Assembly (NCBI GenBank): GCA_001002325.1
Contig: LCNZ01000007.1
Location: 26,763 to 90,762 of the forward strand
DNA length: 64,000 nt
Direction: 5' to 3'
Source: Candidatus Amesbacteria bacterium GW2011_GWB1_47_19
Lineage (GTDB): Bacteria; Patescibacteriota; Microgenomatia; CAZETR01; Amesbacteraceae
Positions 1-64,000 of this stretch are shown here, piece by piece. Each line of letters begins with the position of its first letter. Within the stretch, counting starts at the first letter, position 1. A program made the position numbers and the translations under genes. The notes below the pieces were generated by a model, which saw only the letters and a list, made by a program, of their open reading frames with translations, was not told the DNA's origin and made no database searches.

Positions 1-1
1 T

Positions 2-631
2 GAGACGGCAAAGCTGAGAGTGTTCGGTACCGGGGTGGAGGAGGAGTCGATAGCAGTGTATGACACCCAGATTTCCGATTGGAAGAGGGTGTCGGTAGCC
101 TTTATTGCCGGGGGGGAGAGTGTGACATTGAGCCTGAAGGTGGATAAAATGCAACCCGGAAGTACGGTGTATTGGGACGGGGTGCAGCTGGAACGGGGCA
201 GTATCCCGACTGCATTTGAAAAAGAGACGGAGACGATGATAAGCCAGCCGGTGCGTAACCAGGCAAATGTGCAAATGGTATTGTACGTTTTGGCCCAACA
301 TAAAAAGTATGTGCCGGGATTCGGGACGGAATTTGCGGGAAATGTGCAGCCGAAGGTGATAGAGAAATGGGCATATGACGATGAAGGGGAACCATGGATG
401 AAAGCATCCAAAAAGACGTATCTGACCAAACTGACCCGGTATATGTCCGTGAATGAAATGACGGATGACCTGGTGATCCGGGAGGCTGACGACAACAGTC
501 CGGTGGGTGAAAGCGGGACGACTTTGGACAGCACGGTAAAAATAGGATTGGTGCTGGGGGTGCCATTACTGGCGGAAGCGCTGATTGTCGGATACGTCTG
601 GTATAGTTATAAGAGAAAGGGCCGGAAATAA
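2..631 (+). CDS. Hypothetical surface protein, 5'-partial, C-terminal TM anchor, possible carbohydrate-binding-like domain
   Basis: ORF is open to the window start; the first in-frame start is GTG at 20. C-terminal hydrophobic helix followed by KRKGRK. 'VYWDGVQLE' resembles a CBM-like motif. Confidence 0.4.
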   Translation, partial: ETAKLRVFGTGVEEESIAVYDTQISDWKRVSVAFIAGGESVTLSLKVDKMQPGSTVYWDGVQLERGSIPTAFEKETETMISQPVRNQANVQMVLYVLAQHKKYVPGFGTEFAGNVQPKVIEKWAYDDEGEPWMKASKKTYLTKLTRYMSVNEMTDDLVIREADDNSPVGESGTTLDSTVKIGLVLGVPLLAEALIVGYVWYSYKRKGRK

Positions 632-1212
632 TGGAGTCGATAATTTTTACGGTTGTGATACTGGCGCTGCTGGGCGGGCTGATATATTTGGTGTTTGTCC
701 ATCCTAAGGGAGGCCGGGATGCTTATTTTTATATTGTGGCATTTATCACACTGGCCATATTGTTTTGGGCGGTGACGGATCTGGTACGGGTAGTGTGGGA
801 AATGAAATGGGGGGTGTCCGGTTACTCCTCCGGTTATACATACCCATATCGGGGAGACCAGGGCCTGAGAAGAATTTCGATGCGGCTGTCGACTTTTCTG
901 GTGACGTTTCCGATATGGGCTTTCCACTGGTTTAAAGCCAGCCTGAAACCGGCGGAAAAAATAGACTGGCTGAGCCGGAAGACTTATGCGCTGGTGGTAC
1001 TGGTGCTGACAGCTTTTCTGGTACTGGGTTGCGGGACGGGGCTGGTATACCGGGGAATGAATGCCCTGCTGGGAGTGGAGGCTGCCAATGATAATGTGAT
1101 GGCTTTTCTGGTCCCGTATTCTCTGGCGGGACTGGGAGTGTGGGCGATGCATTATATGGCGTGGAGAGAAGCAAACGGAAAGATTGAAGCCGGGATAACA
1201 GGCAAAGAGTAA
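631..1212 (+). CDS. Polytopic membrane protein, hypothetical
   Basis: 193 aa ORF with several hydrophobic helices; start overlaps the upstream stop. Confidence 0.45.
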   Translation: MESIIFTVVILALLGGLIYLVFVHPKGGRDAYFYIVAFITLAILFWAVTDLVRVVWEMKWGVSGYSSGYTYPYRGDQGLRRISMRLSTFLVTFPIWAFHWFKASLKPAEKIDWLSRKTYALVVLVLTAFLVLGCGTGLVYRGMNALLGVEAANDNVMAFLVPYSLAGLGVWAMHYMAWREANGKIEAGITGKE

Positions 1213-1219
1213 CAGGTCT

Positions 1220-2026
1220 ATGAATCTGATTCAGGTATTGGTGCTGGCGGCGGTGGAAGGGGTGACGGAGTTTTTGCCGGTATCGTCGACCGGTCACTTG
1301 ATTTTGGCGGTGAACGCGGCGGGAATAATGCAATCGGAATTTGTGAAGAGCTTTGAGATTGCCATCCAGCTGGGAGCGATTAGCGCCGTAGTGGTCTTGT
1401 ATTGGCGAAAAATAACGACGGATATGGAGGTATTGAAGAGAGTGGCGGCGGCATTTGTGCCGACGGGAATAGCGGGAATATTGGCGTACCGGTTTGTAAA
1501 ATCTTATTTGCTGGGGAATGCGGGAGTAACAATAGCGGCGCTTTTGATAGGAGGAGCGGGGTTGATAGTATATGAAAAATTCAAAATTCAAAATACTGGC
1601 AAAGCCAGCGCTGCGCGAGCAAAATTCAAATTAAATTCAAATTACAAAATTCAAAACTTGGATTATTGGAAGTGTATAGGGATCGGATTGATGCAGGCGG
1701 TGGCGATGGTGCCGGGAGTGAGCCGGGCGCTGATGACCATCATCGGGGGGGAGGCGATGGGACTGTCGCGCAGGGAAGCGGTGGAGTTTTCGTTTATGCT
1801 GGCTATTCCGACGATGGCGGCGGCTACAGGATGGGATCTGGTGAGAAGTGGGTGGGGGTTTTCCGGCGGGCAGTGGGGACTGCTGGCGGCGGGGTTTTTG
1901 GCGGCGGCGGTAACGGCGGCTGTGACCGTCAAGTGGCTGGTGGCCTGGGTGAAGCAGCAGCACAATCTGGAGATATTCGGATGGTACAGGATAGCGCTGG
2001 CAGGCGGGTGGTGGCTATTTGCCTAA
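1220..2026 (+). CDS. uppP: Undecaprenyl-diphosphatase (UppP/BacA) with in-frame repeat insertion
   Basis: N-terminal 'VEGVTEFLPVSSTGHL' and 'PGVSR' motifs are typical of UppP. A ~25 aa insertion (KFKIQN...) is encoded by the AAATTCAAA repeat. Confidence 0.85.
   Translation: MNLIQVLVLAAVEGVTEFLPVSSTGHLILAVNAAGIMQSEFVKSFEIAIQLGAISAVVVLYWRKITTDMEVLKRVAAAFVPTGIAGILAYRFVKSYLLGNAGVTIAALLIGGAGLIVYEKFKIQNTGKASAARAKFKLNSNYKIQNLDYWKCIGIGLMQAVAMVPGVSRALMTIIGGEAMGLSRREAVEFSFMLAIPTMAAATGWDLVRSGWGFSGGQWGLLAAGFLAAAVTAAVTVKWLVAWVKQQHNLEIFGWYRIALAGGWWLFA
1575..1658. repeat. In-frame AAATTCAAA-type heptad repeat element with GC-rich core (gccagcgctgcgcgagc) inside uppP
   Basis: The sequence aaaattcaaaattcaaaat...gccagcgctgcgcgagc...aaaattcaaattaaattcaaattacaaaattcaaaa is visible directly. 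Confidence 0.8.
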
Positions 2027-2189
2027 CGCTTCGCGGAAAAGAGAACCGATGAAGCGGGCTGTATTGAAGAGGGTGTGGAGCAGGACCTGGACAATGCGGC
2101 CGGCGACATGGGGTAAATTCCGGGAGACGGAGATTTTGATCTTTTCTGACGTAGAGTTTTGGTAATCTGTGGAGTCCATGCGGATGCGG

Positions 2190-2570
2190 TCAGGGCAGGG
2201 TCCGGCTAATCTGGACCGTACCTCCGGTGCGGAGAGTGAAGGTGGCCTGGAGGATGAAGTTTTTGGGACTGACGTCATATACACATTTACCGGAAGAGCA
2301 GGTACCTAGAATCTGGCGGCGGGTGGAACGGGTAGTGCGGCGTTTGGTAAAGAACCCGCCTTCGAAACCCTTGGTAACGGATGCAGCAGTGTCGTAAGTC
2401 AGGGCATAGTTTACTTTGGAAACAGTGGTGAGGCCGGTAAATGCTACATAAATGTAGTGACGGTTGCCCGAAACTGAGAGGGAAATATTGGGGGGGGAGG
2501 CGGCGGAAACGGGGAAAGAAGTTGTGAATAGTAACAGAAAAAGGGAGCACAGGGATACCAGAAGCTTCAT
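2190..2570 (-). CDS. Small secreted protein, hypothetical
   Basis: N-terminal signal peptide MKLLVSLCSLFLLLFTTSFPVSAAS; 126 aa. Confidence 0.5.
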   Translation of the reverse strand: MKLLVSLCSLFLLLFTTSFPVSAASPPNISLSVSGNRHYIYVAFTGLTTVSKVNYALTYDTAASVTKGFEGGFFTKRRTTRSTRRQILGTCSSGKCVYDVSPKNFILQATFTLRTGGTVQISRTLP

Positions 2571-2597
2571 GGATCAAGTTTAGCATATAATTACCAT

Positions 2598-3200
2598 ATG
2601 AAGCCAAGGTGGCGGCAAGCGGTTTTGGGGATTCTGCTGATTGCGGGGATGGTGTTCACAGTATGGGATTACAGGGATTGGAAATGGGAAGAGACACGGA
2701 AGTACGGGCACGGGTATGAAGACCAGCTGGCACCGGCGGTAGCCCTGACCAGGACGTATCAGAATGACCTGGTGCGGGTGAGACTGAAGTATCCGGAAGA
2801 ATGGGAAATAAATGAAATTTCAAATTCTGCCTTGACATTTGAGGAGATGGTGAAGGAGGGGGGAAGGGTGGTGGTGGCACAGTGGCCGGGAAAAATGACC
2901 TTGAGTATAGAAAAAACAACCCGGGGGCTGCCGGATATCGCGGATGAGGAAGTGCGGTTATTGAATAAGGCGGGAGTAAATTTGAGCAAGGAAAGGGAAT
3001 ATATCAGCACCCAGGAGACGAATATGACGGTGTTGACCTGGGAGAAACCAAATGCTGTCCGGCAGCAGGAAGTGATTCAGAGAGGGCTGGCAGAAAAGAA
3101 GGGCAGACTGGCGGTGGCGGAAGCCAAAGTTTCCCAGGCAGACTGGCTGAAATGGGGAAAAACATTTTGGGAAATATACCGCAGTATCATAATTTTCTGA
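2598..3200 (+). CDS. Membrane-anchored hypothetical protein
   Basis: N-terminal TM helix (ILLIAGMVFTVW); 200 aa ORF. Confidence 0.45.
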   Translation: MKPRWRQAVLGILLIAGMVFTVWDYRDWKWEETRKYGHGYEDQLAPAVALTRTYQNDLVRVRLKYPEEWEINEISNSALTFEEMVKEGGRVVVAQWPGKMTLSIEKTTRGLPDIADEEVRLLNKAGVNLSKEREYISTQETNMTVLTWEKPNAVRQQEVIQRGLAEKKGRLAVAEAKVSQADWLKWGKTFWEIYRSIIIF

Positions 3201-3239
3201 GGCTTGTCAGGAAGATCGGTGATTTGTTAATATGCCCTC

Positions 3240-3740
3240 GTGGGTAAGAATATAGTGATAATCGGGGTGATATTGGCCGTCGGTCTGGCGTTGGTGGGAG
3301 GAGGAGTATGGTGGCTGCAGAGAAAAGAATCCGGAGCACCGGGGACGGGGGAAGTAATGAGGGGGCCGGAAATCGTGACTCCGGCGGATGAGTTTGAGCC
3401 GGCAGCGACGCCGGAGTTGTCACCGGTTCCGACGCAAGCCACAGAGATACAGGGAGGGGCGGTGAATATCAAGAAGTTTACAGTTGAGGGGAGCAATTAT
3501 AAATTTTCACCGGCGACGATCAAAGTGAAAAAAGGTGACACGGTACAGCTGACGTTTAAGAGTATGGATGCGATTCACGACTGGAGTTTGGATGTATTTG
3601 ATGCGGCGACAAACCAGATCGGGGAGGGAGAAGAGGAGGAAATTGAGTTTGTGGCGGAAAAAGCAGGTACATTTGAATTTTACTGCTCGGTGGGGAACCA
3701 CAGGCAGATGGGGATGAAGGGGAAGTTTATAGTGGAATGA
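3240..3740 (+). CDS. Cupredoxin (type-1 blue copper) domain protein, membrane-anchored
   Basis: GTG start and N-terminal TM helix. The C-terminal domain has the T1 copper ligand pattern H...C-x4-H-x2-M (HDW...YCSVGNHRQMGM). Confidence 0.6.
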   Translation: MGKNIVIIGVILAVGLALVGGGVWWLQRKESGAPGTGEVMRGPEIVTPADEFEPAATPELSPVPTQATEIQGGAVNIKKFTVEGSNYKFSPATIKVKKGDTVQLTFKSMDAIHDWSLDVFDAATNQIGEGEEEEIEFVAEKAGTFEFYCSVGNHRQMGMKGKFIVE

Positions 3741-3818
3741 TTCGGGGTGCCCATTTCCATCTGCTCGCGAGTAGTTGTTAATAACTTGCGAAGATCGGAT
3801 GGTAGAGTTAAATTGGAG

Positions 3819-4154
3819 ATGGTGGCTAAAAAAGAAAGAAGCGGGTGGTATTGGTGGGTGATTTTAGCAGGAGTAAATGCGCTGGTGGTAGCGGGGGGAT
3901 GGATTTTCCCAGTTAAATTATTGATATTTTTTCTGACGGAAGTTGCGGTAATAATGATATGGGATAAAAGGAAAGATGATGGATGGTGGTTGTTGATGGC
4001 TGGAATAATTGGGCCGGGCGTAGAAGTGGTTGCCATATGTGGTGGTGCATGGAGTTATTCGGTTCCGTTTGTGTTAGGAGTTCCTATCTGGTTGCCATTA
4101 TTGTGGGGCTTATCTGGACTGTTGGCCAGAAGGATGGTTGAGGGACTAAAGTGA
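3819..4154 (+). CDS. Small integral membrane protein, hypothetical
   Basis: Internal ATG at 3819 (MVAKKERSGWYWWVILAG...); three hydrophobic helices. Confidence 0.4.
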   Translation: MVAKKERSGWYWWVILAGVNALVVAGGWIFPVKLLIFFLTEVAVIMIWDKRKDDGWWLLMAGIIGPGVEVVAICGGAWSYSVPFVLGVPIWLPLLWGLSGLLARRMVEGLK

Positions 4155-4169
4155 TGATAAACTTGATAC

Positions 4170-4811
4170 ATGATAGTGGTGAATTTTAAAACGTATAAAC
4201 AGGCGACGGGGTACAAGGCGACTGAGTTGGCACATATTTGCAGAAAAGTACAGCAGGAGACCAAGGTAAGAATTGTGGCGGCTGTGCAAACGGCGGATTT
4301 GAGAAACTGCGTGGAAACGGGAGCGGAATGCTGGGTGCAGCACGTGGACCCGGCGGACCAGGGGGAAAATACGGGGTGGGTGACGGTGGAAGGGGTGGAG
4401 GAAGCAGGCGCCAGAGGGACACTTTTGAACCATTCGGAACATAAGCTGGATAAAGAAGTGCTGGAAAAAACCATGAAACTGATTGCCGGCATGGCGTTTG
4501 AAGTGTGTACCTGCGCGGCTGACCCGGATGAAGCCAGGTGGGCGGCTGAGCTGGAGCCGAATTATGTAGCTTATGAACCACCGGAACTGATAGGGAGTAC
4601 GGAAAAATCGGTGGCTTCCGAGAAATCGGGGACAATCAAACAAATTGTACTCAGTACTCACTGCCCAATACTGATCGGGGCGGGGATACACAGCCCCGAA
4701 GATGTGAAAGCAGGATTGGAAATGGGAGCCAAGGGAATCCTGTTGGCAACGGATATCGTATTGGCGGAAGATCCGGAGTACCAGCTGCGTCAGCTGGCAA
4801 GGGAGTTTTAA
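4170..4811 (+). CDS. tpiA: Triosephosphate isomerase, archaeal-type
   Basis: 'IVVNFKTYKQATG' and 'GTLLNHSEH' match the short (~215 aa) archaeal TIM rather than bacterial TpiA. Confidence 0.75.
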   Translation: MIVVNFKTYKQATGYKATELAHICRKVQQETKVRIVAAVQTADLRNCVETGAECWVQHVDPADQGENTGWVTVEGVEEAGARGTLLNHSEHKLDKEVLEKTMKLIAGMAFEVCTCAADPDEARWAAELEPNYVAYEPPELIGSTEKSVASEKSGTIKQIVLSTHCPILIGAGIHSPEDVKAGLEMGAKGILLATDIVLAEDPEYQLRQLAREF

Positions 4812-4866
4812 TACAAGACCTGTTTAAAGGGCTTGACTTGTGGGCTGTTTAGAATACAATTTGATT

Positions 4867-5106
4867 GTGACTTTCGTATCTATAAGCCAATTAAAGATAA
4901 ATCCGACTAACGTCATCCGGGCGGCGGTTGATTACCCGGTGGCGGTGGAGAACAGAAATAAGGTGGAGGCGTATCTAATCGGGAAAAAATTGTTTGAACG
5001 GATTGAGGCTTATATTGAGGATTATGTGGATAGCCAGGCCGTAAAATCCACCGATTTTTCCAAGGGCAAAAATTTTGAAGAGGCGGCACAGAAATTGGGT
5101 ATATGA
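4867..5106 (+). CDS. Type II antitoxin, Phd/YefM family
   Basis: 'VSISQLKINPTNVIRAAVDYPVAVENRNKVEAYLI' resembles Phd/YefM. GTG at 4867 is the likely start (the ORF is open from 4840). Overlaps the downstream toxin by 4 nt. Confidence 0.6.
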   Translation: MTFVSISQLKINPTNVIRAAVDYPVAVENRNKVEAYLIGKKLFERIEAYIEDYVDSQAVKSTDFSKGKNFEEAAQKLGI

Positions 5107-5369
5107 AAGTGATCATATCTCCCAGGGCGGAAAGGCAGTTGGGAAAATTGCCTAAGATGAAGCAGATAATAGTCGGGACAAAAATAAGATCGGTAGGGGG
5201 GTCAGGAAAGGTCTCCGGTGAAGAACTATTAAGAGGATATAAAAATATTTATAGGGTAAGGATGGGTGATTACAGGATGATATATAGACGGAATATTGAA
5301 GGAATATACATTATATTAATCGGCCATAGAAGGGATATTTATAAGTTGTTGGACAGATGGTTGGGGTAG
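5103..5369 (+). CDS. Type II toxin, RelE/ParE family
   Basis: 88 aa; C-terminal 'YRVRMGDYRMIYRRNIEGIYIILIGHRRDIY' is the RelE/ParE signature. Confidence 0.7.
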   Translation: MKVIISPRAERQLGKLPKMKQIIVGTKIRSVGGSGKVSGEELLRGYKNIYRVRMGDYRMIYRRNIEGIYIILIGHRRDIYKLLDRWLG

Positions 5370-5399
5370 GCTTAATGAGGGGTATATTGTATACTTCGG

Positions 5400-6101
5400 A
5401 TGATGGATAAAAAGACCGTGTTTATTACGGGGGCGAGCAGGGGAATAGGTGCGGCGACGGCTAAGAAATTTTTGGCAGAAGGGTGGCAGGTGGCGGGATT
5501 TTATGTAAATAATCGGGTGGAGGACGGGGAGAACATTAAGTATTACCAGGCGGATGTGTCTGATGAAAGAAGCATTAAAGAGGCTTTCGGGAAAGCCTTT
5601 TTGGATTATAAAAGAGTGGACTGCCTGGTAAACTGTGCCGGCGTGCTGGAGGATAAATACCTGGATGAATATAACAAAGCACTGATGCAGAAAGTGATGG
5701 ATGTCAATGAAGTCGGGGTGTACCTGTGTACCAAAGAAGTAATCGGAAAAATGGAAGAGGGGGCGATAGTGACTATCAGCTCGACAGCCGGGCAGGTTGG
5801 CAGTTCCGATCCGATTTATGCGGCGACAAAAGCGGCGGTGGTGGCGTTTTCCAAAAGTATGGCGGTGATGCTGGCGCCGAAAGTCCGGGTGAACTGCGTA
5901 GCTCCCGGCCTGGCGGATACCGACATGGGAAGATTCGGATGGAGCCAGGGGGAATTTCAGAAAAGGGCGGAGATGATCCCTCTTCGAAAAATTGCCTCGC
6001 CCCAGGATATTGCCAACGGGATTTATTTTCTGGCCAGTGACCAGGCGGCACATATTACCGGAGCCTGCCTGGATATTAACGGAGGATATGTACTTCGATG
6101 A
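5400..6101 (+). CDS. Short-chain dehydrogenase/reductase (FabG-like)
   Basis: 'TGASRGIGAATAKKF' Rossmann motif and SDR catalytic region (YAATKAAV). Confidence 0.8.
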   Translation: MMDKKTVFITGASRGIGAATAKKFLAEGWQVAGFYVNNRVEDGENIKYYQADVSDERSIKEAFGKAFLDYKRVDCLVNCAGVLEDKYLDEYNKALMQKVMDVNEVGVYLCTKEVIGKMEEGAIVTISSTAGQVGSSDPIYAATKAAVVAFSKSMAVMLAPKVRVNCVAPGLADTDMGRFGWSQGEFQKRAEMIPLRKIASPQDIANGIYFLASDQAAHITGACLDINGGYVLR

Positions 6102-6559
6102 TTTATATAGGGGCGGATCACCGGGGATGGGAATTGAAGGCTAAAATCAACAGGTGGCTGAAGGGCAGGGGATATGAGTTTGAAGATCTCGGGGCATATG
6201 AATACAACACGTGGGATGACTTTGCGGATTATGCCATTGATACCGCCCAGAGAGTGACAGCAGGGGGTGAAAAAAACCGGGGAATTCTGGTCTGCGGCAG
6301 CGGGATAGGAATGTGTATTGCCGCCAATAAAGTTAGGGGAATCCGGGCGGGCTTGGGATTTGCGCCGGATCAGGTCCATGCGGCGAGGAAGGATGATAAT
6401 ATCAATATCCTGGTTTTGGCTTCAGACAATACGGATGAACTGGCGGCGCTGGAGCTGGCGGAGAAATTCCTGGAAACGGAATTTGTGGAGTCGGACAATT
6501 ATTTGAGGAGGATTGAAAAGATTTCCAGGTATGAAGGACAACCTGCCGTGGGTAAATAA
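6098..6559 (+). CDS. rpiB: Ribose-5-phosphate isomerase B
   Basis: 'GILVCGSGIGMCIAANK' RpiB/LacAB motif; 153 aa. Confidence 0.8.
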   Translation: MIYIGADHRGWELKAKINRWLKGRGYEFEDLGAYEYNTWDDFADYAIDTAQRVTAGGEKNRGILVCGSGIGMCIAANKVRGIRAGLGFAPDQVHAARKDDNINILVLASDNTDELAALELAEKFLETEFVESDNYLRRIEKISRYEGQPAVGK

Positions 6560-7430
6560 AGCTGAGCTGACCGGGAAAAAAGTGCTGGTAAGAGGAGATC
6601 TGGATGTGGATGATGCGGATAACCCGAGAGCCAATTCAGTAAGACAGATGATTGTTTTTCTGAGACAGAAAGGAGCGGATAAAATAAAGGTAATAGGTCA
6701 CAGTGAGACGAGAGTTCCCCTGATAAACATGTTGAGAAACGAATATGTGGGGGTGGAATTTGACGACAAATTGAGAGATAACGGGGGAGAAAAGCTGAAT
6801 GATGAAAGTTTTGCCAAGAGTTTGGCCGAGGGATGGGAGGTGTATGTCAATGAAGCTTTTGCCACATCCCACCGGCGGCATGCTTCGATTTCGGCCCTGC
6901 CGCAGGTGATGCGCCGGGACGGGAAGGAAGTATATCTGGGTCTGAGGTTTGAGAAAGAAGTAGAAATGCTGTCCGGTATCTGGGAAAAAGCCGGCAGACG
7001 GATACTGGTGATAGGGGGAGTCAAAGTGAGTGACAAGGAGAAGTTTGCCCGGGATTTTAAAGATAAATTTGCCGCAGTGCTGACGGGAGGGATGATCTCC
7101 GGGGTTAAACTGCGCCCGGACGGGCTGGATATCAGCGATGAGGTGATTGCCGGATATGTTCAAGAAATTGCGACAGCGGAAGTGATATTAGCAGCGGGGG
7201 TGATGGGTAAATATGAAGATCCGGGGGCGGAAAAGGGGACGAAAGCCATATTGGAAGCAATAGCCGGAAACCAAAAAGCATATAAGGTTGCCGGGGGGGG
7301 AGATATTGAGATGGCGATATCCAAATACGGATTGACGGATAAATTCAATTGGATTTCGGTAGGGGGGGGAGCCATGCTGGAGTATCTGGGGACGGGAACT
7401 CTGCCCGGGATAGAGGCAGTTTTGAAATAG
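6513..7430 (+). CDS. pgk: Phosphoglycerate kinase (short form)
   Basis: N-terminal 'KKVLVRGDLDV' and C-terminal 'GGGDIEMAISKYGL...ISVGGGAMLEYLGTGTLPGIEAV' match PGK. Only ~300 aa; the start may be 6531. Confidence 0.65.
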   Translation: MKRFPGMKDNLPWVNKAELTGKKVLVRGDLDVDDADNPRANSVRQMIVFLRQKGADKIKVIGHSETRVPLINMLRNEYVGVEFDDKLRDNGGEKLNDESFAKSLAEGWEVYVNEAFATSHRRHASISALPQVMRRDGKEVYLGLRFEKEVEMLSGIWEKAGRRILVIGGVKVSDKEKFARDFKDKFAAVLTGGMISGVKLRPDGLDISDEVIAGYVQEIATAEVILAAGVMGKYEDPGAEKGTKAILEAIAGNQKAYKVAGGGDIEMAISKYGLTDKFNWISVGGGAMLEYLGTGTLPGIEAVLK

Positions 7431-7453
7431 ATACGATGGTGTATATTTAATGT

Positions 7454-8524
7454 ATGGTAAAAGTGGCTGTTAACGGTTTCGGGAGGATCGGGAGACTGGC
7501 TTTAAGGATAGGGTTACTGAAGCATCATAACGAAATGGAATTTGCGGCGATCAATACTTCCGGGTCCATGGAGGTTGAGGGATGGGCGCATCTGGTAATG
7601 CAGGATACGACGTACAGGAGGTTTGAGATAGAGATAGAGATAGAGAAAATGAGATTGGTCAAAGAAACGACAGATGAAGATCCGCTGATCGGGTATCTGG
7701 TGGTGCCGAGCATGAATTTGAGGATACCGGTACTGGCACAGAAAGATCCGGAGAAGCTGCCCTGGGGTAAATACGGGGTGGAGGTGGTGATGGAGTGTAC
7801 CGGGAAGTTTACGGATGAGGATGGGGCGATGAAACACGCCAAGGCCGGAGCAAAAAAAGTGATCATTTCGGCGCCCAGCAAGGGGGGAAACGTGGGGACG
7901 TATGTGATGGGGGTAAATGAAGTAAACGGGAATGTAAAAGCAATTTCCAATGCATCTTGTACGACAAATTGCGTGACGCCAGTGGCGGCGGTGATGCATG
8001 CCAAGTTCGGTATCGCCAAGGCGATGATGACGACGGTGCATGCATATACCGACGACCAGGTGCTTCAGGACGGATCGCATAAAGATCTGCGCCGAGCCAG
8101 GGCAGCAGCGGTTAACATAGTGCCGACTTCCACGGGAGCGGCAATTGCCACAACCGAAGTGATACCTGAATTGAAGGGTCTATTTGACGGGATTTCTCTG
8201 CGGGTACCAGTGGTGACGGGATCAATTTCCGACTTTGTGTTTGTGACAAAAAGAAACGTTACCCGGGAGGAAATAAACGAGGCATTCAAGGAGGCGACGC
8301 AAAATTCCCAATATAAAGGGATTTTGGGGATGTCCGGAACAGACGGAGTGCCGGAACACTTGGTGAGCAGTGACATTATCGGCGGTAGTTACAGTGCAAT
8401 TATTGATCCTGAATTTACCCAGGTGATAGACGGGAATCTGGTGAAAGTACTGGCATGGTATGACAATGAGTGGGGGTATGCCAACCGGCTGGTGGAACAA
8501 ACGATAAGACTGGGCAGTGAATGA
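7454..8524 (+). CDS. gap: Glyceraldehyde-3-phosphate dehydrogenase with in-frame EIEIEIE insertion
   Basis: 'VAVNGFGRIGR', 'SNASCTTNC' (catalytic Cys) and 'WYDNEWGY'. A (GAGATA)n tract encodes EIEIEIE after 'YRRF'. Confidence 0.9.
   Translation: MVKVAVNGFGRIGRLALRIGLLKHHNEMEFAAINTSGSMEVEGWAHLVMQDTTYRRFEIEIEIEKMRLVKETTDEDPLIGYLVVPSMNLRIPVLAQKDPEKLPWGKYGVEVVMECTGKFTDEDGAMKHAKAGAKKVIISAPSKGGNVGTYVMGVNEVNGNVKAISNASCTTNCVTPVAAVMHAKFGIAKAMMTTVHAYTDDQVLQDGSHKDLRRARAAAVNIVPTSTGAAIATTEVIPELKGLFDGISLRVPVVTGSISDFVFVTKRNVTREEINEAFKEATQNSQYKGILGMSGTDGVPEHLVSSDIIGGSYSAIIDPEFTQVIDGNLVKVLAWYDNEWGYANRLVEQTIRLGSE
7625..7645. repeat. (GAGATA)n microsatellite, in frame in gap (encodes EIEIEIE)
   Basis: gagatagagatagagatagag. 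Confidence 0.8.
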
Positions 8525-8985
8525 TTATGGACGGACACAGGACTGACTATTCACAGATAACCGAGAATATTATTATCGGATCGGATTTGTGTCCCGGACC
8601 GGGTTGCCCGGTGCACTCCGAGGAGTTTAAAAACCTGGGAGTTTGTGCGGAAGTGAACCTGGAAATTGAACGTAATGAAAAACCGACGCCGGGAATTGAT
8701 GTGTATTTATGGCTGCCGACCGAAGATAAACAGGCTCCCAACCCTGACCAGCTGGCGATAGGCACGGCGGCAATCAATGAAATGGTTAAGACTAATAAGA
8801 CTATCTATGTGCATTGCCGCAACGGACACGGCAGAAGTCCGACCATGGTGGCGGCATACCTGATCCGGTACAGAAATATGGGTGTTTCGGAGGCGATAGC
8901 TTTAATTAAACAGAAACGCCCTGAAATTCACCCGGAAGAGGTACAGATTAAGGCGCTGGAGGAATTTTATAAAACATGCGCGTAG
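8521..8985 (+). CDS. Dual-specificity protein phosphatase
   Basis: Active-site motif 'VHCRNGHGRSPT' (HCxxGxxRS). Confidence 0.7.
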   Translation: MIMDGHRTDYSQITENIIIGSDLCPGPGCPVHSEEFKNLGVCAEVNLEIERNEKPTPGIDVYLWLPTEDKQAPNPDQLAIGTAAINEMVKTNKTIYVHCRNGHGRSPTMVAAYLIRYRNMGVSEAIALIKQKRPEIHPEEVQIKALEEFYKTCA

Positions 8986-9572
8986 TCCCGGCTATATTGA
9001 CAGATGATCCGCAGAAGCTGGAAGAGCTGCTGATTGAGACAGAAAAAAGCGGGCGCTTTGAGAGGGTGCAGATTGATTTTGTTGACGGTGAGTATACGAC
9101 GAATAAGAGTGTAGGAGTGGAAGACCTGCCCGCCAGCAGGCAGGGAGTAAGAGGATGGGGGTTAAAACTTGATGCGCATTTGATGGTGATACAGAAGAAT
9201 GTACAGTCGTATTTTGAAGCTGCAAAGCAGGCAGGTTTTGAAAGAATAATTGTGCAGATGGAAAGTGTTTCCCGGCCGGAAGACTATACGGCGCTGGCTT
9301 TGGATATACATTCACCGGTGGAAGCGATTGAACCCTATATTGAGAAATTGGAATATGTGGTGGTGATGGGAATCGAGCCGGGGTTCGGAGGACAAAAGTT
9401 TGATCCGAAAACGATGGAGAAGATTAAGAGGCTAGACAGTTTGAGAGAACAGTCAAAGTTTAAGTTCAGGATTTGCGTGGACGGGGGAGTGCAAAAAGAG
9501 CATCTGGCGGATTTGGAGAAAGCGGGAGCGGATGAAGCGGCGGTGGGAGTAAAGAGGGTGCTGGGATGGTAA
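8976..9572 (+). CDS. rpe: Ribulose-phosphate 3-epimerase
   Basis: 'DFVDGEY', 'DAHLMV' and 'GIEPGFGGQKF' match the Rpe fold. Confidence 0.75.
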   Translation: MRVVPAILTDDPQKLEELLIETEKSGRFERVQIDFVDGEYTTNKSVGVEDLPASRQGVRGWGLKLDAHLMVIQKNVQSYFEAAKQAGFERIIVQMESVSRPEDYTALALDIHSPVEAIEPYIEKLEYVVVMGIEPGFGGQKFDPKTMEKIKRLDSLREQSKFKFRICVDGGVQKEHLADLEKAGADEAAVGVKRVLGW

Positions 9573-9586
9573 GATAAATAAAGGCT

Positions 9587-10213
9587 ATGGCAAAGATAAA
9601 AATCGCGGAAAAAATCATCAGGACGGTGGTGTGTCTGGGATATGCCGACGCCAAACCGGATGAAGAGCTGTACCATCAGGCTTTCGCGGTGGGAAAAGCC
9701 CTGGCTACTGCCGGGTATATGGTAGCCAACGGCGGGGGTCCGGGAGTGATGCGGGCGACTACGGAGGGAGCCAAGGAAGCAGGCGGAAGAGTGGTGGGGG
9801 TGACATTTTATCCGAAAGACGTGGAAAACTTTGAAGGCCGGGATGAGCATAATCCGATTGACGAGGAAATTAAGACAAAAAACTATCTGGAGAGAACCCT
9901 GAAACTGCTGGATGTTGGTCAGGCGTACCTGATTTTCAAAGGAGGGACGGGAACGATTTCGGAGTTCGGAATGGCGTGGGGTTTGGCCCGGCTGTATTTC
10001 GGGCATCATAAACCATTGATTTTATACGGGAAGTTCTGGGAGAAAATTATGGCCGCTTTCATGTCCAATATGCGGATGCGGCCGGAGGAGTTTCAGGTAT
10101 ACCGGGTGGTGGACAGCCCGGAGGAAGTGATTGTTTCACTGGAACTTTTTGAGCTGATGCTGCGACACGAGAAACATAAATCCAGCCCGGCGGAAAAACC
10201 GTTTGAAATATAA
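9587..10213 (+). CDS. LOG-family (TIGR00730) Rossmann-fold nucleotide-binding protein
   Basis: 'VANGGGPGVMRATTEGA' and 'GGTGTISEF' motifs. Confidence 0.7.
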   Translation: MAKIKIAEKIIRTVVCLGYADAKPDEELYHQAFAVGKALATAGYMVANGGGPGVMRATTEGAKEAGGRVVGVTFYPKDVENFEGRDEHNPIDEEIKTKNYLERTLKLLDVGQAYLIFKGGTGTISEFGMAWGLARLYFGHHKPLILYGKFWEKIMAAFMSNMRMRPEEFQVYRVVDSPEEVIVSLELFELMLRHEKHKSSPAEKPFEI

Positions 10214-10370
10214 TATGCAGACTTTGATCACACTTTTCTTGGCACCGATAATTGCCTGCAGTTTGTCGATCTCGTTGTCCGGTTCGGGCATTATCTGCAT
10301 ACTCGCCCCGCCAAAAACGAAGATTGTTTTAATTTAAATTTGGGCGGGGCTGCGTAAACTGCCCGAAAAG

Positions 10371-11252
10371 GTGATCCAAAGCCTGCAAAATATGTTTCTC
10401 ACGGGTGAGCAAATAAAAAATTTAGAATTAAAAGCGAATGAAATCCGGAAGGATATTATTAACATGTTGCTGGCGGCAGGCAGCGGGCATTCGGCCGGGC
10501 CGCTGGGGATGGCGGATGTGTTTTCCGCACTGTATTTTTCCGGGGTACTGAATTGGGAGCCTGCAGATCCATGGAAAGCAGATAGAGATAGAGTTATCCT
10601 GTCTAACGGTCATATCTGCCCGGTGTGGTACGCGACGCTGGCGCATACGGGAGCTTTTTCGCACCAACAACTGGTGACTTTGAGAAAACTGGGAAGTCCA
10701 TTGCAAGGGCATCCGCATTACCGGGAGCTGCCGGGAGTGGAAAATACCGGCGGACCGCTGGGGCAGGGATTGTCGCAGGCGATAGGGCAGGCAATGGCGG
10801 CAAAAATGGACGGGGCCGGTTGGCGGGTGTATTGCCTGATGAGTGACGCGGAAATGCAGGAGGGACAAACGTGGGAGGCGGTGATGTTTGCCGGGAAAAA
10901 CAACCTTTTCAACCTGACGGCGATTGTAGACCGGAATAATATCCAGATTGACGGATATACAGAAGAGGTGATGCCGCTGGAACCGTTGGCGGATAAATGG
11001 AGGGCATTTAACTGGACGGTTTTGGAGGTGGACGGGCATAATATCAGGGAAATAACCGACGCAATCGAGAAGGCTAAAACCATCCGGGAAAATCCGACGG
11101 TGATAATTGCACATACGATTCCCGGCAAGGGAGTGGAGTTTATGGAAGGGGATTTTACCTGGCACGGCAAGCCGCCGAAACCGGAAGAGGGAGTAGTAGC
11201 AATAAAACAACTGCGGACACTGTGGGGGAGAATCAAATCCGAGCAGGAATGA
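10371..11252 (+). CDS. Transketolase, N-terminal subunit (split tkt)
   Basis: TPP-binding region 'GHSAGPLGMADV...LSNGH'; 293 aa. Confidence 0.85.
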   Translation: MIQSLQNMFLTGEQIKNLELKANEIRKDIINMLLAAGSGHSAGPLGMADVFSALYFSGVLNWEPADPWKADRDRVILSNGHICPVWYATLAHTGAFSHQQLVTLRKLGSPLQGHPHYRELPGVENTGGPLGQGLSQAIGQAMAAKMDGAGWRVYCLMSDAEMQEGQTWEAVMFAGKNNLFNLTAIVDRNNIQIDGYTEEVMPLEPLADKWRAFNWTVLEVDGHNIREITDAIEKAKTIRENPTVIIAHTIPGKGVEFMEGDFTWHGKPPKPEEGVVAIKQLRTLWGRIKSEQE

Positions 11253-11259
11253 GACTTGT

Positions 11260-12780
11260 TTATCGAGCGAGATTGAGGGGAAGGGTGGTTTCCGGAGGGC
11301 AACCGGTTTTGAGGGTGTAGAGGGTGACGGATTCTTCCGAGCCGTAAGGATTGACGAAGTCCTTGACCGGGGTGAGGAAGCGATTGAAACCGGCCTGATA
11401 ATGGTTTTGACCCAGATAATAAACAGGAATGTCAGAACTCAGGCATTCAGCCTGATCGGGAATCGGCGGGAAAAGCTGGCTGTCCAGGTAGCCGGTTTTG
11501 ATCAGAGGGTCGCGGCGGAAGTAGGCGAAAAGAGCGCTGGGAGGATTGCCGGGATTTAAAAAACTGCCGACGAAAACTTGTTGGTTGGGCGGGGGAAGGG
11601 TTTTGACATATTCCAGAGCCTCCCGGGTGGGATAGCCGGTGAAGCTGCAGCAGATATAAACTTCGATGGCCGAGTTTCTGGTAAACCTGGCCAGAGATTT
11701 AAAATAGGCAGGGGGATTGGTCATTTGGAAAAAAATCATGACTGCTGGCAGCAATAAACCGACTGAGAGAACCGGAAAGCGGGATAGTGCCAGGCCGGAA
11801 TAAACGGGGATGAGAATAAGAAAGGGAGAGAGGTAGCGGGGGGAGACAGTACGGACGGACAGGATTTCCAGAAGCAATGGGGAAAGTAACAGTAACAGTA
11901 AAAGTGAATAGTGACGGGATCGACTTATTAAAGACAACAAAACTCCTAATAAAGCCAGGATGAATATAGTTGGGGAGAGCTGGAAGAAGGCGATATCTAG
12001 ATTAGCGATTAAATTTTGGCCCCATTTAAAAAGGGGAAAGCGGAGCATTTCGGAAACTGACAAGGAATATTGACTGTTGGTGGATAAAAATGAAATCCAG
12101 AATTTAGACTGGAAAAGCAGAGGAAAAAGAAGAATGAGGGTGGTTATTAACAGATAAATTGCAAGAGTAAGACGCCATGCCTTGCGGGGGGAGTTAATCG
12201 TTGCCAGCAAATAGTAAATCGTAATAGGGACGATGAATAATAAAGCAGAGGTTTTGATCCAAAAACCAAAGGCGAATAAGGCGCCCAAAGCGACAGTGTA
12301 TTTGAAATGGGAGGCGGCTATCAGACGCAGTAAAAAATATATTGACCAGATGCCCATGGCGGTAACGGCGGATTCAAACAATGCCTGACGGTCGTAAAAG
12401 AAAAAGAGGGGGGACATGAGATATGAGAGAGCAGAAAAGTGGGCGGCGCGTCTGTTAAAAACCAGAAGCGAAACATAGTAGACACCCAAAAGGGCCGCCA
12501 AACCGGTAAATACTGATATAAGACGGCCGGCAATCAGGGGATCGGGGATGATAGTTTCGGCCAGTCCGTAAATCCAGATGTATAACGGCTGTTTGGCGTC
12601 GTAAAGGGAGTGCCAAGGGACACCCAAATGGATAGCCCGCCAGCCCCAGTCCAGATAACTGGCTTCGTCGTTAAAAATCGGGAGAAGAGTAAGATTGATA
12701 ATGCGAGTGATAGTGAATAGTAATAGTATTGGGATTAGGGGGTGTTTTTTAACCTGAGCCGGGAGCATATAATCAATCAT
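11260..12780 (-). CDS. GT39/ArnT-like integral membrane glycosyltransferase (PMT family)
   Basis: 506 aa with more than 10 TM helices. N-terminal 'INLTLLPIFNDEASYLDWGW' is typical of ArnT/PMT-family transferases. Confidence 0.6.
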   Translation of the reverse strand: MIDYMLPAQVKKHPLIPILLLFTITRIINLTLLPIFNDEASYLDWGWRAIHLGVPWHSLYDAKQPLYIWIYGLAETIIPDPLIAGRLISVFTGLAALLGVYYVSLLVFNRRAAHFSALSYLMSPLFFFYDRQALFESAVTAMGIWSIYFLLRLIAASHFKYTVALGALFAFGFWIKTSALLFIVPITIYYLLATINSPRKAWRLTLAIYLLITTLILLFPLLFQSKFWISFLSTNSQYSLSVSEMLRFPLFKWGQNLIANLDIAFFQLSPTIFILALLGVLLSLISRSRHYSLLLLLLLSPLLLEILSVRTVSPRYLSPFLILIPVYSGLALSRFPVLSVGLLLPAVMIFFQMTNPPAYFKSLARFTRNSAIEVYICCSFTGYPTREALEYVKTLPPPNQQVFVGSFLNPGNPPSALFAYFRRDPLIKTGYLDSQLFPPIPDQAECLSSDIPVYYLGQNHYQAGFNRFLTPVKDFVNPYGSEESVTLYTLKTGCPPETTLPLNLAR

Positions 12781-13818
12781 ATGCCGAAGGGAGTTTTAAA
12801 TCCAAAAGTATTTGAGAAAGATTTGGAGAAGAAAGCTACAAGAGACGGATATGGGCGGGGTTTGATGGAATTGGGGGAGATGAATGAAAAAGTGGTGGTG
12901 CTGACTGGAGATTTGAAGGAGAGTACGCGGGCGGAGGAATTTTTTAAGAAGTATCCGGAAAGAAGCATTGAGTGCGGGGTGGCAGAGCAAAATATGACGG
13001 GAATTGCGGCGGGATTGGCGGCGGCGGGAAAAATTCCGTTTGTGTCTTCGTATGCGGTGTTTTCCCCGGGCAGGGCTTGGGATCAGGTACGCGTTTCGGT
13101 CTGTTATTCCAACCTCAATGTAAAAATCTCCGGAGCACATACCGGGGTATCGGTGGGGCCGGACGGAGCGACGCACCAGGCGTTGGAAGATATTGCCATC
13201 ATGCGGGTACTGCCCAATATGACGGTGGTGGTACCGTGTGATGAGATTGAAACCCGGAAAATGACGCTGGCTGCGGCGTCCTGTCCCGGGCCGGTGTATT
13301 TCCGGTTTGCGAGAGAAAAAACAGCGGTGATTACTACGGAAGAAATGCCATTTGAAATGGGGAGGGCGGAGGTGTATTGGGATTCTGATAATTTTCAATT
13401 TTCAATTTTCAATTTTCAATCAATTTCAAAATTTTCAAATCTCAAAAACCAAATCGCAATAATTGGTTGCGGTCCGTTACTTTATGATTGTTTGGTCGCG
13501 GCGAAGGAACTTCATGGGGAGGGGATAGGGACGATGGTGATCAATAACCATACGGTGAAACCAATGGATGAAAAAACGATTATTGAGGCGGTGGAAAAAT
13601 GCGGGGCGGTGGTGACCGTGGAGGAACATCAGGTGAGCGGGGGGATGGGGTCGGCGGTGGCGGAAGTGCTGGCACGGAATTTACCGACTCCGATGGAATT
13701 TGTAGGGATGCCCGATAAATTCGGGGAATCGGGGGAACCGGGGGAACTGCTGAAAAAATACGGAATGGATGTCGCCTCTATAAAAATGGCCATTAAGAGA
13801 GTATTAGCGAGAAAGTAA
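12781..13818 (+). CDS. Transketolase, C-terminal subunit with in-frame repeat insertion
   Basis: 'KATRDGYGRGLMELGE' and 'VGPDGATHQALEDIAIMR' match TktC. The insertion 'NFQFSIFNFQSISKF' is encoded by an AATTTTC tandem. Confidence 0.85.
   Translation: MPKGVLNPKVFEKDLEKKATRDGYGRGLMELGEMNEKVVVLTGDLKESTRAEEFFKKYPERSIECGVAEQNMTGIAAGLAAAGKIPFVSSYAVFSPGRAWDQVRVSVCYSNLNVKISGAHTGVSVGPDGATHQALEDIAIMRVLPNMTVVVPCDEIETRKMTLAAASCPGPVYFRFAREKTAVITTEEMPFEMGRAEVYWDSDNFQFSIFNFQSISKFSNLKNQIAIIGCGPLLYDCLVAAKELHGEGIGTMVINNHTVKPMDEKTIIEAVEKCGAVVTVEEHQVSGGMGSAVAEVLARNLPTPMEFVGMPDKFGESGEPGELLKKYGMDVASIKMAIKRVLARK
13389..13452. repeat. In-frame AATTTTC tandem repeat element inside the transketolase C-terminal gene
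   Basis: aattttcaattttcaattttcaattttcaatcaatttcaaaattttcaaatctcaaaaaccaaatcgcaataattgg. Confidence 0.8.
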
Positions 13819-13859
13819 GGGGCTTGACAGTAAGTAAGGAATATAATATATTGTAAGAT

Positions 13860-14126
13860 ATGACAGGGTTAGTAACGTTATCCTCTAAAAATCAATTCAC
13901 TTTGCCGGTAGGGATTGTGAGAGAATTGGGCTTGAAGAAAGGCAGTCGGTTATGGACCAAGGTGGACGGGGACACTATAACTATAAAGAAAGCGGGGGAT
14001 ACCTGGGATTCTCTTCAGGGATCTTTAAAAGATACCTCACTGACGAAAGGAAAGTCAGTTTTGGAGATTATTGAGTTAGCCGGAAAAATAGAGAGCAAAA
14101 GATTAGCTAAAAAATATGGGGTATAA
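13860..14126 (+). CDS. AbrB/MazE/SpoVT-family antitoxin
   Basis: SpoVT-AbrB swapped-hairpin signature 'KNQFTLPVGIVRELGLKKGSRL'. Confidence 0.6.
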   Translation: MTGLVTLSSKNQFTLPVGIVRELGLKKGSRLWTKVDGDTITIKKAGDTWDSLQGSLKDTSLTKGKSVLEIIELAGKIESKRLAKKYGV

Positions 14127-14505
14127 ATTCATAGATACTAACGTTTTTATAGAAATATTTGCCAGGAAGGGAATCAATTCTGAAAAATCAATAAAGTTAT
14201 TAAAAGAAAATCGGGATTTGATGACTACGAGTTTGGTGATATCTGAAATTGAATGGGTATTGAGGAGTGCATATCTTCTGGACAGACAAGTTATATCAAA
14301 ATATATCGGCAGTGTTTTGTCATCTGATATTATTATAGAAAATAAAAAAACTTTGATAAATACATTGAACTTTTATGGGGCTAATTTAGCGGATTGGGCT
14401 GATTGTTTAAATATGTTTGGCTTAAAGGAAAAGAATATATCCACGGTTTATTCTTATGATAGGGGATTGAACATATATAAATGGATAAAACGAAGGGAGC
14501 CATAA
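14116..14505 (+). CDS. PIN-domain toxin (VapC-like)
   Basis: 'FIDTNVFIE' N-terminal PIN motif. Overlaps the upstream antitoxin by 11 nt. Confidence 0.6.
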   Translation: MGYKFIDTNVFIEIFARKGINSEKSIKLLKENRDLMTTSLVISEIEWVLRSAYLLDRQVISKYIGSVLSSDIIIENKKTLINTLNFYGANLADWADCLNMFGLKEKNISTVYSYDRGLNIYKWIKRREP

Positions 14506-14515
14506 TCAGGACAGG

Positions 14516-15436
14516 TTATTTGAGTTTATTGATACAATCCAAGTAGTCGGGGGTTTGGGTCCAGCCGCATATACCGTTGGTTTGTTTCTCGCACACAGAG
14601 TGTTTAAGGCAGTTGTACTCTTCTTTGAAAATGCAAATAGAAATGGCAGGTTCGGTACCGGTATCCTGGCAAATTTCACCACTGCAGCCCCCGGTGATGC
14701 AATCCCGTCCACCGGGGGGTTCGGCTTCCTGCGCGGTATCTGATAATTTAATAGTGGAGAGGATTTGGTCGTATAAAGAAAATACTCCGGGATCATCGCT
14801 GTAATATTCAAAAATGTAAAATTTACCGTTATATTGCGTTATATATTTGACGGGTCCGCCCCAAGTATCAGGTTCGGTAGCCAGAAAAACCATATCCCGG
14901 CCATTGCCATAGATGACTTTGAGAGCAGGCTGGCCGTCCAGGGTGGCAGGGGTGATGGAAGTGATATCCTTATCATCGGCCAACTCTATCTGTTGGTAGT
15001 CTGAAAGGTTTTTGACAGGGTCTTTTCCCATGTAATATTGCTGCAGTTTTTTTCTGTCCGTAATTGTCAAATATAATCCACTTAAAGAAAATCCGCCAAC
15101 TGATTTTTCGTGAAAGGAGATTTGATGAGGAAGGGTGGTGCCGGGATCGGATTCTTCCCAGTCGAAATAGTTAGGGGGGATTTTGAGTTCAAAACCAAAA
15201 GCTTCGCTGTTGTATATTTTCCAGTCAGATGAAGGGGCACCTTTCTTTGCTGATTGCTGCGGAGGTGAATTATGCCGATAAAAAAGAATAATAAAGGCGG
15301 AAATAAAAATAGTATAAATGAGCAGGTAAGAAAAGAATTTCTTGGGAACGGGCATAGTTTGAGTATATAATAAGCCGAGAGATTGGTGGTGATAGATAAT
15401 GGCGGTTAAAAAGAGCAACAAAGAAACAAGTGACAA
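14516..15436 (-). CDS. Membrane-anchored extracellular protein with C-terminal Cys-rich domain, hypothetical
   Basis: N-terminal TM helix and a C-terminal cluster of 8 or more Cys (CITGGCSGEIC...CGWTQTPDYLDC). Confidence 0.45.
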   Translation of the reverse strand: MSLVSLLLFLTAIIYHHQSLGLLYTQTMPVPKKFFSYLLIYTIFISAFIILFYRHNSPPQQSAKKGAPSSDWKIYNSEAFGFELKIPPNYFDWEESDPGTTLPHQISFHEKSVGGFSLSGLYLTITDRKKLQQYYMGKDPVKNLSDYQQIELADDKDITSITPATLDGQPALKVIYGNGRDMVFLATEPDTWGGPVKYITQYNGKFYIFEYYSDDPGVFSLYDQILSTIKLSDTAQEAEPPGGRDCITGGCSGEICQDTGTEPAISICIFKEEYNCLKHSVCEKQTNGICGWTQTPDYLDCINKLK

Positions 15437-15644
15437 AATGGCAGAGGTTAAGTGGCCGAAAAAGTCTGAAAAATGGATGAATCTGGGATGGTCGCTCCTT
15501 CTATTGGGAGGACTGGCACATATGCTCCCGGAGCAGATGGCGCCGCTTTTGAAATGGTCGCTGTACGGAATTTCTCTGCAAATGGCGGTGGGAGTGCTGT
15601 CCGTAATCGTGGCGCTGTACTATTTGCTGGGTGAGGAGGAATAA
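15399..15644 (+). CDS. Small membrane protein (MAVKKS... family), paralog of 27600..27830
   Basis: 81 aa with one or two TM helices; N-terminus is similar to the ORF at 27600. Confidence 0.35.
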   Translation: MAVKKSNKETSDKMAEVKWPKKSEKWMNLGWSLLLLGGLAHMLPEQMAPLLKWSLYGISLQMAVGVLSVIVALYYLLGEEE

Positions 15645-15806
15645 CTGTTTTTGTGGCGCATTCGGGGTAAGCGACTGCAGGTGCTCACCTCCCTCTCGTC
15701 CGCTAAGCGGACTCCGCGGACCCGTTGCGCTCCTGTTCGCATACCCCTGCATGCGCAATAAAGGGGACATCTCCATCTGCTCGTTGGGTTGATATAATGC
15801 GGCATT

Positions 15807-16523
15807 ATGGGACAGATTGAAGAATTGCGCAGGGCCATAAATAAAAACGGCTGGCGGGGTATAGGTATGGATATAGATCATACGATTTGCGACTCCGGAC
15901 CTGTTTGGGACGTTCCGATGCAACAGTTATGTGAGAAAGTCGCCCGGGAATGCGGGGTATCCGATGAGGAAATATGGAGACAATGGAGGAACATGAACGA
16001 CGCTATGTACTTGACTACCGGTGGGGTACACCCACGCAAGTATCACCTGATGGCCAGTAAGATAGCTCATGATTACAATTTGGACCCAGGACAGACAAGA
16101 CAGTGGGCAGGAGAAATGAGACGGAAGATATATACGGCAGTTCCTGATTTATATCCCGGAACCCGAGAAACTATAGCTACTCTTAAAGAAGCCGGATTGC
16201 AGCAGGTGTTTGTGACACACGCTCCTCCCGGTCTAAATAAGTTAAGAATGAAGACTTGGGGATTTGAGAATACGCGAGTTTTTTCGGAATCGACTTTAAG
16301 AAAAAAGGATTATCGGGTTTGGGCGCAGGTTATTAGTAGTCTAAATATATTTCCATGGGAGATGGTAGCAGTGGGTGATAGTTGGCCTGGGGATATGCAG
16401 GCGGCTCGCGATGCAGGAATAGAAGCCAGGGTTTGGGTAAAACCGAAATGGGAGATATTGAGGGGGGATTATGCGGGAGAGAAGGTGCCGACTATTGAAC
16501 AAATGTCTACTTTTGGCCTATGA
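15807..16523 (+). CDS. HAD-superfamily hydrolase
   Basis: Motif I 'GMDIDHTI' (DxDxT) and motif IV 'VAVGDSWPGDMQAARDAG'. Confidence 0.6.
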   Translation: MGQIEELRRAINKNGWRGIGMDIDHTICDSGPVWDVPMQQLCEKVARECGVSDEEIWRQWRNMNDAMYLTTGGVHPRKYHLMASKIAHDYNLDPGQTRQWAGEMRRKIYTAVPDLYPGTRETIATLKEAGLQQVFVTHAPPGLNKLRMKTWGFENTRVFSESTLRKKDYRVWAQVISSLNIFPWEMVAVGDSWPGDMQAARDAGIEARVWVKPKWEILRGDYAGEKVPTIEQMSTFGL

Positions 16524-17247
16524 CCAGGGGATGGAGCACGGGCCGACGGATTTCAGTGATGAAAATGTTGATCCGGCGGCAATAGAGAAGATTGCTAAAG
16601 ACGCGGGGGTGTTTACGGGGATAGTATTTCAGGCGGGAATAGCGGAAAAGTACCGGAGTGATCAGCTACCACCCCTGGTGGTGAAACTGAACGGGAAGAC
16701 GGGGTTTCATAAGAAGGAGGAGCCGGTTTCACTGCAGTTGTGCAGTGTGGAAAGGGCGATGGAGTTGGGGGCGACGGCGGTGGGATATACGATTTATGTG
16801 GGGAGCGAGCATGAGGAAGAAATGATGAAGGAATTCGGGAAAATAGTGGAGGAAGCACATGAGAAAGATTTGCCGGTGGTGGCCTGGATGTACCCGCGGG
16901 GTAAACATATTGAGGAGATAGAGAAGAGAGATAGGGATAGAGGAGATAAAAAAGAAATGAATGAAACTATTGCATATGCGGCGAGACTAGGACTGGAGCT
17001 GGGGGCGGATATGGTGAAACTACCGTTTACGGGAGATACCCAAAGTTTTTCCTGGGTGGTAAAGTCTGCCGGAAAAACGCGAGTGGTGGTACAGGGGGGA
17101 GGGAAGAAAGAGGAGGGAGAGTTTCTGGAGGAAGTAAGACAGATAATGGACAGCGGGGCGGCGGGAATGGCGGTGGGGAGGAATGTATGGCAACATCCGG
17201 ATCCGGTGGGGATTGCCAAGAAAGTAGCACAAATAATTTGGGGATGA
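16471..17247 (+). CDS. Fructose-bisphosphate aldolase class I, archaeal DhnA-type
   Basis: 'LLLAYDQGMEHGP' (DHG motif), 'VKLPFTGD' and 'AGMAVGRNVWQ'. Contains a degenerate (GAGATA)-like acidic insertion 'IEEIEKRDRDRGDKK'. Confidence 0.65.
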   Translation: MRERRCRLLNKCLLLAYDQGMEHGPTDFSDENVDPAAIEKIAKDAGVFTGIVFQAGIAEKYRSDQLPPLVVKLNGKTGFHKKEEPVSLQLCSVERAMELGATAVGYTIYVGSEHEEEMMKEFGKIVEEAHEKDLPVVAWMYPRGKHIEEIEKRDRDRGDKKEMNETIAYAARLGLELGADMVKLPFTGDTQSFSWVVKSAGKTRVVVQGGGKKEEGEFLEEVRQIMDSGAAGMAVGRNVWQHPDPVGIAKKVAQIIWG

Positions 17248-17324
17248 CGGGGCTCGGCGTCCGGCTGCGATGCTATTTGCTGGGATACCTGTGCGCCGGA
17301 TTACCAAGATGTTATAAATAATAT

Positions 17325-18311
17325 ATGAAGTATGATGCCATTTCATTAGGGCCGGTGAGGATGGATGTGTTTGTGCAACTGCCGGAAGATGAAGTGACGG
17401 AAATGTGCAGTCTGGACCGGAAACGGTGCATGATAGAGTTGGGGTTTGGGGAAAAAATTGCGGTTAACGGAGTGGAGTTCGCCATTGGCGGGAACGCCGG
17501 GAATTTTGCTGTAGGATTGGCGCGGCTGGGCAGGAAAACCGCACTATTGGGGGCGGTGGGGGACGGATGGACGGATAAGCGGGCGGTGGAAATTTTAGCG
17601 GGCGAGGGAGTGGAGATCAAATATGTGCAGGAGAAACCCGGGCAGATGGGATTCGGGGTGGTGATCGGCTATCTGGGGGAGAGGACAATATTGTCGTATT
17701 ATTCACACTCGGTAAATGAATGGCCGGAGGATCCGGAACTGGATGCGGAGTGGGTGTATATAACCTCGATGGGTAAAGGATATGAACCGTTTTACCAAAA
17801 GGCTGTGGAATGGGCTAAAGTTCACAATGCCAGAATCGGTTTTAATCCCGGGACCAGGCAGATTAAAGCCGGATTGGAACCGTTGCGATATGTATATGCG
17901 GCAACGGAAGTGCTGTTTGTAAATAAGGAAGAGGCGGCAGAAGTACTGGGGATGCAGGACCAGGCGACGGAGGTCAAGGAATTATTGAAGAGACTTCATG
18001 AAACCGGGCCGAAGGTAGTGATAATAACCGACGGTATGGGCGGATCTTTTGCGTATGACGGAAATAAATTTTTGCATACGCCGATTGTGGAGGCACCGGT
18101 GGTGGAGAGAACCGGAGCGGGGGATGCATTCGGGTCGGGATTTTTGGCGGCGCATATGCAGGGGAAACCGATTGCAGAGGCGATGAAATGGGGGACGGTA
18201 AATTCGGCGTCCGTTCTGGGATTCGTCGGGCCACAGGCGGGTCTTTTGAATCCGGAAAAACTGGGAGAGTGGCTGGAAAAGAATAGAGACATAACGGTAA
18301 CGGAGATTTAG
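17325..18311 (+). CDS. PfkB-family carbohydrate kinase (ribokinase/phosphofructokinase-like)
   Basis: 'GGNAGNFAVGLARLG' and 'GAGDAFGSGFLAA' PfkB signatures. Confidence 0.75.
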   Translation: MKYDAISLGPVRMDVFVQLPEDEVTEMCSLDRKRCMIELGFGEKIAVNGVEFAIGGNAGNFAVGLARLGRKTALLGAVGDGWTDKRAVEILAGEGVEIKYVQEKPGQMGFGVVIGYLGERTILSYYSHSVNEWPEDPELDAEWVYITSMGKGYEPFYQKAVEWAKVHNARIGFNPGTRQIKAGLEPLRYVYAATEVLFVNKEEAAEVLGMQDQATEVKELLKRLHETGPKVVIITDGMGGSFAYDGNKFLHTPIVEAPVVERTGAGDAFGSGFLAAHMQGKPIAEAMKWGTVNSASVLGFVGPQAGLLNPEKLGEWLEKNRDITVTEI

Positions 18312-18315
18312 TTGA

Positions 18316-18341
18316 CATCATAGCATTACGATGCTATGATG
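18316..18341. promoter_or_regulatory. Perfect 11-bp-arm palindrome (catcatagcat-tacg-atgctatgatg) next to a TTGACA; putative TA operator/promoter
   Basis: Inverted repeat lies directly upstream of the GTG start of the antitoxin at 18346; the -35-like TTGACA is at 18312. Confidence 0.4.
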
Positions 18342-18345
18342 CAGT

Positions 18346-18597
18346 GTGGACACGATAAGGACGACGATCACCTTACCCGCGGATATCCATGCGGAATGGA
18401 GATGGGAAGCGTTAAAAAAAAGAATAAGCTTAGGGGAGGTGATTTTAGAAAAAACCGGGGTAAAGAGATCTAATAAGTTGCCTTTGGAAAAAAGATTAAA
18501 GAGGGATTATGCCATATTTGATAGAGTATCCAGGAGCGGGGTAAAATTGGATGCTGCAAGGGCAGTTAGAGAAGAAAGGGATAGAGATAATGCTTAA
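18346..18597 (+). CDS. Putative antitoxin (VapB-like)
   Basis: 83 aa basic/acidic small protein immediately upstream of a PIN toxin and overlapping it. Confidence 0.45.
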   Translation: MDTIRTTITLPADIHAEWRWEALKKRISLGEVILEKTGVKRSNKLPLEKRLKRDYAIFDRVSRSGVKLDAARAVREERDRDNA

Positions 18598-19018
18598 GGT
18601 TGTAGTGGATACAAGTGTGGTGCTGAAATGGATTCCCGGGAAGGGTGAAGAACAAGTCGGGGAAGCACGCCAGTTGTACAAATGGATTGTGGACAGAAAG
18701 ATTGAGGCTTGGGCTCCTACTTTTATGTTGGTTGAAGCTTTAAATATCCTGATTAAGAAGAGAAAGGTGGAAAATAAAGATGCAATTGGGGGGATGAAAA
18801 TATTAATGAAGGCGGGAATACGGTTTGAAGATTTTAACACCACAACTATATCAGAAATTGGAAAATTGATGCGAGAGTGGGATGTTTCGGCGTATGATGC
18901 TCTCTTTTTGGAGCAGGCGGGAAGGTTGGGATGTAAGGTGATAACTTATGATGAGAAGTTACTGACGAATAAGAATATGGCAACAAGAATTAAGGATGTG
19001 TTGGTAATGGAGAATTGA
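18590..19018 (+). CDS. PIN-domain toxin VapC
   Basis: 'KVVVDTSVVLKW' and 'SAYDALFLEQA' PIN motifs; ATG at 18590. Confidence 0.65.
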   Translation: MLKVVVDTSVVLKWIPGKGEEQVGEARQLYKWIVDRKIEAWAPTFMLVEALNILIKKRKVENKDAIGGMKILMKAGIRFEDFNTTTISEIGKLMREWDVSAYDALFLEQAGRLGCKVITYDEKLLTNKNMATRIKDVLVMEN

Positions 19019-19072
19019 GAGAAGAGGGGTAAAAGGAACTGGTAATGAGAGAGCCAGGTCTGGTACACTGGG

Positions 19073-20047
19073 ATGGTGGCAAGGATTTTTGTGACCAGGA
19101 TGATTCCGTTTTGGGAAGAAGTGAGCAAACCGCTGGTTGATGCCGGACACGAGGTGGTGATGTATCCGAATCATAAACCGATTACCAGAGAAGAGATAGA
19201 GATAGAGATAGAGAAGGGATACGACGGATTATTAACACTGTTGACGGATAAAATTGATGAGGGGTTGCTGGTGCATGACAAGAGCGGGCAACTAAAGGTA
19301 ATTGCCAACTATGCGGTGGGCTATGACAATATAGACATAGAGGCGTGCAAAAAGCACAACATTAAAGTGGCCAATACCCCCTGTGACGAGGTAAATGAGA
19401 GCGTGGCGGAATTTACCTGGAGCCTGATGCTGGCGCTGACGCGGAGACTGCCCGAGGCGGGGGAGTTTATGCGAAATGCGGCCTACCGGGGGTGGGATCC
19501 GGATATATTTGTGGGGCGGGATATGATGGGAAAAACACTGGGAATCGCAGGCATGGGAAGAATCGGAGGGATGGTGGCCAGGAGAGCTGAAGGATTCGGG
19601 ATGAGGATTGAGTATTACAACAGAAAACCGGTAGAAGGGGTCAATTACGAATATAAAGCCAGACTGGAAGAGTTGCTGGCCCAGTCTGATTTTGTGAGCC
19701 TGCATGTACCATTGACAGCTGAAACCAGGCACTTAATTAATAAAACTAATCTGCATCTATTTAAAAAAACCGCGGTTTTGGTAAACACCGCCCGGGGACC
19801 GGTAGTGGATGAGGTGGAAGTGGGTGAAGCGCTGAGGGCGGGAATGATTGCCGGATACGGGGCGGATGTGTTTGAGAATGAGCCGGACCCGCATCCGGAA
19901 CTGCTGCTGATGGAGAATGTCCTGTTGACCCCTCATATTGCTTCGGCTACGGAGGGGGCAAGGAAAAAAATGGGGGAATTGGCAGTGTTGAACCTGACGG
20001 AGGGACTGGCAGGGAAAGAAATGCCGAATCTAGTAAGAGGATTATAA
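19073..20047 (+). CDS. D-isomer-specific 2-hydroxyacid dehydrogenase (glycerate/hydroxypyruvate reductase-like) with EIEIEIE insertion
   Basis: NAD-binding 'GIAGMGRIGG' and a catalytic-region R...E...H layout. Confidence 0.8.
   Translation: MVARIFVTRMIPFWEEVSKPLVDAGHEVVMYPNHKPITREEIEIEIEKGYDGLLTLLTDKIDEGLLVHDKSGQLKVIANYAVGYDNIDIEACKKHNIKVANTPCDEVNESVAEFTWSLMLALTRRLPEAGEFMRNAAYRGWDPDIFVGRDMMGKTLGIAGMGRIGGMVARRAEGFGMRIEYYNRKPVEGVNYEYKARLEELLAQSDFVSLHVPLTAETRHLINKTNLHLFKKTAVLVNTARGPVVDEVEVGEALRAGMIAGYGADVFENEPDPHPELLLMENVLLTPHIASATEGARKKMGELAVLNLTEGLAGKEMPNLVRGL
19193..19213. repeat. (GAGATA)n in frame (EIEIEIE)
   Basis: gagatagagatagagatagag. Confidence 0.8.
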
Positions 20048-20051
20048 TTGG

Positions 20052-20981
20052 ATGGTGGAAAAGGTTAAGCCGGAGAAAAAGAGGGGGGCCAGGAGCCAGG
20101 AAAAGAAGAAACCGGATGTAAACCGGAAAATGATCGGTTGGGCATTTGCAATTACAGGTATTGTCAGCCTGGGAATGTGGATGGCGGGAGGAGGGGTCAG
20201 GAGAAGTAAAGTGGCCGGATGGGGAGAGGCACTCGAGACTAATGAAATACCGCAGGCCATAGTTACATTAGAGAGGGATTCAGATATCACCGCGAGCCTG
20301 CAAAGGACAGTGGGGGGACTGGCGGGGGAGTATGCCGTGTGGGTTTACCGGTTAAACAGCGGGGAAGTGTACGGAATAAACGAAGATACTCAGATGCCGG
20401 CGGCGTCGATTATGAAAGTTCCGATTATGGCGGCAGTGCTTAAGCAAGTTGAAAACGGAAATTTGGAATTGGAGGACGGATACGTGCGGATGCTGGAGGA
20501 TATGGGGAAGAATTCAGATAATACCGCGCCGGTAATACTGACGCAGGCTATAGGACAGGAAAAAGTAAAGGAATCGGTGCTGGATTTGGGCATGACTGCC
20601 AGCTCATTTGAGGAAAATACCACCACCGCAGCGGATGTGGGCAGGATGTGGGTCAAACTGTATAAGGGAGAGTATTTACGGGAGGAATACTGGCAGAAGA
20701 TGGAGAGTTGGCTGACAGACAGTATTTATGAAGACAGAATACCCGCCGGATTGCCGGTCCGGGACGGGGTGAAAGTAATTCACAAAGTGGGGACCGGTGC
20801 GGGAGTGTGGGCGGACGGGGGAGTGATAGAGTGTAAGAGTGTAAGAGTAGAAGAGTGCAAGTTTGACCCGTTTGTTTTGGTGGTATTGAATAAAGAAACA
20901 AAAAGAGATGAGGCGTTATCTGCCGTGCCGGAGTTGGTAAGAAAGATTTGGGCGTATGAGACAAATGCCCCTGAGGATTGA
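20052..20981 (+). CDS. Class A beta-lactamase-related serine hydrolase, membrane-anchored
   Basis: N-terminal TM helix and an 'ASIMK' SxxK motif. Contains an in-frame AGTGTAAGAGT repeat (ECKSVRVEECKF). Confidence 0.5.
   Translation: MVEKVKPEKKRGARSQEKKKPDVNRKMIGWAFAITGIVSLGMWMAGGGVRRSKVAGWGEALETNEIPQAIVTLERDSDITASLQRTVGGLAGEYAVWVYRLNSGEVYGINEDTQMPAASIMKVPIMAAVLKQVENGNLELEDGYVRMLEDMGKNSDNTAPVILTQAIGQEKVKESVLDLGMTASSFEENTTTAADVGRMWVKLYKGEYLREEYWQKMESWLTDSIYEDRIPAGLPVRDGVKVIHKVGTGAGVWADGGVIECKSVRVEECKFDPFVLVVLNKETKRDEALSAVPELVRKIWAYETNAPED
20829..20860. repeat. AGTGTAAGAGT-family tandem repeat, in frame
   Basis: gagtgtaagagtgtaagagtagaagagtgcaag. Confidence 0.6.
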
Positions 20982-20993
20982 TATAATTCGGGA

Positions 20994-21818
20994 ATGAACG
21001 GACATACGCCGTTTTTTTCGGTGGTGATACCCACCCTTAACGAGGAGAAATATTTGCCGCGGCTCCTCCGGGATTTGGATAGGCAGATAGATAAGGATTT
21101 TGAAGCGTTTGTGGTCGACGGCAGGTCTGAGGACAAAACAGTAGAGAAAGCTAAAAAATATGAGGGGGTTTTGCCGTATCTGGAAATTATGATATCGGAC
21201 ATCAGGAATGTCGGAGCACAAAGAAACAAAGCAGCTAAAGCAGCCAGGGGGAAATTTCTGGTGTTTCTGGATGCGGATGCTCAGATACCGGCAAATTTTT
21301 TGAGCCAAATACATAATTATCTGATCGAAGAGGATCCGAAATGCCGGTTTTTGACGACCTGGGTAAAAGCGGATTCAGAGAGCAGTTCGGAAAAGACCGT
21401 GACGATGTTTATTAATATGCTTTTGGAAATGGCCAAATCCATGGAGAAACCTACGGTATTGGGTTTTAATATGGTGGTTTTGAGGAAAGATTTTGAAAAA
21501 GTAAAAGGATTTAATGAGAAGATTAAAATTGCCGAAGATTTTGACCTGACAAAAAGGCTAACGGATATAGGAGCATCATGGCACTTATTGAAATCTCCCA
21601 GACTGGTCATGTCTCTGAGACGGTTGAGAAGAGAGGGAACACTGGAAAGTGTCAGAAAACTGGTGGTGGGAGTATCCAAGTTTTTACTGGAAGGGCCGAT
21701 AACACAGGAGATATTTGATTATCCGATGGGGGGAAAGGTGGTTGATACGCGCAGCAAGCGAAGGCAGAAGCTGAAAAAAACATTTGAGAAGTATAAGAAA
21801 CTTCTGGACCAGTTTTGA
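20994..21818 (+). CDS. Family 2 glycosyltransferase
   Basis: 'FSVVIPTLNEEKYL' and 'FVVDGRSEDKT' GT2 motifs. Confidence 0.75.
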   Translation: MNGHTPFFSVVIPTLNEEKYLPRLLRDLDRQIDKDFEAFVVDGRSEDKTVEKAKKYEGVLPYLEIMISDIRNVGAQRNKAAKAARGKFLVFLDADAQIPANFLSQIHNYLIEEDPKCRFLTTWVKADSESSSEKTVTMFINMLLEMAKSMEKPTVLGFNMVVLRKDFEKVKGFNEKIKIAEDFDLTKRLTDIGASWHLLKSPRLVMSLRRLRREGTLESVRKLVVGVSKFLLEGPITQEIFDYPMGGKVVDTRSKRRQKLKKTFEKYKKLLDQF

Positions 21819-21824
21819 TACGCG

Positions 21825-22536
21825 TTACCGGACGTCGGGGAGAATGCTGTTTGGTTTTTTTCGGATATAAATGTCGATAAAACTGCGGACATAGGCGAAA
21901 AGGCCCACAGCCAGCCCCCGGCGGAAGCGGCGGCCGGAGAAAACGACCCGGATACGGGGAGTGAATTTGATTTTGGCGATACGGGAGACGCGAAGACTCA
22001 AGTCCACGTCTTCCAGGCTGTTGAGACGGGGATTGAAACCGCCGGATCGGAGATAAATATCCCGGCGAATGGCGAAGTTGAAACCGTTGAGCCAGTAATG
22101 GCCGGCAGCAAGACGCCAGCAGATCATCACAGTAGGCTGGAAGAGACTGAGAACGAGATTCTGACCCGGCCGGAGATCGGTCACCCGGCAAGGTCCGGTG
22201 GCGGCGGAAAAATGCCCGTTATCAAGAGTCCGAATCAGATTGTCGACCCAATCGGGGGGGACGACCGTATCGGCATCGGTCGAGAGGATGGTGTCGCCGG
22301 AAGCGGCGGCGAAACCCGTCCGCCTGGCCGGGCTGCGGCCTTTGGTGCTTTCCGGGATAATTCTCAGACGGAGTTTTTTGGCAAATTTTTTAGCCTGGCG
22401 GACAGTGCCGTCGGTGGAAGCGTTGTCGACAACAATAACCTCGAAGGGCAGGGAAGTGGCTTGCTCACATAGGGATTGCAGACACAAAGGCAAAGTGTGT
22501 TCTTCATTGTATGCCGGAATTACGACTGAAATCATA
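21825..22536 (-). CDS. Family 2 glycosyltransferase
   Basis: 'MISVVIPAYNEEHTL' and 'VIVVDNASTDGT'; internal ATG at 22536 chosen as start. Confidence 0.7.
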
Positions 22537-22563
22537 ATCTGATTATAATAAAATAAAGATGAT

Positions 22564-22830
22564 ATGACATTAAACAGACCGAAAGTGAGCGGAAACGACT
22601 GGCTGGACGCGGTGTTTGTAATGCTAGCGGTTCTGGCAATTTTGCACGCTCCGATGATACTTTTGGACACGCTGATGAAGAGGGATATCAGTCTGGTAAA
22701 TATGTTCGGGATCGTAGGCTGGCAAACGATATGGCCCGGGGTTAACAAGGGTGGGCTGTCTCTGGGGATATCATGGGCAGCTCTTTTGGGGCTGTACCTG
22801 GTAATTTATCGCTGGATGAAGCAGCGTTAG
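22564..22830 (+). CDS. Small membrane protein, hypothetical
   Basis: 88 aa with two TM helices. Confidence 0.35.
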   Translation: MTLNRPKVSGNDWLDAVFVMLAVLAILHAPMILLDTLMKRDISLVNMFGIVGWQTIWPGVNKGGLSLGISWAALLGLYLVIYRWMKQR

Positions 22831-22940
22831 AAGAGAGGCCGGCTGAAGAATTTGACCAGAAGAAGGATAGTACCGACAGCGGAGAGGGCGGAAATGAGAA
22901 TGAGTGTATTTCTGAACGGGGATTTCATGGTGTATTTATT

Positions 22941-25148
22941 TTACCTTTTCCTGGGTTTTTTTCGAGCGGGCGGCTCTTTGGGGGTCTGCGGGGGAGGTGA
23001 CGGGGGGGCGGGGGTGCTGATTTGAACAGAGACGCCGGTGAGAATCCGGTGATCGGGGGGAACGGGGGTGGGTGTTTTGATACCGGAAATGGAGATGTCG
23101 GTGCAGGTTTGTTTGGGTTCGGTCCCCGAGAGGAAATATTCCCATCTGCCGCCGCAGGCTGAGCAAGCCCGCTGGCCGGTAACGGGACAAATCTGAAGCT
23201 TTACCAGATTATCCGGGGGAGAGAAACCGGCAGAAGGGTGATCGGCCAGAATCAGGTCCATTATGCTGCGCCAGATGGGTGAGGCTCCGGTGACTCCAGA
23301 AGCGACATAGCTCATGGGAGTGTTGTCGTTGTTGCCGACCCAGACTGCAACCAGGCGATCGGGAGAAAAACCTATGGTCCAGTTGTCGCGAAGATTGTTG
23401 GTAGTGCCGGTTTTGACTGCAACCTGCTGGCCGGGAATATTCAGTTGGGACCGGGAGCCGAAAGTGGGGGTCCGGGCGGCGTTGTCTGAAAGAATGTCGG
23501 AAATAAGAAAGGCAATGCGGGGATCGAGAACGGGTTCGGGCTCGTAGTCGAATTTTTCCAGCAGACGGCCGCGGGAATCACGGACGGAAAGGATGGGATG
23601 AAGGCTGACTTTCCGGCCGTTATTGGCCAAAACTCCGTAAACAACAGCGAGATCCTGCATGGTAACGTCACCACCTCCCAGCGTCAGCGACAGCCCGTAA
23701 CGGGAAGGGTCGTTCCAGGTGGTAATACCCATTTTTTGGCCCAGGCTGACCATCTCGCTAACCCCGTTGGCGGCCAGAAGTTTAACGGCCGGAACATTGT
23801 ACGAGGAAGCCAGAGCAGTGCGCAGGGAAATCCGGCCATGGAAGCGGCGGTCGTAATTGACGGGTGAATAGGGCTCCTGACCCGGAATCCGGTAAGTTAT
23901 GGGAGAATCGTCAATAGGGCTGGCAGGAGTGAAATTCCGGGAAAAAGCGAGAGCATAATTGACTGGTTTGATAGCCGATCCGGGCTGGCGGACGGATTTG
24001 GTGACGTTTACCTGGCCGTCCCGGGCGAAATCGAAATAATCGTGCGAGCCTACCATGGCCAGAATCTCTCCGGTGTTGGGATTGGTGACCAGGGCGGCCC
24101 CGTTTTCGATATGCAGATAAGTGATTCTGGCTACCTCCTGTGCGACGATATTTTGAGCCTGTTCCTGAAGAGATAAATCCAATGAGGTGATGACGTCTAA
24201 TCCACCCTGTTCCACAAGGGCAGAACCGTATTTTTGGGCTAAGAGGTCTTTGATGTACATGACAAAATGGGGGGCTTTTATGTCCGAGCGGGGGGGCATT
24301 AGGGTGAGCTGAGCTGAAGCCGAAGCCTCGGCCTGTTCCCAGGAGATGAAACCGGCGGAAACCATGTGCCGGAGGACTTCCTGCTGGCGGGTCAGAGCCA
24401 GCTCGGGGTGGGCGCCGAACGGAGAATAAGAGGTGGGGGATGCCGGCAGCCCGGCTAAAAACGCCGCTTCGGGGAGCCCGAGTGCGGAAGAAGGCTTACC
24501 GAAATATGTTTGGGCGGCCTCTTCGATGCCGTAAGTGGCACCGCCGAAACCGACCCGGTTCAGATACATTTCCAATATCTGATCCTTGGAGTAAAGATGC
24601 TCGACGGCGATTGACAGAGTCAGCTCGCGAAGTTTGCGGCGGAGAGTGCGTTCCGGAGAGAGCAGGGCGGTTTTGACAAGCTGCTGGGTGATGGTGGAAC
24701 CACCCTGGATGGACAGAGAACAAGACAAGCGGCTAAGAGCACATTTCAGGTTGTTTAAAGTGAGATTTTTTACCACGGAGCGGAAAATAGCCTGGAGTGA
24801 GAAGCCGGAATGATAATAAAAATCCTTGTCTTCGATGGCTAGTATGGCTTGTTTGATATGTGGTGACAGATCGTCTAATTTAACCAGGGTCCGGTTCTGA
24901 CCGGAATAGATTTTGTATAATTCCACGCCGTTTCTGTCCCGGATGTGGGTGGTCAGGGGTAGGGGGGCCCGGGAGAGGGATGAGGGGGAAGGCAGACCGC
25001 GAAGAATAAAAATGTAAAAAAGTGAAAAAAGACCGGCGGAAAAGAGTATAAGGAGGATGAGGAAGAGACGGAGGCGCCTGAAAGAAAGAAGTGAGAGCAG
25101 ACGAACGTAAGGGAAAAGAAACTTGAGAAATGATTTGAGAGATAACAT
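22941..25148 (-). CDS. Class A penicillin-binding protein (PBP1; transglycosylase/transpeptidase)
   Basis: GT51 motif 'QGGSTITQQLVK'; transpeptidase 'SAIKP' and 'KTGTT'; N-terminal TM helix. Confidence 0.9.
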   Translation of the reverse strand: MLSLKSFLKFLFPYVRLLSLLSFRRLRLFLILLILFSAGLFSLFYIFILRGLPSPSSLSRAPLPLTTHIRDRNGVELYKIYSGQNRTLVKLDDLSPHIKQAILAIEDKDFYYHSGFSLQAIFRSVVKNLTLNNLKCALSRLSCSLSIQGGSTITQQLVKTALLSPERTLRRKLRELTLSIAVEHLYSKDQILEMYLNRVGFGGATYGIEEAAQTYFGKPSSALGLPEAAFLAGLPASPTSYSPFGAHPELALTRQQEVLRHMVSAGFISWEQAEASASAQLTLMPPRSDIKAPHFVMYIKDLLAQKYGSALVEQGGLDVITSLDLSLQEQAQNIVAQEVARITYLHIENGAALVTNPNTGEILAMVGSHDYFDFARDGQVNVTKSVRQPGSAIKPVNYALAFSRNFTPASPIDDSPITYRIPGQEPYSPVNYDRRFHGRISLRTALASSYNVPAVKLLAANGVSEMVSLGQKMGITTWNDPSRYGLSLTLGGGDVTMQDLAVVYGVLANNGRKVSLHPILSVRDSRGRLLEKFDYEPEPVLDPRIAFLISDILSDNAARTPTFGSRSQLNIPGQQVAVKTGTTNNLRDNWTIGFSPDRLVAVWVGNNDNTPMSYVASGVTGASPIWRSIMDLILADHPSAGFSPPDNLVKLQICPVTGQRACSACGGRWEYFLSGTEPKQTCTDISISGIKTPTPVPPDHRILTGVSVQISTPAPPSPPPQTPKEPPARKKPRKR

Positions 25149-25247
25149 TTACATCATAGGCAGGGTAGGTTAATTTTAAAGGGCAGGGAAACCGGTTTGA
25201 TTATATGAAGTATTACCAATTGGGGGCAATACCAAAAATCCTGAGTT

Positions 25248-27557
25248 TTATTGTTTAATAGCTTTTCCGGAAGAGTCGAGGCGGATGACGTCCGGGCCGC
25301 CATAACCACCGGAGCAGTCCAGACAAAGGGCGGTACCCAGGGCGTCAAACAGGACGGCATGATTTTGGGGTTCAATGTTTTGGGGTTCTTCGGCGATCTG
25401 TCTGGCGGTAGCCGGGGCCTGGGTGGATTTATAAATTGAGATGTCCCGGCGGTTTTGGCCGGGGTCCGGAGGAGGGAAGGTACCTTTGAGGAAATACTCA
25501 TAGCGGGGAGAACAGTCAGCCGGTGGCGACTCGGGAGTCCGGTAACCGGAGAGACTGCAGACGGTGGTGCCGGTTACGTCTGCCGGCTGGGGGGGCCAGT
25601 GCTGGGAGTAGTCGGTTAAAGCCCGGGACATGATTTTGTTCCAGATGGGTGAGGCGCCGGTAACCCCAGAAGCGATGTAACTCATGGCGGTATTGTCGTT
25701 GTTACCGACCCAGACGGCAACTTCGATGTCAGGGGTGAAACCGACTGTCCAGTTGTCGCGTTTTTCGTTGGTAGTACCGGTTTTGACCGAAACTTCGGGA
25801 TGGTTTTTTATATTGAGGTATGAGGAAGAGCCGAAGGTAGCCGAACGGGCGCCGTTGTCGTAGAGAATGTGAGAAATGATGAAAGCGGCACCGGAGGAAA
25901 TTACCCGGGTGTTGGGGGGTGATATCTTGACATACGATTTGTGATTGTAGCGAAATGAATTCAAGAGGTTGGTTTTTACTGAGTCTTCGTCTGATAGTTC
26001 GGTTGACGGAACCTGCTCCAGAACCGTGCCGGCCCGGTCCATGACCTTCAGGATGGGGTTTAGGTCTACCCGGGTGCCGGCATTGGCCAGCACACCGTAG
26101 GCGACAGCCAGATCGAGCATGGTGACCTCTCCACCTCCCAGAGCCAGTGAAGGACCAAAAGCCTGGGGGTCTTTGTAGGAAGTAATGCCAAAGGCGGATG
26201 AAGTGGCGACAAAATCCGTGAGACCGGTTAATGTAAGGGCTTTGACGGCGGGAATATTGAAAGAGTTGGCCAGAGCAAAACGAACCTGGGTGGGACCATG
26301 GAATTGGCCGTCGTAGTTGTCGGGACAATAGGGCTTTTGGTTGGCCTGGGAGAAACAAGTGGGCTTGTCGGCCAAAAGTGATGCGGCGGTAAATATTTTG
26401 TGGTCCAATCCCAGGGCATAATGGATGGGTTTGATAGAGGAACCCGGCTGACGGCTGGCAAGAACGACGTTAACATTGCCGTCGATTTGGGTGTCAAAAT
26501 AATCTTTGGAGCCGACCATAGCCAGGATTTCGCCGGTCTTGGGGTGGGTAACCAGAGCCGCACCGTTTGAAACCTTTTCTTTTTTGAGTTTGGCGACTTC
26601 GGAGGCGACTGCGGATTGGGCGAAATCCTGAAGTTCCAGATCCAGGGTGGTGATAACCGTCAAACCATCCTGTTCCACCCGGTCCAGGCCGTATTTTTGA
26701 ATCAGCATATCTTTGACCCAGAGAGAAAAATGGGGGGCATTGAGTGATTCCTGGCGGGAGTAGAGGAGTTCCTGACCTAAGGCCCCGTCATATTCTTGCT
26801 GACTGATGAATTTGTTGTCCAGCATCTGTGACAACACGTGACGCTGGCGGTCTTTGGCACGTTGGGGGGCGGAACCGAAAGGGGAATAATATGAGGGAGC
26901 CTGAGGCAGGCCGGCCAACAGGGCAGATTCGGCCAGAGTCAGTTCGGAAGCGGATTTACCGAAATAAGTCCGGGCGGCACTTTCCAGGCCGTAGGCCGTG
27001 CCACCGTATGGTACCTGGTTGAGATAAAATTCCAGAATCTCATTTTTTGAATAGATAATTTCCACGGCTAAACTGAGCACAAATTCCCGGGCCTTGCGAC
27101 GCAAAGTCCGGTCATCCGAGAGAAGAGCTTTTTTGACCAATTGTTGGGTGATGGTGGAGCCGCCCTGGAGTTTTTGACGGAAGAAAGTGTTTTTTACTGC
27201 CCGTAAAATCCCGCGCAGGGAAAAACCGGAGTGTTTGTAAAAATCCTTGTCTTCAGCGGATAAATGGGCAGCGATGACATATTTGGGCAGAGAGTCCAGT
27301 TTGATGGGCGTGCGGCGCTGGTCTGCAAAAATTTCGTAGATAAGCTGTCCATGACGGTCCAGAAGTTTGGTGGAAGCAGGCGACGGGTGGGAGGATAGGC
27401 GGGTGGGGTTGGGTAACCCCCAGAAAATGTAGAGTGTAAGAGCAAAAAAGCTGGTGAGAAGGAATAAAACCGGAAGTTTCCAATTCCTGAGACGGGGGTG
27501 ATGGATGACTTTTTTTGATCGTGACGGGGACCGCCGGTGTTTACCCTTTTTCTTCAT
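25248..27557 (-). CDS. Class A penicillin-binding protein (second paralog)
   Basis: 'QGGSTITQQLVKK', 'SSIKP' and 'KTGTT'; N-terminal TM helix. Confidence 0.9.
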   Translation of the reverse strand: MKKKGKHRRSPSRSKKVIHHPRLRNWKLPVLFLLTSFFALTLYIFWGLPNPTRLSSHPSPASTKLLDRHGQLIYEIFADQRRTPIKLDSLPKYVIAAHLSAEDKDFYKHSGFSLRGILRAVKNTFFRQKLQGGSTITQQLVKKALLSDDRTLRRKAREFVLSLAVEIIYSKNEILEFYLNQVPYGGTAYGLESAARTYFGKSASELTLAESALLAGLPQAPSYYSPFGSAPQRAKDRQRHVLSQMLDNKFISQQEYDGALGQELLYSRQESLNAPHFSLWVKDMLIQKYGLDRVEQDGLTVITTLDLELQDFAQSAVASEVAKLKKEKVSNGAALVTHPKTGEILAMVGSKDYFDTQIDGNVNVVLASRQPGSSIKPIHYALGLDHKIFTAASLLADKPTCFSQANQKPYCPDNYDGQFHGPTQVRFALANSFNIPAVKALTLTGLTDFVATSSAFGITSYKDPQAFGPSLALGGGEVTMLDLAVAYGVLANAGTRVDLNPILKVMDRAGTVLEQVPSTELSDEDSVKTNLLNSFRYNHKSYVKISPPNTRVISSGAAFIISHILYDNGARSATFGSSSYLNIKNHPEVSVKTGTTNEKRDNWTVGFTPDIEVAVWVGNNDNTAMSYIASGVTGASPIWNKIMSRALTDYSQHWPPQPADVTGTTVCSLSGYRTPESPPADCSPRYEYFLKGTFPPPDPGQNRRDISIYKSTQAPATARQIAEEPQNIEPQNHAVLFDALGTALCLDCSGGYGGPDVIRLDSSGKAIKQ

Positions 27558-27599
27558 GGGTTGAATTATAACCGGAGTGGAGTTATATTAATAATTGTC

Positions 27600-27830
27600 A
27601 TGGCAGTGAAAAAGAGCAAAAAAGTAAGTTTTCCTCAGGCAGAAGTGAAACAGGACACCAAAGTACCGAAGTGGCATATGGAGGAAATGGGGGAGGGCGG
27701 AGAACCATTGGATCCGCAGGAAGAAAAACTGCTGGACTGGATTCTCAAGGCGGTGGTATTTTTTGTGCTGGGCTGGCTGGGCCTGTCGGTACTTCTGGTA
27801 ATCGGGGGCTATTTCCATTTGTGGGGTTGA
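27600..27830 (+). CDS. Small membrane protein (MAVKKS... family)
   Basis: The start 'MAVKKSKKVSFPQAEVK' is paralogous to 15399..15644; C-terminal TM helix. Confidence 0.35.
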   Translation: MAVKKSKKVSFPQAEVKQDTKVPKWHMEEMGEGGEPLDPQEEKLLDWILKAVVFFVLGWLGLSVLLVIGGYFHLWG

Positions 27831-27854
27831 CAACATACGACATACAATTGAAAG

Positions 27855-28103
27855 ATGATCAGGACTCAAGTGTATTTACCAGAAGATGTGCACCGGGACT
27901 TGAAGTTGTTGGCCAAGACTGAAGGGGTGAATTTTTCCACTTTGGTACGGCAAGGAGCAGAAGAAATTATAAAAAAGAAAAAGATCAGGAAGAAGGACTG
28001 GAGGAAATTAGTCGGGGTAATAAAAGGCGGCTCCAGAGATGTATCTTCCAAGATCGACTATTATTTGTACGGAGAAGGCAATCCCAAATGGGCAGGGCGG
28101 TAA
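27855..28103 (+). CDS. Ribbon-helix-helix (CopG-like) antitoxin
   Basis: 'TQVYLPEDVHRDLKLLAKTEGVNFSTLVRQGAEE' matches the RHH fold. Confidence 0.55.
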   Translation: MIRTQVYLPEDVHRDLKLLAKTEGVNFSTLVRQGAEEIIKKKKIRKKDWRKLVGVIKGGSRDVSSKIDYYLYGEGNPKWAGR

Positions 28104-28336
28104 TAGACGCAAATGTCCTGGTAGGGTTGGTGAGAGATAAAGACGCATTGGCGGTGGCTAAAGTGTTTTATGACGGATACCAGGATCTGATAGATATAGA
28201 GATAAAGCTGGAGGAGAAACTGGAGAGACTGGCCTGGAAAATTTTTTTGAAACAGACGAAAAAAGGGACATCATTTGTGGATTGTGCCAACCTGGCGATG
28301 ATGGAAATGTATAAGTTGGATGGGGTAGTGACATAA
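28088..28336 (+). CDS. PIN-domain toxin (VapC, short)
   Basis: 'AVIDANVLVGLV' and 'SFVDCANLAMME'; overlaps the antitoxin. Confidence 0.55.
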   Translation: MGRAVIDANVLVGLVRDKDALAVAKVFYDGYQDLIDIEIKLEEKLERLAWKIFLKQTKKGTSFVDCANLAMMEMYKLDGVVT

Positions 28337-28344
28337 TGTAGAAT

Positions 28345-28833
28345 ATGATGGTGGGAAAAGATTATGAGAATTCCGACTGGTGGAAGTCTGCGGATAATCT
28401 GGTACGGGAACTGATGGCAGAGGCCTATATATTGCTGGAAAGGGAAACGAAGTCTCCGGACGGATTACATGATTATTCGTTTGTGGTGTTTCCGGCGGCT
28501 AAAGCGTATGAAGGTTTTTTGAAAAGAATTTTTTTGGATTTGGGACTGATCGGGAAGTTGCAATATTACGGCGAGCACTTCCGGATCGGCAGAGCCTTGT
28601 CTCCCAGTCTGCCCAAAAGATACCGCTCGGGATGGGTATTCGGAAAGCTGGTCGGGGTATGCGGAGGGGATGAGCTGCCCCTGAAAATGTGGGGAGTATG
28701 GAAAAAAGCCAGGAACAGAATTTTTCACTTTTTTCCCGATCACCGGGAATTTATTAACCTAAATGAAGCTGGAATATTAGTGAACGAAATTGCACAGATA
28801 ATGGATGAGACGCTGGCGGGATGTAAGAGATAG
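28345..28833 (+). CDS. Hypothetical protein with a possible HEPN-like Rx4H motif
   Basis: 162 aa; 'ARNRIFHF' fits R-x4-H; located immediately after a TA pair. Confidence 0.25.
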   Translation: MMVGKDYENSDWWKSADNLVRELMAEAYILLERETKSPDGLHDYSFVVFPAAKAYEGFLKRIFLDLGLIGKLQYYGEHFRIGRALSPSLPKRYRSGWVFGKLVGVCGGDELPLKMWGVWKKARNRIFHFFPDHREFINLNEAGILVNEIAQIMDETLAGCKR

Positions 28834-28911
28834 ATATTCGGGTAATGTTCGTATTCAGATATGCCAAACTTGCCCTTCCTTGACAGCTTGTGGCATACTT
28901 GATCATGCCCC

Positions 28912-29568
28912 ATGAAAAGCTTGCTTATTGGAGAGAGTCCGGCCGGAAGTGAAAGCTCATTCTTTAGGAAGACGTGGGGGACATGGAAAACGGCAGCTGC
29001 GGTGAGTTCGGCGGCGGTGGTGTTCGGGGTAGCTATTCTGGTACTGTCTATTCTGGCGGCAATCAGTCCTTTGAAGGTGTTTCCCCAGACAGATCCGGCG
29101 ACTGAATCCGCTGCTACTGTGCAGATCGAGTACTATTTGCCCTATCCGGGTGTATTACCCGACAGCCCGCTGTACAAATTAAAGATGGTGCGGGACAGAG
29201 TGAAATTATGGATTACCAGAGATGCAACAAAGAGAACTGATCTGGAGCTGTTGTACGCCGATAAGAGGATAAATGCCGCTTTGGCCCTGGCTGACGGGGG
29301 TAAGGAAACGTTGGCAGTAAGTACGGCGACAAAGGCGGAGAAGTATCTGGAGCAAGCAGTGAACCGGGTGTTGGAACAGAATGGGCAGGGAAAAGATGTG
29401 AAGAGCCAGATGATGAAGCTGGAAAAAGCGGCAGCCAAACATGAGGAGCTGTTGAAAAACATCTCTGTCAAGACTTCGGGGCCGGTAAAAGAAGTGGCAG
29501 ATATAACTGCTACGCAGACCCGGATGCTGATGGAGAAATTGGGGCAGGCAATTCTGGAAGCTGAATGA
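28912..29568 (+). CDS. Membrane-anchored hypothetical protein
   Basis: TM helix near the N-terminus followed by a helical soluble domain. Confidence 0.4.
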   Translation: MKSLLIGESPAGSESSFFRKTWGTWKTAAAVSSAAVVFGVAILVLSILAAISPLKVFPQTDPATESAATVQIEYYLPYPGVLPDSPLYKLKMVRDRVKLWITRDATKRTDLELLYADKRINAALALADGGKETLAVSTATKAEKYLEQAVNRVLEQNGQGKDVKSQMMKLEKAAAKHEELLKNISVKTSGPVKEVADITATQTRMLMEKLGQAILEAE

Positions 29569-29605
29569 GCTGGTGGTTGATAGCTTTTGTATTAGTAGTT
29601 AGTAG

Positions 29606-29634
29606 TTGACGCTAGTTATTTAGTGTCCTAATCT
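29606..29634 (+). promoter_or_regulatory. Sigma70-like promoter (TTGACG-17-TAATCT) upstream of nrdR
   Basis: Hexamers with 17-nt spacing, ~40 nt upstream of the nrdR ATG. Confidence 0.35.
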
Positions 29635-29642
29635 AGTTTGTG

Positions 29643-29658
29643 CCCCTAGATATAGGGG
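29643..29658. promoter_or_regulatory. Putative NrdR box (ccCCTAgATATAGGgg)
   Basis: 16-bp element matching the NrdR-box core CwAtATaTwG, placed between the promoter and the nrdR start. Confidence 0.4.
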
Positions 29659-29671
29659 TTTGAAATTTAAT

Positions 29672-30121
29672 ATGAAGTGTCCGTTTTGTGCTGCCAGCGA
29701 TACATCGGTGCTGGAATCCAGAGTAGCGGATGACGGACAGTCACTGCGTCGTCGGCGCGAATGCGCCAACTGCCAAAAGCGCTTTACCACTTTTGAGCGG
29801 GTGGAGGGGCCGACTATTTTCGTCATTAAAAGAGACGGCAGCCGCCAGCCTTTTGACAGGGACAAAATTGTCCATGGAGTGACCAGGTCTTTTGACAAAC
29901 GACCGGTTTCCATTGACCAGGTTAACCATCTGGCTGACGAAGTGGAACGGGAAGTCAGACGCCGGGAGGTGTCGGAAATGTCCAGTAAAGTTATTGGCAA
30001 AATGGTACTAAAAAGACTAAAAAATATTGACAAAGTTGCCTGGCTGCGGTTTGCCAGTGTGTATCTGGAGTTGTCAGATGTGACGGAATTTGAAAAGTTA
30101 TTGGAAAAAGTCGCTGTCTAA
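29672..30121 (+). CDS. nrdR: Transcriptional repressor NrdR
   Basis: 'MKCPFCAASDTSVLESR...CANCQKRFTTFE' zinc ribbon followed by an ATP-cone. Confidence 0.9.
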   Translation: MKCPFCAASDTSVLESRVADDGQSLRRRRECANCQKRFTTFERVEGPTIFVIKRDGSRQPFDRDKIVHGVTRSFDKRPVSIDQVNHLADEVEREVRRREVSEMSSKVIGKMVLKRLKNIDKVAWLRFASVYLELSDVTEFEKLLEKVAV

Positions 30122-30122
30122 T

Positions 30123-32468
30123 ATGCCCAAACTACAATTGCAGGAGGTAAAAAGAGGGAGAGGCCGGCCGCGAATAAAAACCAACGGCCATCTGCACCGG
30201 GGATTGGTATTACCGGAAAAGATCGTGAAACGGGACGGCAGGGTGATGGATTTTGATCCGGGAAAGATTGAGCTGGCAATAGGGAAATGCTTTAACAGCT
30301 TTGGCAAGCAGCCACAATTGGGGCTGGCGGAACTGACAACATTGGTGATGAATGCCATAGCGGCCAAATACAAACAACCTACCGTGGAGCAGGTCCAGGA
30401 TGTGGTGGAAATTGTATTGCAGGCGACGGGAGAATTTGAGGCGGCCAAGCAGTATATTTTATACAGGGCGGAACATGCCAAATTAAGGGAATCCAGACCG
30501 GTCCCGGATGAAGTGCGGGAGTCATTTCTGCAGTCTGATAAATATTTCCCTTCCCAGCTGCAAAAGTTCCAGTTTTTTGATAAGTATTCACGGTTTAACT
30601 ACGCATTGGGGAGAAGGGAAACCTGGGTGGAAACGGTGGACAGGGCGATGGGATTTTTGAAAGAATTGGCAAAGGACAAGCTGCCGGGGGAAGTTTATGA
30701 AAGAATAAAGAAAGGGGTGTTGGAGATGAAGGCGACACCTTCAATGCGGCTACTGGCCATGGCGGGACCGGCGGCCAGAAGAAACAATATCGCTATATAT
30801 AACTGTTCTTATCTGCCGATAGACAGCGTCGACGCTTTTGTCGAACCGATGATCATCTCCATGAACGGATGCGGGGTCGGTTTTTCGGTGGAAGGCAAGT
30901 ATGTGGAAAATTTACCCAGAGTCAAACGGCAGACAGGAAGCCTGCCGCTGACTTTTGTCATACCGGATACGACTGAGGGGTGGGCGGAGTCGCTGAGATT
31001 GGGATTGTCGCTGTGGTTTGAGGGAGGGGATATCCAGTTTGATTACTCGCAATTAAGGCCGGCAGGGGCAATTCTGAGAATCAAGGGCGGGAGGGCGTCC
31101 GGGCCGGAACCACTGCGGCACATGCTGGATTTTGTGAGGGCTAAAGTACTGGCCAGGCAGGGCAGTTTTTTGCGGTCGATTGACGCTCATGATATTGTCT
31201 GCGAAGTGGGCAACGCGGCAGTATCCGGGGGCATGAGGCGGACGGCGATGATCTCGCTTTTTGACTGGGACGATGAAGAAATGCGCAATTGTAAAAACGG
31301 GGACTTTGAGAAGGAAAATTCACAGCGCTGGAATGCGAATAATTCAATGGTGTGGCCGGACCGGGGAACTACCCAATCGGAACTGGTGGCTCAAATGCTG
31401 GAAATGGTTAACGGCGGCAGGGGGGAGCCGGGAATATTTAACCGTCAGGCAGCAAACAGTATGCGGCCGGCGAGACGGGCGGCGGCGGAGTTCGGTTCAA
31501 ATCCGTGCGGGGAAATACTGTTGAGACCGTATGAGTTTTGTAATTTATCAATAGCTATTGCTAGAAAGGAAGATACTTATGAAAGCCTGAAGGATAAAGT
31601 GGAAATGGCAGCCATTATGGGGACAATCCAATCACTGGCAACACATTTCCCGGGGCTGCGGCCGATCTGGAAGCGGAATTGTGAAGAGGAAAGGTTGTTG
31701 GGAGTGGATATCACCGGTCAGATGGACAGTCCGGCGGCGCAGGACGCGGCGGTGCAGAACCGGCTGAGGCAGGTGGCAGTGGAGACAAACCGGAAAATTG
31801 CGGGGATGCTGGGGATAAACGAGGCGGCGGCGGTGACTTGTGTCAAACCGTCCGGAAATTCGTCACAACTGTTTGACTGCGCGTCGGGACTGCATGCCCG
31901 GTGGTCGCGGTATTATGTACGTAATGTCCGGGTGGGAGCTCATACTCCTATATTCCGGGTAATGAAAGATACCGGGGTGCCAATGGATCCGGAAAACGGC
32001 CAAACCGCGGATAACGCCAATACTTGGGTGGCACATTTTCCGGTGAAATCACCGGACAAGGCCGTGGTCCGCAGCCAGCGGACGGCGATACAACAATGCG
32101 AATACTGGCTGCAGAATAAAACTTACTGGACGGAACACAATCCCAGCGTGACCATAACTTACCATCCGCAGGAAGTGATTGAGCTGATCAAGTGGGTGTG
32201 GGAGCATAAAGACCTGATCGGAGGTATGTCGTTTTTACCTGCGTTTGATGCCCAATATGCCCAAATGCCTTTCCAGGAAATAACCCGGGAGGAGTTTGAA
32301 GAACTGGCGGCGAAATTTCCCAATATAGATTTTTCCAAACTCTACCGGTACGAGGAGGAGGACTATACCAAAGCTGCGCAGGAATTGGCGTGTGTGGCAG
32401 GTTCGTGTGAAATTGAGATAGTGCCGACGGGGGTAGGGACGAAGGTGGAAGTAAAGGGAGTAAGTTAA
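30123..32468 (+). CDS. nrdJ: Ribonucleotide reductase class II (adenosylcobalamin-dependent), with N-terminal ATP-cone
   Basis: ATP-cone 'VVKRDGRVMDFDPGKIELAI'; ~780 aa; 'NPCGEI' active-site region; no radical-SAM or class I motifs. Confidence 0.8.
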   Translation: MPKLQLQEVKRGRGRPRIKTNGHLHRGLVLPEKIVKRDGRVMDFDPGKIELAIGKCFNSFGKQPQLGLAELTTLVMNAIAAKYKQPTVEQVQDVVEIVLQATGEFEAAKQYILYRAEHAKLRESRPVPDEVRESFLQSDKYFPSQLQKFQFFDKYSRFNYALGRRETWVETVDRAMGFLKELAKDKLPGEVYERIKKGVLEMKATPSMRLLAMAGPAARRNNIAIYNCSYLPIDSVDAFVEPMIISMNGCGVGFSVEGKYVENLPRVKRQTGSLPLTFVIPDTTEGWAESLRLGLSLWFEGGDIQFDYSQLRPAGAILRIKGGRASGPEPLRHMLDFVRAKVLARQGSFLRSIDAHDIVCEVGNAAVSGGMRRTAMISLFDWDDEEMRNCKNGDFEKENSQRWNANNSMVWPDRGTTQSELVAQMLEMVNGGRGEPGIFNRQAANSMRPARRAAAEFGSNPCGEILLRPYEFCNLSIAIARKEDTYESLKDKVEMAAIMGTIQSLATHFPGLRPIWKRNCEEERLLGVDITGQMDSPAAQDAAVQNRLRQVAVETNRKIAGMLGINEAAAVTCVKPSGNSSQLFDCASGLHARWSRYYVRNVRVGAHTPIFRVMKDTGVPMDPENGQTADNANTWVAHFPVKSPDKAVVRSQRTAIQQCEYWLQNKTYWTEHNPSVTITYHPQEVIELIKWVWEHKDLIGGMSFLPAFDAQYAQMPFQEITREEFEELAAKFPNIDFSKLYRYEEEDYTKAAQELACVAGSCEIEIVPTGVGTKVEVKGVS

Positions 32469-32470
32469 GG

Positions 32471-32689
32471 ATGATTAATAAGGGGAAATACCGGCATGCG
32501 AAATCGGGTAAATTGTACCAGGTACTGGGAGTGGGTAAGGACAGCGAAACATTGAAAGACGTGGTGGTTTATGAGCCGCTTTACGAATCTAAGGTGAGAT
32601 TTTGGGTTCGTCCGGTGGAAATGTGGGAGGAGGAGGTGGAGATTGGAGGAGAGAAGAAAAAGAGATTTGAGAAGATACCAGACACTTGA
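32471..32689 (+). CDS. DUF1653 domain protein
   Basis: 'YRHAKSGKLYQVLGVGKDSETLKDVVVYEPLY...FWVRPVEMW' matches the DUF1653 pattern. Confidence 0.6.
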   Translation: MINKGKYRHAKSGKLYQVLGVGKDSETLKDVVVYEPLYESKVRFWVRPVEMWEEEVEIGGEKKKRFEKIPDT

Positions 32690-32699
32690 TATAAAGTAA

Positions 32700-33215
32700 T
32701 TAGAGAAGGGGGGAGGTGGATTTGGTGCGGAGGTAGGTGATAGTGTCGGTGAGGATACCGGCTCCCAAAAATTCCGAAGATGCCAGTTCCGAGTGAGAAA
32801 GGTAATTTGTAAAAGCCTGTTGATAACCTTCGTCAGGAAAGGGATAAAGTTGATGTTTGGCCGGTTCTATCCAGATGTATTCCGTACCGGGAATTCCCGG
32901 TGTCAGCTGGCCCTGAGCCAGACAAAGGTAAATAATGCGCACCACCTGGACGGAGCGGTCAACCCAATCCAGAAAAGTAGTGACATTGAGAGGTGCGGAT
33001 ACGGTGGTGATGGTCAATCCGGTTTGGGCCATGATTCTTTCACTAAGACTGCCTCTTAAACCTTCCTGGTGTTCGAGCCTGCCTCCCGGCAGGTCATAAA
33101 GAACAGGTGCGCTTCCGGTCTGGGGGAGACGGGTAATCAATACATGCCACTTGGAGTTGATAATAAATGCTTTTTGGACGACGGAGAAAACAGGCTGCAC
33201 AAGAATATTGTACAA
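32700..33215 (-). CDS. NUDIX-like hydrolase (degenerate Nudix box)
   Basis: 'LPGGRLEHQEGLRGSLSERIMAQTGL' approximates GX5EX7REUXEEXGU. Confidence 0.45.
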   Translation of the reverse strand: MYNILVQPVFSVVQKAFIINSKWHVLITRLPQTGSAPVLYDLPGGRLEHQEGLRGSLSERIMAQTGLTITTVSAPLNVTTFLDWVDRSVQVVRIIYLCLAQGQLTPGIPGTEYIWIEPAKHQLYPFPDEGYQQAFTNYLSHSELASSEFLGAGILTDTITYLRTKSTSPLL

Positions 33216-33249
33216 CGAATATGTTTTTGGAGGGAGTTATAATTTGGCC

Positions 33250-33780
33250 ATGGGCAAGATTTATACAAAAAAGGGAGATAAGGGCAGGACAAAAACTTTC
33301 AGAGGGGAAATGGGTAAAAGCGATGCTTTGGCGGAGGCGTTGGGGAGCATTGATGAGGTGAACAGCTGGATAGGAGTGTGCAGACAACAAATTTTCAATT
33401 ACCAATTTTTAAAAATTGATGCTGCATTGAAGAGGATTCAGGGCAATTTATTGACTATCGGGTCGGGGCTGGCGGGGAGCAAATTGAGAATTGGGAGCGG
33501 AGAAGTGAGAAATCTGGAGAAATTAATCGATAAATTAACGGCGGATTTGCCGAAACTGACGAATTTTATTTATCCGGTAGGAGAGCTGCAGGTGGCAAGG
33601 AGTGTCGCTCGCCGATGCGAGCGACGGATCGTTAGTTATTCGTTATTCATTGATCGTGACAAAAAGAAAGTTGATAAAAAAATATTAGTGTACCTGAACA
33701 GACTATCGGATGCGTTGTTTGTTATGGCAAGGTGGGTAAATTACCAGCGGGGGATAGGAGAAGAAGTCTGGCGGGGGTGA
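33250..33780 (+). CDS. ATP:cob(I)alamin adenosyltransferase, PduO-type
   Basis: 'MGKIYTKKGDKGRT' N-terminus is characteristic of PduO/MMAB-type adenosyltransferases; ~176 aa. Confidence 0.7.
   Translation: MGKIYTKKGDKGRTKTFRGEMGKSDALAEALGSIDEVNSWIGVCRQQIFNYQFLKIDAALKRIQGNLLTIGSGLAGSKLRIGSGEVRNLEKLIDKLTADLPKLTNFIYPVGELQVARSVARRCERRIVSYSLFIDRDKKKVDKKILVYLNRLSDALFVMARWVNYQRGIGEEVWRG
33388..33420. repeat. Short AATTTTC-type repeat fragment, in frame
   Basis: acaaattttcaattaccaatttttaaaaattg. Confidence 0.4.
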
Positions 33781-33996
33781 TGATTCTTTGTGTCGACTAC
33801 CTGTTGAAGAAGATATCTGGCATGCATCAGTGAGGCAGTTGTTCGGGCTTGGATGGCCATGTTGGCCAAATAAACAGCTTGTTTTTCGGACATATCAGGT
33901 GTTGATGCCCGATGTAAATCTAGCAATTGCGCAAATCTATCGAGCTCGCTCCACGGTGTGGGCATAAAATTATTTTGATTTTGGTATGATGACAAT

Positions 33997-34530
33997 ATGA
34001 CGGATACACCAGTTCAGAGTCAAGGGCAAAAAGCATTACAAGATCTGGAGGAATTGACAAAAGACCCGGTGCCGGGACTGGTAGAGGATGTGGAAGAATT
34101 TGAGGAGAAACAGGAAGACTGGCAGGCAATGTACAGTGCCGGGGGTAAATTTAAAGAGCAATTGGAGGAGATAAGTAAGAGTGTAAGAGTGGAAGAGCGG
34201 GAGAGTGTAAGTGCGAGTAAAGAGAAAAAGGTGACCGGACTGGAGGAGATACAAGTCAGTCCGGAGGTGGAAAAAAAGCCTGAATTGGCGGGATATATTG
34301 AGGAAATTGAAAAAGATGCGGAGCTGACCGGGCCGGTTATGGATGACTACACCCAACAGATACTGATGACTTCACCGGCACCGGCCAACCCGACAGTAAC
34401 TCTACCCCTGACGGAGGAGCAATTGAAGGCGGGGTTAACGCGGCAGGTGTGGGACAGCATCAGGTGGTTGGCAGAATGGTGTGTGAGGCAGATAAAAATG
34501 CTGCCCGGCAAAGTAAGATACCGTGGGTAG
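33997..34530 (+). CDS. Acidic hypothetical protein (contains in-frame AGTGTAAGAGT repeat)
   Basis: 177 aa, glutamate-rich; repeat at 34174..34224 encodes SKSVRVEERESVSASKEKK. Confidence 0.4.
   Translation: MTDTPVQSQGQKALQDLEELTKDPVPGLVEDVEEFEEKQEDWQAMYSAGGKFKEQLEEISKSVRVEERESVSASKEKKVTGLEEIQVSPEVEKKPELAGYIEEIEKDAELTGPVMDDYTQQILMTSPAPANPTVTLPLTEEQLKAGLTRQVWDSIRWLAEWCVRQIKMLPGKVRYRG
34174..34224. repeat. AGTGTAAGAGT-family repeat, in frame
   Basis: agtaagagtgtaagagtggaagagcgggagagtgtaagtgcgagtaaagag. Confidence 0.55.
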
Positions 34531-34550
34531 AGGTCTGATATGATGAGAGT

Positions 34551-36899
34551 ATGTTACCGGTGAATCTGACGGGGTTGTTGGTCCAGTTGGGAATTTTGGC
34601 GGCGGTGCTGGGAGCACTTGTTGTGCTGGGGATTTTCGGCGGATATGTGGGGATTGCTTTGTATCGGCACAAAGACCGGGAGGAAAAAAGCCTGCAAATG
34701 GTGGTGCTGCAAGTAGCTGTTCCCCGGGACAATGAAATCAAGATTGATGCCATGGAGCAGATATTTTCGAGCTTGTATTCGATCAAGAAAGGAAAGATGG
34801 GATGGTTCGGACTGCTGACATTTTTGCAGGTTCAGCCGCATATTAGCTTTGAGATAGTAGCGCGCAGGGAAGACATAAAATTTTATATCTCGGTGCCGGA
34901 TAAAATGCGGGATCTGGTGGAAAAACAAATCCACGGCGGTTATCCGGGGGCGGAGATAAAAATAGTGGAAGAGCCGACCATTTTTACCGATGAAGGACGG
35001 GTGGAATATGCCTGGATGGTGCTGCGTAATTCGGCGCATTATCCGATGAAAATATTTAAAGACCTGGCGACAGATCCGATGGCCTCCTTAACTTCGGCGA
35101 TGGCGAAAATGGGGGAAGGGGAGGGAGCGCATATCCAGATTCTGATATTTCCGGCCGAAAACAAATGGAAAGGCAAAGGCCGAGCATGGATCGGCAAGAC
35201 CAAGAAGAACGAGGCCAATCCGGAGAAAGCGTCGTACAAGGTTGATCCCAAAGTAATGGAGGCAGTGGACAATAAGATCAGCAAGGCCGGATTTATGACC
35301 ACCATCCGACTGGTAGTGACATCTGCGGATGCGGGGTCGGCTAAGGCACACATGGCAAATCTGAGAGCGGCTTTTGAACAATTTTCCGGAGACCTGAACG
35401 GATTTAAAAGTAAAAAAATAAGAATGAAAGGTAATTTTATGACGGACTTTATTTACCGTTATCAACCAATGGTGTGGTGGGGCAACTGGACGGTTTTAAA
35501 CAGTGAAGAACTGGCGACGATATATCATTTTCCCAACAAAACAATTGAAACCCCGCATATCCATTGGTTGAATGCCAAACGGGCACCGGCACCGCAGCAG
35601 ATTGCGTCTGAAGGCCTGTATATCGGTAAAAGCGTATTTCGGGGAATTACCCGGCCGGTATTTATTACCGATGAAGACCGGGAAAGGCATATGTATATAG
35701 TAGGCCGAACAGGGACGGGAAAAACGGAGTTTTTGAAGACCATGATTTTGCAGGATATCCAGGCGGGAAGGGGTGTGGCAGTTATTGATCCGCATGATCT
35801 GGCTGAGGATCTTTTAGGGTATATTCCACCGGAAAGGGCGGAGGACGTGATCTTTTTTGAACCATCGGATGAACAGTGGCCGATGGGGTTGAACCTGCTG
35901 GAGACACGCAACGAACAGGAAAGGCATATGGCAACCAACGCGGTAATAGGGATGATGTACAAACTGTATGATCCGCATAAAACCGGAATCATTGGACCGA
36001 GATTTGAACACGCTATCAGGAACGCAATGCTGACAGTGATGGATGCTATTCCCGGCGGGACATTTATCGAAGTGGTGCAGACACTGCAGCGGCCGGAATT
36101 CGTACAGGAAATGCTGCCGAGGGTGAAGGACCCGTTGGTGAGGAGGTATTGGACCGACCAGATAGCCCAAACGTCGGAATTTCATAAATCCGAAGTGCTG
36201 GATTATATCGTGTCCAAATTCGGCCGGTTCGTAACCAATAAAACTATCAGAAATATAATCGGACAGTCGGTGTCGGCGTTTGATTTCCGGAAAGTGATGG
36301 ATGAAGGGAGGATTCTGATCGTCAACCTGTCCAAAGGAAAACTGGGGGAGGAGAACAGCAACTTTCTGGGACTGGTGCTGGTGCCCCGGCTGCTGGCGGC
36401 AGCGATGAGCCGGGCGGATATGCCGGAGGCTTCCAGGCGGCCGTTTTATCTGTATGTGGATGAGTTCCAGAACTTTGCCACGCCGGATTTTGCCACCATT
36501 TTGTCCGAGGCCAGGAAATATAAACTGAATCTGACGGTGGCCAACCAATTTACTTCACAAATGGAGGATGAGGTAAAAAATGCGGTATTCGGCAACGTGG
36601 GAACTTTGATTTCGTTCCGGGTGGGGGTGGGAGACGCCAATTACCTGCAGCATGAATACAGCCCGACGTTTAACGAGGCGGATCTGTTAAATATCGAGAG
36701 ATACAATGTATTTATTAAAACGGTGGTGCATAACGAACCGGTACCGCCGTTTACTATGGATGTGACCAAGGATATTGATAAGGAAAGGAAGATGCGCAAT
36801 TCTCAACTGGCGGAGGCGATTAAAGAGTTGTCCCGGCTGAAATACGGGCGGGATGTGAGAATTGTAGAGGCGGAGATAGGAACCAGGTCGAAATTGTAA
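34551..36899 (+). CDS. VirD4/TraG/TraD-like type IV coupling ATPase (T4SS DNA-binding domain protein)
   Basis: N-terminal TM helix; Walker A 'GRTGTGKTEF'; 'LYVDEFQNFATPDFATILSEARKYKLNLTVANQ' matches the TraG/TraD C-terminal region. Confidence 0.6.
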   Translation: MLPVNLTGLLVQLGILAAVLGALVVLGIFGGYVGIALYRHKDREEKSLQMVVLQVAVPRDNEIKIDAMEQIFSSLYSIKKGKMGWFGLLTFLQVQPHISFEIVARREDIKFYISVPDKMRDLVEKQIHGGYPGAEIKIVEEPTIFTDEGRVEYAWMVLRNSAHYPMKIFKDLATDPMASLTSAMAKMGEGEGAHIQILIFPAENKWKGKGRAWIGKTKKNEANPEKASYKVDPKVMEAVDNKISKAGFMTTIRLVVTSADAGSAKAHMANLRAAFEQFSGDLNGFKSKKIRMKGNFMTDFIYRYQPMVWWGNWTVLNSEELATIYHFPNKTIETPHIHWLNAKRAPAPQQIASEGLYIGKSVFRGITRPVFITDEDRERHMYIVGRTGTGKTEFLKTMILQDIQAGRGVAVIDPHDLAEDLLGYIPPERAEDVIFFEPSDEQWPMGLNLLETRNEQERHMATNAVIGMMYKLYDPHKTGIIGPRFEHAIRNAMLTVMDAIPGGTFIEVVQTLQRPEFVQEMLPRVKDPLVRRYWTDQIAQTSEFHKSEVLDYIVSKFGRFVTNKTIRNIIGQSVSAFDFRKVMDEGRILIVNLSKGKLGEENSNFLGLVLVPRLLAAAMSRADMPEASRRPFYLYVDEFQNFATPDFATILSEARKYKLNLTVANQFTSQMEDEVKNAVFGNVGTLISFRVGVGDANYLQHEYSPTFNEADLLNIERYNVFIKTVVHNEPVPPFTMDVTKDIDKERKMRNSQLAEAIKELSRLKYGRDVRIVEAEIGTRSKL

Positions 36900-36944
36900 T
36901 GTAGCTGGAGAGGGGGTAAGGATAAGTAGTAAAATGCGGGGAAC

Positions 36945-37016
36945 GGATCCGTAGCTCAACGGTAGAGCGGCTGTCTTATACACAGTATGTTGGAGGTTCG
37001 AATCCTCCCGGATCCA
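36945..37016 (+). tRNA. tRNA with anticodon TAT (reads AUA; tRNA-Ile(UAU)-like)
   Basis: Cloverleaf folded by hand: acceptor GGATCCG/CGGATCC, D-arm GCTC-AACGGTA-GAGC, anticodon stem GCTGT/ACAGT with loop CTTATAC, T-arm GGAGG-TTCGAAT-CCTCC. CCA is not encoded. Confidence 0.7.
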
Positions 37017-37144
37017 CAGATGCCGGGAGGCAACATTTGTTGTGCCCGGACCGCTTCAGGATGTTGTAGGTCAATCTTGGCCACAGAAGTTTACATCGGT
37101 TGTAAAATGGGCGGATGGCAGGCGGCAAGTTAGAACGATTAATA

Positions 37145-37405
37145 ATGAATTTGGGGGAAGAGTGTGTGAAGAGAAGTTTAAAATCCAGAGGGCTGGCCGT
37201 AGTAAAAGATGGAAAATGGACGCTGACCGACGACGGCAAATTGACTTTTTATCGGGAGCTGATAGAAGAAGAGGCGTCAAGAAGGAAAGTAGAAGTGACC
37301 GAAATTCCGGACTGGATAGCAGATATATTGGCCAGAAAAGCCGGATTTCAAAATGAACAAGAGGTGGCGAATCTGGTTGCAAGAAAATTGAGAGGGGAGA
37401 AGTGA
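37145..37405 (+). CDS. Small hypothetical protein
   Basis: 86 aa ORF from ATG 37145 (MNLGEECVKRSLK...); no recognisable motif. Confidence 0.25.
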   Translation: MNLGEECVKRSLKSRGLAVVKDGKWTLTDDGKLTFYRELIEEEASRRKVEVTEIPDWIADILARKAGFQNEQEVANLVARKLRGEK

Positions 37406-37418
37406 CAGATGCACCGGC

Positions 37419-38294
37419 TTACAGTTCTAGGAGGCGGGTGGTGGATTCGGTGACGTCGACGGTAATGTGGTCCAGATATTTCTGAGTGGAAGAGAGGCGG
37501 CGATGGCCGACGTGTTTGTGGACTATTTCCGGCTCCACGCCGTGCTTCAACTGGTGGGCGATAAAAGTGTGACGCAGATCATTGATTTTGGCATCTTTGA
37601 CACCGGCTTTGTGGAAATAGCGGCCAATGGCGGTGCGGATGTTTCTGACTAACAGCGGGCGTCCGGTTTTGGTAACAAACAGGTGGGGGTCGACGACTTT
37701 GGGGCGGATGGCCAGGTAATTGGTAACGGCTGAAATAGCCGGGCGGTTGAGAAAAATGTCCCGGGCGGGATTGTTTTCCAGAGACTGGATGTGGACTTCG
37801 GCCTTTTTGAGATCATCCACCCGGAGACTGGCCAGCTCCGATATGCGCATACCCGTTTGGAGGAGCAGCTCAATAATGGTGGAGATACGGATATCCAGAC
37901 GGGCGGCGTCGCGGAGGTTTCTGACTTCGGCGGGGGAAAGGAAGCGCGGAGGTTTGGTGTCGTACTTGGGGTGGATCAGGGGATGGGCGGGATTTTCGGT
38001 GACAATATCCTGATTCTGGAGGAATTTAAAAAAGGTTTTCAGAGAATTGATCTTGCGGCTGACGCTCTTTGGAGTGTAGTTTTTTGAGGCCAGATCCTGA
38101 ATGTAGCCTTCCAGATGTTCGGTACGCACGGTCGTAGCCTGGGTAATGCGATGGCTGTCCAGGTGTTTTCGGAGCTGCTGCAGGTCGCTGCCGTAAGCGG
38201 TGGTGGTAGCCGAGGATCGTTTTTGAGTTCGGAGGTGGGCCAGGAACTTCTCCAGGGCAGTCGTAAAACTTACCGGCTGGGGTAAATCTGTCAT
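37419..38294 (-). CDS. Tyrosine site-specific recombinase (XerC/XerD-like integrase)
   Basis: C-terminal catalytic 'RHTFIAHQLKHG...HVGHRRLSSTQKYLDH' (R..HxxR..Y) and an N-terminal SAM-like domain. Confidence 0.8.
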   Translation of the reverse strand: MTDLPQPVSFTTALEKFLAHLRTQKRSSATTTAYGSDLQQLRKHLDSHRITQATTVRTEHLEGYIQDLASKNYTPKSVSRKINSLKTFFKFLQNQDIVTENPAHPLIHPKYDTKPPRFLSPAEVRNLRDAARLDIRISTIIELLLQTGMRISELASLRVDDLKKAEVHIQSLENNPARDIFLNRPAISAVTNYLAIRPKVVDPHLFVTKTGRPLLVRNIRTAIGRYFHKAGVKDAKINDLRHTFIAHQLKHGVEPEIVHKHVGHRRLSSTQKYLDHITVDVTESTTRLLEL

Positions 38295-38378
38295 ATCTTA
38301 AGTCCCATAGTATGAGACTACAGGTCTATTTTACGCTAAATTAAGCTATTGTAAAGAGGGCTGTGGTAAATTAAGACT

Positions 38379-38753
38379 ATGCGTAAATCCGGGTGGAAAG
38401 GATGGATCCTGATAATTCTGGGTTCGGTGACAGCCGTGAGAACGGGGATGAATGTTTACAGACTGTGGCAGAGAGGGGGGAGAGTGGGTGAAACCAGGCA
38501 ACAGCTGGAGGCGGCGAAGGCGGAGAACCGGAGATTGCAGACGAAGCTGGAGGAGGTGCAGACTGATGAATTCGTCGAAAAGGAAGCCCGTGAGAAACTG
38601 GGGTACGGGAGGGAAGGTGAGACGGTTCTTATTTTGCCAAAACAGGATAATGCTCAGGGGCCAGTCATGCCTGCCGGCAGGCAGGTGCTCAGTACTCAGG
38701 AACCGGAAATTCCCAATTGGAGGAAGTGGTGGAAGCTGTATGTGAGGTTATAG
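38379..38753 (+). CDS. Septum formation initiator FtsB/DivIC-like
   Basis: N-terminal TM helix plus coiled coil (QQLEAAKAENRRLQTKLEEVQ) and 'EKEAREKLGY'. Confidence 0.65.
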   Translation: MRKSGWKGWILIILGSVTAVRTGMNVYRLWQRGGRVGETRQQLEAAKAENRRLQTKLEEVQTDEFVEKEAREKLGYGREGETVLILPKQDNAQGPVMPAGRQVLSTQEPEIPNWRKWWKLYVRL

Positions 38754-38775
38754 GGACTAGGTTCTAGGTATTAGG
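38750..38775. repeat. Intergenic TAGGTTCTAGG-type motif (copy 1)
   Basis: tagggactaggttctaggtattagg directly after the ftsB stop. Confidence 0.4.
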
Positions 38776-38791
38776 CATGGGACGCTGAGCG

Positions 38792-38867
38792 TGGTGGCTA
38801 CGGCTGGATTCGGACCAGCGATCCCTTGTTTATGATACAAGTGCTTTAACCACTAAGCTACGTAGCC
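38792..38867 (-). tRNA. tRNA-Met (anticodon CAT), elongator-type, CCA encoded
   Basis: Reverse complement gives GGCTACG-TA-GCTT-AGTGGTTA-AAGC...anticodon loop ATCATAA...T-arm GCTGG-TCCGAAT-CCAGC-CGTAGCC-A-CCA. The 1:72 position is a G-C pair. Confidence 0.8.
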
Positions 38868-39541
38868 AAGGTTTTTGCGAGACCATGTATCTCGCCGAGG
38901 ATTTTATAATAGATTCTGGCTGGCCGTTTAACTCTAATTGATAATGTGCCGTAGTGATCGTTAAAATTTTCAAAATCTTTTTTAAGTGGGTATTTTTTGA
39001 AGCTGGTTTTGGTAAAACTTTCGAGAGGAATTCCTGTTTGACTTGACCAATATTTTTTTACTATACCCTCTCGAATTTTATGAGTTTCGTTGATACCCAC
39101 ATAGCAAGATAATTCTTGCTTAGGTATTCGATAGCTCGATTTGAGCCAATTTATGTATGATTTTATCATTAGGGGATCAGAGTTGCATAGTTCTATTCTT
39201 CTTGCCTTTTTCGTTCCCTCGGACCAGTAGAGGCAAATCCCTGCGATTTTCCTTTCTTTGATTGACAGCCGACGAAACTCTTTTTCTCCATCATGGTTAT
39301 GTTTATTAATGAGTTCCAGCCTTCTCCTTTTCAAGATGAGGGAGTTCTTAAGACGGGCTTTATTTGATGCGGATATTTGGTCTGATTTGAGTTTATCTAC
39401 TTGCTCGGGTGAAAGAATAATATGTCTTGTCCATAGACTGGCAGTGCTTTTGGCCACATTAAGTGCTTTAGCAATATTTCTCACACTTGTTCCAGAAGTT
39501 CTTAATTTAATAGCCTCTATTCGTAAGGAACTCTTTGACAT
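38858..39541 (-). CDS. Free-standing HTH + LAGLIDADG-like homing-endonuclease-like protein (paralog A)
   Basis: N-terminal HTH (RTSGTSVRNIAKALNVAKSTASLW). C-terminal 'IAGICLYWSEG...CNSDPLMIKSYINWL...VGINETH...GTLSIRV'. The NSDP...I...L block resembles the '[17 protein letters not shown]' block of the FtsH intein endonuclease. Its 3' end overlaps the tRNA-Met by ~10 nt. Confidence 0.55.
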   Translation of the reverse strand: MSKSSLRIEAIKLRTSGTSVRNIAKALNVAKSTASLWTRHIILSPEQVDKLKSDQISASNKARLKNSLILKRRRLELINKHNHDGEKEFRRLSIKERKIAGICLYWSEGTKKARRIELCNSDPLMIKSYINWLKSSYRIPKQELSCYVGINETHKIREGIVKKYWSSQTGIPLESFTKTSFKKYPLKKDFENFNDHYGTLSIRVKRPARIYYKILGEIHGLAKTLAT

Positions 39542-39680
39542 CTATAGATATCATATTATTCGGTTTTTGTTTGGTTTGTCAAGAGTACTTTATTATTTAT
39601 TATTGAGCTACGCAGCCTCGAGAGCATTTTACCAAAAATCCGCTTTTGACTGGATGAGATCAGGACGGTTCTTCTAATAA

Positions 39681-40355
39681 CTAGTTATATTTTACTGCCA
39701 TAATTAGTCCTTTTATTTTCCTTAAAAGATCAGTACTTTTGAGAATCCTAATTCTCAATGTCCCAAAATAATTTTCCGGATGGTCATATGTTTTTTTCCA
39801 GGAGGTCTTTTGAAAAAAAGGTTTATAAAATTGGGTATTGGGGATACTAGTAATTTCCGACCAATACTTTTCGATTTCTTCAACCCGATGACTATGAGAT
39901 TCATTTATTCCGACCCTTAATCTGATTAAGTCTTTGGAAACAGATAGGGAATTGATTAACCATTCAATAATAAAGTTGATCATTTCCGGATCAGAATTGG
40001 CAAATCCGGCCATTTTGTCCTTCTTGAATCCCTCCGCCCAATATAAAGCAGTCCCTGCCAGAAGTTTTTCTCTGGCGCTCAGGTTAATTAGCATGTTTTT
40101 CGCTTCTGATCTGATTAGTTTTTCTTTGGTAAGTCTATACGCTTGTTGTTTTAGAGCATAAGAGAGTCTTCTTCCATAGTACGGATCCCTAGAGTTTTTC
40201 TCTAACTGAGATATTTGTTCAGGAGTGAGCTTAATATCTCTGCACCATAAACTGGCTGTACTGGTAGAGACAGCAAGATCCCGTGCAATTTCTTTGATAC
40301 TTTTCCCTTCGGATCTGAGATGCCTGGCTTCAGTCTTTTGTCTGGTTTTTGCCAT
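39681..40355 (-). CDS. Free-standing HTH + LAGLIDADG-like homing-endonuclease-like protein (paralog B)
   Basis: N-terminal HTH (RSEGKSIKEIARDLAVSTSTASLW); 'LLAGTALYWAEGFKK...ANSDPEMINFIIEWL...VGINESH...GTLRIRI'. Clear paralog of 38858..39541. Confidence 0.55.
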   Translation of the reverse strand: MAKTRQKTEARHLRSEGKSIKEIARDLAVSTSTASLWCRDIKLTPEQISQLEKNSRDPYYGRRLSYALKQQAYRLTKEKLIRSEAKNMLINLSAREKLLAGTALYWAEGFKKDKMAGFANSDPEMINFIIEWLINSLSVSKDLIRLRVGINESHSHRVEEIEKYWSEITSIPNTQFYKPFFQKTSWKKTYDHPENYFGTLRIRILKSTDLLRKIKGLIMAVKYN

Positions 40356-40396
40356 GGTAGAACTAACATACCTATTATCAGATATCGTTTTATTAT

Positions 40397-40425
40397 TGTC
40401 AAACCAGCTTCTGGATGATATGATT
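40397..40425 (+). promoter_or_regulatory. Candidate promoter (TTGTCA-17-TATGAT) for the intron-containing tRNA
   Basis: Hexamers with 17-nt spacing, ~25 nt upstream of the tRNA 5' end. Confidence 0.3.
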
Positions 40426-40448
40426 TGTGAGTTCTTTTATAAGGCGCG

Positions 40449-40711
40449 TGCGGGGTAGTGTAGAGCTGCACGGAAGGCTAGTAGTATGGGCCCCGCCGGT
40501 AGTAATACCGGTGCGCAAACTTGGCTATATCGGTGGACATCCTGAGCTTGTCGAAGGACAATACCGAGGCAACCTCGAAAGAGAGAGTCCGTAGAGACTA
40601 CACGCCAAGCACCCCGACGTTATGTCGGGGTGATGATATAGTCCGACTCCCCGAGTAATCGGGGTCAGAATGCATAATCTTCCAGACCGGGCGCGACTCC
40701 CGGCCCCGCAA
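40449..40711 (+). tRNA. tRNA-Met(CAU) (initiator-like acceptor stem) interrupted by a group I intron in the anticodon loop; exons 40449..40479 and 40673..40711
   Basis: Exon 1 reads TGCGGGG-TA-GTGT-AGAGCT-GCAC-G-GAAGG-CT and ends at U33. Exon 2 reads CATAA-TCTTC-CAGA-CCGGG-CGCGACT-CCCGG-CCCCGCA-A. The spliced anticodon loop is CUCAUAA. The acceptor GCGGGG/CCCCGC-A-A matches E. coli tRNA-fMet. Followed by a T-run. Confidence 0.65.
40480..40672 (+). ncRNA. Group I self-splicing intron (193 nt, no ORF) in the tRNA-Met anticodon loop
   Basis: P1: exon GGCU pairs with IGS GGCC (40489-92) with U·G at the splice site. P10: IGS UAUG pairs with the 3' exon start CAUA. P7 strands AGACUA (40595-600) and UAGUC (40639-43) flank the P8 hairpin CCCCGAC-GUUAU-GUCGGGG. 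P9 is CCCCGA-GUAA-UCGGGG with a GNRA loop. The terminal G is at 40672. The core resembles the Tetrahymena intron (GAUAUAGUCGGACC) and the Azoarcus tRNA-Ile intron (GUAGAGACUAGACGG). Confidence 0.65.
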
Positions 40712-40783
40712 CACATTTTTTGATCTTCTTGTATTTCGTGGTATAGTCAATTTCCGCTTTCCGGCTGCGATATAATTCCGGTA

Positions 40784-41083
40784 ATGACCACTGAAATCAG
40801 GTTAAGAAAACTGACAGACGGGCTTCCACAGGGAACCCCGATAAATATCAGCCCCGATTTGCATCGGTTGCATAGGGAGTTACATCAGGCTGCAATCTCA
40901 GAGGAGAAAACGCCATACTCTCAGGAGGCTTTGGTTATTTACTTTGGTTTGCTTACCCAGGCTGAGAAGCATTTTTTTGCGGAGTGGAGCGGACAGGTGT
41001 TAAGTATAGTGCTGGATATATATTGTGAACACAATCCGCCGGGGGCGATAAAGCATCCGATGAAAGATCTCAGGTTGGGGTAG
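40784..41083 (+). CDS. Hypothetical protein
   Basis: 99 aa ORF; no recognisable motif. Confidence 0.3.
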   Translation: MTTEIRLRKLTDGLPQGTPINISPDLHRLHRELHQAAISEEKTPYSQEALVIYFGLLTQAEKHFFAEWSGQVLSIVLDIYCEHNPPGAIKHPMKDLRLG

Positions 41084-41116
41084 AATCGAAGACTAAACCT
41101 ATAGTATAATGTAAGG

Positions 41117-41968
41117 ATGAATCATCATGAGGGGAGGAGGGCTTTCTTGGCATTAGTAGTAACTTCACCTTTCTGGTGTACCATGTTTTACCTGGGTATT
41201 CGTGGTGTGTTGACTATGGAACCGAAGGAGGACGTGCCGGGAAGTGAGCGATCAGGGATGCAAGAGCCGCCAAATGTGGGCGAAGAGGCCATACCTGTAC
41301 CTGATTTGAAGATGAATATTCCCGACGGGTATAGGGGTGAGAGTATCGGGCCCGGAGTTGAGATGTATAAAAACGGACAGGAGTGGGTGCAAGTCGTGGA
41401 TTTGGAGAAGGCTAAGTTGGTGGTGGTTGATTCTGAAAAAGGATGGAAAAAGCCTGATTGGTTTTGGAGTAAATTTAAGAAAAAGTATAAAGGCAGAGCG
41501 ACCAGTTTGTTCGGAGCTGTCCATTATGCCGAAGGCAGGTTACAATTCGGGCTTCGGGACGGAGAAGAGATTTGGAATAGAGAAATTGACAGTGGGCTAG
41601 CCGGACAGAGAATGCTGTCTATTGAAGGAAACTATGCGAAAGTGGGGGGATATGACAAGGATAAACTGGACGGGGATGAAGGTGTGGTTATCGGAGGTGA
41701 AGGGATAGAGAAATCGAACAGGGAATGGAATAAGCGGCGGGCCAGGACGATTTTGACTGCGGATGAGACGGGACGGAAGTTATTGGTGATGGTTTTTGCC
41801 GGTGCGACCAGAGAAGACGTAATCAAGGTACTGAAAAAATGGGGAATTGCCGAGGCGAACGCCATAAATATCCAGGGAGGAACATTTACGGAATTGAGAG
41901 TAAGGGGGAACGAGCTGCTAGGGTATGGTGAGGACGTGACTTTAATGCTGGGTATAGTAGAAAGATAG
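41117..41968 (+). CDS. Membrane-anchored phosphodiester-glycosidase-like (DUF2233) protein
   Basis: N-terminal TM helix. C-terminal 'LLVMVFAGATREDV...AEANAINIQGGTFTEL' resembles the phosphodiester glycosidase 'AxNLDGGGS' region. Confidence 0.4.
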   Translation: MNHHEGRRAFLALVVTSPFWCTMFYLGIRGVLTMEPKEDVPGSERSGMQEPPNVGEEAIPVPDLKMNIPDGYRGESIGPGVEMYKNGQEWVQVVDLEKAKLVVVDSEKGWKKPDWFWSKFKKKYKGRATSLFGAVHYAEGRLQFGLRDGEEIWNREIDSGLAGQRMLSIEGNYAKVGGYDKDKLDGDEGVVIGGEGIEKSNREWNKRRARTILTADETGRKLLVMVFAGATREDVIKVLKKWGIAEANAINIQGGTFTELRVRGNELLGYGEDVTLMLGIVER

Positions 41969-41971
41969 ATT

Positions 41972-42637
41972 ATGATAGAAGATTTATTGAGAACAGAATC
42001 ACGACTGGTAGGGGCTAAATATCTGAAGAGTTTGGAAAAAAGGAGAGTCGATAGGACTATGGCGGGATTATTTACCATACCGGCAATTGCGGCTTTGGGT
42101 CTTGCTATTCCGGTATGGTTGGAAGATGGACAAAATCCAATGGTGGATGCAGGGGGAATGCGTGAGGGGCGATGGGCGCCTTTGTGGAAAGTGAGGACAA
42201 TGATACCCGGAGCGCAAGAATTGGAGTCTAAAATTACAGGAGGCCGGCCGTTACTTGAAGTAAAGAGTGACTGTGACCCAAGGGTAACCAAGACAGGAAG
42301 AGTAATAAGGAAAACTACCCTGGATGAATTACCCCAAGTATTTGCAGTGTGGGCAGGGAAATGTCATTTTGTAGGGCCACGAGTTCCGGCGATTACCGAA
42401 TGGGAATGGATAATAAAGCATGGCAATACCGGAGTTTATCGGGAATATTTAGAGAAGGTCAGAGACGGATTGGGATTCGGGGCGGTCGGTATGTACATGG
42501 CAATAAACCGGGGGATGCAGGATTTTGAACAGAGGCTGGAATTGGATGTTCTCTATTGGGAAAAGGCCAGTGCAGCTGCAGATTGGAGAATACTGGGGGC
42601 AGCAATGTTGGGAATAATTAAGTCCAGAGGAAAGTAG
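41972..42637 (+). CDS. Sugar transferase (polyprenyl-phosphate glycosyl-1-phosphate transferase, WbaP/WcaJ C-terminal-domain type)
   Basis: 'LWKVRTM', 'DPRVTKTGRVIRKTTLDELPQVFAVWAGKCHFVGPR' Bac_transf motif, and an N-terminal TM helix. Confidence 0.75.
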   Translation: MIEDLLRTESRLVGAKYLKSLEKRRVDRTMAGLFTIPAIAALGLAIPVWLEDGQNPMVDAGGMREGRWAPLWKVRTMIPGAQELESKITGGRPLLEVKSDCDPRVTKTGRVIRKTTLDELPQVFAVWAGKCHFVGPRVPAITEWEWIIKHGNTGVYREYLEKVRDGLGFGAVGMYMAINRGMQDFEQRLELDVLYWEKASAAADWRILGAAMLGIIKSRGK

Positions 42638-42696
42638 AGATGTTTGGTTTTAAAGTGAGTCTAAGAAAGATAAAGGAATAGAGATATAATCGGGGT

Positions 42697-43680
42697 ATGA
42701 AGAAAAGGATATTGGCGGGGATGAGGGCGGTGGCGCGACCGCACCTAGGGAATTACCTAGGAGCGGGGAAGGGTATGGTGCAGCTACAAGAGCGGGCAGA
42801 ATATGAAACTTTTTATATGGTGGCAGACCTGCATACTCTGACAACACCCTATGACAAAGACTATTTGGCCGGATTGACCAAAGATGTAGTGATGGATTAT
42901 CTGGCGATGGGGCTGGATCCGGAGAAATCGGTATTGTTTGTACAATCACATGTTCCGCAGCACACGGAACTGGCTTATTTGTTGTCCACAGTGACTACGG
43001 TAGCCAAGATGTCGCACCTGCCGACTTATAAGGAAAAAATCAAAGAATATCCGCAGCATTCCACTATGGCTTTATTGAATTATCCGGTACTGATGGCGGC
43101 GGATATTTTGATTTATAAAGCCGAGAAGGTACCGGTGGGAGTAGACCAGGAACCGCATCTGGAAATAGCCCGGGAAATTGCCCGGAGAATGAACGCCGAT
43201 TACGGGACGGATTTTCCGGAACCAAAAATGTTCGGAACCAAAGGGGCTTACGTACCATCTCTTTTAGGTGAGGGGAAAATGAGCAAATCGGTGGGAGGAA
43301 GTTATATTGCTCTGACGGATGATTTGCAGATGATAAGCGCAAAACTGGCAAAAGCACCTACTGATGCAGGAGGCCCGGGGGAGGTACCAATAACCGGACC
43401 AGTAGCAAATCTGTTTAAATTCTTGGAGTTGTTTTTGCCCAATAGACTGGAGTATTACGGTGAAGCCTACCGGCAGGGGAAATTGAGATATGCGGAATTA
43501 AAGGAGGAATTGGCGCGGGCGATTTATGGGGAAATCAGGCCGATACAGGAGCGCAGAGAACAGTTCAAGTCCAAGTCTGAGATGGTCGATGAAATAATCC
43601 ATGAAGGGGCGAGAAAGGCCAAAGAGGCGGCTGGGAAGACATTGCAGGAAGTGAAGGAGAAAATGGGATTATTGGTGTAA
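42697..43680 (+). CDS. trpS: Tryptophanyl-tRNA synthetase
   Basis: HIGH-type motif 'RPHLGNYLG', 'KMSKS' (KMSKSVGG), ~327 aa. Confidence 0.8.
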   Translation: MKKRILAGMRAVARPHLGNYLGAGKGMVQLQERAEYETFYMVADLHTLTTPYDKDYLAGLTKDVVMDYLAMGLDPEKSVLFVQSHVPQHTELAYLLSTVTTVAKMSHLPTYKEKIKEYPQHSTMALLNYPVLMAADILIYKAEKVPVGVDQEPHLEIAREIARRMNADYGTDFPEPKMFGTKGAYVPSLLGEGKMSKSVGGSYIALTDDLQMISAKLAKAPTDAGGPGEVPITGPVANLFKFLELFLPNRLEYYGEAYRQGKLRYAELKEELARAIYGEIRPIQERREQFKSKSEMVDEIIHEGARKAKEAAGKTLQEVKEKMGLLV

Positions 43681-43702
43681 GGAAAATTGTTATAATTTCC
43701 AA

Positions 43703-44026
43703 ATGATTACGATTGATGATTTTGCAAAAATTGAAATCAGTGTGGGGTTGGTGGTGGAGGCGATGAATCAGGAAGGCAGTGAGAAATTAATTAAGTTAAC
43801 AGTGGATGTAGGTGAGGAAGTACCGCGAATTATCTTTACTGCGGTGAGGGGGTATGGGTATACGCCGGAAGATTTTGCCGGGAAAAAATTTCTGTTTGTA
43901 ACAAACCTGGAACCGAAAAAAATTATGGATAAGGAGAGCCAGGGGATGATATTGGCGGTAGATTCCGAGGGGAAACCATTGTTTGTCAGCGCAGACAGAC
44001 TGCCGGTTGGAAGTAAAGTAAGGTAG
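43703..44026 (+). CDS. tRNA-binding protein (Trbp111/CsaA/EMAP-like OB fold)
   Basis: 'FAKIEISVGLVVEAMNQEGSEKLIKLTVDVGEE' and 'KKFLFVTNLEPKKIM' match the MetRS C-terminal tRNA-binding domain. Confidence 0.7.
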   Translation: MITIDDFAKIEISVGLVVEAMNQEGSEKLIKLTVDVGEEVPRIIFTAVRGYGYTPEDFAGKKFLFVTNLEPKKIMDKESQGMILAVDSEGKPLFVSADRLPVGSKVR

Positions 44027-44058
44027 TTAGGGATTAGGTTTTAGGTTCTAGTGATTAG
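44024..44058. repeat. Intergenic TAGGTTCTAGG-type motif (copy 2)
   Basis: tagttagggattaggttttaggttctagtgattag directly after the stop of the tRNA-binding protein gene. Confidence 0.4.
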
Positions 44059-44182
44059 AAATTGGGAGACTTAGCGATTTGCCAGCTCGGCTTTCATATG
44101 ATTTGGTGCTTAAGGTTTTTATAAATCATGAGAAATCCGGAAAGTGGCGGGGAGGGTTAATTTAGAGTAAAATCTGGCGGTT

Positions 44183-47100
44183 ATGGCTACACTTCGCCAA
44201 GGTCCTACGGGTGGTACTAAGAAAAAGCTACCAGTGAGAGGTTTTATGCTGCAGCTGAACCTGGATTTCCAGAAACTGTTGTGGTTGCTGGTGGTGATAT
44301 TGATGGGATTGTCACTTTTGGAGCTGTGGAATAGCGGTAAGCAGACCAGCCAGGAAGTTCAACTGTCGCAAGCGCTGTCTGATATCAAAGACGGCAAGGT
44401 GGAGAAAGTGGAGATTTTCTCGGAACGGCTGTCGCTGAAATATAAAGACAGCAAAGACCAGTTTTTTTCCCGTAAGGAACCGGGGGAAAGTTTTACTGAG
44501 ATTCTGGAGAGGGCAAAGATCCCCGCAGAAGCTGTGCAGTATGAGATAAAAGATGAAACTTTCGGCCAGTTGATAGCGGCGGTATTGCCCAGCGTAATCG
44601 GGACGGGGGTGGTGCTGTTGGTTCTGTTGTATATGTTCCGGCAAGCCAGGGGTGCCCAGGATTCGGTATTTTCTTTCGGCCAGAGCCGGGCAAAATTGTT
44701 TGACAAGGGCAAACAAAGCGTGAAATTTTCGGACGTAGCCGGGGTGGACGAAGCCAAGAAAGAACTGGAAGAAGTGGTGGACTTTTTGAAAAGTCCGGGT
44801 AAATACCGGGCAGTAGGGGCCAGGACTCCCAAAGGGGCGCTTTTGGTGGGACCGTCGGGGGTGGGAAAGTGCGTGACCGGTGATACCATAATATGGACCA
44901 ATAAGGGATTGATGGAGATAAAAGAGGTCCCGCGTTACTATTATGTTGATACAAAATCGCATCGGGTTTACGGGGCAGGACTGGCTGGTTTTGATACGGA
45001 CAAGGTGATATCAAAGGATGAATTCGCTTCCCATTGGTACAATTTGGGTGAACAAGCAACCGTTAAAGTACAGTTGGCGCAGGGGTTTGATATAGAAGGG
45101 ACTCCCGAGCATCCGGTAGTAGTAATGGCCGGAGATGGCAAGTTACGATTTAGAAAATTACAGGATGTGAAACTGGGGGATTATGCTGCCCTGCAGTTTG
45201 GCAGAGGTATGTTTGGGAACTTACAAATGGTGGATGCAGACACGGCTTATCTGATGGGACTATTAACGGGAGATGGAAATATGAGTCATGCTAGTAGGGT
45301 GGGGTTGACTAATATTGATCCGGAAATAATCTCGTTTTTTGAAAATTATATAAAGAAGAGATATCCGGAGAATGCGATTACAGTGAGACAGCAGTCCTAT
45401 CTGGTGTCCAGTTGGCAATTTAAACGATCTCTTTATGAGATGGGGATGTCTTATCTGTTATCTTTTGATAAGAGTGTGCCGGTGACGATATTACAGGCAT
45501 CGAGAGGAATTCAGATAATGTTTTTGAGGGGTCTGTTTGATACTGACGCCAGTGTGGAGAAGAGCAGGGCGACGATAGAGTATACAACCGTTAGCGAAAA
45601 AATGGCTAAACAGATACAAATGATGCTATTGAATATGGGGGTGGTAGCCTATTTGAATGTCAAAGGAAAAACTGAAAATGGTTATTATCGGCCTGTTTAT
45701 CGTTTGAACATAACCGGGTCCCCGTTCGTGGAATTCAGCAGGCAAATTGGGTTCGGTTTGGTTAGAAAACAACGACTTTTGGAAAGGCATGTGGAGAAAA
45801 TGGGACGAGTGAATACTAATATTGATGTAATTCCCGGAGTCGGAGGGATGATAGAAGAAGCGTGGAGGTTGATTTCCGCTCGTAAGATGAGCAATGAAAA
45901 ACTATCAAAGACGGTTGATAAAGTGAGGAATAGGAATAGGGTTTCCAGACAAACACTAGAGGATTTTGTGGAGTATTCCAGCCAGACGGGAATGGAGATG
46001 CCTGACCTGGAGTATTTGGGAAATTTGTTGGAAGCTAAGCTGTTTTTTTCAAAAGTAGTAGAAAAAACGGAAAATAAGGGTGTGGTTTATGATTTTACCG
46101 TGCCTCAAACACATAGTTTTTTGGGAAACGGATTTGTAAATCATAATACACTGTTGGCCAGGGCGGTGGCGGGAGAAGCGGGAGTACCGTTTTTTTCAAT
46201 GGCAGGATCGGAGTTTATGGAAATGCTGGTGGGGGTGGGAAGTGCCCGGGTGAGGGATTTGTTTAACACAGCTAAAAAAGCAGCCCCGTCAATTATTTTT
46301 ATTGATGAAATTGACGCTATCGGAAGGCAGCGGGGACACGGGTTGATGGGTGGGCACGATGAAAGGGAACAAACATTGAATCAGATACTGGTGGAGATGG
46401 ACGGATTTACGCCTAATGATAATGTGGTGGTGCTGGCGGCAACAAACAGAGGGGATCTGCTGGATCCTGCACTTTTACGGCCCGGCAGGTTTGACCGGCG
46501 GGTGGTGGTGGATATGCCTGACATTGAAGGACGGAAAGCAATTCTGGCAATTTATGCCCGAAATAAACCAATAGCCGAAGGAGTGGATTGGAGTGCGGTG
46601 GCGAGAAGGACAGTCGGGTTTTCCGGAGCGGATCTGGAAAATATGCTGAATGAAGCGGCGATTGGTGTAGCCCGGGAAAACCACAAGACCATGACGATGC
46701 AGGATATCGAGGAAGCAGCTACGAAAGTAAAGCTGGGTCCGCAAAAGAAGCGGATGCAATCCGAGGAGGACCGGAAAATGACGGCTTACCATGAGGTGGG
46801 ACATGCGATTGTGACGTGGGCCCAACCGGGGATGGATCCGGTGCACAGGATATCGATTGTGTCGCGGGGAATGACATTGGGACATACGCTGGTGCCACCG
46901 TCGACGGACAGGGTACATGAGACTAAAAACCGGCTGTTGTCACAGGTGGCCATGATGCTGGGGGGAAGAGCTGCGGAAGAGATGGTTTTTTCCGAGGTCA
47001 CTACCGGTGCGGCTAATGATATTGATAAAGCCACCAGAGTAGCCCGGGATATGGTGATGGAGTACGGCATGAGCAGTCTGGGACCCGTCAATTACGGACC

Positions 47101-47329
47101 GCAGCAGGATATGGTGGAATGGGGACGGACTTATATTGAGCAGCCGCCTATTTCGCAGGAAATGCAGGCAAAGATTGATACGGAAGTAAAAAGAATCATG
47201 GACGAAGGATATCTGAAGGCGGTTGCCATATTAAAAAAATACCGGAAAAGGCTGGATGCCGTATCGCTGAGACTTCTGGAAATTGAAACTATGGACGGGG
47301 ATGAGTTTGAGAAGATCATGAAGGCGTAA
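44183..47329 (+). CDS. ftsH: ATP-dependent zinc metalloprotease FtsH, interrupted by an in-frame intein in the Walker A P-loop
   Basis: N-terminal TM helices, AAA motifs (GPSGVGK|...|[15 protein letters not shown], '[13 protein letters not shown]'), and the Zn-protease 'HEVGHAIV'. At 1048 aa it is too long because a 426-aa insert sits between GK and T of GxxGxGKT. Confidence 0.9.
44870..46147 (+). mobile_element. Intein (426 aa) with LAGLIDADG homing-endonuclease domain, inserted in the FtsH P-loop
   Basis: Begins with Cys1 (CVTGDTIIW) and contains a TxxH block B (GTPEHPV). The two LAGLIDADG motifs are '[12 protein letters not shown]' and '[12 protein letters not shown]'. The intein ends with ...VYDF...GFVNHN followed by the +1 Thr of the extein (TLLARAV). 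Confidence 0.85.
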
Positions 47330-47338
47330 AATAAGAGG

Positions 47339-48262
47339 ATGAACAAATTGTTACTGGTTGACGGGAATGCGGTGCTGCACCGGGCATATTATGCCCTGCC
47401 GGATTGGAGAAACAGATCCGGGGAGGCGACGGCGGGAGTATACGGATTTTTGTCCATGATTTTGAAAGCGATTGAGGAGCTGAAGCCGACGCATCTGGCA
47501 GTAGTGTTTGACTGCCCGGAACCAACCTTCAGACACACCATGTACGTGGGGTATCAGGTGACGCGGGAGAAGGACAGGCAGGTATCGGAAGATATCTGGG
47601 GACAAGTGGAGAAATTGAAGATCGTATTTGAAAAAATGGGGGTTCCGGTATTTGCCGTACCCAGTTTCGAGGCGGATGACGTGATAGGTACTCTGGCGAA
47701 GCAGTCGACGGACGGAGAAGTAATTATTATTACAGGGGACAGGGATCTGATGCAGTTGGTAAATGAAAAAGTGAAACTATTTATGCCGCAAAAAGGTCTT
47801 TCTGATGCGGTGCTGGTCGACGGCGAAAAAGTCATACAAAGACTGGGAGTGCATCCGAAGCAAGTTGTGGACTACAAGGGGCTGATGGGAGACAGCAGTG
47901 ATAATTATCCGGGAGTGGCGGGTATCGGGCCGAAAACCGCGGCGCACCTGCTGGCGGAGCACGGTTCGCTTAAAGATATTTATAAACAAATCACAAATAC
48001 AAAACCGAATGATACGAAGAAACCGAAGATAGTACCCGCTATCACCGACAAATTGATAAAGGGCTATGATGCGGCGATGCTGTCGAAACAATTGGCGACG
48101 ATCAGAACTGACGTGCCGGTGAGTTGGGAGCCGGAAAAGGCTTCGGTTCCGAGTGAAGAAAAAATACTGGCAGTACTGAAGGAATTGGGGTATAAGAGCT
48201 TAGTAAAACGAATCAACCAGAATGAAGAGATTGATGAAAACCAACAAAAATTGTTTGAGTAG
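47339..48262 (+). CDS. 5'-3' exonuclease (stand-alone Pol I-type FEN domain)
   Basis: 'LLLVDGNAVLHRAYYAL' and 'GDSSDNYPGVAGIGPKTAAHLL' (H3TH). Confidence 0.8.
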   Translation: MNKLLLVDGNAVLHRAYYALPDWRNRSGEATAGVYGFLSMILKAIEELKPTHLAVVFDCPEPTFRHTMYVGYQVTREKDRQVSEDIWGQVEKLKIVFEKMGVPVFAVPSFEADDVIGTLAKQSTDGEVIIITGDRDLMQLVNEKVKLFMPQKGLSDAVLVDGEKVIQRLGVHPKQVVDYKGLMGDSSDNYPGVAGIGPKTAAHLLAEHGSLKDIYKQITNTKPNDTKKPKIVPAITDKLIKGYDAAMLSKQLATIRTDVPVSWEPEKASVPSEEKILAVLKELGYKSLVKRINQNEEIDENQQKLFE

Positions 48263-48268
48263 GAAAAT

Positions 48269-49438
48269 ATGAATGTTGCTTTGGTACATGATTACCTGAA
48301 GGAACCCGGGGGGGCGGAAGCGGTACTGATAGCTTTGAAAGAAATCTGGCCGGAAGCACCGGTCTATACGGCGTATAAGTTTCCCCGTTTTTGGGGAAGA
48401 TATAAAACGATGTTGGACAAATGGGTGATACATGAAAGCTGGGGAAAATATTTACCATTCCTGCCGAAGTTACTGAGCCACTACACCATCCTGTCTCCGC
48501 TGTTTTTTGAGAGTTTTGATTTGACGAAATATGACCTGGTAGTGGTTTCGGCTGCCGGCGGATATTTTCCAAACGCTGTGAAAATCGGGCCGAAGACAAA
48601 GCTGGTGACTTATTGCCATACCCCCCCCCGGTTTCTGTACGGATATGATACGGCGACAAAAGAGCGATTTAAGTGGTATTGGAGACCGGTTTCAGAAATT
48701 GCCAACCATATTTTACGGATGGTGGATTTTAAGCTGGCCCAAAGACCGCATTTGTTTATTGCCAATTCGAAAAATGTCAGAAACAGGATAAGGAAGTTTT
48801 ACAGAAGAGAGGCGGAGGTGGTGTATCCCCCGATTGAAATTCAAAATTCAAAAAATAAAAATCAAATCAAAAACAAGCAAAGCTTGCGCTACGCGAATAA
48901 AAATCAAATATTCAAAAGGGATTATTTTGTGATTGTGTCGAGAATTATCGGATCAAAAAATATCGAACTGGCGGTGGAGGCGGCGAACCAGTTTAAGTTT
49001 AAGTTGAAGATAGCAGGGAGACCAATTGGTAAAGGCGGAGATGAGATTGCTGCTAAAATCCGGGGGAAATATACAGAATACCTGGGGGAGGTAAGCGAGG
49101 ACGGAAAGGCAAATTTATTGGCAGGAGCGAAGGCTTTTCTGGCACTGGAAAAAGATGCAGATTTCGGGATGACAGCAGTGGAGCCTCAGGTTTACGGAAC
49201 ACCGGTGATTGCTTTTCGAAACGGGGGATATCTGGAGGCGGTGGAGAAAAATAAAACGGGAATATTTTTTGATGAACTGACCCCGAAAGGACTGTGGAGT
49301 GCTATCGGCCAGTTTAATAAAATGAAGTGGAATAGAAAGTTAATCCAAAATAATGCAGCCAAATTTTCCAAAGAGAGATTTATCCGGGAAATATTAATCC
49401 AAATTAATAATATAAATAAACATGCCGGAATTGCCTGA
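48269..49438 (+). CDS. Family 4 (GT1-fold) glycosyltransferase with in-frame repeat insertion
   Basis: C-terminal 'E.FG...EA...G.PVIA' GT4 motif region (FGMTAVEPQVYGTPVIAF); insertion 'IQNSKNKNQIKNKQSLRYANKNQIFK'. Confidence 0.7.
   Translation: MNVALVHDYLKEPGGAEAVLIALKEIWPEAPVYTAYKFPRFWGRYKTMLDKWVIHESWGKYLPFLPKLLSHYTILSPLFFESFDLTKYDLVVVSAAGGYFPNAVKIGPKTKLVTYCHTPPRFLYGYDTATKERFKWYWRPVSEIANHILRMVDFKLAQRPHLFIANSKNVRNRIRKFYRREAEVVYPPIEIQNSKNKNQIKNKQSLRYANKNQIFKRDYFVIVSRIIGSKNIELAVEAANQFKFKLKIAGRPIGKGGDEIAAKIRGKYTEYLGEVSEDGKANLLAGAKAFLALEKDADFGMTAVEPQVYGTPVIAFRNGGYLEAVEKNKTGIFFDELTPKGLWSAIGQFNKMKWNRKLIQNNAAKFSKERFIREILIQINNINKHAGIA
48835..48918. repeat. AAATTCAAA-type repeat element with GC hairpin core (gcaaagcttgcgctacgcg), in frame in the GT4 gene
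   Basis: attcaaaattcaaaaaataaaaatcaaatcaaaaacaagcaaagcttgcgctacgcgaataaaaatcaaatattcaaaag. Confidence 0.75.
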
Positions 49439-50306
49439 GATCGAGACGATCAGGATGCAGCTGAGAAAAGTTCTGCCGGGAAAAATAATTAATAAAATAG
49501 AGGTGTTGAAGCCGAAATCGTTTCAGGGAAAGAAGGAGCTGGTAGAGGGGAAGAGAGTGGTGGGGGTGAAGAGATTGGCGAAAGTACTGTTGATAGACCT
49601 CGAAGGTGATATAGATATCGCGATACATTTTAAGATGACGGGACAACTCGTCTGGGTACCGGACGATAATTTTCAACATTTAAAAAAAAGGGTGGTGGGG
49701 GGGCATCCCACAGCCGATTTTGTAGGGACATTGCCGAGTAAGCATACGAGGGTGGTATTGCATATGGATTCCGGGACTTTGTATTTTAACGACCAGAGGA
49801 TTTTCGGGTGGGTGAAGGCGGGGACGAAAGAGGAGATTGCTAATATGAAGTTTTTGAAAGAATTGGGGCCGGAGCCCATGAATATTTCTGAGGAAGAATT
49901 CATTAAACTGATAAGTAAACGGAAAAAGCCGGTAAAGCTGGTGTTGATGGATCAGACAGAGATTTCTGGTGTGGGAAATATTTATGCAAACGATGCCTGC
50001 TGGGAAGCAAAAGTTAACCCCCGGCGGCTGGCAAATTCTTTGACCAGGAGGCAATATCAGGATTTATATCGGGGGGTGATTAAGGTCCTGGAAGAGGGGA
50101 TAAAGTACGGGGGAGCGACAGCGGCGGATGCGAAATATATTGATTTGCACGGCTTGGGCGGTCATTATCAGGAGCATTTCCGGGTGTATGACCGGGAAGG
50201 GGAAGAGTGCAGAAGACCTGCCTGCCGGCAGGCAGGTGGAGGAATAATTCACCGGCTGGCTTTGGGGGGAAGAGGGACCTACTTTTGCCCCAAGTGTCAA
50301 ATATAA
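49422..50306 (+). CDS. fpg: Formamidopyrimidine-DNA glycosylase (Fpg/MutM; Nei family)
   Basis: 'MPELPEIETIR' N-terminal catalytic Pro2, H2TH, and a C-terminal zinc finger C-x2-C...C-x2-C. Confidence 0.8.
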   Translation: MPELPEIETIRMQLRKVLPGKIINKIEVLKPKSFQGKKELVEGKRVVGVKRLAKVLLIDLEGDIDIAIHFKMTGQLVWVPDDNFQHLKKRVVGGHPTADFVGTLPSKHTRVVLHMDSGTLYFNDQRIFGWVKAGTKEEIANMKFLKELGPEPMNISEEEFIKLISKRKKPVKLVLMDQTEISGVGNIYANDACWEAKVNPRRLANSLTRRQYQDLYRGVIKVLEEGIKYGGATAADAKYIDLHGLGGHYQEHFRVYDREGEECRRPACRQAGGGIIHRLALGGRGTYFCPKCQI

Positions 50307-50677
50307 ATACGCTGTATGGGCATAAGTTGAGTAAAATGTGATATGATGTGTTCATGGTAGGGGAAGCAGACCGGGAAACCCAGGGGGGTGCGAGGTTAAA
50401 AACAAGAAGGGATATTGCCATGAAGAGGGGGGGTTTGAGTGTTCTTTGGGGAGATTTGGAAGCTGCACAGACGGGACCGTTCGGGATGGAGAATTAGATG
50501 GTAGAAGTCTTACAAGACTTAAGTCGGTTAGAGATGAAGAAACGGCCGGATATGCGTTTCGTCAAATTGAGAGACTTGTTGATAGGGGAATGGGATGGAG
50601 AAGGGCTGTCCAGGTAGCGGATAGATTGACCGAAAAGCAGTTTCAGGCAAAGCGTGAGTAACGGTTATAATTAGCGG

Positions 50678-51652
50678 GTGATAATTACCCAGACTCCACT
50701 GAGAATCAGTTTTGCCGGAGGGGGGACTGATTTTCCGGATTTTTTCAATAAGCATCGGGGCAGAGTGGTGTCCATGGCGGTAGATAAATATATTTATTGC
50801 GTGGTCAAGGAAAGGTTTGATGATTTGATAGTAGTGGGGTATACCAAACGGGAAGTAGTGGAAAAAGTGGCGGAGATTGGGCATGAACTGGTGCGGGAAG
50901 CAATGCGTAAAACCGGGGTGAAGAAGGGAGTGGAAATCACTTTTTTGTCGGATATTCCTTCGGCCGGATCCGGATTGGGGTCATCGTCGGCAGTGACGGT
51001 GGGAGTGTTGAACGCTTTGTATCAATACCGGGGCAAGGCTGTGGAAGCGGTGAAGTTAGCCGAGGAAGCATGCGAAATAGAAATTGAAATTCTGGGGAAA
51101 CCGGTCGGAGTACAGGACCAGTATATTGCGGCCTTCGGGGGGATAAGATACATGGAGTTTTCCGGGCGGGGAGTGAAAGTGTCGGAAGTGGCCGTAAACG
51201 GAGAAACGAAAGACGATTTGGAAAAACAACTGATGGTATTTTATACGGGCCGAACCAGGCAGGCGGAAGAGGTGCTGGCAGAGCAGAAGGAAAATATTTC
51301 CAAAAAGACCAAGCTGCTAAATCAAATGGTCGATCAGGCAGTGAAAGCTAAAGAGTTTTTGGAGCGGGGGAGGATAGAGGATTTGGGGAAACTGTTGAAT
51401 AAGGGGTGGCAGCTAAAAAAACAGATGGCGAGCAGGATCAGTGACCGGGAGATTGACGACAAGTACCGGGCGGCTGTCAAGGCCGGAGCATGGGGCGGGA
51501 AAATATGCGGTGCCGGCGGGGGAGGATTTTTGATGCTTCTGGTACCCGGTAATCGGCGGGATGCCGTCCGGCGGGCGGTGAACGGATGGCGGGAAGTACC
51601 ATTCGGCCCGGCGATGGACGGAAGCAAAGTGATTTTTAACGTGAGAAGATAG
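50678..51652 (+). CDS. GHMP-family sugar kinase (HddA/heptose-7-phosphate kinase-like)
   Basis: 'TPLRISFAGGGTDFPDFF' N-terminus and 'PSAGSGLGSSSAVTV' GHMP motif 2. Confidence 0.7.
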   Translation: MIITQTPLRISFAGGGTDFPDFFNKHRGRVVSMAVDKYIYCVVKERFDDLIVVGYTKREVVEKVAEIGHELVREAMRKTGVKKGVEITFLSDIPSAGSGLGSSSAVTVGVLNALYQYRGKAVEAVKLAEEACEIEIEILGKPVGVQDQYIAAFGGIRYMEFSGRGVKVSEVAVNGETKDDLEKQLMVFYTGRTRQAEEVLAEQKENISKKTKLLNQMVDQAVKAKEFLERGRIEDLGKLLNKGWQLKKQMASRISDREIDDKYRAAVKAGAWGGKICGAGGGGFLMLLVPGNRRDAVRRAVNGWREVPFGPAMDGSKVIFNVRR

Positions 51653-51661
51653 GACAGGATC

Positions 51662-52711
51662 ATGCGGATACTGCAGGTGATATTGAAGAATTTCAGGAAT
51701 TATAAGGAGGCTGAGTTTGAACCGGAAGTAAAGACGGTGGTATACGGATCAAACGGGAGTGGGAAAAGTAACCTGTTGGAGGCCATCTATCTGGCTGCCA
51801 CAGGGAAAAGCTTCAGAGCGGAGAGAGATGACGAGATGATCAGATACGGGGAGAAATTTTCAATTTTAAATTTTCAATTTTTAAATAATTCTCAAATTTT
51901 CAATTTCCAAATCACCTTAACTGACGGGAGTATAGGGGTGACCAGGAAGAAATTTGAAGTGAACGGGATACCCAAGAGGATGGTGGATTTTGCGGGCAGA
52001 CTGAGGGCGGTGCTTTTCGGACCACAGGATATTGAGCTGGTGACGGGAAACCCAAGCGGGAGGAGACGATATCTGGATTTTGTAATTTTTCAGACAGACA
52101 GGGAATACAGAAGATGCCATTTGTCATATGAAAAGGGCTTACGACAAAGGAATAAACTGCTGGATTTTATCAGGGACGGAGCAGCAGGCAGGAACCAGCT
52201 GTTTTTTTGGGACAAATTGCTGATAAAGAACGGGGAGTACATTACTCAAAAAAGAACCGAATATATTGAATTTTTAAATGGTTTCAAAGAGGCAGGGGGG
52301 CAGAGATACAAAGTGGAATATGACAAAAGCCTGATTTCCCAGGTGAGACTGGAGCAGTATGCCCAAGAGGAGATCGCTGCAGGTAATACACTGGTGGGAC
52401 CACATAGGGATGACTTCGTCATTAAAATTCAAAATGATTGGAAGGATGTGAGTAAATATGGATCCCGGGGGGAGCAGAGGATGGCGGTATTGTGGCTGAA
52501 ACTGGGGGAGTTAAAGTTTTTGTCGGAGGATGTACAGCAACCGGTATTGCTGCTTGATGATATTTTTTCGGAATTGGACCACAAACACAGACGTGAGATA
52601 GAGATAGAGATAGAGAGCCTGGTGGAGAAAGGGGGACAGGTGATCATGACTACTGCCGATGAGCATCTGGTGCCGACCGACGGATGGAATATAATTAAAT
52701 TACCAATTTGA
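51662..52711 (+). CDS. recF: DNA replication/repair protein RecF with two in-frame repeat insertions
   Basis: Walker A 'GSNGSGKSNLLEAIY' and signature 'LLDDIFSELD'. Insertions 'FSILNFQFLNNSQIFNFQ' and 'REIEIEIE'. Confidence 0.85.
   Translation: MRILQVILKNFRNYKEAEFEPEVKTVVYGSNGSGKSNLLEAIYLAATGKSFRAERDDEMIRYGEKFSILNFQFLNNSQIFNFQITLTDGSIGVTRKKFEVNGIPKRMVDFAGRLRAVLFGPQDIELVTGNPSGRRRYLDFVIFQTDREYRRCHLSYEKGLRQRNKLLDFIRDGAAGRNQLFFWDKLLIKNGEYITQKRTEYIEFLNGFKEAGGQRYKVEYDKSLISQVRLEQYAQEEIAAGNTLVGPHRDDFVIKIQNDWKDVSKYGSRGEQRMAVLWLKLGELKFLSEDVQQPVLLLDDIFSELDHKHRREIEIEIESLVEKGGQVIMTTADEHLVPTDGWNIIKLPI
51854..51912. repeat. AATTTTC-type repeat element, in frame in recF
   Basis: aaattttcaattttaaattttcaatttttaaataattctcaaattttcaatttccaaa. 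Confidence 0.75.
52595..52617. repeat. (GAGATA)n in frame in recF (EIEIEIE)
   Basis: gagatagagatagagatagagag. Confidence 0.8.
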
Positions 52712-52737
52712 AATATTAAATTTGAAATCAATTTGCA
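52712..52737. repeat. Intergenic AT-rich repeat of the same family (atttgaaat/ttcaattttcaa)
   Basis: aaatattaaatttgaaatcaatttgcaatgattcaattttcaa spans the recF-nnr spacer. Confidence 0.5.
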
Positions 52738-53601
52738 ATGATTCAATTTTCAACAGATCAATTAAAAGAGTTGTGGCAACCAAAAGTTGATTCATATGGG
52801 GAGGATAACGGACAAGTGACAATTATCGGGGGATCAAGACTGTTTCACGGGGCACCGATTCTGGCCCTGAGAGCGGCATCACGGTTGGCGGACATGGTAT
52901 TTTTTGCCTCACCGGAGCCAACATCGGGGGAAGTGGCGGCGAAGATTAAATCCAAACTCTCAAGTTTTATCTGGGTACCATGGGGGGAAGTTGAAGAGTA
53001 TATCAAGAAATCCGACGCAGTACTTATAGGGCCAGGATTGATGCGCTTTAAGCGGGAAGATTCAAGATTTAAGATTCAGGATTTAAGAAAAAGTTTAGAT
53101 GAAGCAGGAACTTTGACCAGGTCTATAACAAAATATTTGTTACAAAAATTTCCTGAAAAACAGTGGGTGATTGACGGGGGGAGTCTGCAAGTGATGGAGG
53201 CGGAGTGGATACCTAAAAATGCCATTTTGACGCCGAACCGGAAGGAGTATGAATCGCTGTTTAAATTTCAATTTTCAATTTCCAATTTTCAAACATTTGC
53301 CCAAAAATATAAATGCGTTATTGTGTATAAAAACCCTGTGAGTTACGTAACTGATGGGGAGATGACTTATGAAATAACCGGAGGTAATGCTGGTTTGACC
53401 AAAGGGGGGACCGGGGATGTACTTGCGGGAGTGACGGCCGGTTTGGCGGCTAAAAACGTACGGATGTTGGCAGCAGGTGCGGCTATCTGGTTGGTGAAAA
53501 AGACAGCCGATATGTTATTTGAGAAGGTGGGATATGCTTATAACGCGGACATGCTGGCGGAGGAAATTTTTGAGACATACCGGCAGTTTGTGGTAGATTG
53601 A
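52738..53601 (+). CDS. NAD(P)H-hydrate dehydratase (YjeF C-terminal / Nnr family) with in-frame repeat insertion
   Basis: 'GGSRLFHGAPILA' and 'GGTGDVLAGV'; insertion 'FKFQFSISNFQTF'. Confidence 0.7.
   Translation: MIQFSTDQLKELWQPKVDSYGEDNGQVTIIGGSRLFHGAPILALRAASRLADMVFFASPEPTSGEVAAKIKSKLSSFIWVPWGEVEEYIKKSDAVLIGPGLMRFKREDSRFKIQDLRKSLDEAGTLTRSITKYLLQKFPEKQWVIDGGSLQVMEAEWIPKNAILTPNRKEYESLFKFQFSISNFQTFAQKYKCVIVYKNPVSYVTDGEMTYEITGGNAGLTKGGTGDVLAGVTAGLAAKNVRMLAAGAAIWLVKKTADMLFEKVGYAYNADMLAEEIFETYRQFVVD
53272..53302. repeat. AATTTTC-type repeat, in frame
   Basis: taaatttcaattttcaatttccaattttcaa. Confidence 0.75.
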
Positions 53602-53608
53602 TGAAGCT

Positions 53609-54964
53609 ATGGAAAATAAGTATGACGTGGTGATTGTGGGGGCCGGCCCGGCAGGAATGTTTTGCGCTTTTGAATTGGTGAAACTCAATAAAAAGCTGAA
53701 GATCGGCCTTTTAGAAGATGGTCCCAGGCTGGAGGGTAGGAATGGGGGGGATGTAATGTCCGGTTTTGGAGGAGCAGGGACATATTCGGACGGGAAGCTC
53801 CAGTTTACTCCGAAACTATCGCATGAGAGAGTGTTTCACCTGATTGAACCGGAGAAATATCAGGATATCCTGGATTATATTGACGGAATATTTATGAACT
53901 TCGGGGTGGAGGCAGTGTCGTATCCGAGAAATCCTGACGAGGTGAAAATGCTGGTCGAAGAAGCGCAGAAAAGGAATATTGAACTGATTGTACGCCGGGC
54001 AAAACATGTGGGAACCGATAACCTGAGAAAGGTAATCGGGAAGTTTGAGAATCATTTGGAACAGTCAGGGGTGGAGTTGGTGACAGATTGCCGGGTGGAG
54101 GATTTGTGGATTGAGGATGGAAAGCTGATGGGAGTGGAGACTAAAAAAAACGGAAAGATCGGAGCCGGTAAGGTGGTATTGGCACCCGGGAGAATAGGCG
54201 CCAGGTGGCTACAGGAACTGGGGGATAAAAGGGGAATCAAATACCAATACGATATGGTGGAAGTGGGAGTGAGGGTAGAATTTCCGGCGGCGGTGATGCA
54301 GAGGTACGCGGAGGCGTTATATGAGATAGTGCTGAAAATTAGGACAAAAACCTATGACGATGTAATGAGAACTTTTTGTACGTGTCCCAAGGGTTTTGTG
54401 GCGGTTGAGGAATACCAGGGTTACGTATGCGTGAACGGTCATTCATATTCCAGCCATGACTCCGAAAATTCCAACTTTGCATTCGTATGTGAAGTTCACT
54501 TGACTGAACCGGTGGAGAACTCGATTGCTTACGCAGAATCTATAGCCAGACTGGCGTCAACAATCGGAGGAGGGAAACCGTTACTGCAGAGACTGGAAGA
54601 TCTGCGCCGGGGAAGAAGAAGTACCTGGTCGAGGCTGAAGAAATCCATTGTAAGACCTTCCCTGACTGATGTGACACCAGGAGATATTTCCATGGCCTTG
54701 CCTCACCGAATAGTGACCAATATCATTGAGGGGTTGGAGAAGCTGGATGAGGTGATGCCCGGGATAAACTCCGGGTCGACGCTTTTATATGCACCGGAAG
54801 TAAAATTCAGGTCTTCCAAGGTTACAACGAAACCGGATATGCAGACCAGTGTTCCGAATGTGTATGTAGCGGGAGATGCTTCGGGACTATCCGGGACAAT
54901 TACGGGAGCAGCTGCGACAGGGATAATGGCGGCGAGGGGGATTGCTGCAAACATGAAGACTTGA
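53609..54964 (+). CDS. FAD-dependent oxidoreductase (COG2509-like)
   Basis: 'YDVVIVGAGPAGMFCA' FAD-binding Rossmann motif; ~450 aa. Confidence 0.6.
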   Translation: MENKYDVVIVGAGPAGMFCAFELVKLNKKLKIGLLEDGPRLEGRNGGDVMSGFGGAGTYSDGKLQFTPKLSHERVFHLIEPEKYQDILDYIDGIFMNFGVEAVSYPRNPDEVKMLVEEAQKRNIELIVRRAKHVGTDNLRKVIGKFENHLEQSGVELVTDCRVEDLWIEDGKLMGVETKKNGKIGAGKVVLAPGRIGARWLQELGDKRGIKYQYDMVEVGVRVEFPAAVMQRYAEALYEIVLKIRTKTYDDVMRTFCTCPKGFVAVEEYQGYVCVNGHSYSSHDSENSNFAFVCEVHLTEPVENSIAYAESIARLASTIGGGKPLLQRLEDLRRGRRSTWSRLKKSIVRPSLTDVTPGDISMALPHRIVTNIIEGLEKLDEVMPGINSGSTLLYAPEVKFRSSKVTTKPDMQTSVPNVYVAGDASGLSGTITGAAATGIMAARGIAANMKT

Positions 54965-54996
54965 CTTTAACAGAATGTATCCTATAATGTGTGTAA

Positions 54997-55338
54997 ATGG
55001 TGGAGGTTGGTGTAGGAGATAAAGTTAGACAGATTCGTGAAGGAGTTAATCCTGACGAAGTTATTTTTAGAGTTGTACGAATTGGTAGAGAAAATATTGG
55101 TGGCCGAAATATGACCGGGGCGGAATTATTATGTAAAAACAAAAGACCAGGAAATCGTATGCTAATTTTTTGTGAGGGTAAATTAAGTCCGAACGGTGGG
55201 AAGGTCCAATTGCCTGGATATCAGGAAATACAACTAACAGACGGAAAGATGATGACTATTAGGTTGGAACTAGTTGAAGAGGAGGAACGTAGAGGGTTGA
55301 GTGCGTGGGTGAGAGGTCATTTCAGAAGATCGGCTTGA
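54997..55338 (+). CDS. Hypothetical protein
   Basis: 113 aa ORF upstream of the Fic gene; no motif recognised. Confidence 0.25.
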   Translation: MVEVGVGDKVRQIREGVNPDEVIFRVVRIGRENIGGRNMTGAELLCKNKRPGNRMLIFCEGKLSPNGGKVQLPGYQEIQLTDGKMMTIRLELVEEEERRGLSAWVRGHFRRSA

Positions 55339-55390
55339 TATTTACCGCAGAATTACCGTAGAATATCCGCAAAGGTTCGGAATCCGGAAT

Positions 55391-56494
55391 ATGTATATTC
55401 CCAAGTACACTATAACCACCGAAGTTCTAAGGAATATCGGGTTGGTGGAGGCGGCAAAAGAGGTGATTGAGAATGCACCGCTAGTGCCTGCCTGGGAAGC
55501 AAAATTCCGGGATGAGGCATTGCTTAAGGCAGCTCATTACGGTACAGCTTTGGAAGGTAACGACCTGACGATGGGAGAAGCAAAACTGATCGTGGAAAGG
55601 GAGCTGGATACGGTCGGACAGGCGCAGGATGCGGGTGTGGTAGCCAGAGAGCGGGACGTTCAGGAAGTGATTAATTACCGGAAGGTAATGGAGTTTTTGG
55701 ATGCGTGTATGGAAACCGCCAGAGGAGAGGGGTTTGAATATACCAATGATTTACTATTGGAGATTCACCGGTTGGTAGTCAACCGGGTGGTGGCCTCTGA
55801 GCAAGCGGGTAAGTTCAGAGAGACCCAGGTGGTATTGCGGAACAGTATTACAGGTGAGGTAGGGTTTCGTCCTCCGAGCGCCCTGGAAGTGCCGTTTCTG
55901 GCAGACGAGTTTTTCCGCTGGCTAAACAGCAGTTTCGGCCGGAGGGAGCATCCGGTGCTCAGGGCGGGAATAGTCCATTATGTGCTGGCGGCGGTGCATC
56001 CTTTTGTGGAAGGTAACGGACGGACAGCGCGGGCTTTTGCCACCCTGGTACTGTTAAAGGAGGGTTATGAAGTGAAGAAATTTTTTGCGCTGGAAGAATA
56101 TTTTGACAAGCATGCCGAGGAATATTTCGGCAGTCTGATGGAAGTGTCAAACCAGGCCTTGAGACTGGAAGACCGGGATTTGACAGTGTGGCTGGAGACG
56201 TTTACCAGGGCACTGGCTTTGGAATTGTCCCGCATCAAGGACCAGGTGCGGGAGTTGTCGCTGGATATAAAAATAAAACAGAAGATGGGTAAGCAGATTG
56301 CCCTGTCTGAACGGCAGATGAAAATAATGGAGTACCTAAACGCTAATGGTGAAATTACCATGGCGGAGGCCAGGGGAGTGCTGGCCATGGTGTCCGAGGA
56401 TACTATCCTGCGGGATCTGAGAGATCTGATGGATAAACGGGTGGTAACTAAAAAAGGATCTACCAAAGCTGCCAAGTACGTAATTAAAAGATAA
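55391..56494 (+). CDS. Fic/DOC-family protein (AMPylase-like) with C-terminal winged HTH
   Basis: Fic motif 'HPFVEGNGRTARA'; N-terminal inhibitory-helix-like 'TALEGN'. Confidence 0.8.
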   Translation: MYIPKYTITTEVLRNIGLVEAAKEVIENAPLVPAWEAKFRDEALLKAAHYGTALEGNDLTMGEAKLIVERELDTVGQAQDAGVVARERDVQEVINYRKVMEFLDACMETARGEGFEYTNDLLLEIHRLVVNRVVASEQAGKFRETQVVLRNSITGEVGFRPPSALEVPFLADEFFRWLNSSFGRREHPVLRAGIVHYVLAAVHPFVEGNGRTARAFATLVLLKEGYEVKKFFALEEYFDKHAEEYFGSLMEVSNQALRLEDRDLTVWLETFTRALALELSRIKDQVRELSLDIKIKQKMGKQIALSERQMKIMEYLNANGEITMAEARGVLAMVSEDTILRDLRDLMDKRVVTKKGSTKAAKYVIKR

Positions 56495-56692
56495 TTTATG
56501 CTCAGTGTAACGCAAATGCTGTTCATGGGGCTGGCCCTGCCCGCACTTTTCGGCCTGTCACTATTGGGTGAAGGATTGTACCAGATGTCACACTATGAAC
56601 GGGGATGGCTGAACCTGATTTTGGGGAGTCTGTTTCTGGGGGTGGTGGCTTTCGGATATTTTTTCCTGAAGGGAATAGTATAATTTAAATCC

Positions 56693-58399
56693 ATGACATT
56701 TCCGGAGCTGGCAGAGTGTTTGGAGGAATTGGAGAAGACGGGATCAAGATTGGAAATGACCAGGTTGCTGGCGGAATTATACAAAAAGGTAACCCCCTAT
56801 GAAGGAAGGCTGGTGGCATACCTAAGCCAGGGAAGACTAGGACCGGCTTACAACAATCCGAATTTCGGAGTGGCGGACAAAATGATGGTACGGGTACTGG
56901 GACCTGAAGCGGAAAAACTGTTTAAGCAATTGGGGGATTTGGGCATGGTGGCGGAAAAACTCAAAGCTCAAAACCCCAAATCCAAATCAAATTCAAAAAT
57001 CAAAATTCAAAAAGTGTACGGGTTACTAAAGGAAATTGCCGGTGAGGGGGGAGCCGGGAGTCAGGAGAAAAAACTGGAATTGATAAAGATTTTACTGTCG
57101 GATTTAGGCCCGTTGGAAGCAAAATACGCGACGAAAATGATATTGGGGAAATTAAGGTCCGGTTTTTCGGATATGACGGTGTTAGACAGCCTGTCGTGGA
57201 TGGTAACCGGGGATAAATCATTAAGAAAGGAAATTGAAAGGGTTTACAATGTCAGAGCGGACTTGGGAGAGGTAGTGCGGTTGGTGAAAGAGGCGGGGAG
57301 CGGTGAGAAAATCAAGAAGCTAGAGGTTGAACCGGTGTGGGGAACACCCGTGCTTGTAGCCAGAGCGGAGCGGGCTAAAACCATAGCCGAGATTTGGAAG
57401 AGGAATGGGGAAAGTGTTGCCGAACACAAGCTGGACGGATTGAGAATTCAGGCGCATGTTTCCAAATCACAGGTGAAATTATTTTCCAGAGGCCTGGAGG
57501 ATGTGACGGCGATGTATCCGGATATTGCAGAAGGATTACTTAAACAAGTCCATACCACATGCATTTTGGACGGGGAGATGATAGCCCTGGACGGCAGAGG
57601 CAGATACCTGCCGTTTCAGGAGACTGCACAGCGGAAACGCAAGTACGGGATTACGGAAATGATACGGAACGTGCCTCTGAAATATTTTGTTTTTGACTTG
57701 TTGATGGCTAACGGTAAAAGTTTGTTGGAGGAGGCAAATAGTGAGAGGTGGAGCAGGCTTGAGAAAATCATAGGGGTCGGAGGTATTGTTAAATTAATTC
57801 CCCGCAGAGTTGTCAAGTCAGAAGCCGAAATCGGGAAATTTTTTGAGGATTCGCTAAGAGAGGGGACGGAGGGAATAATGGTGAAAAGAGCGGAAGGGAG
57901 ATATCAATCCGGATCCAGGGACTTTAATTGGATAAAGTATAAAAAAAGTTATGATGCGAGCGGGATGGCGGATACCATTGATGCGGTAGTGCTGGGTTAT
58001 GATGCTGGGGAGGGTAAACGTTCCGGTTTTGGAATCGGGGGATTTTTGATAGGGGTAAAAGGGGACGGGTCCGATAAATATTTGACAATCGCAAAAATTG
58101 GAACCGGCCTGAAGGATGACGAGTGGAGAGAGCTGAAGAGACGGTGTGAAGAAATTAAACTTTTGGAAAAACCCGACAATTACGAGGTGGGGAAGCAGAT
58201 GGGATGTGATGTCTGGGTCAGGCCGAAAATCGTGGTGGAAATAAAAGCGGATGAAATAACCAAGTCTCCGATGCACACATCCAAACTGGCCCTGAGATTT
58301 CCCAGACTGGTAAGTTTCAGAGATATGAAAATCGAGGATGCGACCAGCATGAAAGAAATTGAGCGGCTATATAAATTACAAAAAGAAGGAGGTGATTGA
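56693..58399 (+). CDS. ATP-dependent DNA ligase (archaeal/eukaryotic-type) with in-frame repeat insertion
   Basis: 'EHKLDGLRIQAHV' KxDG adenylation motif and an OB domain; insertion 'KAQNPKSKSNSKIKIQK'. Confidence 0.8.
   Translation: MTFPELAECLEELEKTGSRLEMTRLLAELYKKVTPYEGRLVAYLSQGRLGPAYNNPNFGVADKMMVRVLGPEAEKLFKQLGDLGMVAEKLKAQNPKSKSNSKIKIQKVYGLLKEIAGEGGAGSQEKKLELIKILLSDLGPLEAKYATKMILGKLRSGFSDMTVLDSLSWMVTGDKSLRKEIERVYNVRADLGEVVRLVKEAGSGEKIKKLEVEPVWGTPVLVARAERAKTIAEIWKRNGESVAEHKLDGLRIQAHVSKSQVKLFSRGLEDVTAMYPDIAEGLLKQVHTTCILDGEMIALDGRGRYLPFQETAQRKRKYGITEMIRNVPLKYFVFDLLMANGKSLLEEANSERWSRLEKIIGVGGIVKLIPRRVVKSEAEIGKFFEDSLREGTEGIMVKRAEGRYQSGSRDFNWIKYKKSYDASGMADTIDAVVLGYDAGEGKRSGFGIGGFLIGVKGDGSDKYLTIAKIGTGLKDDEWRELKRRCEEIKLLEKPDNYEVGKQMGCDVWVRPKIVVEIKADEITKSPMHTSKLALRFPRLVSFRDMKIEDATSMKEIERLYKLQKEGGD
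56958..57013. repeat. AAATTCAAA-type repeat, in frame in the ligase gene
   Basis: aactcaaagctcaaaaccccaaatccaaatcaaattcaaaaatcaaaattcaaaaa. Confidence 0.7.
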
Positions 58400-58421
58400 G
58401 TTGGCAAAAGGAGTGATTAAT

Positions 58422-58742
58422 ATGGAACCAAACTCCGCTGGAGCTTTGTGTTACGCGCCTTTGATCGGCCCGGTGGCAGCAATAGTATTCCTGCTTTTGG
58501 AGAAGAATCAGGCTGTCAGGTGGCATGCGGTACAGGCATTGCTCCTCACGATCGGGATGATGGTGGCGACCTCCGCCCTGAGGATCACCATTTTTCTGGG
58601 AGTGTTTATTCCCATAGTCTGGCTGGCCGGTCTGATAACGCAGCTGGTGCTGGTGATAAAGACTTATCAGGGGCAAAAAATCAGGTTACCGTATCTGGGG
58701 GAGTGGTCGGACAAATTACTGAAAAAAACTAAGAATGTCTGA
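58422..58742 (+). CDS. Small membrane protein (DUF4870-like)
   Basis: ATG at 58422 with an upstream AAGGAG; 'ALCYAPLIGPVAAIVFLLLEKNQAVRWHAVQAL' and two TM helices. Confidence 0.45.
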   Translation: MEPNSAGALCYAPLIGPVAAIVFLLLEKNQAVRWHAVQALLLTIGMMVATSALRITIFLGVFIPIVWLAGLITQLVLVIKTYQGQKIRLPYLGEWSDKLLKKTKNV

Positions 58743-59352
58743 TCCGGCTGGCATGCAGGAAATCATCCGGCAATACGGGGTGTCGGACAGGCGGGTGTTG
58801 GAAGCAATGGCCGGCGTAGACCGGGCTGAGTTTGCGGGAGAGGAAAATAAATCCAGGGCGTACGAAGATACGGCTTTACCGATAGGGCATGATCAGTGGA
58901 TTTCACAACCCTATACTGTTGCCAGGATGCTGGAGCTATTAATTTTCAATTTTCAATTTTCAATTTTCAATTCAAAAGTGTTGGAGATCGGGACGGGGAG
59001 TGGATGGCAGACTGCCTTGCTGGCGAAACTGTTTAAACGGGTGTATTCCATAGAAATTGTGCCAGAGTTGGCCCGGCTGGCAGAAATGAGAATTGAGAAA
59101 TCAGATCTGAGAAATGTCAAAATAAAAATCGGGGACGGGAAGGAAGGCTGGAAGAAGTACGCGCCGTATGAGGCGATCATTTGCGGGGCGGACGCTGAGG
59201 AAGTACCGGGGGCATGGATGGAGCAATTGGCGGCCGGGGGAAGGATTGTGACACCGGTAAGGGGAGTGATGACCAGGGTTACAAAAATTCGAAATCCCAA
59301 AAACTTCAAAACGGAGAAGTTTGAGAATTACGTATTTGTGCCTCTGGTGTAG
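58735..59352 (+). CDS. pcm: Protein-L-isoaspartate O-methyltransferase with in-frame repeat insertion
   Basis: 'ISQPYTVARMLELL' and 'VLEIGTGSGWQTALLA' SAM motif; insertion 'IFNFQFSIFNS'. Confidence 0.8.
   Translation: MSDPAGMQEIIRQYGVSDRRVLEAMAGVDRAEFAGEENKSRAYEDTALPIGHDQWISQPYTVARMLELLIFNFQFSIFNSKVLEIGTGSGWQTALLAKLFKRVYSIEIVPELARLAEMRIEKSDLRNVKIKIGDGKEGWKKYAPYEAIICGADAEEVPGAWMEQLAAGGRIVTPVRGVMTRVTKIRNPKNFKTEKFENYVFVPLV
58940..58977. repeat. (AATTTTC)x4 tandem, in frame in pcm
   Basis: ttaattttcaattttcaattttcaattttcaattcaaa. Confidence 0.8.
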
Positions 59353-59387
59353 GGGATTGAATATTTTCCGGGTTGTGATACAAATGA

Positions 59388-59630
59388 GTGAAGATGTCAA
59401 GATCTTTGGTTGAAGGAGATAAAATGGCAGCCCGGTTAGAAGCTCAGCAGCAGAGGGCAAGGGATTTGTTCAGAAAATTTGGAGGGGAGGGAGATTTTTA
59501 TGAGGTAGCAGCTATTATTGATGGAGGAAACGGAACTTTAGTACAAAAACAATTAATTAATCGGGTGAGAGAGAAATTACTACCTCCAAGTTTCTTATTG
59601 GCGGCACAGGTGAGGGGAATGCTGCATTAG
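59388..59630 (+). CDS. Hypothetical protein
   Basis: 80 aa ORF between pcm and pth. Confidence 0.25.
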   Translation: MKMSRSLVEGDKMAARLEAQQQRARDLFRKFGGEGDFYEVAAIIDGGNGTLVQKQLINRVREKLLPPSFLLAAQVRGMLH

Positions 59631-59669
59631 GCAGAGGTGCGGGTTAAATTGGGAGTGCGGTAAAATGAT

Positions 59670-60224
59670 ATGGTGAAGATAATATTGGGACTGGGTAATC
59701 CGGGGGTGGAATATGCGGGGACGAGGCATAACTGCGGCGTACTGTTGGTAGACCGAATTTTCAATTTACTATTTCGAGGTCAAGGATCTCGCGCTTCGCG
59801 ATCAATTTTCAATGACGGCTATGGGTGGAGGAGAACCAAGGACATTTTTTTGGCTGAGTTTCCGGATCTGGTACTGGTGAAAACCGCAGGGTTGTTTATG
59901 AATGAATCTGGCAAAATGATTCATGACTTAAAATTCAAGAATTATGATTTCGGGAATCTATTTGTTGCGCACGACGACCTCGATATTAAACTGGGAGAAT
60001 ATAAAATTCAGAAGGGGGTGGGGCCGAAGGAACATAACGGGGTTTTGTCGGTGGAGCAAGCGTTGGGGACAAAGGAGTTTTGGAGAGTCAGAATTGGGAT
60101 AGAAAACCGGCAGCTTGCGGTTGATGGGGAAACATATGTATTACAGAGATTTAGCCCGGAAGAAAAGGAAATAATTGAAAGTATGATCGAGAAAGCCGCC
60201 CGGGAATTGACAGCGGGCCTATAA
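59670..60224 (+). CDS. pth: Peptidyl-tRNA hydrolase with in-frame repeat insertion
   Basis: 'ILGLGNPGVEYAGTRHNCG' matches the Pth N-terminus (catalytic His); insertion 'FNLLFRGQGSRASRSIFN'. Confidence 0.8.
   Translation: MVKIILGLGNPGVEYAGTRHNCGVLLVDRIFNLLFRGQGSRASRSIFNDGYGWRRTKDIFLAEFPDLVLVKTAGLFMNESGKMIHDLKFKNYDFGNLFVAHDDLDIKLGEYKIQKGVGPKEHNGVLSVEQALGTKEFWRVRIGIENRQLAVDGETYVLQRFSPEEKEIIESMIEKAARELTAGL
59756..59815. repeat. AATTTTC-type repeat with GC hairpin core (gatctcgcgcttcgcgatc), in frame in pth
   Basis: gaattttcaatttactatttcgaggtcaaggatctcgcgcttcgcgatcaattttcaatg. Confidence 0.75.
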
Positions 60225-60233
60225 TATCCTTAC

Positions 60234-60557
60234 ATGAAACCGGAAGACAGACAGGAATTGATAGATACAGGCAGACAGTTGTCGATGTGGATTACGCCGG
60301 GGGTGTTGCAGGTTAAGGATCAACCTACGGGGAAAGCGGATTGGTATTGGAATAAAATGGCCTGGAAGACATCGGCAGCCCGGGCGTTAGCGTCTGTTAC
60401 CCTGGCTATCGGTTTTTGGGAATTCGGAGTGTGGAATGAGGGTGCGAACTGGGATCCCAATATTTGGATGAGGGGATTGATCGGAATAGGAATTATTACC
60501 GCAATGGACTTTCTGCTAACGACCGGCAAAGTGCTGGGGGTCCAGCTGAGAAAATAA
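60234..60557 (+). CDS. Membrane protein, hypothetical
   Basis: 107 aa with two TM helices. Confidence 0.35.
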   Translation: MKPEDRQELIDTGRQLSMWITPGVLQVKDQPTGKADWYWNKMAWKTSAARALASVTLAIGFWEFGVWNEGANWDPNIWMRGLIGIGIITAMDFLLTTGKVLGVQLRK

Positions 60558-60584
60558 CTACCAGGAATGAAGTAAAATCGGGGA

Positions 60585-60884
60585 GTGAAGTCACTGAGAC
60601 AAATACTGGATGACAAACAGGCAGAGGAGAAGAATAAGTATATTTCCCGGGAATACCAGGATTACGGGTACCGGCTGGCGATGGAACTCGGAGATGAAAA
60701 ACATAAAGCCCTATACATAAAACTGGCTAAAGAAACGGACAGGGCAATATTGGAGTCGGCCAGAAGATATGCCATTGATAGTAATGCAGATAATAAGGGA
60801 GCGCTATTCATGTGGAGGCTGAATAACCTGAGAATAAAAGCGGCTTTGACAAGGCGGCAGAATTTGGGGCATACTAAGGAGTAA
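60585..60884 (+). CDS. Hypothetical protein
   Basis: 99 aa ORF. Confidence 0.3.
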   Translation: MKSLRQILDDKQAEEKNKYISREYQDYGYRLAMELGDEKHKALYIKLAKETDRAILESARRYAIDSNADNKGALFMWRLNNLRIKAALTRRQNLGHTKE

Positions 60885-61438
60885 TGAAGGTCAAGTGGGG
60901 AGAGTGGGGTTACAGGGTTTTTCCGGTGGTGATTCTGCTGTTGCTCCGGGTTTTGCTGGATTTGGGGAAGATCGGGGGATGGGGTTTTTGGCTGGGAAAC
61001 GTGCTGCTGGCTGCTGGCTGGATAATCGGGTGGATGATGGCGGAAGGCGACCACCTGATGTACGCACTGGTTTGCGATCCCAGCAGCCCGACCTGCAGTA
61101 TGGTTCGGACATACATGTCCAAAGGACAATGGCGGATGGCATGGAAAACTCTGGAGGCTACGAAAGCAGAGAGAACAAAGCTGCCGATACGAAATATGCT
61201 GTCGGTGTTGGTGGTGACGGGTGTGGGCCTGTGGGTGATAACGTCCAGTGGCAGTTTTTTGGGTTCCGGAGTCGTATTGGGTTTGTGTACCCGATTGCTT
61301 TTGGATTTGTGGAAAGAAACCGATTATAGGAAATGGTACTGGGTGTTTGCCAGGGAATTTTCGAAGACGGAGCATCGGGGATTGACGGCGGCAGTGGCGG
61401 CGGCAGTGGCGGTACAATTTCTGATGGTGTTAAGATAA
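60884..61438 (+). CDS. Integral membrane protein, hypothetical
   Basis: 184 aa with 4-5 TM helices. Confidence 0.4.
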   Translation: MKVKWGEWGYRVFPVVILLLLRVLLDLGKIGGWGFWLGNVLLAAGWIIGWMMAEGDHLMYALVCDPSSPTCSMVRTYMSKGQWRMAWKTLEATKAERTKLPIRNMLSVLVVTGVGLWVITSSGSFLGSGVVLGLCTRLLLDLWKETDYRKWYWVFAREFSKTEHRGLTAAVAAAVAVQFLMVLR

Positions 61439-61445
61439 TGCGATC

Positions 61446-62201
61446 ATGAGTTTGCTGGGGTTGATTTTGTTCTGGTCTTTTATAGGAAGTGTAGCCAGTT
61501 TTTTGGGTGCTCTGGTGCTGGTGGAAAGAAAGCGTCCGTTTACTCATGCCCAGACACTTTTGATAATTTCATTTGCCGCAGGGGTTTTGCTGGCGACGGT
61601 GTTTTTTGATCTGCTACCGGAAGCAGCGGCATATACCGGGGGAGTGGTCTGGGGCGGGGTGCTGGGAGGAATAATATTCCTGTTCCTGTCGGAAAAGAGT
61701 TTGTTGTGGTTCCACCACCATGAGGAAGAATATGAAGGAGGGGAAGAAACTCCCTGGCTGATTACAGTGGGGGATACAATACATAATTTTATTGACGGGG
61801 TAGTGATAGCCGCGGCATTTATGGTGGCAGTTCCGGTGGGAATTGTGACTTCCCTGGCGGTGGCCGCCCATGAAATACCTCATGAGATTGCGGATTTCGG
61901 GTTGCTGTTGTCCAAGGGGTGGAGTAAGAGAAAAACCATTCTGCTGAATATTGCGAGTGCGGCGTCATCTCTGGTCGGGGCACTGCTGTTGTTTACGTTG
62001 GGGAGCCGGGTGGAAGGGTGGCTGCCGCACCTGCTGTCCTTTTCGGGGGGAATGTTTATTTATTTGGCGTGTTCGGATCTGATTCCGGAATTGCATCATT
62101 GCCATGGGGAAGATTGTGATTTGAAAAAAAACTGGTGGCAAATACCGGCTTTTCTGGGAGGAATATTGGTTGTTTGGACATTGGTTAAGATATTGGAATA
62201 G
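61446..62201 (+). CDS. ZIP-family metal (Zn/Fe) transporter
   Basis: 'HEIPHEIADFGLL' ZIP signature, multiple TM helices, and an 'HHHEEEYEGGE' metal-binding loop. Confidence 0.75.
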   Translation: MSLLGLILFWSFIGSVASFLGALVLVERKRPFTHAQTLLIISFAAGVLLATVFFDLLPEAAAYTGGVVWGGVLGGIIFLFLSEKSLLWFHHHEEEYEGGEETPWLITVGDTIHNFIDGVVIAAAFMVAVPVGIVTSLAVAAHEIPHEIADFGLLLSKGWSKRKTILLNIASAASSLVGALLLFTLGSRVEGWLPHLLSFSGGMFIYLACSDLIPELHHCHGEDCDLKKNWWQIPAFLGGILVVWTLVKILE

Positions 62202-62243
62202 TCATTGATTGCCTCAGCCGGGGTATGTTATACATATCATGCA

Positions 62244-62564
62244 ATGGCGGTGGTACATTTGACAAAAGCGGATTTTGGAGAGAAGACGAAGGGCGGAATG
62301 GCGATGGTGGATTTTTGGGCGGAATGGTGCGGACCATGCAAGATGGCAGCACCGGTGATCGAAGAACTGTCAAAAGAATATGAGGGTAAAGTGATGGTGG
62401 CCAAGGTGGATGTAGACGCAGAGCCGGATCTGGCCGGAAAATTCGGGGTGATGAGTATACCGACGGTGGTGTTACTCAGAGACGGGAAAGAAATCGCCAG
62501 GCAAGTGGGGTTTGCGGGGAAGCCGGGTTATGTGCAGCTTTTACAAAAAGCTGAAGCTGCGTAA
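62244..62564 (+). CDS. trxA: Thioredoxin
   Basis: 'WAEWCGPCK' active site; ~107 aa from ATG 62244. Confidence 0.85.
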   Translation: MAVVHLTKADFGEKTKGGMAMVDFWAEWCGPCKMAAPVIEELSKEYEGKVMVAKVDVDAEPDLAGKFGVMSIPTVVLLRDGKEIARQVGFAGKPGYVQLLQKAEAA

Positions 62565-62566
62565 TC

Positions 62567-63577
62567 TTGAATATGGACAATCTATTTGATGTGATTGTTG
62601 TAGGGAGCGGGCCGGCGGGACTGACGGCGGCGATTTATACATCCCGGGCTGATCTGAAGACGAAGGTGGTAGCCGGAAGCAAGTGGGGAGGACAATTGAT
62701 GCTGACAACCATGGTGGAAAATTATCCGGGATTTCCTGACGGAGTAATGGGACCGGAATTGATGGAGAGAATGCGCAAGCAGGCGGAAAGATTCGGTACA
62801 GTATTTGCGGACAAAGATGTGACAACTGTCGAGACCGGGGAAAAATTCTCCGTAAACATGGGGGGCGAAAAAGTTGAAGGGCGGTCGCTGCTGATTGCTA
62901 CGGGGGCGTTGACCAGGTGGATAGGAGTACCGGGTGAGGAAAAACTGATCGGGCGGGGAGTATCCACCTGTGCTCCGTGCGATGCGGCCTTTTTTAAAGG
63001 CAGAAAAGTGGCAGTAGTCGGAGGGGGAGACGCAGCGATGGAAGAAGCGCTGGTACTGACCAAGTTTGCCGAGGAAATTACCATAATCCACAGGAGAGAC
63101 GAGTTTAAAGCCAGTAAAATCATGCAGGACAGGGTACTAAACCACTTAAAAATTAGCGTGATGTGGAATACCGAGGTGGTCGAAGTATTGGGTGAAAGTA
63201 AAGTTGAGGGAGTGAGGCTGAAATCTCAAATTCCAAATCCCAAATCTCAAACAAATAAAAATTTTCAAAATCCGAAAAAGATCTCTGAGACAGCTTCGGA
63301 AATGGTGTGGGAAATGCAGGTTGACGGGGTGTTTGTAGCCATCGGGCATGCACCGGCATCGGAATTGTTCAAGGGGAAAGCGGAAACGGATGAAAAAGGG
63401 TTTATTTTAAGGGGTAAAAATGAAACTTACCGGACGATGACGAATATCCCGGGAGTGTTTGTGGCCGGGGATGTGCATGACGGAGTGTACAAGCAGGCGG
63501 TTACCGCCGCCGGGTACGGGTGTGAAGCAGCATTGGAAATTGAAAAGTGGTTGGAGGAGAAAGCTGTCACGGGTTGA
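62567..63577 (+). CDS. trxB: Thioredoxin-disulfide reductase with in-frame repeat insertion
   Basis: 'DVIVVGSGPAGLTAAIY', redox 'CAPCD' (CAxC) and NADPH-binding 'VVGGGDAAMEEA'; insertion 'SQIPNPKSQTNKNFQNPKKISETA'. Confidence 0.85.
   Translation: MNMDNLFDVIVVGSGPAGLTAAIYTSRADLKTKVVAGSKWGGQLMLTTMVENYPGFPDGVMGPELMERMRKQAERFGTVFADKDVTTVETGEKFSVNMGGEKVEGRSLLIATGALTRWIGVPGEEKLIGRGVSTCAPCDAAFFKGRKVAVVGGGDAAMEEALVLTKFAEEITIIHRRDEFKASKIMQDRVLNHLKISVMWNTEVVEVLGESKVEGVRLKSQIPNPKSQTNKNFQNPKKISETASEMVWEMQVDGVFVAIGHAPASELFKGKAETDEKGFILRGKNETYRTMTNIPGVFVAGDVHDGVYKQAVTAAGYGCEAALEIEKWLEEKAVTG
63215..63300. repeat. AAATTCAAA/TTTTCAA-type repeat element, in frame in trxB
   Basis: aaatctcaaattccaaatcccaaatctcaaacaaataaaaattttcaaaatccgaaaaagatctctgagacagcttcgga. 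Confidence 0.7.
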
Positions 63578-63611
63578 ATGAGGGGAGGTGTTTGTGTTAT
63601 AAAAAGTGGCT

Positions 63612-64000
63612 ATGGCGACGAGAAGAATTGTCAGAAAAGCGATGGAGTCTGAAGCGGAGCCGGTGATTCGAACACCGGTGATGCTGCAGAAAAGCTTTTG
63701 GGATAAGACCGGGCCTGTGCTGATGGTGGTGATGGTGGTAATGGCATTTGCACTGGGATCTTTGTGGAGTAAGGTCAAGTATCTGGAGAAAGGGGCGACG
63801 GGAAATACCACAGCCAATCAACCGCAGGTTCAACCACCTCCACCTCCGCAGGTTGAAATAACTTTGGATCAGGTTAAAAGCCTGTTTAAAGAGGGAAACA
63901 TCGTTTTCGGAGACAGCAGTAAGAAGGTGTTGTTTGTGGAAATTTCCGATCCCAGCTGTCCCTACTGTCACGCGGCCGGGGGTGTGAATACGGAAATATA
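63612..64000 (+). CDS. DsbA-like thiol:disulfide oxidoreductase (thioredoxin fold), 3'-partial
   Basis: ORF open to the window end; N-terminal TM helix and Pro-rich linker, then 'VLFVEISDPSCPYCH' with a CPYC active site. Confidence 0.55.
   Translation, partial: MATRRIVRKAMESEAEPVIRTPVMLQKSFWDKTGPVLMVVMVVMAFALGSLWSKVKYLEKGATGNTTANQPQVQPPPPPQVEITLDQVKSLFKEGNIVFGDSSKKVLFVEISDPSCPYCHAAGGVNTEI

Follow-up and report, generated by a model that had tools for sequence, protein, structure and literature searches.

The stretch of DNA analysed here, hereafter the window, is 64,000 nt long and derives from Candidatus Amesbacteria (CPR, Microgenomates). An earlier note on it had listed tRNA genes, a tyrosine recombinase, ftsB, two endonuclease-like genes and a group I intron, and all of these are present at or near the positions it gave. 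The VirD4/TraD-like gene at 34551..36899 (plus strand) encodes a P-loop ATPase with an N-terminal membrane segment, an assignment drawn from synteny and from domain matches that are marginal, as is the VirD4/TraG label itself (Pfam TraG-D_C, TrwB_AAD_bind and FtsK at about 25 bits; NCBIfam SXT_TraD, 59 bits, cut-off 366). It is followed by tRNA-Ile(UAU) at 36945..37017 on the plus strand (ARAGORN; Rfam tRNA, 74.6 bits). On the minus strand, positions 37419..38294 encode a tyrosine recombinase with the Pfam domains Phage_integrase (96 bits) and Phage_int_SAM_1 (N-terminal, SAM-like). As its top NCBIfam matches, XerC (158 bits), XerD (154 bits) and XerA (148 bits), all lie below their cut-offs (equivalog cut-offs of 335 bits for XerC and 330 bits for XerD), we call it Xer-type rather than XerC or XerD. 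An FtsB/DivIC-family septum protein is encoded at 38379..38753 on the plus strand (Pfam DivIC, 43.1 bits; gathering score 28.9). Beyond it lie two methionine tRNA(CAU) genes, one interrupted by the intron, and the two endonuclease-like genes, which we refer to as the clade A and clade B genes.

These flanking genes were compared across 80 genome loci that carry a clade A gene, of which 78 were usable, the remaining two lying on incomplete contigs. The same order (VirD4-like ATPase, tRNA-Ile(UAU), Xer, FtsB, tRNA(CAU) genes, TrpRS, FtsH) recurs class-wide, in dozens of Microgenomates genomes and in metagenome contigs. The VirD4-like gene is 56-83% identical and unchanged in position in 31 of the 80 loci, tRNA-Ile(UAU) is kept 1.4-3.3 kb from the tRNA(CAU) module in 33, FtsB is syntenic in 49, and Xer adjoins FtsB in 48 as well as in many metagenome loci, intronless ones included. 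Synteny of the VirD4-like, tRNA-Ile(UAU), Xer and FtsB genes extends to genomes lacking the intron or the endonuclease-like genes. The locus is a conserved core chromosomal block of a small CPR bacterium and not a leftover integrated element, and the VirD4-like gene is a conserved core gene of the class that lies outside any mobile element. Only the segment at about 38.8-40.7 kb is variable, and its DNA belongs to the homing rather than the integrase type.

An intron-bearing tRNA(CAU) gene and the gene beside it

The interrupted tRNA(CAU) gene occupies 40449-40711 on the plus strand. Exon 1, identified by reading the sequence, spans 40449..40479 and ends with U33; a group I intron of 193 nt without an ORF (40480..40672) separates positions 33 and 34; and exon 2 (40673..40711) runs from CAUAA to A73, with CCA not encoded. 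The intron matches Rfam RF00028 with 71 bits (gathering score 50; E = 5e-16). Its junctions read GGCU|A...G|CAUAA, so that the 5' exon ends with U and the intron with G, and an internal guide, UAUG-GGCC at 40485-40492, can form P10 with CAUA of the 3' exon and P1 with GGCU of the 5' exon. The AUGGGC(C) motif near the 5' end of the intron is conserved in all homologues. ARAGORN missed this tRNA in the unspliced window and folded the joined exons into tRNA-Met(CAU). The same exon 1 occurs at 78 genome and 120 metagenome loci, the joined exons are 95% identical to the intronless allele of a relative (L198), and the intron is precisely absent from the intronless alleles of relatives. The intron must leave the pre-tRNA by splicing, and we predict that it is self-splicing; related introns in Patescibacteria tRNA genes splice in vitro (PMC13011429).

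The earlier note had called this gene a tRNA-fMet with a group I intron. The intron is borne out, and initiator identity is probable. The acceptor stem (GCGGGG/CCCCGC) and A73 are as in E. coli tRNA-fMet. At position 1:72 the window tRNA has U1:A72, for which pairing is possible, and many homologues have C1 opposite A72. The G:C triplet of the anticodon stem, an initiator trait, is absent (A29-U41, G30-C40, G31-U39), and for this reason we keep the assignment at probable; the tRNA of a homologous locus (L064) has the canonical GGG/CCC anticodon stem. The call is supported by the presence of a separate elongator tRNA-Met next to it and by tRNA-Ile(UAU), which serves AUA.

Divergent from this tRNA, the clade A gene (39681..40355, minus strand) is a free-standing gene for a 224-aa protein with a helix-turn-helix (HTH) and a LAGLIDADG-like domain. 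A consensus scan places a promoter-like site of its own at each of the two endonuclease-like genes. In the 93 nt between the start of the clade A gene and the tRNA 5' end, the scan gave back-to-back sites on both strands (40374..40424) with overlapping -35 boxes: TTGACA-17-GATAAT for the gene (40402..40374, minus strand; 11/12 consensus positions) and TTGTCA-17-TATGAT for the tRNA (40396..40424, plus strand; 10/12). Both are consensus matches only. In a relative that also has intron and gene (L001), the 47 nt preceding the gene are conserved. Linkage to the tRNA is strict, with an intron-bearing tRNA lying 50-130 nt from the gene start in all 78 usable genome loci.

We also drew a metagenome sample by tRNA exon 1 only, which is hence unbiased as to the state of intron and gene. 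Among loci with at least 900 nt on both flanks (the strict count), 8 have intron and gene, 13 the intron only, none the gene only and 37 neither, so that the gene stands beside 8/21 intron-bearing and 0/37 intronless alleles (p = 1e-4, Fisher's exact test, phylogenetic non-independence ignored). The corresponding lenient counts are 15, 13, 1 and 37 (p = 1.7e-6, same test and same simplification). At a single locus (L195), a family gene accompanies an allele that lacks the intron. These states vary between closely related backgrounds. Xer identity is 98.5% between a locus with intron and gene (L139) and one with the intron only (L177), 91% between one with both (L055) and one with neither (L086), and 92% between one with neither (L118) and one with the intron only (L129); TrpRS identity is 86% between L001, which has both, and L198, which has neither. 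Where loci are collinear, the intron and a gene cassette of ~720 bp appear as separate clean indels. About half of the intron-bearing alleles are without the gene, and no gene remnants were found at these alleles, suggesting that the intron may predate the gene and not depend on it. At one locus (L022), a canonical intron-encoded LAGLIDADG ORF (LAGLIDADG_3, 28.5 bits; LAGLIDADG_1, 27.7 bits) occurs together with the adjacent gene.

The clade B gene, a tRNA-Met relic and the protein family

The clade B gene (38858..39541, minus strand) is likewise free-standing; its 227-aa product has the same HTH and LAGLIDADG-like domains and is 37% identical to the clade A protein. Its promoter-like site is TTGACA-16-AATAAT (39555..39582, minus strand; 11/12 positions), which is a consensus match only. 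Its GC content is 0.376, compared with 0.484 for the window. Directly downstream lies an elongator-type tRNA-Met(CAU) gene (38792..38867, minus strand; ARAGORN; Rfam, 69.8 bits), and U8-A9-G10 of this tRNA gene supplies the TAG stop codon of the clade B gene. A tRNA-Met gene lies immediately downstream of clade B genes in general, with the same 10-nt overlap in 7 cases.

Upstream of the clade B gene, 39602..39617 (minus strand) holds a 16-nt relic of the native tRNA-Met, GGCTGCGTAGCTCAAT, which covers positions 1-16 of the tRNA and was recognised by identity to the tRNA-Met of relatives. It is identical at 16/16 positions to the tRNA-Met start in L198, the intronless and gene-less relative, and at 15/16 to that in L001, and is the sole extra match in the window. 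In L001 and L198, the nearest relatives, the tRNA-Met differs from the intact copy of the window but agrees with the upstream relic; the intact gene is probably an imported allele that came with the clade B gene. The 16-nt relic is unique among 41 family genes with a downstream tRNA. tRNA-Met relics end at about position 37, the intron site being 33/34, which is an indirect hint at site-specific double-strand cutting of the LAGLIDADG kind, with its 4-nt 3' overhangs.

The two window paralogues are members of a family that lacks annotation and combines an N-terminal HTH with a single LAGLIDADG-like domain. It falls into three clades, each linked to a particular tRNA gene: the intron-bearing fMet (clade A), Met (clade B) and Ile-UAU (clade C). 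The earlier note was right that both ORFs resemble homing endonucleases. In the AF2 model (pLDDT 88.9), the C-terminal 130 residues carry the LAGLIDADG core fold, with its alpha-beta-beta-alpha-beta-beta-alpha topology, and helix 94-108 terminates at E108, as an interface helix with the catalytic acid should. The only notable PDB matches of the family profile are to I-DmoI, with LYWAEG aligned to LYVAEG, which contains the catalytic E117. The clade B gene has LYWSEG, and the Glu of YWxEG is invariant in 110/110 family ORFs. Pfam LAGLIDADG_1, LAGLIDADG_2 and LAGLIDADG_3 gave no match at E <= 1 in 37 members. Clades B and C retain motif and architecture while adjoining intronless tRNAs (tRNA-Met and tRNA-Ile(UAU)), which argues that the basic role of the family is not splicing.

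At 85/86 loci, family genes are richer in AT than their hosts, and a search of viral contigs found no members. The nearest neighbour bears the same taxonomic label for 28/34 family proteins, 21/26 Xer and 19/21 FtsB sequences; the family protein thus follows host taxonomy about as closely as do Xer and FtsB, and its conservation equals that of Xer.

Proposed homing and the alternatives to it

We propose that homing-type selfish elements have invaded the two methionine tRNA(CAU) genes, and that the family consists of free-standing homing endonucleases, engaged in collaborative homing with the intron at one gene and in intronless homing at tRNA-Met; from the sequence comparisons above, we put the probability of this reading at roughly 0.6. 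Nuclease activity, dimerisation, target site and direction of transfer are what we infer here. Acting as a homodimer, the clade A product would cleave alleles of the neighbouring tRNA gene that have no intron, within the anticodon arm and at the intron's point of insertion or close to it. The host's own copy of this site would be split by the intron, which, we propose, would protect the host chromosome. When empty-site DNA from a relative meets the allele, break repair would copy the intron and the adjacent gene together, as in collaborative (trans) homing. The clade B gene would travel with its own tRNA-Met, presumably a resistant allele, and intronless homing by this gene would have replaced the native tRNA-Met, of which the first 16 nt remained.

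The strict company of gene and intron could also be read as that of a maturase, a LAGLIDADG-derived RNA-binding cofactor for folding and splicing of the initiator-tRNA intron, encoded beside it. Group I maturases are classically LAGLIDADG proteins, as in I-AniI and the bI3 maturase, efficient splicing would be valuable for an essential single-copy tRNA, and the clade A gene is vertically stable, well conserved and found essentially only beside intron-bearing alleles. We consider this role unlikely, given that about half of those alleles cleanly lack the gene at similar intron length, that clades B and C flank intronless tRNAs with the same motif and architecture, that the Glu at the catalytic position never varies, that the N-terminal domain is a DNA-type HTH, and that the intron, as a complete ribozyme, clears the Rfam threshold by a wide margin. 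Host tracking and conservation as described above would be equally expected of a domesticated gene, and the proteins might be non-catalytic, WhiA-like DNA-binding regulators of the divergent or downstream tRNA promoters. This, too, seems improbable to us: 37/37 well-flanked intronless alleles with the same tRNA and synteny manage without the gene, its state varies between backgrounds with 91-98% identical Xer, the genes are AT-rich at nearly every locus (85/86), the acidic residue lost in WhiA is invariant in the family, and the relic shows that the clade B gene came with foreign DNA.

Two further alternatives invoke other kinds of mobile DNA. The first 60-130 residues of the family proteins weakly match NCBIfam IS630, IS3 and IS21 transposases (E 3e-4 to 7e-3), with Pfam matches to HTH_Tnp-type domains and TnsD, as if the ORFs were remnants of IS elements or transposons whose HTH is a transposase N-terminal domain and whose tRNA linkage is a target preference. 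This is very unlikely in view of the LAGLIDADG fold of the C-terminal 130 residues, the lack of a DDE or other transposase catalytic domain, the lack of terminal inverted repeats or target-site duplications in the cassette flanks, and a position relative to the tRNA that is fixed across 78 genomes. The earlier note had read the locus as a tRNA-targeted integration hot spot or the domesticated remnant of an integrative or conjugative element, with ftsB embedded in it; of this, mobile DNA at the locus stands and the integrative part falls. A Xer-like integrase and a VirD4-like ATPase do flank the tRNA genes, and GC content does drop across 38.85-40.35 kb, but the low-GC segment spans only the two endonuclease-like genes, and Xer, FtsB, the VirD4-like gene and tRNA-Ile(UAU) are syntenic class-wide rather than variably present. 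Conserved synteny thus places ftsB in the core chromosome and not in a domesticated element, and the recombinase proposed as the element's integrase best matches XerC, XerD and XerA and is kept beside ftsB. With <=3 mismatches allowed, none of the three tRNA 3' ends recurs in the 64 kb, nor did the window yield convincing direct repeats; it holds no further T4SS or pilus genes upstream, leaving the VirD4-like gene without T4SS neighbours. Conserved synteny, missing att-like repeats and Xer-type best matches refute the integrative reading on the earlier note's own terms, and we regard it as the least credible of those considered.

Relation to known systems

The reading we prefer, free-standing homing endonucleases at tRNA genes, can be set against several known systems. 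A 2026 survey of tRNA introns (PMC13011429) covers the same phylum and the same kind of intron, and reports that annotation tools overlook such tRNAs. It sought endonuclease genes only inside introns >500 bp, does not mention adjacent or free-standing genes, and concluded that most tRNA introns are without endonuclease genes and that horizontal transfer is limited (PMC13011429). Collaborative homing has precedents in F-CphI with the ORF-less psbA intron of cyanophage S-PM2 and in mobE with the nrdB intron of phage T4 (PMC3984707, PMC6083498, PMC2790892). As here, gene and intron co-occur, and empty, intron-only and intron-plus-gene states are found among relatives. Those systems concern phages, protein-coding genes and enzymes of the Endo VII or HNH type that have been shown to cleave where the intron inserts, whereas ours concerns a tRNA gene on a bacterial chromosome and an HTH plus LAGLIDADG-like protein known from its sequence. 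As summarised in papers that cite the original work, intron-encoded I-Ssp6803I targets the anticodon region of cyanobacterial tRNA-fMet at 33/34 (Bonocora & Shub 2001, ref. 105 in PMC3984707; PMC13011429). In these summaries the cyanobacterial intron is also of group I and at the same 33/34 position of a tRNA(CAU) gene, but I-Ssp6803I is a PD-(D/E)XK enzyme encoded inside the intron, whereas here the intron is ORF-less and the LAGLIDADG-like candidate lies outside the tRNA gene.

Compared with the single-motif and double-motif LAGLIDADG homing endonucleases I-CreI, I-CeuI, I-MsoI and I-DmoI, the family is set apart by a long linker helix and by an additional resolvase-type HTH at the N-terminus, its genes are free-standing rather than intron- or intein-encoded, and it has no Pfam LAGLIDADG match. 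WhiA, a LAGLIDADG-derived transcription factor that is to our knowledge universal in Gram-positives, contains a pair of degenerate LAGLIDADG domains that lack catalytic acids and has its HTH at the C-terminus, whereas the family has its HTH at the N-terminus, a single domain with an invariant Glu and a patchy distribution linked to the intron. For the clade B gene, the closest comparison is SegB of phage T4, a free-standing GIY-YIG endonuclease that mediates intronless homing in a tRNA gene region. Intronless homing by free-standing endonucleases has been described more broadly (PMC13096335, PMC2988022). As with SegB, the clade B gene lies directly beside a tRNA, and foreign DNA including the tRNA allele was apparently co-converted, as the native tRNA-Met relic at 39602-39617 suggests. 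SegB is a phage GIY-YIG enzyme, whereas the clade B candidate is LAGLIDADG-like, resides on a cellular chromosome and has its stop codon inside the tRNA gene.

The tRNA locus and its chromosomal setting

All of the features that the earlier note had listed were found in the window: tRNA-Ile(UAU) at 36945-37017, a tyrosine recombinase (Xer) at 37419-38294, an FtsB/DivIC protein at 38379-38753, tRNA-Met(CAU) at 38792-38867 (-), two paralogous ORFs with 37% mutual identity at 38858-39541 (-) and 39681-40355 (-), and a group I intron (Rfam RF00028, 71 bits versus a gathering score of 50). The window comes from Candidatus Amesbacteria bacterium GW2011_GWB1_47_19 (CPR/Microgenomates), and the second ORF is 100% identical to hypothetical protein UX91_C0007G0088 of that genome. 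The UAU anticodon, rare among bacterial tRNA-Ile genes, is retained at this position class-wide (window 36945-37017; 33 of 80 related loci), implying that AUA is decoded with no lysidine-modified tRNA-Ile2.

The region had been read as a tRNA-targeted integration hot spot or the remnant of an integrative element. Using tblastn with the window proteins, we found a conserved order of VirD4-like ATPase, tRNA-Ile(UAU), Xer, FtsB, tRNA(CAU) module, TrpRS, small protein and FtsH, and intronless alleles on metagenome contigs are embedded in the same gene order. Direct and inverted repeats were sought in 33-44 kb, as were approximate copies of the three tRNA 3' ends across all 64 kb; no att site emerged, and integrase-type insertion was ruled out for want of att-like repeats. 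By Pfam, the ten flanking ORFs encode PBPs, class II RNR, cobalamin adenosyltransferase, FtsH, a 5'-3' exonuclease and glycosyltransferases; VirB and pilus genes are absent from this set, and no T4SS genes were found upstream. The Xer and VirD4-like ATPase genes are core genes. Judged by conserved synteny and the lack of att-like repeats, which the earlier note had itself named among its grounds for refutation, an integrative or conjugative element is refuted here. For annotators, a Xer gene beside tRNAs is no evidence of an island.

Reading of the sequence placed the intron of the intron-bearing tRNA(CAU), 193 nt long with G as its last base, at 40480-40672; exon 1, which ends in GGCU, occupies 40449-40479, and exon 2 (CAUAA...CCCCGCA-A) occupies 40673-40711. 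The intron is therefore inserted at 33/34, the classical tRNA-fMet intron site (PMC13011429). An internal guide, UAUG-GGCC (40485-40492), is able to pair with 3' exon CAUA and 5' exon GGCU, and the joined exons yield a tRNA-Met(CAU) fold. The gene was missed by ARAGORN, intron search included, on the unspliced window; annotators should be aware that the sole initiator-type tRNA of these genomes escapes standard tRNA finders. The tRNA is unusual in its 3-bp D stem and CGCGACU T loop. Its acceptor stem and A73 are initiator-like, and we call it only a probable initiator because it has U1:A72 and its anticodon stem is without three G:C pairs. The label is supported by the adjoining normal elongator tRNA-Met, by the tRNA-Ile(UAU) that serves AUA, and by the homologous locus L064, in which a fully canonical initiator carries the same intron.

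The tRNA(CAU) and the neighboring gene at 39681-40355 are divergent in the window (40449-40711) and co-directional, by inversion, in the sister species Amesbacteria GWA1_47_20 (L001:3676-3867); across the class, the whole tRNA/gene module is found in either orientation between FtsB and TrpRS. The L001 intron is without about 72 nt matching window 40541-40612 or thereabouts (P5-P7 region) and may be unable to splice; a pseudogene, an assembly error or a second initiator gene at another place could be the cause. In another related locus, a tRNA-Asn(GUU) gene (L008:1842-2126) some 1.9 kb away from the module carries a 211-nt anticodon-loop intron of the 35/36 type described for Patescibacteria (PMC13011429).

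A protein family with a LAGLIDADG-like fold beside three tRNA genes

Pfam and NCBIfam identified only an N-terminal HTH in the two ORFs. In the AlphaFold model (pLDDT 88.9), the HTH is followed by a long helix and then an alpha-beta-beta-alpha-beta-beta-alpha domain, the first helix of which (94-108) terminates at E108. The motif LYWAEGFKKD is invariant in a 37-member alignment, and its Glu is invariant in 110/110 family ORFs. I-Vdi141I, I-CvuI, I-MsoI and I-CreI were matched at lower Z. Foldseek returned no significant match, and curated LAGLIDADG models did not recognize the family. When a family profile was compared to all PDB sequences, the sole match was I-DmoI (E about 0.03), with LYWAEG aligned to I-DmoI LYVAEG, the motif bearing catalytic E117. 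Given the model topology and this motif alignment, the label "homing-endonuclease-like" is supported for the predicted fold and the motif.

The family comprises 606 clusters at 50% identity (E <= 1e-30). Its long members reach 400-576 aa, and P0174 (560 aa), P0200 (532 aa), P0203 (576 aa), P0232 and P0250 give two or three matches to the 224-aa profile. These may be fused tandem copies, or else gene-calling fusions; tandem fusion is the route thought to lead from homodimeric to single-chain LAGLIDADG enzymes.

When one genome per species was scanned, 80 loci were obtained, and every one belongs to a Microgenomates lineage (Ames-, Gottesman-, Woese-, Roizman-, Shapiro-, Beckwith-, Davies- and Levybacteria). 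With a profile of intron-bearing tRNAs, such a tRNA was located at a distance of 50-130 nt from the family gene's start in 78/80 loci, mostly in divergent orientation, and the remaining two contigs stop about 100 nt upstream of the gene. L003, L004, L010-L012 and about 30 more loci derive from MAGs titled "uncultured Gammaproteobacteria" or "Pseudomonadales"; these organism labels are evidently wrong, because the Microgenomates-specific synteny and the protein family are present.

A neighbor-joining tree of 110 family ORFs resolved three clades. Clade A (about 90 members, including 39681-40355) adjoins the intron-bearing tRNA. In clade B (about 10 members, including 38858-39541), tRNA-Met(CAU) directly follows the gene, whose stop codon often coincides with U8-A9-G10 of that tRNA, as it does in the window. 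Clade C consists of eight members, each with tRNA-Ile(UAU) 2-23 nt downstream.

Intron dependence and turnover of tRNA alleles

For a protein-blind sample, metagenome contigs were scanned for exon 1 of tRNA(CAU), giving 120 loci in which intronless alleles are common and synteny is unchanged. A lenient count gave 15 alleles with intron and gene, 13 with intron only, one with gene only and 37 with neither (Fisher p = 1.7e-6), and a strict count requiring both flanks to be >= 900 nt gave 8, 13, 0 and 37, respectively (Fisher p = 1e-4), both tests ignoring shared ancestry. Allelic states differ between close relatives: L139 (both) and L177 (intron only) share 98.5% Xer identity, L055 (both) and L086 (neither) 91% identity, L118 (neither) and L129 (intron only) 92% identity, and L001 (both) and L198 (neither) 86% TrpRS identity. 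Where paired loci are collinear, two distinct clean indels are seen at a spacing of 60-90 bp, one being the intron and the other the ~720-bp gene cassette. Neither flanking repeats nor target duplications were seen at the L055/L086 and L028/L177 cassette junctions, and tblastn with 11 diverse queries (E < 0.1) detected no decayed gene remnants at intron-only alleles. The introns of L028 and L177 are 72% identical and hence more diverged than their flanks (83-86%), and family genes are AT-rich relative to the remainder of the locus in 85/86 cases; in the window, their GC content is 0.37, against 0.48.

Correlation of distance matrices between the endonuclease-like protein and Xer, TrpRS, VirD4 and FtsB was uninformative, as housekeeping pairs are also weakly correlated (0.2-0.65) at this divergence, and a nearest-neighbor taxonomy test was therefore used instead. 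At a coarse level, the family protein agrees with host taxonomy to much the same degree as Xer or FtsB does, which fits transfer confined to relatives through required flanking homology and also fits domestication. The L139 and L177 modules were compared by blastn segments, since they are non-homologous and a MAFFT alignment is unusable there. The two loci are homologous as far as the end of ftsB and wholly different beyond it, differing in intron variant, gene presence, tRNA-Met allele and TrpRS type; the tRNA module is thus a recombination boundary, unless one contig is chimeric.

Between the two family genes of the window lies a tRNA-Met relic, GGCTGCGTAGCTCAAT (39602-39617 (-)), which is identical at 16/16 positions to the first 16 nt of the L198 tRNA-Met and at 15/16 to that of L001. 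L198 is an Amesbacteria-like relative with an empty site, consisting of an intronless tRNA(CAU), a 122-nt spacer and tRNA-Met. Because the relic matches L198 while the present tRNA-Met (38792-38867) is another allele, the native tRNA-Met appears to have lost everything past position 16/17 and to have been replaced by the clade B gene along with a foreign tRNA-Met. No similar relic was found upstream of other family genes with a downstream tRNA. At four other loci, tRNA-Met 5' halves lie just upstream of complete, different tRNA-Met alleles (L021:4786-4822; L086:6070-6087 and 6111-6147; L088:~1285-1327 (-); L163:~2020-2062 (-)), and some of these may share ancestry. Most of the truncated parts stop right after the anticodon, at about position 37, and one stops in the D loop. 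To judge from these sequences, the pattern suggests repeated replacement of tRNA-Met alleles with breaks in the anticodon loop. A distance of 4 nt separates the intron site (33/34) from the relic ends (about 37/38); LAGLIDADG enzymes cut with a 4-nt stagger, and the agreement is suggestive only.

Predicted homing at tRNA genes and its alternatives

Taken together, the fold, motif, tRNA linkage, polymorphism, indels and relic lead us to predict, with a probability of roughly 60%, that the family consists of free-standing LAGLIDADG-type homing endonucleases; their nuclease activity, target and dimerization are inferred. Clade A proteins would cleave tRNA(CAU) genes that have no intron, doing so in the anticodon arm, a natural pseudo-palindrome that would fit a homodimer and is also where the intron is located. 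The intron would render the resident tRNA gene uncuttable, and repair would co-convert intron and gene, amounting to collaborative homing, for which F-CphI with psbA and mobE with nrdB are precedents (PMC3984707, PMC6083498, PMC2790892). Clades B and C would home without an intron and carry along a resistant tRNA allele.

The dependence of the gene on the intron would also be accounted for by a maturase, but this leaves the many intron-only alleles unexplained; moreover, the clades at intronless tRNAs retain the same motif and the HTH is of the DNA type, so that we consider a maturase improbable. That the genes are remnants of an insertion sequence is much less credible still, as they are without transposase domain, terminal repeats or target duplications. 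The homing endonuclease reading has complications of its own. The tRNA(CAU) intron of L022 (503-1230 (-)) holds a canonical LAGLIDADG ORF (595-1101 (-), 168 aa; LAGLIDADG_3 and LAGLIDADG_1 both above threshold) besides an adjacent free-standing clade A gene, and hhalign found no similarity between this ORF and the family. At L195, a clade B-like gene sits beside an intronless allele, and a search of IMG/VR viral contigs found no family members.

More tentatively, and in our view rather doubtfully, the family would be an abundant group of homing endonucleases that had gone unrecognized, with at least 600 clusters at 50% identity; each clade would specialize in a single tRNA gene (probable initiator, elongator Met or Ile-UAU) and cut in its anticodon loop. 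The family would thereby drive both the spread of ORF-less tRNA introns and the wholesale replacement of essential tRNA alleles, the intron serving as an immunity insertion. If true, collaborative homing would for the first time be seen on a cellular chromosome, beyond its two phage examples, and an initiator intron acting as immunity insertion would account for its retention in tiny CPR genomes. Group I introns persist in essential tRNA genes of Patescibacteria even though their genomes are among the smallest of any bacteria. These introns and the 33/34 site are already known, and a recent survey, which sought endonuclease genes only inside long introns and found them mostly absent, inferred limited intron mobility and did not mention adjacent genes (PMC13011429). 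In one large class, we find a candidate endonuclease gene just outside the tRNA gene, its presence dependent on the intron, which offers a concrete, testable mechanism for the spread and persistence of "ORF-less" tRNA introns. In our literature search, neither the HTH and LAGLIDADG-like family nor collaborative homing on a cellular chromosome was found to have been described; we rate as new the protein architecture and the setting, for an already known strategy. The reading would also bring an unannotated family, labeled hypothetical or HTH protein, into the LAGLIDADG superfamily, and such compact enzymes, targeted to tRNA genes, could be of interest for genome engineering.

Elsewhere in the window, an 84-nt "tRNA-Asp" called by ARAGORN at 29843-29926 (-) is a false positive; it sits within an NrdR-like ORF (29620-30033 (-)), and nothing in Rfam matches it even at E <= 1. 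A small ORF at 28345-28833 (+) has weak, sub-threshold matches to RnlA/RNase LS toxins (HEPN_RnaseLS, 24.8 bits; RnlA-toxin_DBD, 23.7 bits) and may be a toxin fragment. The FtsH gene (44183-47329 (+)) is split by an intein at about aa 279-655 (roughly nt 45017-46147) with a canonical LAGLIDADG_3 endonuclease domain (71.9 bits) and Intein_splicing (49.5 bits), and matches to relatives' FtsH come as two separate pieces. This intein is a second, independent homing element in the window.

Follow-up and report, generated by a model that had tools for sequence, protein, structure and literature searches.

Free-standing LAGLIDADG-like genes beside tRNA genes in a Candidatus Amesbacteria genome: members of a candidate homing-endonuclease family

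Two adjacent genes, ORF A and ORF B, lie among tRNA genes in the 64,000-nt stretch of Candidatus Amesbacteria DNA analyzed here (the window). On balance, both are best read as free-standing LAGLIDADG homing-endonuclease-like genes of a large, undescribed family that is predicted to cleave, and to be targeted to, tRNA genes. Each subfamily sits directly 5′ of one tRNA species on the same strand, an arrangement that points to selfish endonuclease genes for which tRNA genes serve as landing sites.

Architecture of ORF A and ORF B

ORF A and ORF B are paralogs representing two subfamilies, here called A-type and B-type (Table 1). Their ungapped alignment has 82 identical residues of 221 (37%; E 1e-44), and both reading frames are intact. 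ORF B corresponds to the deposited hypothetical protein UX91_C0007G0088 of Candidatus Amesbacteria bacterium GW2011_GWB1_47_19, while 140 homologs of ORF A were found in the search. A preliminary description of this DNA had recognized two free-standing HTH plus LAGLIDADG-like paralogs, the 3′ end of one overlapping a tRNA-Met(CAU) gene, and the present analysis bears this out. The last 10 nt of ORF A lie within the tRNA-Met gene, with the TAG stop codon occupying tRNA positions 8-10, and the same 10-nt overlap occurs in 24 related loci. The description had also treated A and B as a pair, which does not hold, as A-type and B-type genes normally occur singly at the fMet/Met tRNA locus. A conserved A+B heterodimer is thus ruled out, with a single copy at most loci and tandem copies rare.

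Table 1. Features of the ORF A and ORF B region (window coordinates)
Feature	Position	Strand	Remarks
Elongator-type tRNA-Met(CAT)	38792..38867	-	Flush with ORF A
ORF A	38858..39541	-	227 aa; N-terminal HTH and one LAGLIDADG-fold domain; A-type subfamily
Sigma-70-like promoter 5′ of A	39555..39582	-	TTGACA-16-AATAAT, 11/12 matches
tRNA-Met 5′ remnant GGCTGCGTAGCTCAAT	39602..39617	-	16 nt, truncated in the D-loop, between B and A
Extended -10-like box TGGTAAAAT	39626..39634	-	8 nt upstream of the remnant; read from sequence
ORF B	39681..40355	-	224 aa; architecture as ORF A; B-type subfamily
Sigma-70-like promoter 5′ of B	40374..40402	-	TTGACA-17-GATAAT, 11/12 matches
Promoter-like site of initiator tRNA	40396-40424	+	Back to back with the B promoter
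Initiator-type tRNA(CAT)	40449..40712	+	Intron at 33/34; transcribed divergently from B
tRNA(CAT) exon 1	40449-40479	+	
Group I intron	40480-40672	+	193 nt, no ORF
tRNA(CAT) exon 2	40673-40712	+	

Each protein consists of an N-terminal HTH, a linking helix of ~30 residues, and a single LAGLIDADG domain with an intact motif Glu. The HTH proposed in the preliminary description is supported by Pfam matches to HTH_23, HTH_38, and HTH_7 (E 1e-4 to 1e-3, below gathering scores) and by an AlphaFold model in which residues 5-38 form a three-helix bundle. In the same way, modeling and fold comparison assign the conserved C-terminal domain of ~130 residues the suspected LAGLIDADG fold, with its αββαββα core. 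Profile evidence is divided: curated LAGLIDADG models are silent, whereas the family profile and the fold comparison give a signal. Pfam searches of A and B return no LAGLIDADG_1, _2, _3, or LAGLIDADG_WhiA match at E <= 10, single-sequence searches of Pfam and NCBIfam return HTH matches only, and single-sequence searches of solved structures return no match. The best match of the family profile among solved structures is the second LAGLIDADG domain of I-DmoI, at a marginal E of 0.024. In this alignment LYWAEGFKK is placed opposite LYVAEGDK of I-DmoI, which contains I-DmoI E117 and K120.

The LAG/AEG and NSDP blocks singled out in the preliminary description are real, with 'LYWAEG..' and 'NSDP..I..WL' forming the most conserved segment of the family. 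E108, G109, N120, and D122 are invariant in the family alignment; counted over relatives, E108 and G109 are each present in 169/169 and K111 in 167/169. The blocks are also in register with the first LAGLIDADG block in the endonuclease of the FtsH intein (~45251 of the window), a region that itself matches Pfam LAGLIDADG_3 (E 1e-21). The parallel drawn earlier with this intein therefore stands, though it is weak (hhalign probability 64%, E 6.6e-5, 36 columns). Fused two-domain relatives in Actinomadura, such as WP_019629257 and WP_018653366, keep the motif Glu in both halves and model as an I-DmoI-like pseudo-dimer whose domains pack via the motif helices. The single-domain proteins presumably work as a homodimer.

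Association of the family with tRNA genes

A profile search places 607 clusters (50% identity) in the family at E <= 1e-30, with thousands more when the threshold is relaxed. No curated model covers it and no description of it was found in the literature, in agreement with the earlier suspicion that this HTH-LAGLIDADG architecture is undescribed. The locus survey comprised 160 related loci, with residue and linkage counts taken from 169 full-length genes. In 107 of these 169, the start of a same-strand tRNA gene is no further than about 40 nt from the stop codon, and in 54 genes, half of the flush ORFs and ORF A among them, the stop codon (TAG or TAA) lies inside the tRNA.

The partner tRNA follows the subfamily: tRNA-Met is the flush neighbor of 30 of 31 A-type genes, and the Gln, Lys, Ile, and Arg subfamilies adjoin their own tRNA species in 18/20, 14/14, 4/4, and 2/2 cases, respectively. 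Flush partners overall comprise six or more tRNA species. In each of four actinobacterial relatives the gene is followed by tRNA-Gln(TTG) after 39-101 nt, and the fused relatives in Actinomadura are likewise upstream of tRNA-Gln. Homologs are tied to tRNA loci and are not transposase or resolvase helpers, one of the outcomes considered in the preliminary description. No intron is found near the Gln, Lys, Ile, or Arg subfamilies or the actinobacterial relatives. The earlier idea of an intron as the partner thus fails as a general rule, as what the family as a whole adjoins is a particular tRNA gene, at its 5′ end, and most subfamilies have no intron. A phage or defense origin was considered and rejected, since no relatives occur in the viral contigs searched and nothing significant was found in PHROGs or PADLOC.

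ORFs A and B had been described as lying between an elongator tRNA-Met and an intron-containing tRNA-Met. The elongator assignment stands, but the intron-containing gene is of the initiator (fMet) type and not a second elongator, because its orthologs start with CGCGGGG and end with CCCCGCAACCA and its intron interrupts position 33/34, where tRNA-fMet introns typically occur (PMC13011429). ARAGORN reads the spliced exons as a 71-nt tRNA(CAT). The group I intron, reported earlier to lack an ORF and to lie on the strand opposite A and B, matches Rfam RF00028 at 40447-40665 (+) with 71 bits. An ARAGORN 'tRNA-Asp' call at 29843-29926 is probably false, having coding-like sequence and no Rfam match.

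Gain, decay, and a proposed mechanism

Presence of the genes varies among related loci. The tRNA-Ile site is occupied in 4/42 cases. Daviesbacteria show three states of the tRNA-Ile(TAT) site: a clean empty site with a 15-nt spacer in L071, an insertion of ~770 bp in L057 and L065, and a decayed remnant in L056. A is absent from the equivalent place in the related genome L001 and present in the window. L053, L080, and L147 contain copies that are frameshifted or truncated, L110 gives a weak match that is only partial, and actinobacterial members seem patchily distributed.

The window, L081, and L065 each show a replaced tRNA allele together with pieces of its predecessor. The L065 case is a new tRNA-Ile allele with a 3′ remnant of the old one behind it. 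In the window, a foreign-looking tRNA-Met flush with A is accompanied by the 16-nt remnant of an older gene, which matches the 5′ end of the L001 tRNA-Met in all but 1 nt. The intact tRNA-Met is, by direct sequence comparison, very unlike that of this sister genome, whereas the tRNA-Ile genes of the two are close. The TGGTAAAAT box upstream of the remnant is probably the promoter of the old tRNA-Met. Beside the A ortholog of L081 lie an equivalent remnant of 18 nt and, in the position of the box, TAAGGTATAAT. From its sequence context, A looks like a later insertion beside B.

Such scars are not general. An upstream tRNA 5′ remnant at every flush gene was considered and rejected, as remnants occur in only 2 of 104 flush genes (the window and L081), a third match being a neighboring tRNA-Arg. 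Nor are endonuclease gene and tRNA always a single cassette, since flush tRNA-Met sequences mostly follow the host lineage. D-stem sequences show no general difference between flush and non-flush tRNAs, and immunity of the resident tRNA through an altered D-stem was discarded because 59/66 flush tRNA-Met genes retain GCTC. A few remodeled D-arms do exist, an anecdotal observation.

In the proposed mechanism, the enzyme would cut an endonuclease-free allele of its partner tRNA locus in another genome copy, and recombinational repair would then copy the endonuclease gene together with adjoining tRNA sequence, amounting to 'intronless homing' with co-conversion. The tRNA would be part of the endonuclease transcript or come directly after it, and normal tRNA processing would free it, so that insertion is proposed to cost the host little. 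Applied to the anatomy of the window, B would be the resident copy at the initiator-tRNA/tRNA-Met locus, and A would have come later with its own tRNA-Met, so that 16 nt from the start of the old tRNA-Met remained between the two. A more speculative extension, held only tentatively, is that the genes act as natural 'cleave-and-rescue'-like cassettes, in which the endonuclease gene is coupled to a version of its essential target tRNA that resists cleavage, and which would spread by destroying and replacing resident alleles.

B-type genes count against a purely selfish reading. They are intact, 36-73% identical over many Microgenomates lineages, and always at the same locus. Such a pattern seems closer to prolonged vertical descent under selection than to the gain, decay, and loss expected of a purely selfish gene. 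Comparison of B-type identity with that of the neighboring 782-aa ATPase does not discriminate between vertical and horizontal descent (Spearman 0.20, p 0.24), because the ATPase identities are saturated at 58-66%.

Alternative readings, known systems, and significance

B-type genes are associated with the initiator-tRNA intron. When the initiator tRNA is located with an nhmmer profile (an exact-motif search had missed many copies), an intron-containing tRNA-fMet lies directly upstream of 63/65 B-type and 13/13 Levy-type genes, mostly divergently and at a median of ~80 nt, and Rfam confirms the intron in five loci (L004, L015, L017, L068, and L084). The L001 version of the intron measures ~121 nt. 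The link to an ORF-less intron drawn in the preliminary description thus holds for B-type genes. It is possible, although rather doubtful, that these genes are tied to the intron functionally, encoding either a trans-acting endonuclease that cuts intron-less tRNA-fMet where the intron inserts ('collaborative homing') or a domesticated maturase for its splicing. A maturase role for the intron of an essential tRNA would explain the strong conservation of B-type genes. Both roles have established precedents in collaborative homing and in LAGLIDADG maturases (PMC3984707), and the tRNA introns of Patescibacteria mostly lack endonuclease genes according to a screen of ORFs inside introns only (PMC13011429). 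No B-type or Levy-type gene adjoins an intron-less tRNA-fMet, but five A-type genes and one Met-9 gene do; A at least would thus not target the intron site. Intron-less tRNA-fMet alleles include those of L094 and L092. The 33/34 site is in the anticodon loop, at the center of a stem-loop inverted repeat, a place where cleavage by a LAGLIDADG homodimer would be expected. However, the association is also explicable if the tRNA genes for fMet and Met are ancestrally syntenic, the family gene lying between the two or next to them. In addition, 14 B-type genes adjoin tRNA-Met in the flush arrangement seen in every other subfamily. An intron role does not extend to the Gln, Lys, Ile, and Arg subfamilies or the actinobacterial members, a maturase would not require the invariant motif Glu, and ongoing homing would have no targets left if the intron is fixed throughout the clade.

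The deep conservation of B-type genes also fits the distinctly improbable reading that the proteins are domesticated, non-catalytic DNA-binding regulators, in which case linkage would reflect co-regulation of the adjacent tRNA gene or operon and not mobility. The model for such a role is WhiA (DUF199), in which two degenerate LAGLIDADG domains precede a C-terminal HTH and the catalytic acids have been lost. The HTH of A and B is of the transcription-factor/transposase type, and each gene has its own strong promoter-like site, that of B overlapping the site of the divergent tRNA. Yet the family, in contrast to WhiA, has its HTH at the N-terminus, a single domain, and an invariant motif Glu followed three residues on by a conserved Lys, and searches with WhiA models, structures, and profiles found no sequence relationship to WhiA. 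Co-regulation also sits poorly with the presence/absence differences among close relatives, with the seemingly patchy distribution in Actinobacteria, with the tRNA fragments and replaced alleles adjoining the genes, and with the lack of an evident reason for re-creating such a regulator flush with six or more tRNA species. That A and B are ordinary accessory HTH proteins of transposases or resolvases, or chance ORFs, is effectively refuted. Some sources label homologs 'transposase', and the first ~40 residues weakly match HTH_23, HTH_7, and the N-termini of IS3/IS630 transposases below threshold, but these matches are confined to the HTH, the remaining domain has the LAGLIDADG fold, and the genes show neither a transposase catalytic domain nor inverted repeats nor multi-copy IS behavior. 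Thousands of conserved homologs of constant length also count against this reading.

The preferred reading, a homing-endonuclease-like family, shares with I-CreI, I-CeuI, and I-DmoI a motif helix ending in an invariant acid, the Lys three residues on aligning with I-DmoI K120, and with LAGLIDADG homing endonucleases the existence of both one-domain and fused two-domain forms. Unlike these enzymes, the family lies outside introns and inteins, flush 5′ of tRNA genes, and adds an N-terminal HTH and its connecting helix. Its sequence is too divergent for any Pfam LAGLIDADG model. A positional parallel is SegB of phage T4, one of the free-standing 'seg/mob' endonucleases associated with intronless homing. 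Its gene lies between tRNA-Arg and tRNA-Ile and is co-inherited with flanking markers, and the enzyme cleaves related phages in their tRNA region (PMC2988022). The replaced alleles beside A and Ile-type genes resemble this co-conversion. SegB, however, is a GIY-YIG enzyme of a phage, whereas the present family is LAGLIDADG-like and resides on cellular chromosomes of CPR bacteria and Actinobacteria, and no precise flush position, in-tRNA stop codon, or division into subfamilies by tRNA species has been described for SegB. The layout of B and the tRNA-fMet intron recalls F-CphI with the psbA intron of cyanophage S-PM2 and mobE with the nrdB intron. These cases involve non-LAGLIDADG enzymes and protein-coding genes of phages, whereas B adjoins a cellular initiator tRNA, with a hypothetical target at the intron insertion site; most subfamilies also differ from collaborative homing in having no intron partner.

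If correct, the preferred reading would reveal a large, overlooked class of chromosomal free-standing LAGLIDADG endonucleases, with a new architecture and a new niche at the 5′ edge of tRNA genes. It would also call for a change to the published view that the tRNA introns of Patescibacteria are for the most part immobile because they lack internal endonuclease genes, a view drawn from intron-internal ORFs only. The family would also offer many compact natural enzymes, presumably with different long targets and with one-chain versions from culturable Actinomadura, as useful starting material for meganuclease engineering. Where an ORF ends inside the tRNA, endonuclease translation should compete with tRNA 5′ processing, which would keep expression of a selfish nuclease low. 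Should the cassette model hold, tRNA-gene turnover, odd tRNA variants, and fragment scars would be expected in CPR bacteria and some Actinobacteria, and B-type genes would also hold the initiator-tRNA intron in place. More broadly, such genes could help explain the fragments, replaced alleles, and unusual arms found at the tRNA loci of these reduced genomes.

The gene pair and its tRNA surroundings

ORFs A and B are paralogs, identical at 82 of 221 positions with 0 gaps (E 1e-44), and B has been deposited as hypothetical protein UX91_C0007G0088 of Candidatus Amesbacteria bacterium GW2011_GWB1_47_19. As the preliminary description had stated, the 3′ end of A overlaps tRNA-Met(CAT); the overlap is 10 nt, and since the final codons of A read ...TTG GCT ACG TAG, its stop codon constitutes tRNA positions 8-10. 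A strong sigma-70-like promoter match is predicted separately for A and for B, with that of B back to back with the predicted match of the initiator tRNA.

Features of the window near and around ORFs A and B
Feature	Position	Strand	Remarks
tRNA-Asp candidate	29843-29926	-	84 nt (ARAGORN); probably false positive: no Rfam tRNA, coding-like sequence
ATPase-like gene	34551-36899		782 aa, conserved
tRNA-Ile(TAT)	36945-37017	+	downstream of ATPase-like gene
Tyrosine-recombinase (XerC/D-like) ORF	37419-38294	-	between tRNA-Ile(TAT) and the tRNA-Met/A/B cluster
tRNA-Met(CAT)	38792..38867	-	ARAGORN and Rfam
ORF A	38858..39541	-	227 aa, intact
tRNA-Met remnant GGCTGCGTAGCTCAAT	39602-39617	-	61 nt upstream of A; first 16 nt, ends in D-loop
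ORF B	39681..40355	-	224 aa, intact
Group I intron RF00028	40447-40665	opposite to B	upstream of B; Rfam, 71 bits
FtsH-like ORF	about 44900-46060	+	1052 aa; intein with LAGLIDADG_3 endonuclease domain, Pfam E 1e-21

When the exons flanking the intron, ...GGAAGGCT (end 40479) and CATAATC... (start 40673), are joined, they form a 71-nt tRNA(CAT) accepted by ARAGORN. This puts a 193-nt intron at 33/34, where tRNA-fMet introns classically lie (PMC13011429). The intron lacks an ORF, as originally noted. Orthologues of the interrupted tRNA start with CGCGGGG and end with CCCCGCAACCA; together with the intron site, these ends indicate a tRNA of the initiator type. Its exons (in 40449-40712) carry U1:A72 rather than the usual C1xA72, a D-stem of 3 bp, and an atypical T-loop, CGCGACU, which is probably functional given that it is kept in three related loci (L017, L094, and L092). 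In the sister Amesbacteria genome (locus L001, 5677-5870), the corresponding intron measures only ~121 nt, with ~72 nt from the middle of the window's version missing, and it has no Rfam match at the gathering threshold; it is either a decayed group I intron or one of unusually small size.

The order of the ATPase-like gene and tRNA-Ile(TAT) is syntenic across Microgenomates in most related loci, and no family gene occupies the tRNA-Ile(TAT) site of the window. No sign was found that the XerC/D-like ORF belongs to the A/B element.

Fold, active-site-like residues, and members of the family

In curated libraries, A and B were matched by their N-terminal HTH alone, below threshold (HTH_23, HTH_38, and HTH_7); LAGLIDADG models did not match either protein even at E ≤ 10, and solved-structure searches with single sequences returned nothing. 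A family profile built from 40 relatives (A1) has the second LAGLIDADG domain of I-DmoI as its top solved-structure match, at a marginal E of 0.024. The LAGLIDADG assignment of the preliminary description found no echo in Pfam but was recovered, marginally, through this profile. The alignment pairs LYWAEGFKK with LYVAEGDK of I-DmoI, which contains E117 and K120, the same residues that PDB titles name in the E117A and Q42A/K120M mutants of I-DmoI catalytic studies. The motif Glu and the next Gly are invariant in 169 relatives, and the Lys three residues on is present in 167 of them. AlphaFold modeled B with confidence (pLDDT 89.8, pTM 0.73), yielding an HTH of three helices, a 30-residue helix, and an alpha/beta domain. 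The LAGLIDADG fold is accepted here for A and B, and catalysis is considered likely. The earlier parallel with the FtsH intein endonuclease keeps its register, but the match is weak, and the intein represents an additional LAGLIDADG element of the window, unrelated to A and B.

A word-indexed search yielded 301 relatives for B and 140 of its own for A, nearly all of ~225 aa. Clustered at 50% identity, an exhaustive profile search gave 607 clusters at E ≤ 1e-30, 3566 at E ≤ 1e-10, and 6414 at E ≤ 1e-3, the weakest of which may match by the HTH alone. Named sources are CPR bacteria of the Microgenomates type (Ames-, Gottesman-, Woese-, Roizman-, Shapiro-, Davies-, Levy-, and Beckwithbacteria), where the relatives are labeled "hypothetical," "HTH domain-containing," "transcriptional regulator," or "transposase"; no relative was found in viral contigs. 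The profile matches also include proteins of 400-580 aa from Actinomadura and Allonocardiopsis with two copies per chain. Given these fusions, the one-domain proteins can be likened to I-CreI-type homodimers and the fusions to monomeric enzymes, which supports dimerization through the motif helices.

Association with tRNA genes and traces of insertion

Family genes and tRNAs were annotated in 80 genome loci (B profile) and 80 metagenome loci (A profile). A same-strand tRNA starts within ~40 nt of the stop codon in 107 of 169 full-length genes, and 54 of these flush genes end inside the tRNA, through TAG at positions 8-10 as in A (24 genes), TAA in the D-loop (11), or TAG at 19-23 (9). Subfamilies, defined by sequence clustering, differ in the tRNA with which they are flush: tRNA-Met for the A-type (30/31 with room), the Levy-type (10/13), the "Met-9" group (9/9), and the B-type (14/67), tRNA-Gln(TTG) for the Gln type (18/20), tRNA-Lys(CTT) for the Lys type (14/14), tRNA-Ile(TAT) for the Ile type (4/4), and tRNA-Arg(TCG) for the Arg type (2/2). 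By-stander tRNAs in the fetched loci were never occupied (Asp 0/18, Trp 0/13, Pro 0/5). The actinobacterial two-domain genes provide an independent replicate in another phylum, as each of the four precedes tRNA-Gln(TTG) by 39-101 nt in a locus with the conserved order desaturase/TetR, family gene, tRNA-Gln, glmU, prs.

In four loci (L012, L088, L009, and L098), the flush tRNA-Met has a heavily remodeled D-arm without the usual TAGCTCA box, and in L009 its 5′ segment is duplicated as well; these few, anecdotal cases might reflect escape from cleavage. A divergent family member at locus L037 (11830-12672) precedes an apparent tRNA 5′ half that is interrupted after ...GAGCAAGAAGCT; as far as the locus extends, this may be another intron-containing tRNA.

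The remnant upstream of A is preceded by an extended -10-like box and differs by one base from the tRNA-Met 5′ end of L001, where B is present (73% identical) and A is absent. The tRNA-Met flush with A is quite different in sequence from both, while the two genomes have closely similar tRNA-Ile genes. Another locus, L081, has an A orthologue (60% identical) in the same order of promoter, 18-nt remnant, A, and complete tRNA-Met. The simplest reading is that A came in with tRNA-Met sequence, breaking the resident tRNA-Met in its D-loop.

Empty, occupied, and decayed sites are also found at tRNA-Ile(TAT) of Daviesbacteria. In L071, the stop codon of the upstream gene is followed by 15 nt and the tRNA, while L057 and L065 carry a ~770-bp insertion comprising a promoter and a family gene; in L065, a differing tRNA-Ile allele follows, and then the last ~20 nt of the old allele. 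In L056, the family gene has been reduced to its final ~30 nt, and two inserts with common termini GCAAT...ATTGGGYGTATTT split the old tRNA-Ile(TAT) (about 3290-3525) at its anticodon loop and its T-loop. A different tRNA-Ile(TAT), complete and enclosed by a 12-bp inverted repeat, sits in the first of these inserts; the other forms a 36-nt hairpin within the T-loop. The GAATGCGAGGA..TTGGGTGTATTT motif of these inserts also occurs in L029 (about 4500-4545) and L031 (about 4745-4790). Family copies are frameshifted or truncated in L053, L080, and L147; the match in L110 is weak and partial.

B-type genes, the initiator-tRNA intron, and a proposed mode of spread

The placement between an elongator tRNA-Met and an intron-containing tRNA, first described for the window, proved to be a conserved layout. 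For the B-type, an nhmmer profile placed the intron-containing initiator tRNA directly upstream in 63 of 65 cases (55 divergent; median 78 nt). The same held for all 13 Levy-type genes and 15 of 29 A-type genes, and for none of the Gln, Lys, and Arg types; in one Ile-type locus it lies ~1.4 kb downstream. Rfam confirmed the intron in five sampled loci. Intron-less initiator genes adjoin five A-type genes and one Met-9 gene, and none was found beside B-type or Levy-type genes in the fetched loci. Three orientations exist: fMet, gene, and Met on one strand; fMet divergent from gene and Met; and a Met-fMet operon divergent from the gene. Orientation differs even between the two Amesbacteria genomes; rearrangement of the locus is therefore frequent. 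Initiator-tRNA 3′ fragments (...CCCCGCAAC) of 10-27 nt lie 6-82 nt past the B-type stop in six loci (L017, L022, L052, L056, L071, and L078; chance expectation ~0.1), on the strand of the gene, with the complete intron-containing initiator tRNA upstream, and may be footprints of inversion or duplication. In L015 (about 6000-6140), a second tRNA-Met copy just 3′ of the B-type gene has a ~65-nt hairpin-like insert in its D-loop.

A purely selfish endonuclease gene is expected to decay after fixation (the Goddard-Burt cycle, cited in PMC3984707). It is unusual, then, that B-type genes remain intact and in synteny across many lineages, at 36-73% identity. Because of this deep conservation, two more specific readings carry real weight for B-type genes: trans-acting homing of the initiator-tRNA intron, and domestication as a maturase or regulator. 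Also speaking against the picture of insertion and turnover are the rarity of upstream tRNA remnants (2/104), the failure to find a sequence signature for immunity of the adjoining tRNA, and the absence of relatives from viral contigs; comparison with the neighboring ATPase did not discriminate vertical from horizontal descent.

Among known systems, I-DmoI and I-CreI are closest in fold and motif, and WhiA, which is non-catalytic, likewise combines a LAGLIDADG scaffold with an HTH. T4 SegB is closest as a free-standing endonuclease within a tRNA cluster (PMC2988022), and F-CphI and mobE are closest as collaborative or trans homing systems (PMC3984707; PMC2790892). A recent survey of Patescibacteria tRNA introns sought endonuclease genes inside introns alone and concluded that mobility is limited (PMC13011429). 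No description of the A/B family was found in the literature. While its LAGLIDADG endonuclease-like nature is of a known kind, the family is new in its domain arrangement, its lack of a curated model, and its cellular setting as opposed to an intron, intein, or phage, and its precise linkage to particular tRNA genes, at their 5′ ends, is previously undescribed.

The best-supported model is that of a free-standing, LAGLIDADG homing-endonuclease-like family, homodimeric and sometimes fused, that is specialized on tRNA genes. The proteins would cleave DNA at a target in or at the tRNA gene, with which the family gene is presumably co-transcribed. Spread would occur by "intronless homing" with co-conversion, and every subfamily would be directed to a target tRNA locus of its own.

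Follow-up and report, generated by a model that had tools for sequence, protein, structure and literature searches.

A compact group I intron between U33 and C34 of a tRNA(CAU) gene, probably the initiator, in an Amesbacteria-like member of the Microgenomatia

Group I introns of bacterial tRNA genes and the present locus

Introns interrupt bacterial tRNA genes at four classical sites, among them position 33/34 of tRNA-fMet (Williams 2020, bioRxiv 10.1101/2020.01.27.920355), and Met(CAU) introns at 33/34 were tabulated with their sequences for two genomes of the Microgenomatia, GCA_001029755.1 and GCA_013426185.1 (Nakagawa et al. 2026, mSystems, PMC13011429, Table 1, Table S3). The splicing tests in that study covered only 35/36 introns of Asn and Asp tRNAs (Nakagawa et al. 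2026, PMC13011429), and the identity of the host Met tRNA was left undiscussed. We examined a tRNA(CAU) gene at 40449-40711 (+) of the window (the whole 64-kb stretch of DNA that was analysed), which is interrupted by a 193-nt group I intron between U33 and C34. This intron has been published before, from the same site and from the same class of bacteria, and the window is an ordinary new example; as an intron it is of little significance, extending a documented family by one species. A sequence-only reading of this DNA had given the known hosts of such introns as cyanobacteria, plastids, Azoarcus and Agrobacterium and had implied that the case was novel; the host list is outdated, and the novelty is lost to the classical fMet site and to the two tabulated Microgenomatia genomes.

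The tabulated Met 33/34 introns interrupt the orthologous tRNA (exons TGCGGGGTAGTGTA..GCTGCACG..AGGCT and CATAATCT.. ..CCGCAA) at the same site, share U-1 and the terminal G, and are compact and ORF-less (190-216 nt). One of our surveyed loci, L030 (CP011214.1), contains the Table S3 sequence listed for GCA_001029755.1; its intron aligns throughout with the window intron, with a core identity of only about 66%, and the other tabulated intron, from GCA_013426185.1, scored 109 bits to the family profile. The window is of Amesbacteria type, whereas theirs are from Woesebacteria, and its tRNA carries A18/C54/G55 where theirs have G18/U54/U55. Set beside the window by its description, the cyanobacterial intron 'fMet.2Ug' has the anticodon CAU, insertion after U33 (the second loop nucleotide), the U-1/terminal-G rule and an fMet-type acceptor in common with it, but the sequence similarity does not extend beyond the catalytic core; fMet 33/34 introns from Bacteroidota with the label IC3 scored only 26-37 bits to the family profile. 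Some cyanobacterial fMet copies carry PD-(D/E)XK endonuclease genes, whereas the longest of the 32 introns collected here is 266 nt.

The IC3 tRNA introns (Azoarcus tRNA-Ile(CAU), Anabaena/Nostoc tRNA-Leu(UAA), and Bacteroidota/Bacillota tRNA-Arg(UCU) 34/35) are likewise about 200 nt long, fold as P1-P10 without P5abc or P7.1/7.2, carry GNRA loops on P2 and P9, and share the core motifs UAUAUCGG..., CAAUACCGAGG, GUAGAGACUACACG and GAUAUAGUCC; they reside in other host tRNAs, with insertion at 34/35 or 36/37. The window intron has an IC3-like layout: P2 is present, P2.1, P5abc and P7.1/7.2 are absent, L2 and L9 are both GUAA, J7/3 is 3 nt (CAC) and P5 is a simple hairpin. Its best profile match outside the Met 33/34 family was an IC3-labelled Bacteroidota Arg(UCU) intron (62 bits). 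None of the Patescibacteria tRNA introns was assigned to IC by subgroup models in the published survey (Nakagawa et al. 2026, PMC13011429). The Patescibacteria Asn/Asp 35/36 introns, self-splicing by experiment, come from the same phylum and are compact and ORF-poor as well, the Woesebacteria Asp intron scoring 57 bits to the family profile; they lie at another site in other tRNAs, and standard tools often overlooked them or called them wrongly, whereas the window intron was correctly found by intron-aware ARAGORN and by Rfam (Intron_gpI).

The interrupted gene and its intron

The Rfam Intron_gpI scan that the sequence-only reading had named as a check gave one match in the 64-kb window, at 40447-40665 (+), with 71.0 bits (RF00028, gathering 50, E 5e-16) over the full model (1-253). 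ARAGORN called the joined exons tRNA-Met(cat) and, in intron-aware mode, placed the same 193-nt intron, flanked by 'aggct' and 'cataa'; the intron fold has a z-score of -4.2. Intron-less genes that match the predicted spliced product over the exons with 100% identity were found at L103, L116 (Ca. Amesbacteria), L122 and L130, and about a hundred uninterrupted orthologues carry the predicted anticodon loop CUCAUAA, so that alternative splice junctions were rejected. The covariance model, intron-aware ARAGORN, the intron-less alleles and covariation thus bear out the claim of a tRNA-Met(CAU) split by a 193-nt group I intron, with exon boundaries and length (Table 1) exactly as first proposed.

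The 5' exon, the same sequence as the 5' half of those four intron-less genes, consists of the acceptor strand UGCGGGG, a short D arm (GUG-UAGAGCUG-CAC), the anticodon-stem strand GAAGG and C32 U33. The 3' exon provides the anticodon CAU, A37 A38, the stem UCUUC, the variable loop CAGA, the T arm CCGGG-CGCGACU-CCCGG, the acceptor strand CCCCGCA and a discriminator A, with CCA not encoded. The intron begins AGUAGUAUGGGCC and ends ...CAGAAUG.

Table 1. Positions in the window of the exons, the intron, its structural elements and the upstream site, with conservation among homologous introns
Feature	Position	Strand	Description	Among homologues
promoter-like site	40396-40424	+	TTGTCA, 17-nt spacer, (TG)TATGAT; 25 nt upstream of tRNA 5' end	
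5' exon	40449-40479	+	tRNA positions 1-33; ends ...GAAGGCU	
P1	40476-40492	+	exon GGCU (40476-79) : internal guide GGCC (40489-92); splice-site wobble U40479.G40489	U.G in 23/23 aligned; 97.9% of cells paired
group I intron	40480-40672	+	193 nt; Rfam RF00028, ARAGORN -i, fold z-score, 24-sequence covariation	
P10	40485-40488	+	guide UAUG : first four 3'-exon bases CAUA (40673-76)	inner pairs (G-C, U-A) in 24/24; outer pairs vary
P2 hairpin	40494-40513	+	8 bp; GUAA (GNRA) tetraloop 40502-05	both-side changes in 8/8 pairs
P3 5' strand	40520-40525	+	CUUGGC; partner GCCAAG 40604-40609	95.8% of cells paired; compensatory changes in 3 pairs
P4 + P5	40530-40567	+	P4 40530-35 : 40562-67; enclosed P5 40540-43 : 40555-58	P4 100% paired, core invariant; P5 compensatory changes in 3 pairs
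P6 + P6a	40568-40590	+	P6 40568-70 : 40588-90, mismatch C40570 x U40588; P6a 40573-76 : 40581-85, GAAA loop (P6a as assigned from the window sequence alone)	P6 93% paired
P7 5' strand	40594-40600	+	G-A(bulge)-GACUA; partner UAGUCC 40639-40644	6/6 pairs invariant in 24/24
P3 3' strand	40604-40609	+	GCCAAG; crosses P7, giving the P3-P7 pseudoknot	
P8 hairpin	40610-40632	+	9 bp (40610-18 : 40624-32), 5-nt loop	both-side changes in 9/9 pairs; 68% of cells paired, MAFFT alignment imperfect there
J8/7 + P7 3' strand	40633-40644	+	AUGAUA then UAGUCC	GAUAUAGUCC in the J8/7-P7 region nearly invariant; agrees with Rfam consensus GAUAUAGUC
P9 hairpin	40649-40664	+	6 bp (40649-54 : 40659-64), GUAA tetraloop	compensatory changes in 5/6 pairs; 94-100% of cells paired
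terminal guanosine (omega G)	40672	+	directly 5' of 3' splice site	invariant in 24/24
3' exon	40673-40711	+	tRNA positions 34-73; CAUAAUCUUCC...CCCCGCA-A	

The P1 and P10 pairings named at the outset are present once the exact coordinates are checked, and P7, the P8 hairpin, P9 with its GNRA loop and the terminal G were all located. The scan of related genomes yielded 32 intron-bearing loci (the window and 31 others, L030 being the one already published), from which 24 homologous introns were aligned on the P1-P10 model. Paired cells amounted to 88.9%, versus 33-48% when the partners were slid; 29 pairs showed changes on both sides, and the covariation score was 0.389 compared with 0.151 in shuffles, a value that 0 of 500 shuffles reached. 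Compensatory changes were seen in P3, P5, P8 and P9, and the splice-site U.G, P7, the P4 core and the terminal G were invariant. By analogy with the established structure of group I introns, P7 would be the guanosine-binding helix.

As the earlier reading had held, the intron has no ORF of its own: the single ORF of at least 60 aa over it is 63 aa long and antisense, with none in the sense direction. A homing endonuclease would need a longer ORF, and with the longest homologous intron at 266 nt that candidate was rejected. The promoter-like site matches 10 of 12 consensus positions and has the TG extension, and would by this match be a putative promoter. Genes around the locus encode DivIC, a class I (Trp/Tyr-family) tRNA synthetase, FtsH and a XerC/D-like integrase; a phage origin was rejected because these neighbours are cellular, no DNA match was found in the phage collection and no match to the exon pattern was found in viral contigs. 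Seven independent assemblies have the intron in identical form, and an assembly artefact was therefore rejected. A CPR contig from the Rifle aquifer (GCA_001773795.1) shows 100% identity to the window, in keeping with the CPR-like genome that had been supposed.

In our view the locus is very probably a functional tRNA(CAU) gene, single-copy in its CPR host bacterium (Microgenomatia, Amesbacteria-like) and most probably that of the initiator, carrying an ORF-less compact group I ribozyme at U33/C34, where single-copy refers to the 64 kb of this genome that were seen and to complete relatives that have no spare copy. Transcription would yield a precursor of about 263 nt, within which the intron would fold as P1-P10, the P3-P7 pseudoknot joining the P4-P6 and P3-P9 domains and GNRA tetraloops capping P2 and P9. 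An external guanosine bound in P7 would attack the phosphate 3' of U33, within the U.G wobble of P1; P10 would then align the 3' exon, G40672 would occupy the guanosine site, and the free 3'-OH of U33 would join to C34. The product would be a 70-nt tRNA with the anticodon loop CUCAUAA, to which CCA would be added later. We infer the chemistry of these steps, and the ability of the intron to carry them out by itself, from the group I tRNA introns that have been tested.

The mature tRNA and its elbow

The tRNA variant of the window is common to Ca. Amesbacteria genomes of the Microgenomatia. The intron-less L116 gene, equal to the predicted mature sequence, scored 44.2 bits on the Rfam tRNA model (RF00005, gathering 29), whereas the window's two canonical tRNAs reach 70-75 bits. 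An alignment of 65 distinct mature sequences shows covariation in the T stem and in the upper part of the anticodon stem, with little or no variation in the acceptor stem and at the pairs 29:41, 30:40 and 31:39; this pattern indicates that the tRNA is under selection.

In the canonical tRNA elbow, a D loop with G18 G19 meets a T loop with U54 U55 C56. This elbow is absent here: the D loop UAGAGCUG gives A18 G19 and the T loop CGCGACU gives C54 G55 C56. Positions 18:55 were A:G in 27 loci versus G:U or G:C in 105; the 27 are independent and lie in several sequence contexts, and A18:U55 or G18:G55 was never seen. Judged from this distribution, the change from G18:U55 to A18:G55 is a coordinated variant specific to lineages, of which an Amesbacteria type (GAG...CGCGACU) and a Levybacteria type (AAG...UGCGAUU) were distinguished. 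The swap was the sole unexpected feature of the locus, and a literature search on an A18/G55 elbow gave nothing relevant.

Further oddities of the tRNA are U1-A72, a lower anticodon stem of A-U, G-C and G.U pairs, U11:A24 and a very short D loop. Together with the elbow they may reflect a non-canonical initiator common to the Microgenomatia in which, in at least two sub-lineages, A18:G55 replaces G18:U55 isosterically with loss of the U54/U55 modification targets; we offer this tentatively, as a reading that could well be correct but for which we would not claim the balance. If true, a tertiary contact that ranks among the most conserved in tRNA would have undergone a natural isosteric replacement. 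The elbow and the odd initiator features are of possible interest for tRNA structure and for translation initiation in reduced genomes.

Identity of the tRNA, alternative readings and distribution

The interrupted tRNA is probably the initiator, as judged from its fMet-type acceptor stem and from the presence of only two CAU tRNAs in relatives. Formylation determinants established in E. coli are G2:C71, C3:G70, A72 and A73, and the canonical bacterial initiator has a C1 x A72 mismatch, three G:C pairs in the anticodon stem (29:41, 30:40, 31:39) and A11:U24. The acceptor UGCGGGG/CCCCGCA-A supplies all four determinants, invariant in the 65 sequences as expected of initiator identity elements, and together with A73 it is equal to that of E. 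coli tRNA-fMet except at position 1. The initiator-like acceptor of the sequence-only reading thus stands for positions 2-7/66-71 and A72/A73; it fails at position 1, where a weak Watson-Crick U1-A72 pair takes the place of the C x A mismatch in 65 of 65 sequences. Also absent are the three G:C pairs, A29-U41, G30-C40 and G31.U39 standing in their place in 64-65 of the 65 sequences, a near-invariance that suggests a constraint of a different form; and the D stem GUG/CAC gives U11:A24 rather than A11:U24. These departures favour another view, unlikely in our judgement but the most serious of the alternatives, in which the intron and its splicing are as described and the tRNA is an elongator tRNA-Met or a lysidine-modified tRNA-Ile2. 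Published labels point the same way, the intron-less homologues being called 'Met' (Met(CAT)) and not 'fMet', while other phyla receive 'fMet' or 'Ile2' in the same tables (Nakagawa et al. 2026, PMC13011429). Against it, a second, canonical CAU tRNA lies 1.6 kb away at 38792-38867 and already has an elongator-type acceptor (GGCUACG), and tRNA-Ile(UAU) is present in the window and makes up 71 of the tRNAs that were called at related loci. In the complete relative GCA_013426185.1 the published counts are two Ile and one Met, with the intron gene miscalled Leu (Nakagawa et al. 2026, PMC13011429), from which it follows that the genome has only two CAU tRNAs; with tRNA-Ile(UAU) present and two CAU tRNAs in complete Microgenomatia genomes, Ile2 is apparently absent. 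A literature search for a study of initiator tRNA in Patescibacteria gave nothing relevant.

Readings in which the gene or its intron does not work as proposed were weighed against the same alignments. A decaying pseudogene, with a damaged elbow (A18, C54, G55) and a dead intron, might account for the D loop without GG, the T loop without UUC and the low Rfam tRNA score of this lineage, but we regard it as very improbable: the elbow recurs as a fixed combination in the 27 independent loci, pairs of the T stem and of the anticodon stem covary, as do those of the intron core, which is intact, the intron is identical in strain variants whose flanks are 99.5-99.98% identical, and complete relatives have no second copy to take over. 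It is somewhat less improbable, though still doubtful, that a true group I intron is non-autonomous in the cell and either needs a protein chaperone or cofactor or forms a regulated step limiting tRNA supply; Nakagawa et al. speculated on a role of retained Patescibacteria introns as regulators at the RNA level, and the window copy has the P6 C x U mismatch. However, protein-free self-splicing in vitro is known for compact introns of like architecture, those of cyanobacterial tRNA-Leu and of the Asn/Asp tRNAs of Patescibacteria, and no candidate cofactor gene adjoins the locus. That the locus is no interrupted tRNA at all, and instead a tmRNA (the alternative raised at the outset) or another structured RNA resembling tRNA halves, we consider next to impossible: over 40250-40900 at E<=10 Rfam returned Intron_gpI and three meaningless weak matches, with no tmRNA among them, ARAGORN found no tmRNA, and the exon halves match the uninterrupted tRNA orthologues exactly.

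Default-mode ARAGORN and the Rfam tRNA model both miss the interrupted gene, and a genome-completeness check that relies on plain tRNA finders would report a missing Met or initiator tRNA. The survey contributes numbers on the distribution of the intron: it is carried by about 24% of the sampled species that have this tRNA, its site is 33/34 in every carrier, and an endonuclease gene was found in none. Intron-bearing and intron-less genes with identical exons both occur, and inheritance seems to be mainly vertical, with repeated loss.

The interrupted gene and its intron

A scan with the Rfam group I intron model, proposed in the sequence-only reading as a check on its claim of a tRNA-Met(CAU) gene split by such an intron, gave a match at 40447-40665 of 71.0 bits (E 5e-16), above the gathering score of 50; no second group I match was found anywhere in the 64-kb window, even by a permissive scan. 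The interrupted gene was not called by ARAGORN at default settings; intron-aware ARAGORN returned the identical 193-nt intron, between 'aggct' and 'cataa', and the joined exons were called as tRNA-Met(cat). The finding is genuine and was correctly interpreted in that reading: all of its pairings were found in the sequence, and the intron contains no ORF. No tmRNA or other RNA family gave a competing Rfam match in the region; the sequence-only reading had looked for a tmRNA tag ORF and seen none. The intron folded alone gave z = -4.2 vs shuffles. The window intron lacks the P5abc and P7.1/7.2 extensions and is built as compactly as tRNA introns typically are. CCA is not encoded in the tRNA gene.

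Features of the interrupted tRNA gene, its intron and nearby genes (window positions)
Feature	Position	Strand	Detail
Promoter-like site	25 nt upstream of tRNA		TTGTCA-17-TATGAT; consensus-like sequence
tRNA 5' exon	40449 onward	+	31 nt, TGCGGGGTAGTGTAGAGCTGCACGGAAGGCT; read from sequence and ARAGORN
Intron	40480-40672	+	193 nt; read from sequence and ARAGORN
tRNA 3' exon	ends 40711	+	39 nt, CATAATCTTCCAGACCGGGCGCGACTCCCGGCCCCGCAA; read from sequence and ARAGORN
P1	40476-79 with 40489-92	+	GGCU with GGCC; splice-site wobble U40479.G40489
P10	40485-88 with 40673-76	+	UAUG with CAUA; 3' exon alignment
P2	40494-40513	+	loop GUAA
P3	40520-25 with 40604-09	+	
P4	40530-35 with 40562-67	+	
P5	40540-43 with 40555-58	+	
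P6/P6a	40568-90	+	
P7	40594-600 with 40639-44	+	G-A(bulge)-GACUA with UAGUCC; crosses P3 as the usual pseudoknot
P8	40610-32	+	
J8/7	40633-38	+	AUGAUA
P9	40649-64	+	loop GUAA
Terminal G	40672	+	
tRNA-Ile(UAU)	36945-37017	+	
Second tRNA-Met(CAU)	38792-38867	-	acceptor GGCUACG; T loop UCCGAAU
FtsH protease gene	44183-47329	+	1048 aa
tRNA-Asp(GUC) call	29843-29926	-	84 nt; ARAGORN

Twenty-four homologous introns were aligned (alignment A1) and scored against a manual P1-P10 model. Standard pairs filled 88.9% of cells, as against 33-48% with the 3' partners slid by 1-3 columns; 29 pairs showed both-sided changes, and the covariation score was 0.389 vs 0.151 +/- 0.009 for shuffled alignments (0/500 reached 0.389). 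Compensatory changes were found in P2, P3, P5, P8 and P9; no variation was seen in P7, the P4 core, the terminal G or the U.G pair at the splice site.

Homologous loci and known introns

The 5'-exon pattern TGCGGGGTAGTGTANNGCTGCAC, searched in one genome per species (GTDB representatives), recovered at least 119 loci, those listed being nearly all from Patescibacteria/Microgenomates (Shapiro-, Woese-, Levy- and Amesbacteria). Among the 119 listed the gene was uninterrupted in 94 (93 by parsing, L048 by inspection), two ran off the locus end, and 23 were split by a 184-266-nt intron whose insertion point never differed, CT/...G/CATAA (slashes mark the splice sites). The uninterrupted genes of L103 and L116 (Ca. 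Amesbacteria RIFOXYB1_FULL_44_23; L116 scores 44.2 bits as an Rfam tRNA) match, base for base, the spliced product predicted for the window gene, which fixes the splice junction independently of any intron model. A metagenome scan with the window's own exon variant yielded 17 further loci (9 with an intron of 192-249 nt, 7 without, 1 incomplete), bringing the intron frequency to 32/132 non-redundant loci listed (24%). The closest distinct intron among the matches listed was that of L127, with 85% core identity; since the closest introns generally belong to the same tRNA lineage, their sequences fit mainly vertical inheritance with repeated loss. Uninterrupted copies in L048 (Ca. Shapirobacteria, JBDRHA010000011.1) and L109 have C33, not U33 (anticodon loops CCCAUGA and CCCAUAA, respectively), which is unusual in any tRNA and would abolish the U required at a group I 5' splice site.

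The novelty implied by the sequence-only reading was not upheld, as the family is already described from the same bacterial class and the insertion site is classical. Four types of group I intron are classical in bacterial tRNA genes, fMet.2Ug (intron after the second anticodon-loop nucleotide, U-1, terminal G) being one of them, and metagenomic genomes of unnamed phyla hold 0.49 split tRNA genes per genome (Williams 2020, bioRxiv 10.1101/2020.01.27.920355). A survey of 95 complete Patescibacteria genomes gave Met(CAU) introns between U33 and C34, with sequences, in two Microgenomatia (Nakagawa et al. 2026, PMC13011429). The one from GCA_001029755.1 is the sequence found here in CP011214.1 and aligns throughout with the window intron; the other scored 109 bits against a profile of alignment A1. 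The window intron is a further member of this Microgenomatia family at a classical site and does not represent a novel type of element. Beyond the family, the highest scores against its profile were those of an IC3-labelled Bacteroidota Arg(UCU) 34/35 intron (62 bits), a Patescibacteria Asp 35/36 intron (57 bits) and two copies of a Bacteroidota fMet 33/34 intron (26 and 37 bits). To judge by its architecture, the window intron looks IC3-like; Nakagawa et al. (2026, PMC13011429) assigned no Patescibacteria tRNA intron to IC, and found that Asn/Asp 35/36 introns of Patescibacteria self-splice when tested.

Identity and elbow of the host tRNA

The surprise is the elbow of the host tRNA, not the intron. 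We consider this tRNA probably the initiator, by elimination. Its acceptor (UGCGGGG/CCCCGCA, with A73) differs only at position 1 from that of E. coli tRNA-fMet, bearing out the near-identity noted earlier. Over 65 distinct mature sequences the acceptor stem showed no variation and the pairs A29-U41, G30-C40 and G31.U39 hardly any, with free covariation in the T stem and upper anticodon stem; identity elements at the acceptor end and in the lower anticodon stem would produce this pattern, which favours an initiator. That the tRNA is something else would agree with its lack of a 1:72 mismatch, of three G:C pairs and of A11:U24, and with the label 'Met' given to intron-less homologues by a published pipeline. 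The initiator assignment draws further on its neighbours, a canonical second CAU tRNA with an elongator-type acceptor and a tRNA-Ile(UAU), a trio found again in related loci, and on the complete relative GCA_013426185.1, where ARAGORN counts of Ile 2 and Met 1, with the intron gene miscalled Leu (Nakagawa et al. 2026, PMC13011429), imply two CAU tRNAs only. ARAGORN made 71 tRNA-Ile(UAU) calls across the fetched loci; this tRNA, together with the two-CAU complement of complete relatives, suggests that AUA codons are decoded by tRNA-Ile(UAU), with no lysidine tRNA-Ile2/TilS system present.

In the window lineage the D loop has GAG (40462-40464), not CGG, and the T loop is CGCGACU (40692-40698), not UUCRAYU; in the Amesbacteria-type T loop U54 is also replaced by C. 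Positions 18:55 were G:U in 98 of the 132 loci listed, G:C in 7, A:G in 27, and A:U or G:G in none, counts that do not represent independent events, the loci being related. The A:G combination occurs in the contexts GAG/CGCGACU, GAG/UGCGACU, GAG/CGCGCCU, AAG/UGCGAUU and CAG/UGCGAUU (also L003, L011, L022, L035, L042, L043, L050, L061, L103, L116, L118 and L120-L135). With both positions changing together in several loop contexts, these comparisons make it look as though A18:G55 has replaced the near-universal elbow contact, G18:U55, in a coordinated way; a literature search turned up no account of such a replacement. The second tRNA-Met(CAU) has C55 in place of the usual U, suggesting that in this organism U55 (the pseudouridine-55 site) is less tightly constrained.

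Genomic neighbourhood

A 224-aa protein encoded beside the tRNA is present on 24 public contigs, several of which equal the window at 100% identity over 8-12.7 kb (NCBI GCA_001773795.1 (MEXT01000015.1), JGI 3300025030, ENA Rifle aquifer assemblies); in two strain variants (99.5-99.98% identity) the intron is unchanged. The neighbourhood (34551-47329) is kept across Microgenomatia at ~65-74% DNA identity (L011, L052, L095, L098, L099, L103), in the order TraG/VirD4-like ATPase, XerC/D-like integrase, DivIC, the two CAU tRNAs, sugar transferase, class I (Trp/Tyr-family) tRNA synthetase and FtsH; owing to this conservation the tRNA is placed in a stable chromosomal context, not a mobile island. 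Within its AAA region the FtsH gene is interrupted by an intein that contains a LAGLIDADG homing-endonuclease domain (Pfam Intein_splicing, residues 279-655; LAGLIDADG_3, 444-523), a second predicted self-splicing element ~3.5 kb from the tRNA intron. The tRNA-Asp(GUC) call, which lies within long ORFs and had no Rfam tRNA match with the cut-off relaxed to E<=0.5, is probably spurious. Mislabelling or mis-binning likely accounts for the public records that have this Microgenomatia-specific tRNA but are titled 'uncultured Gammaproteobacteria' (binchicken assemblies; L002, L005, L007-L009 and ~45 more loci), Actinomycetota (L049) or Omnitrophota (L118, on a contig of 4.8 kb).
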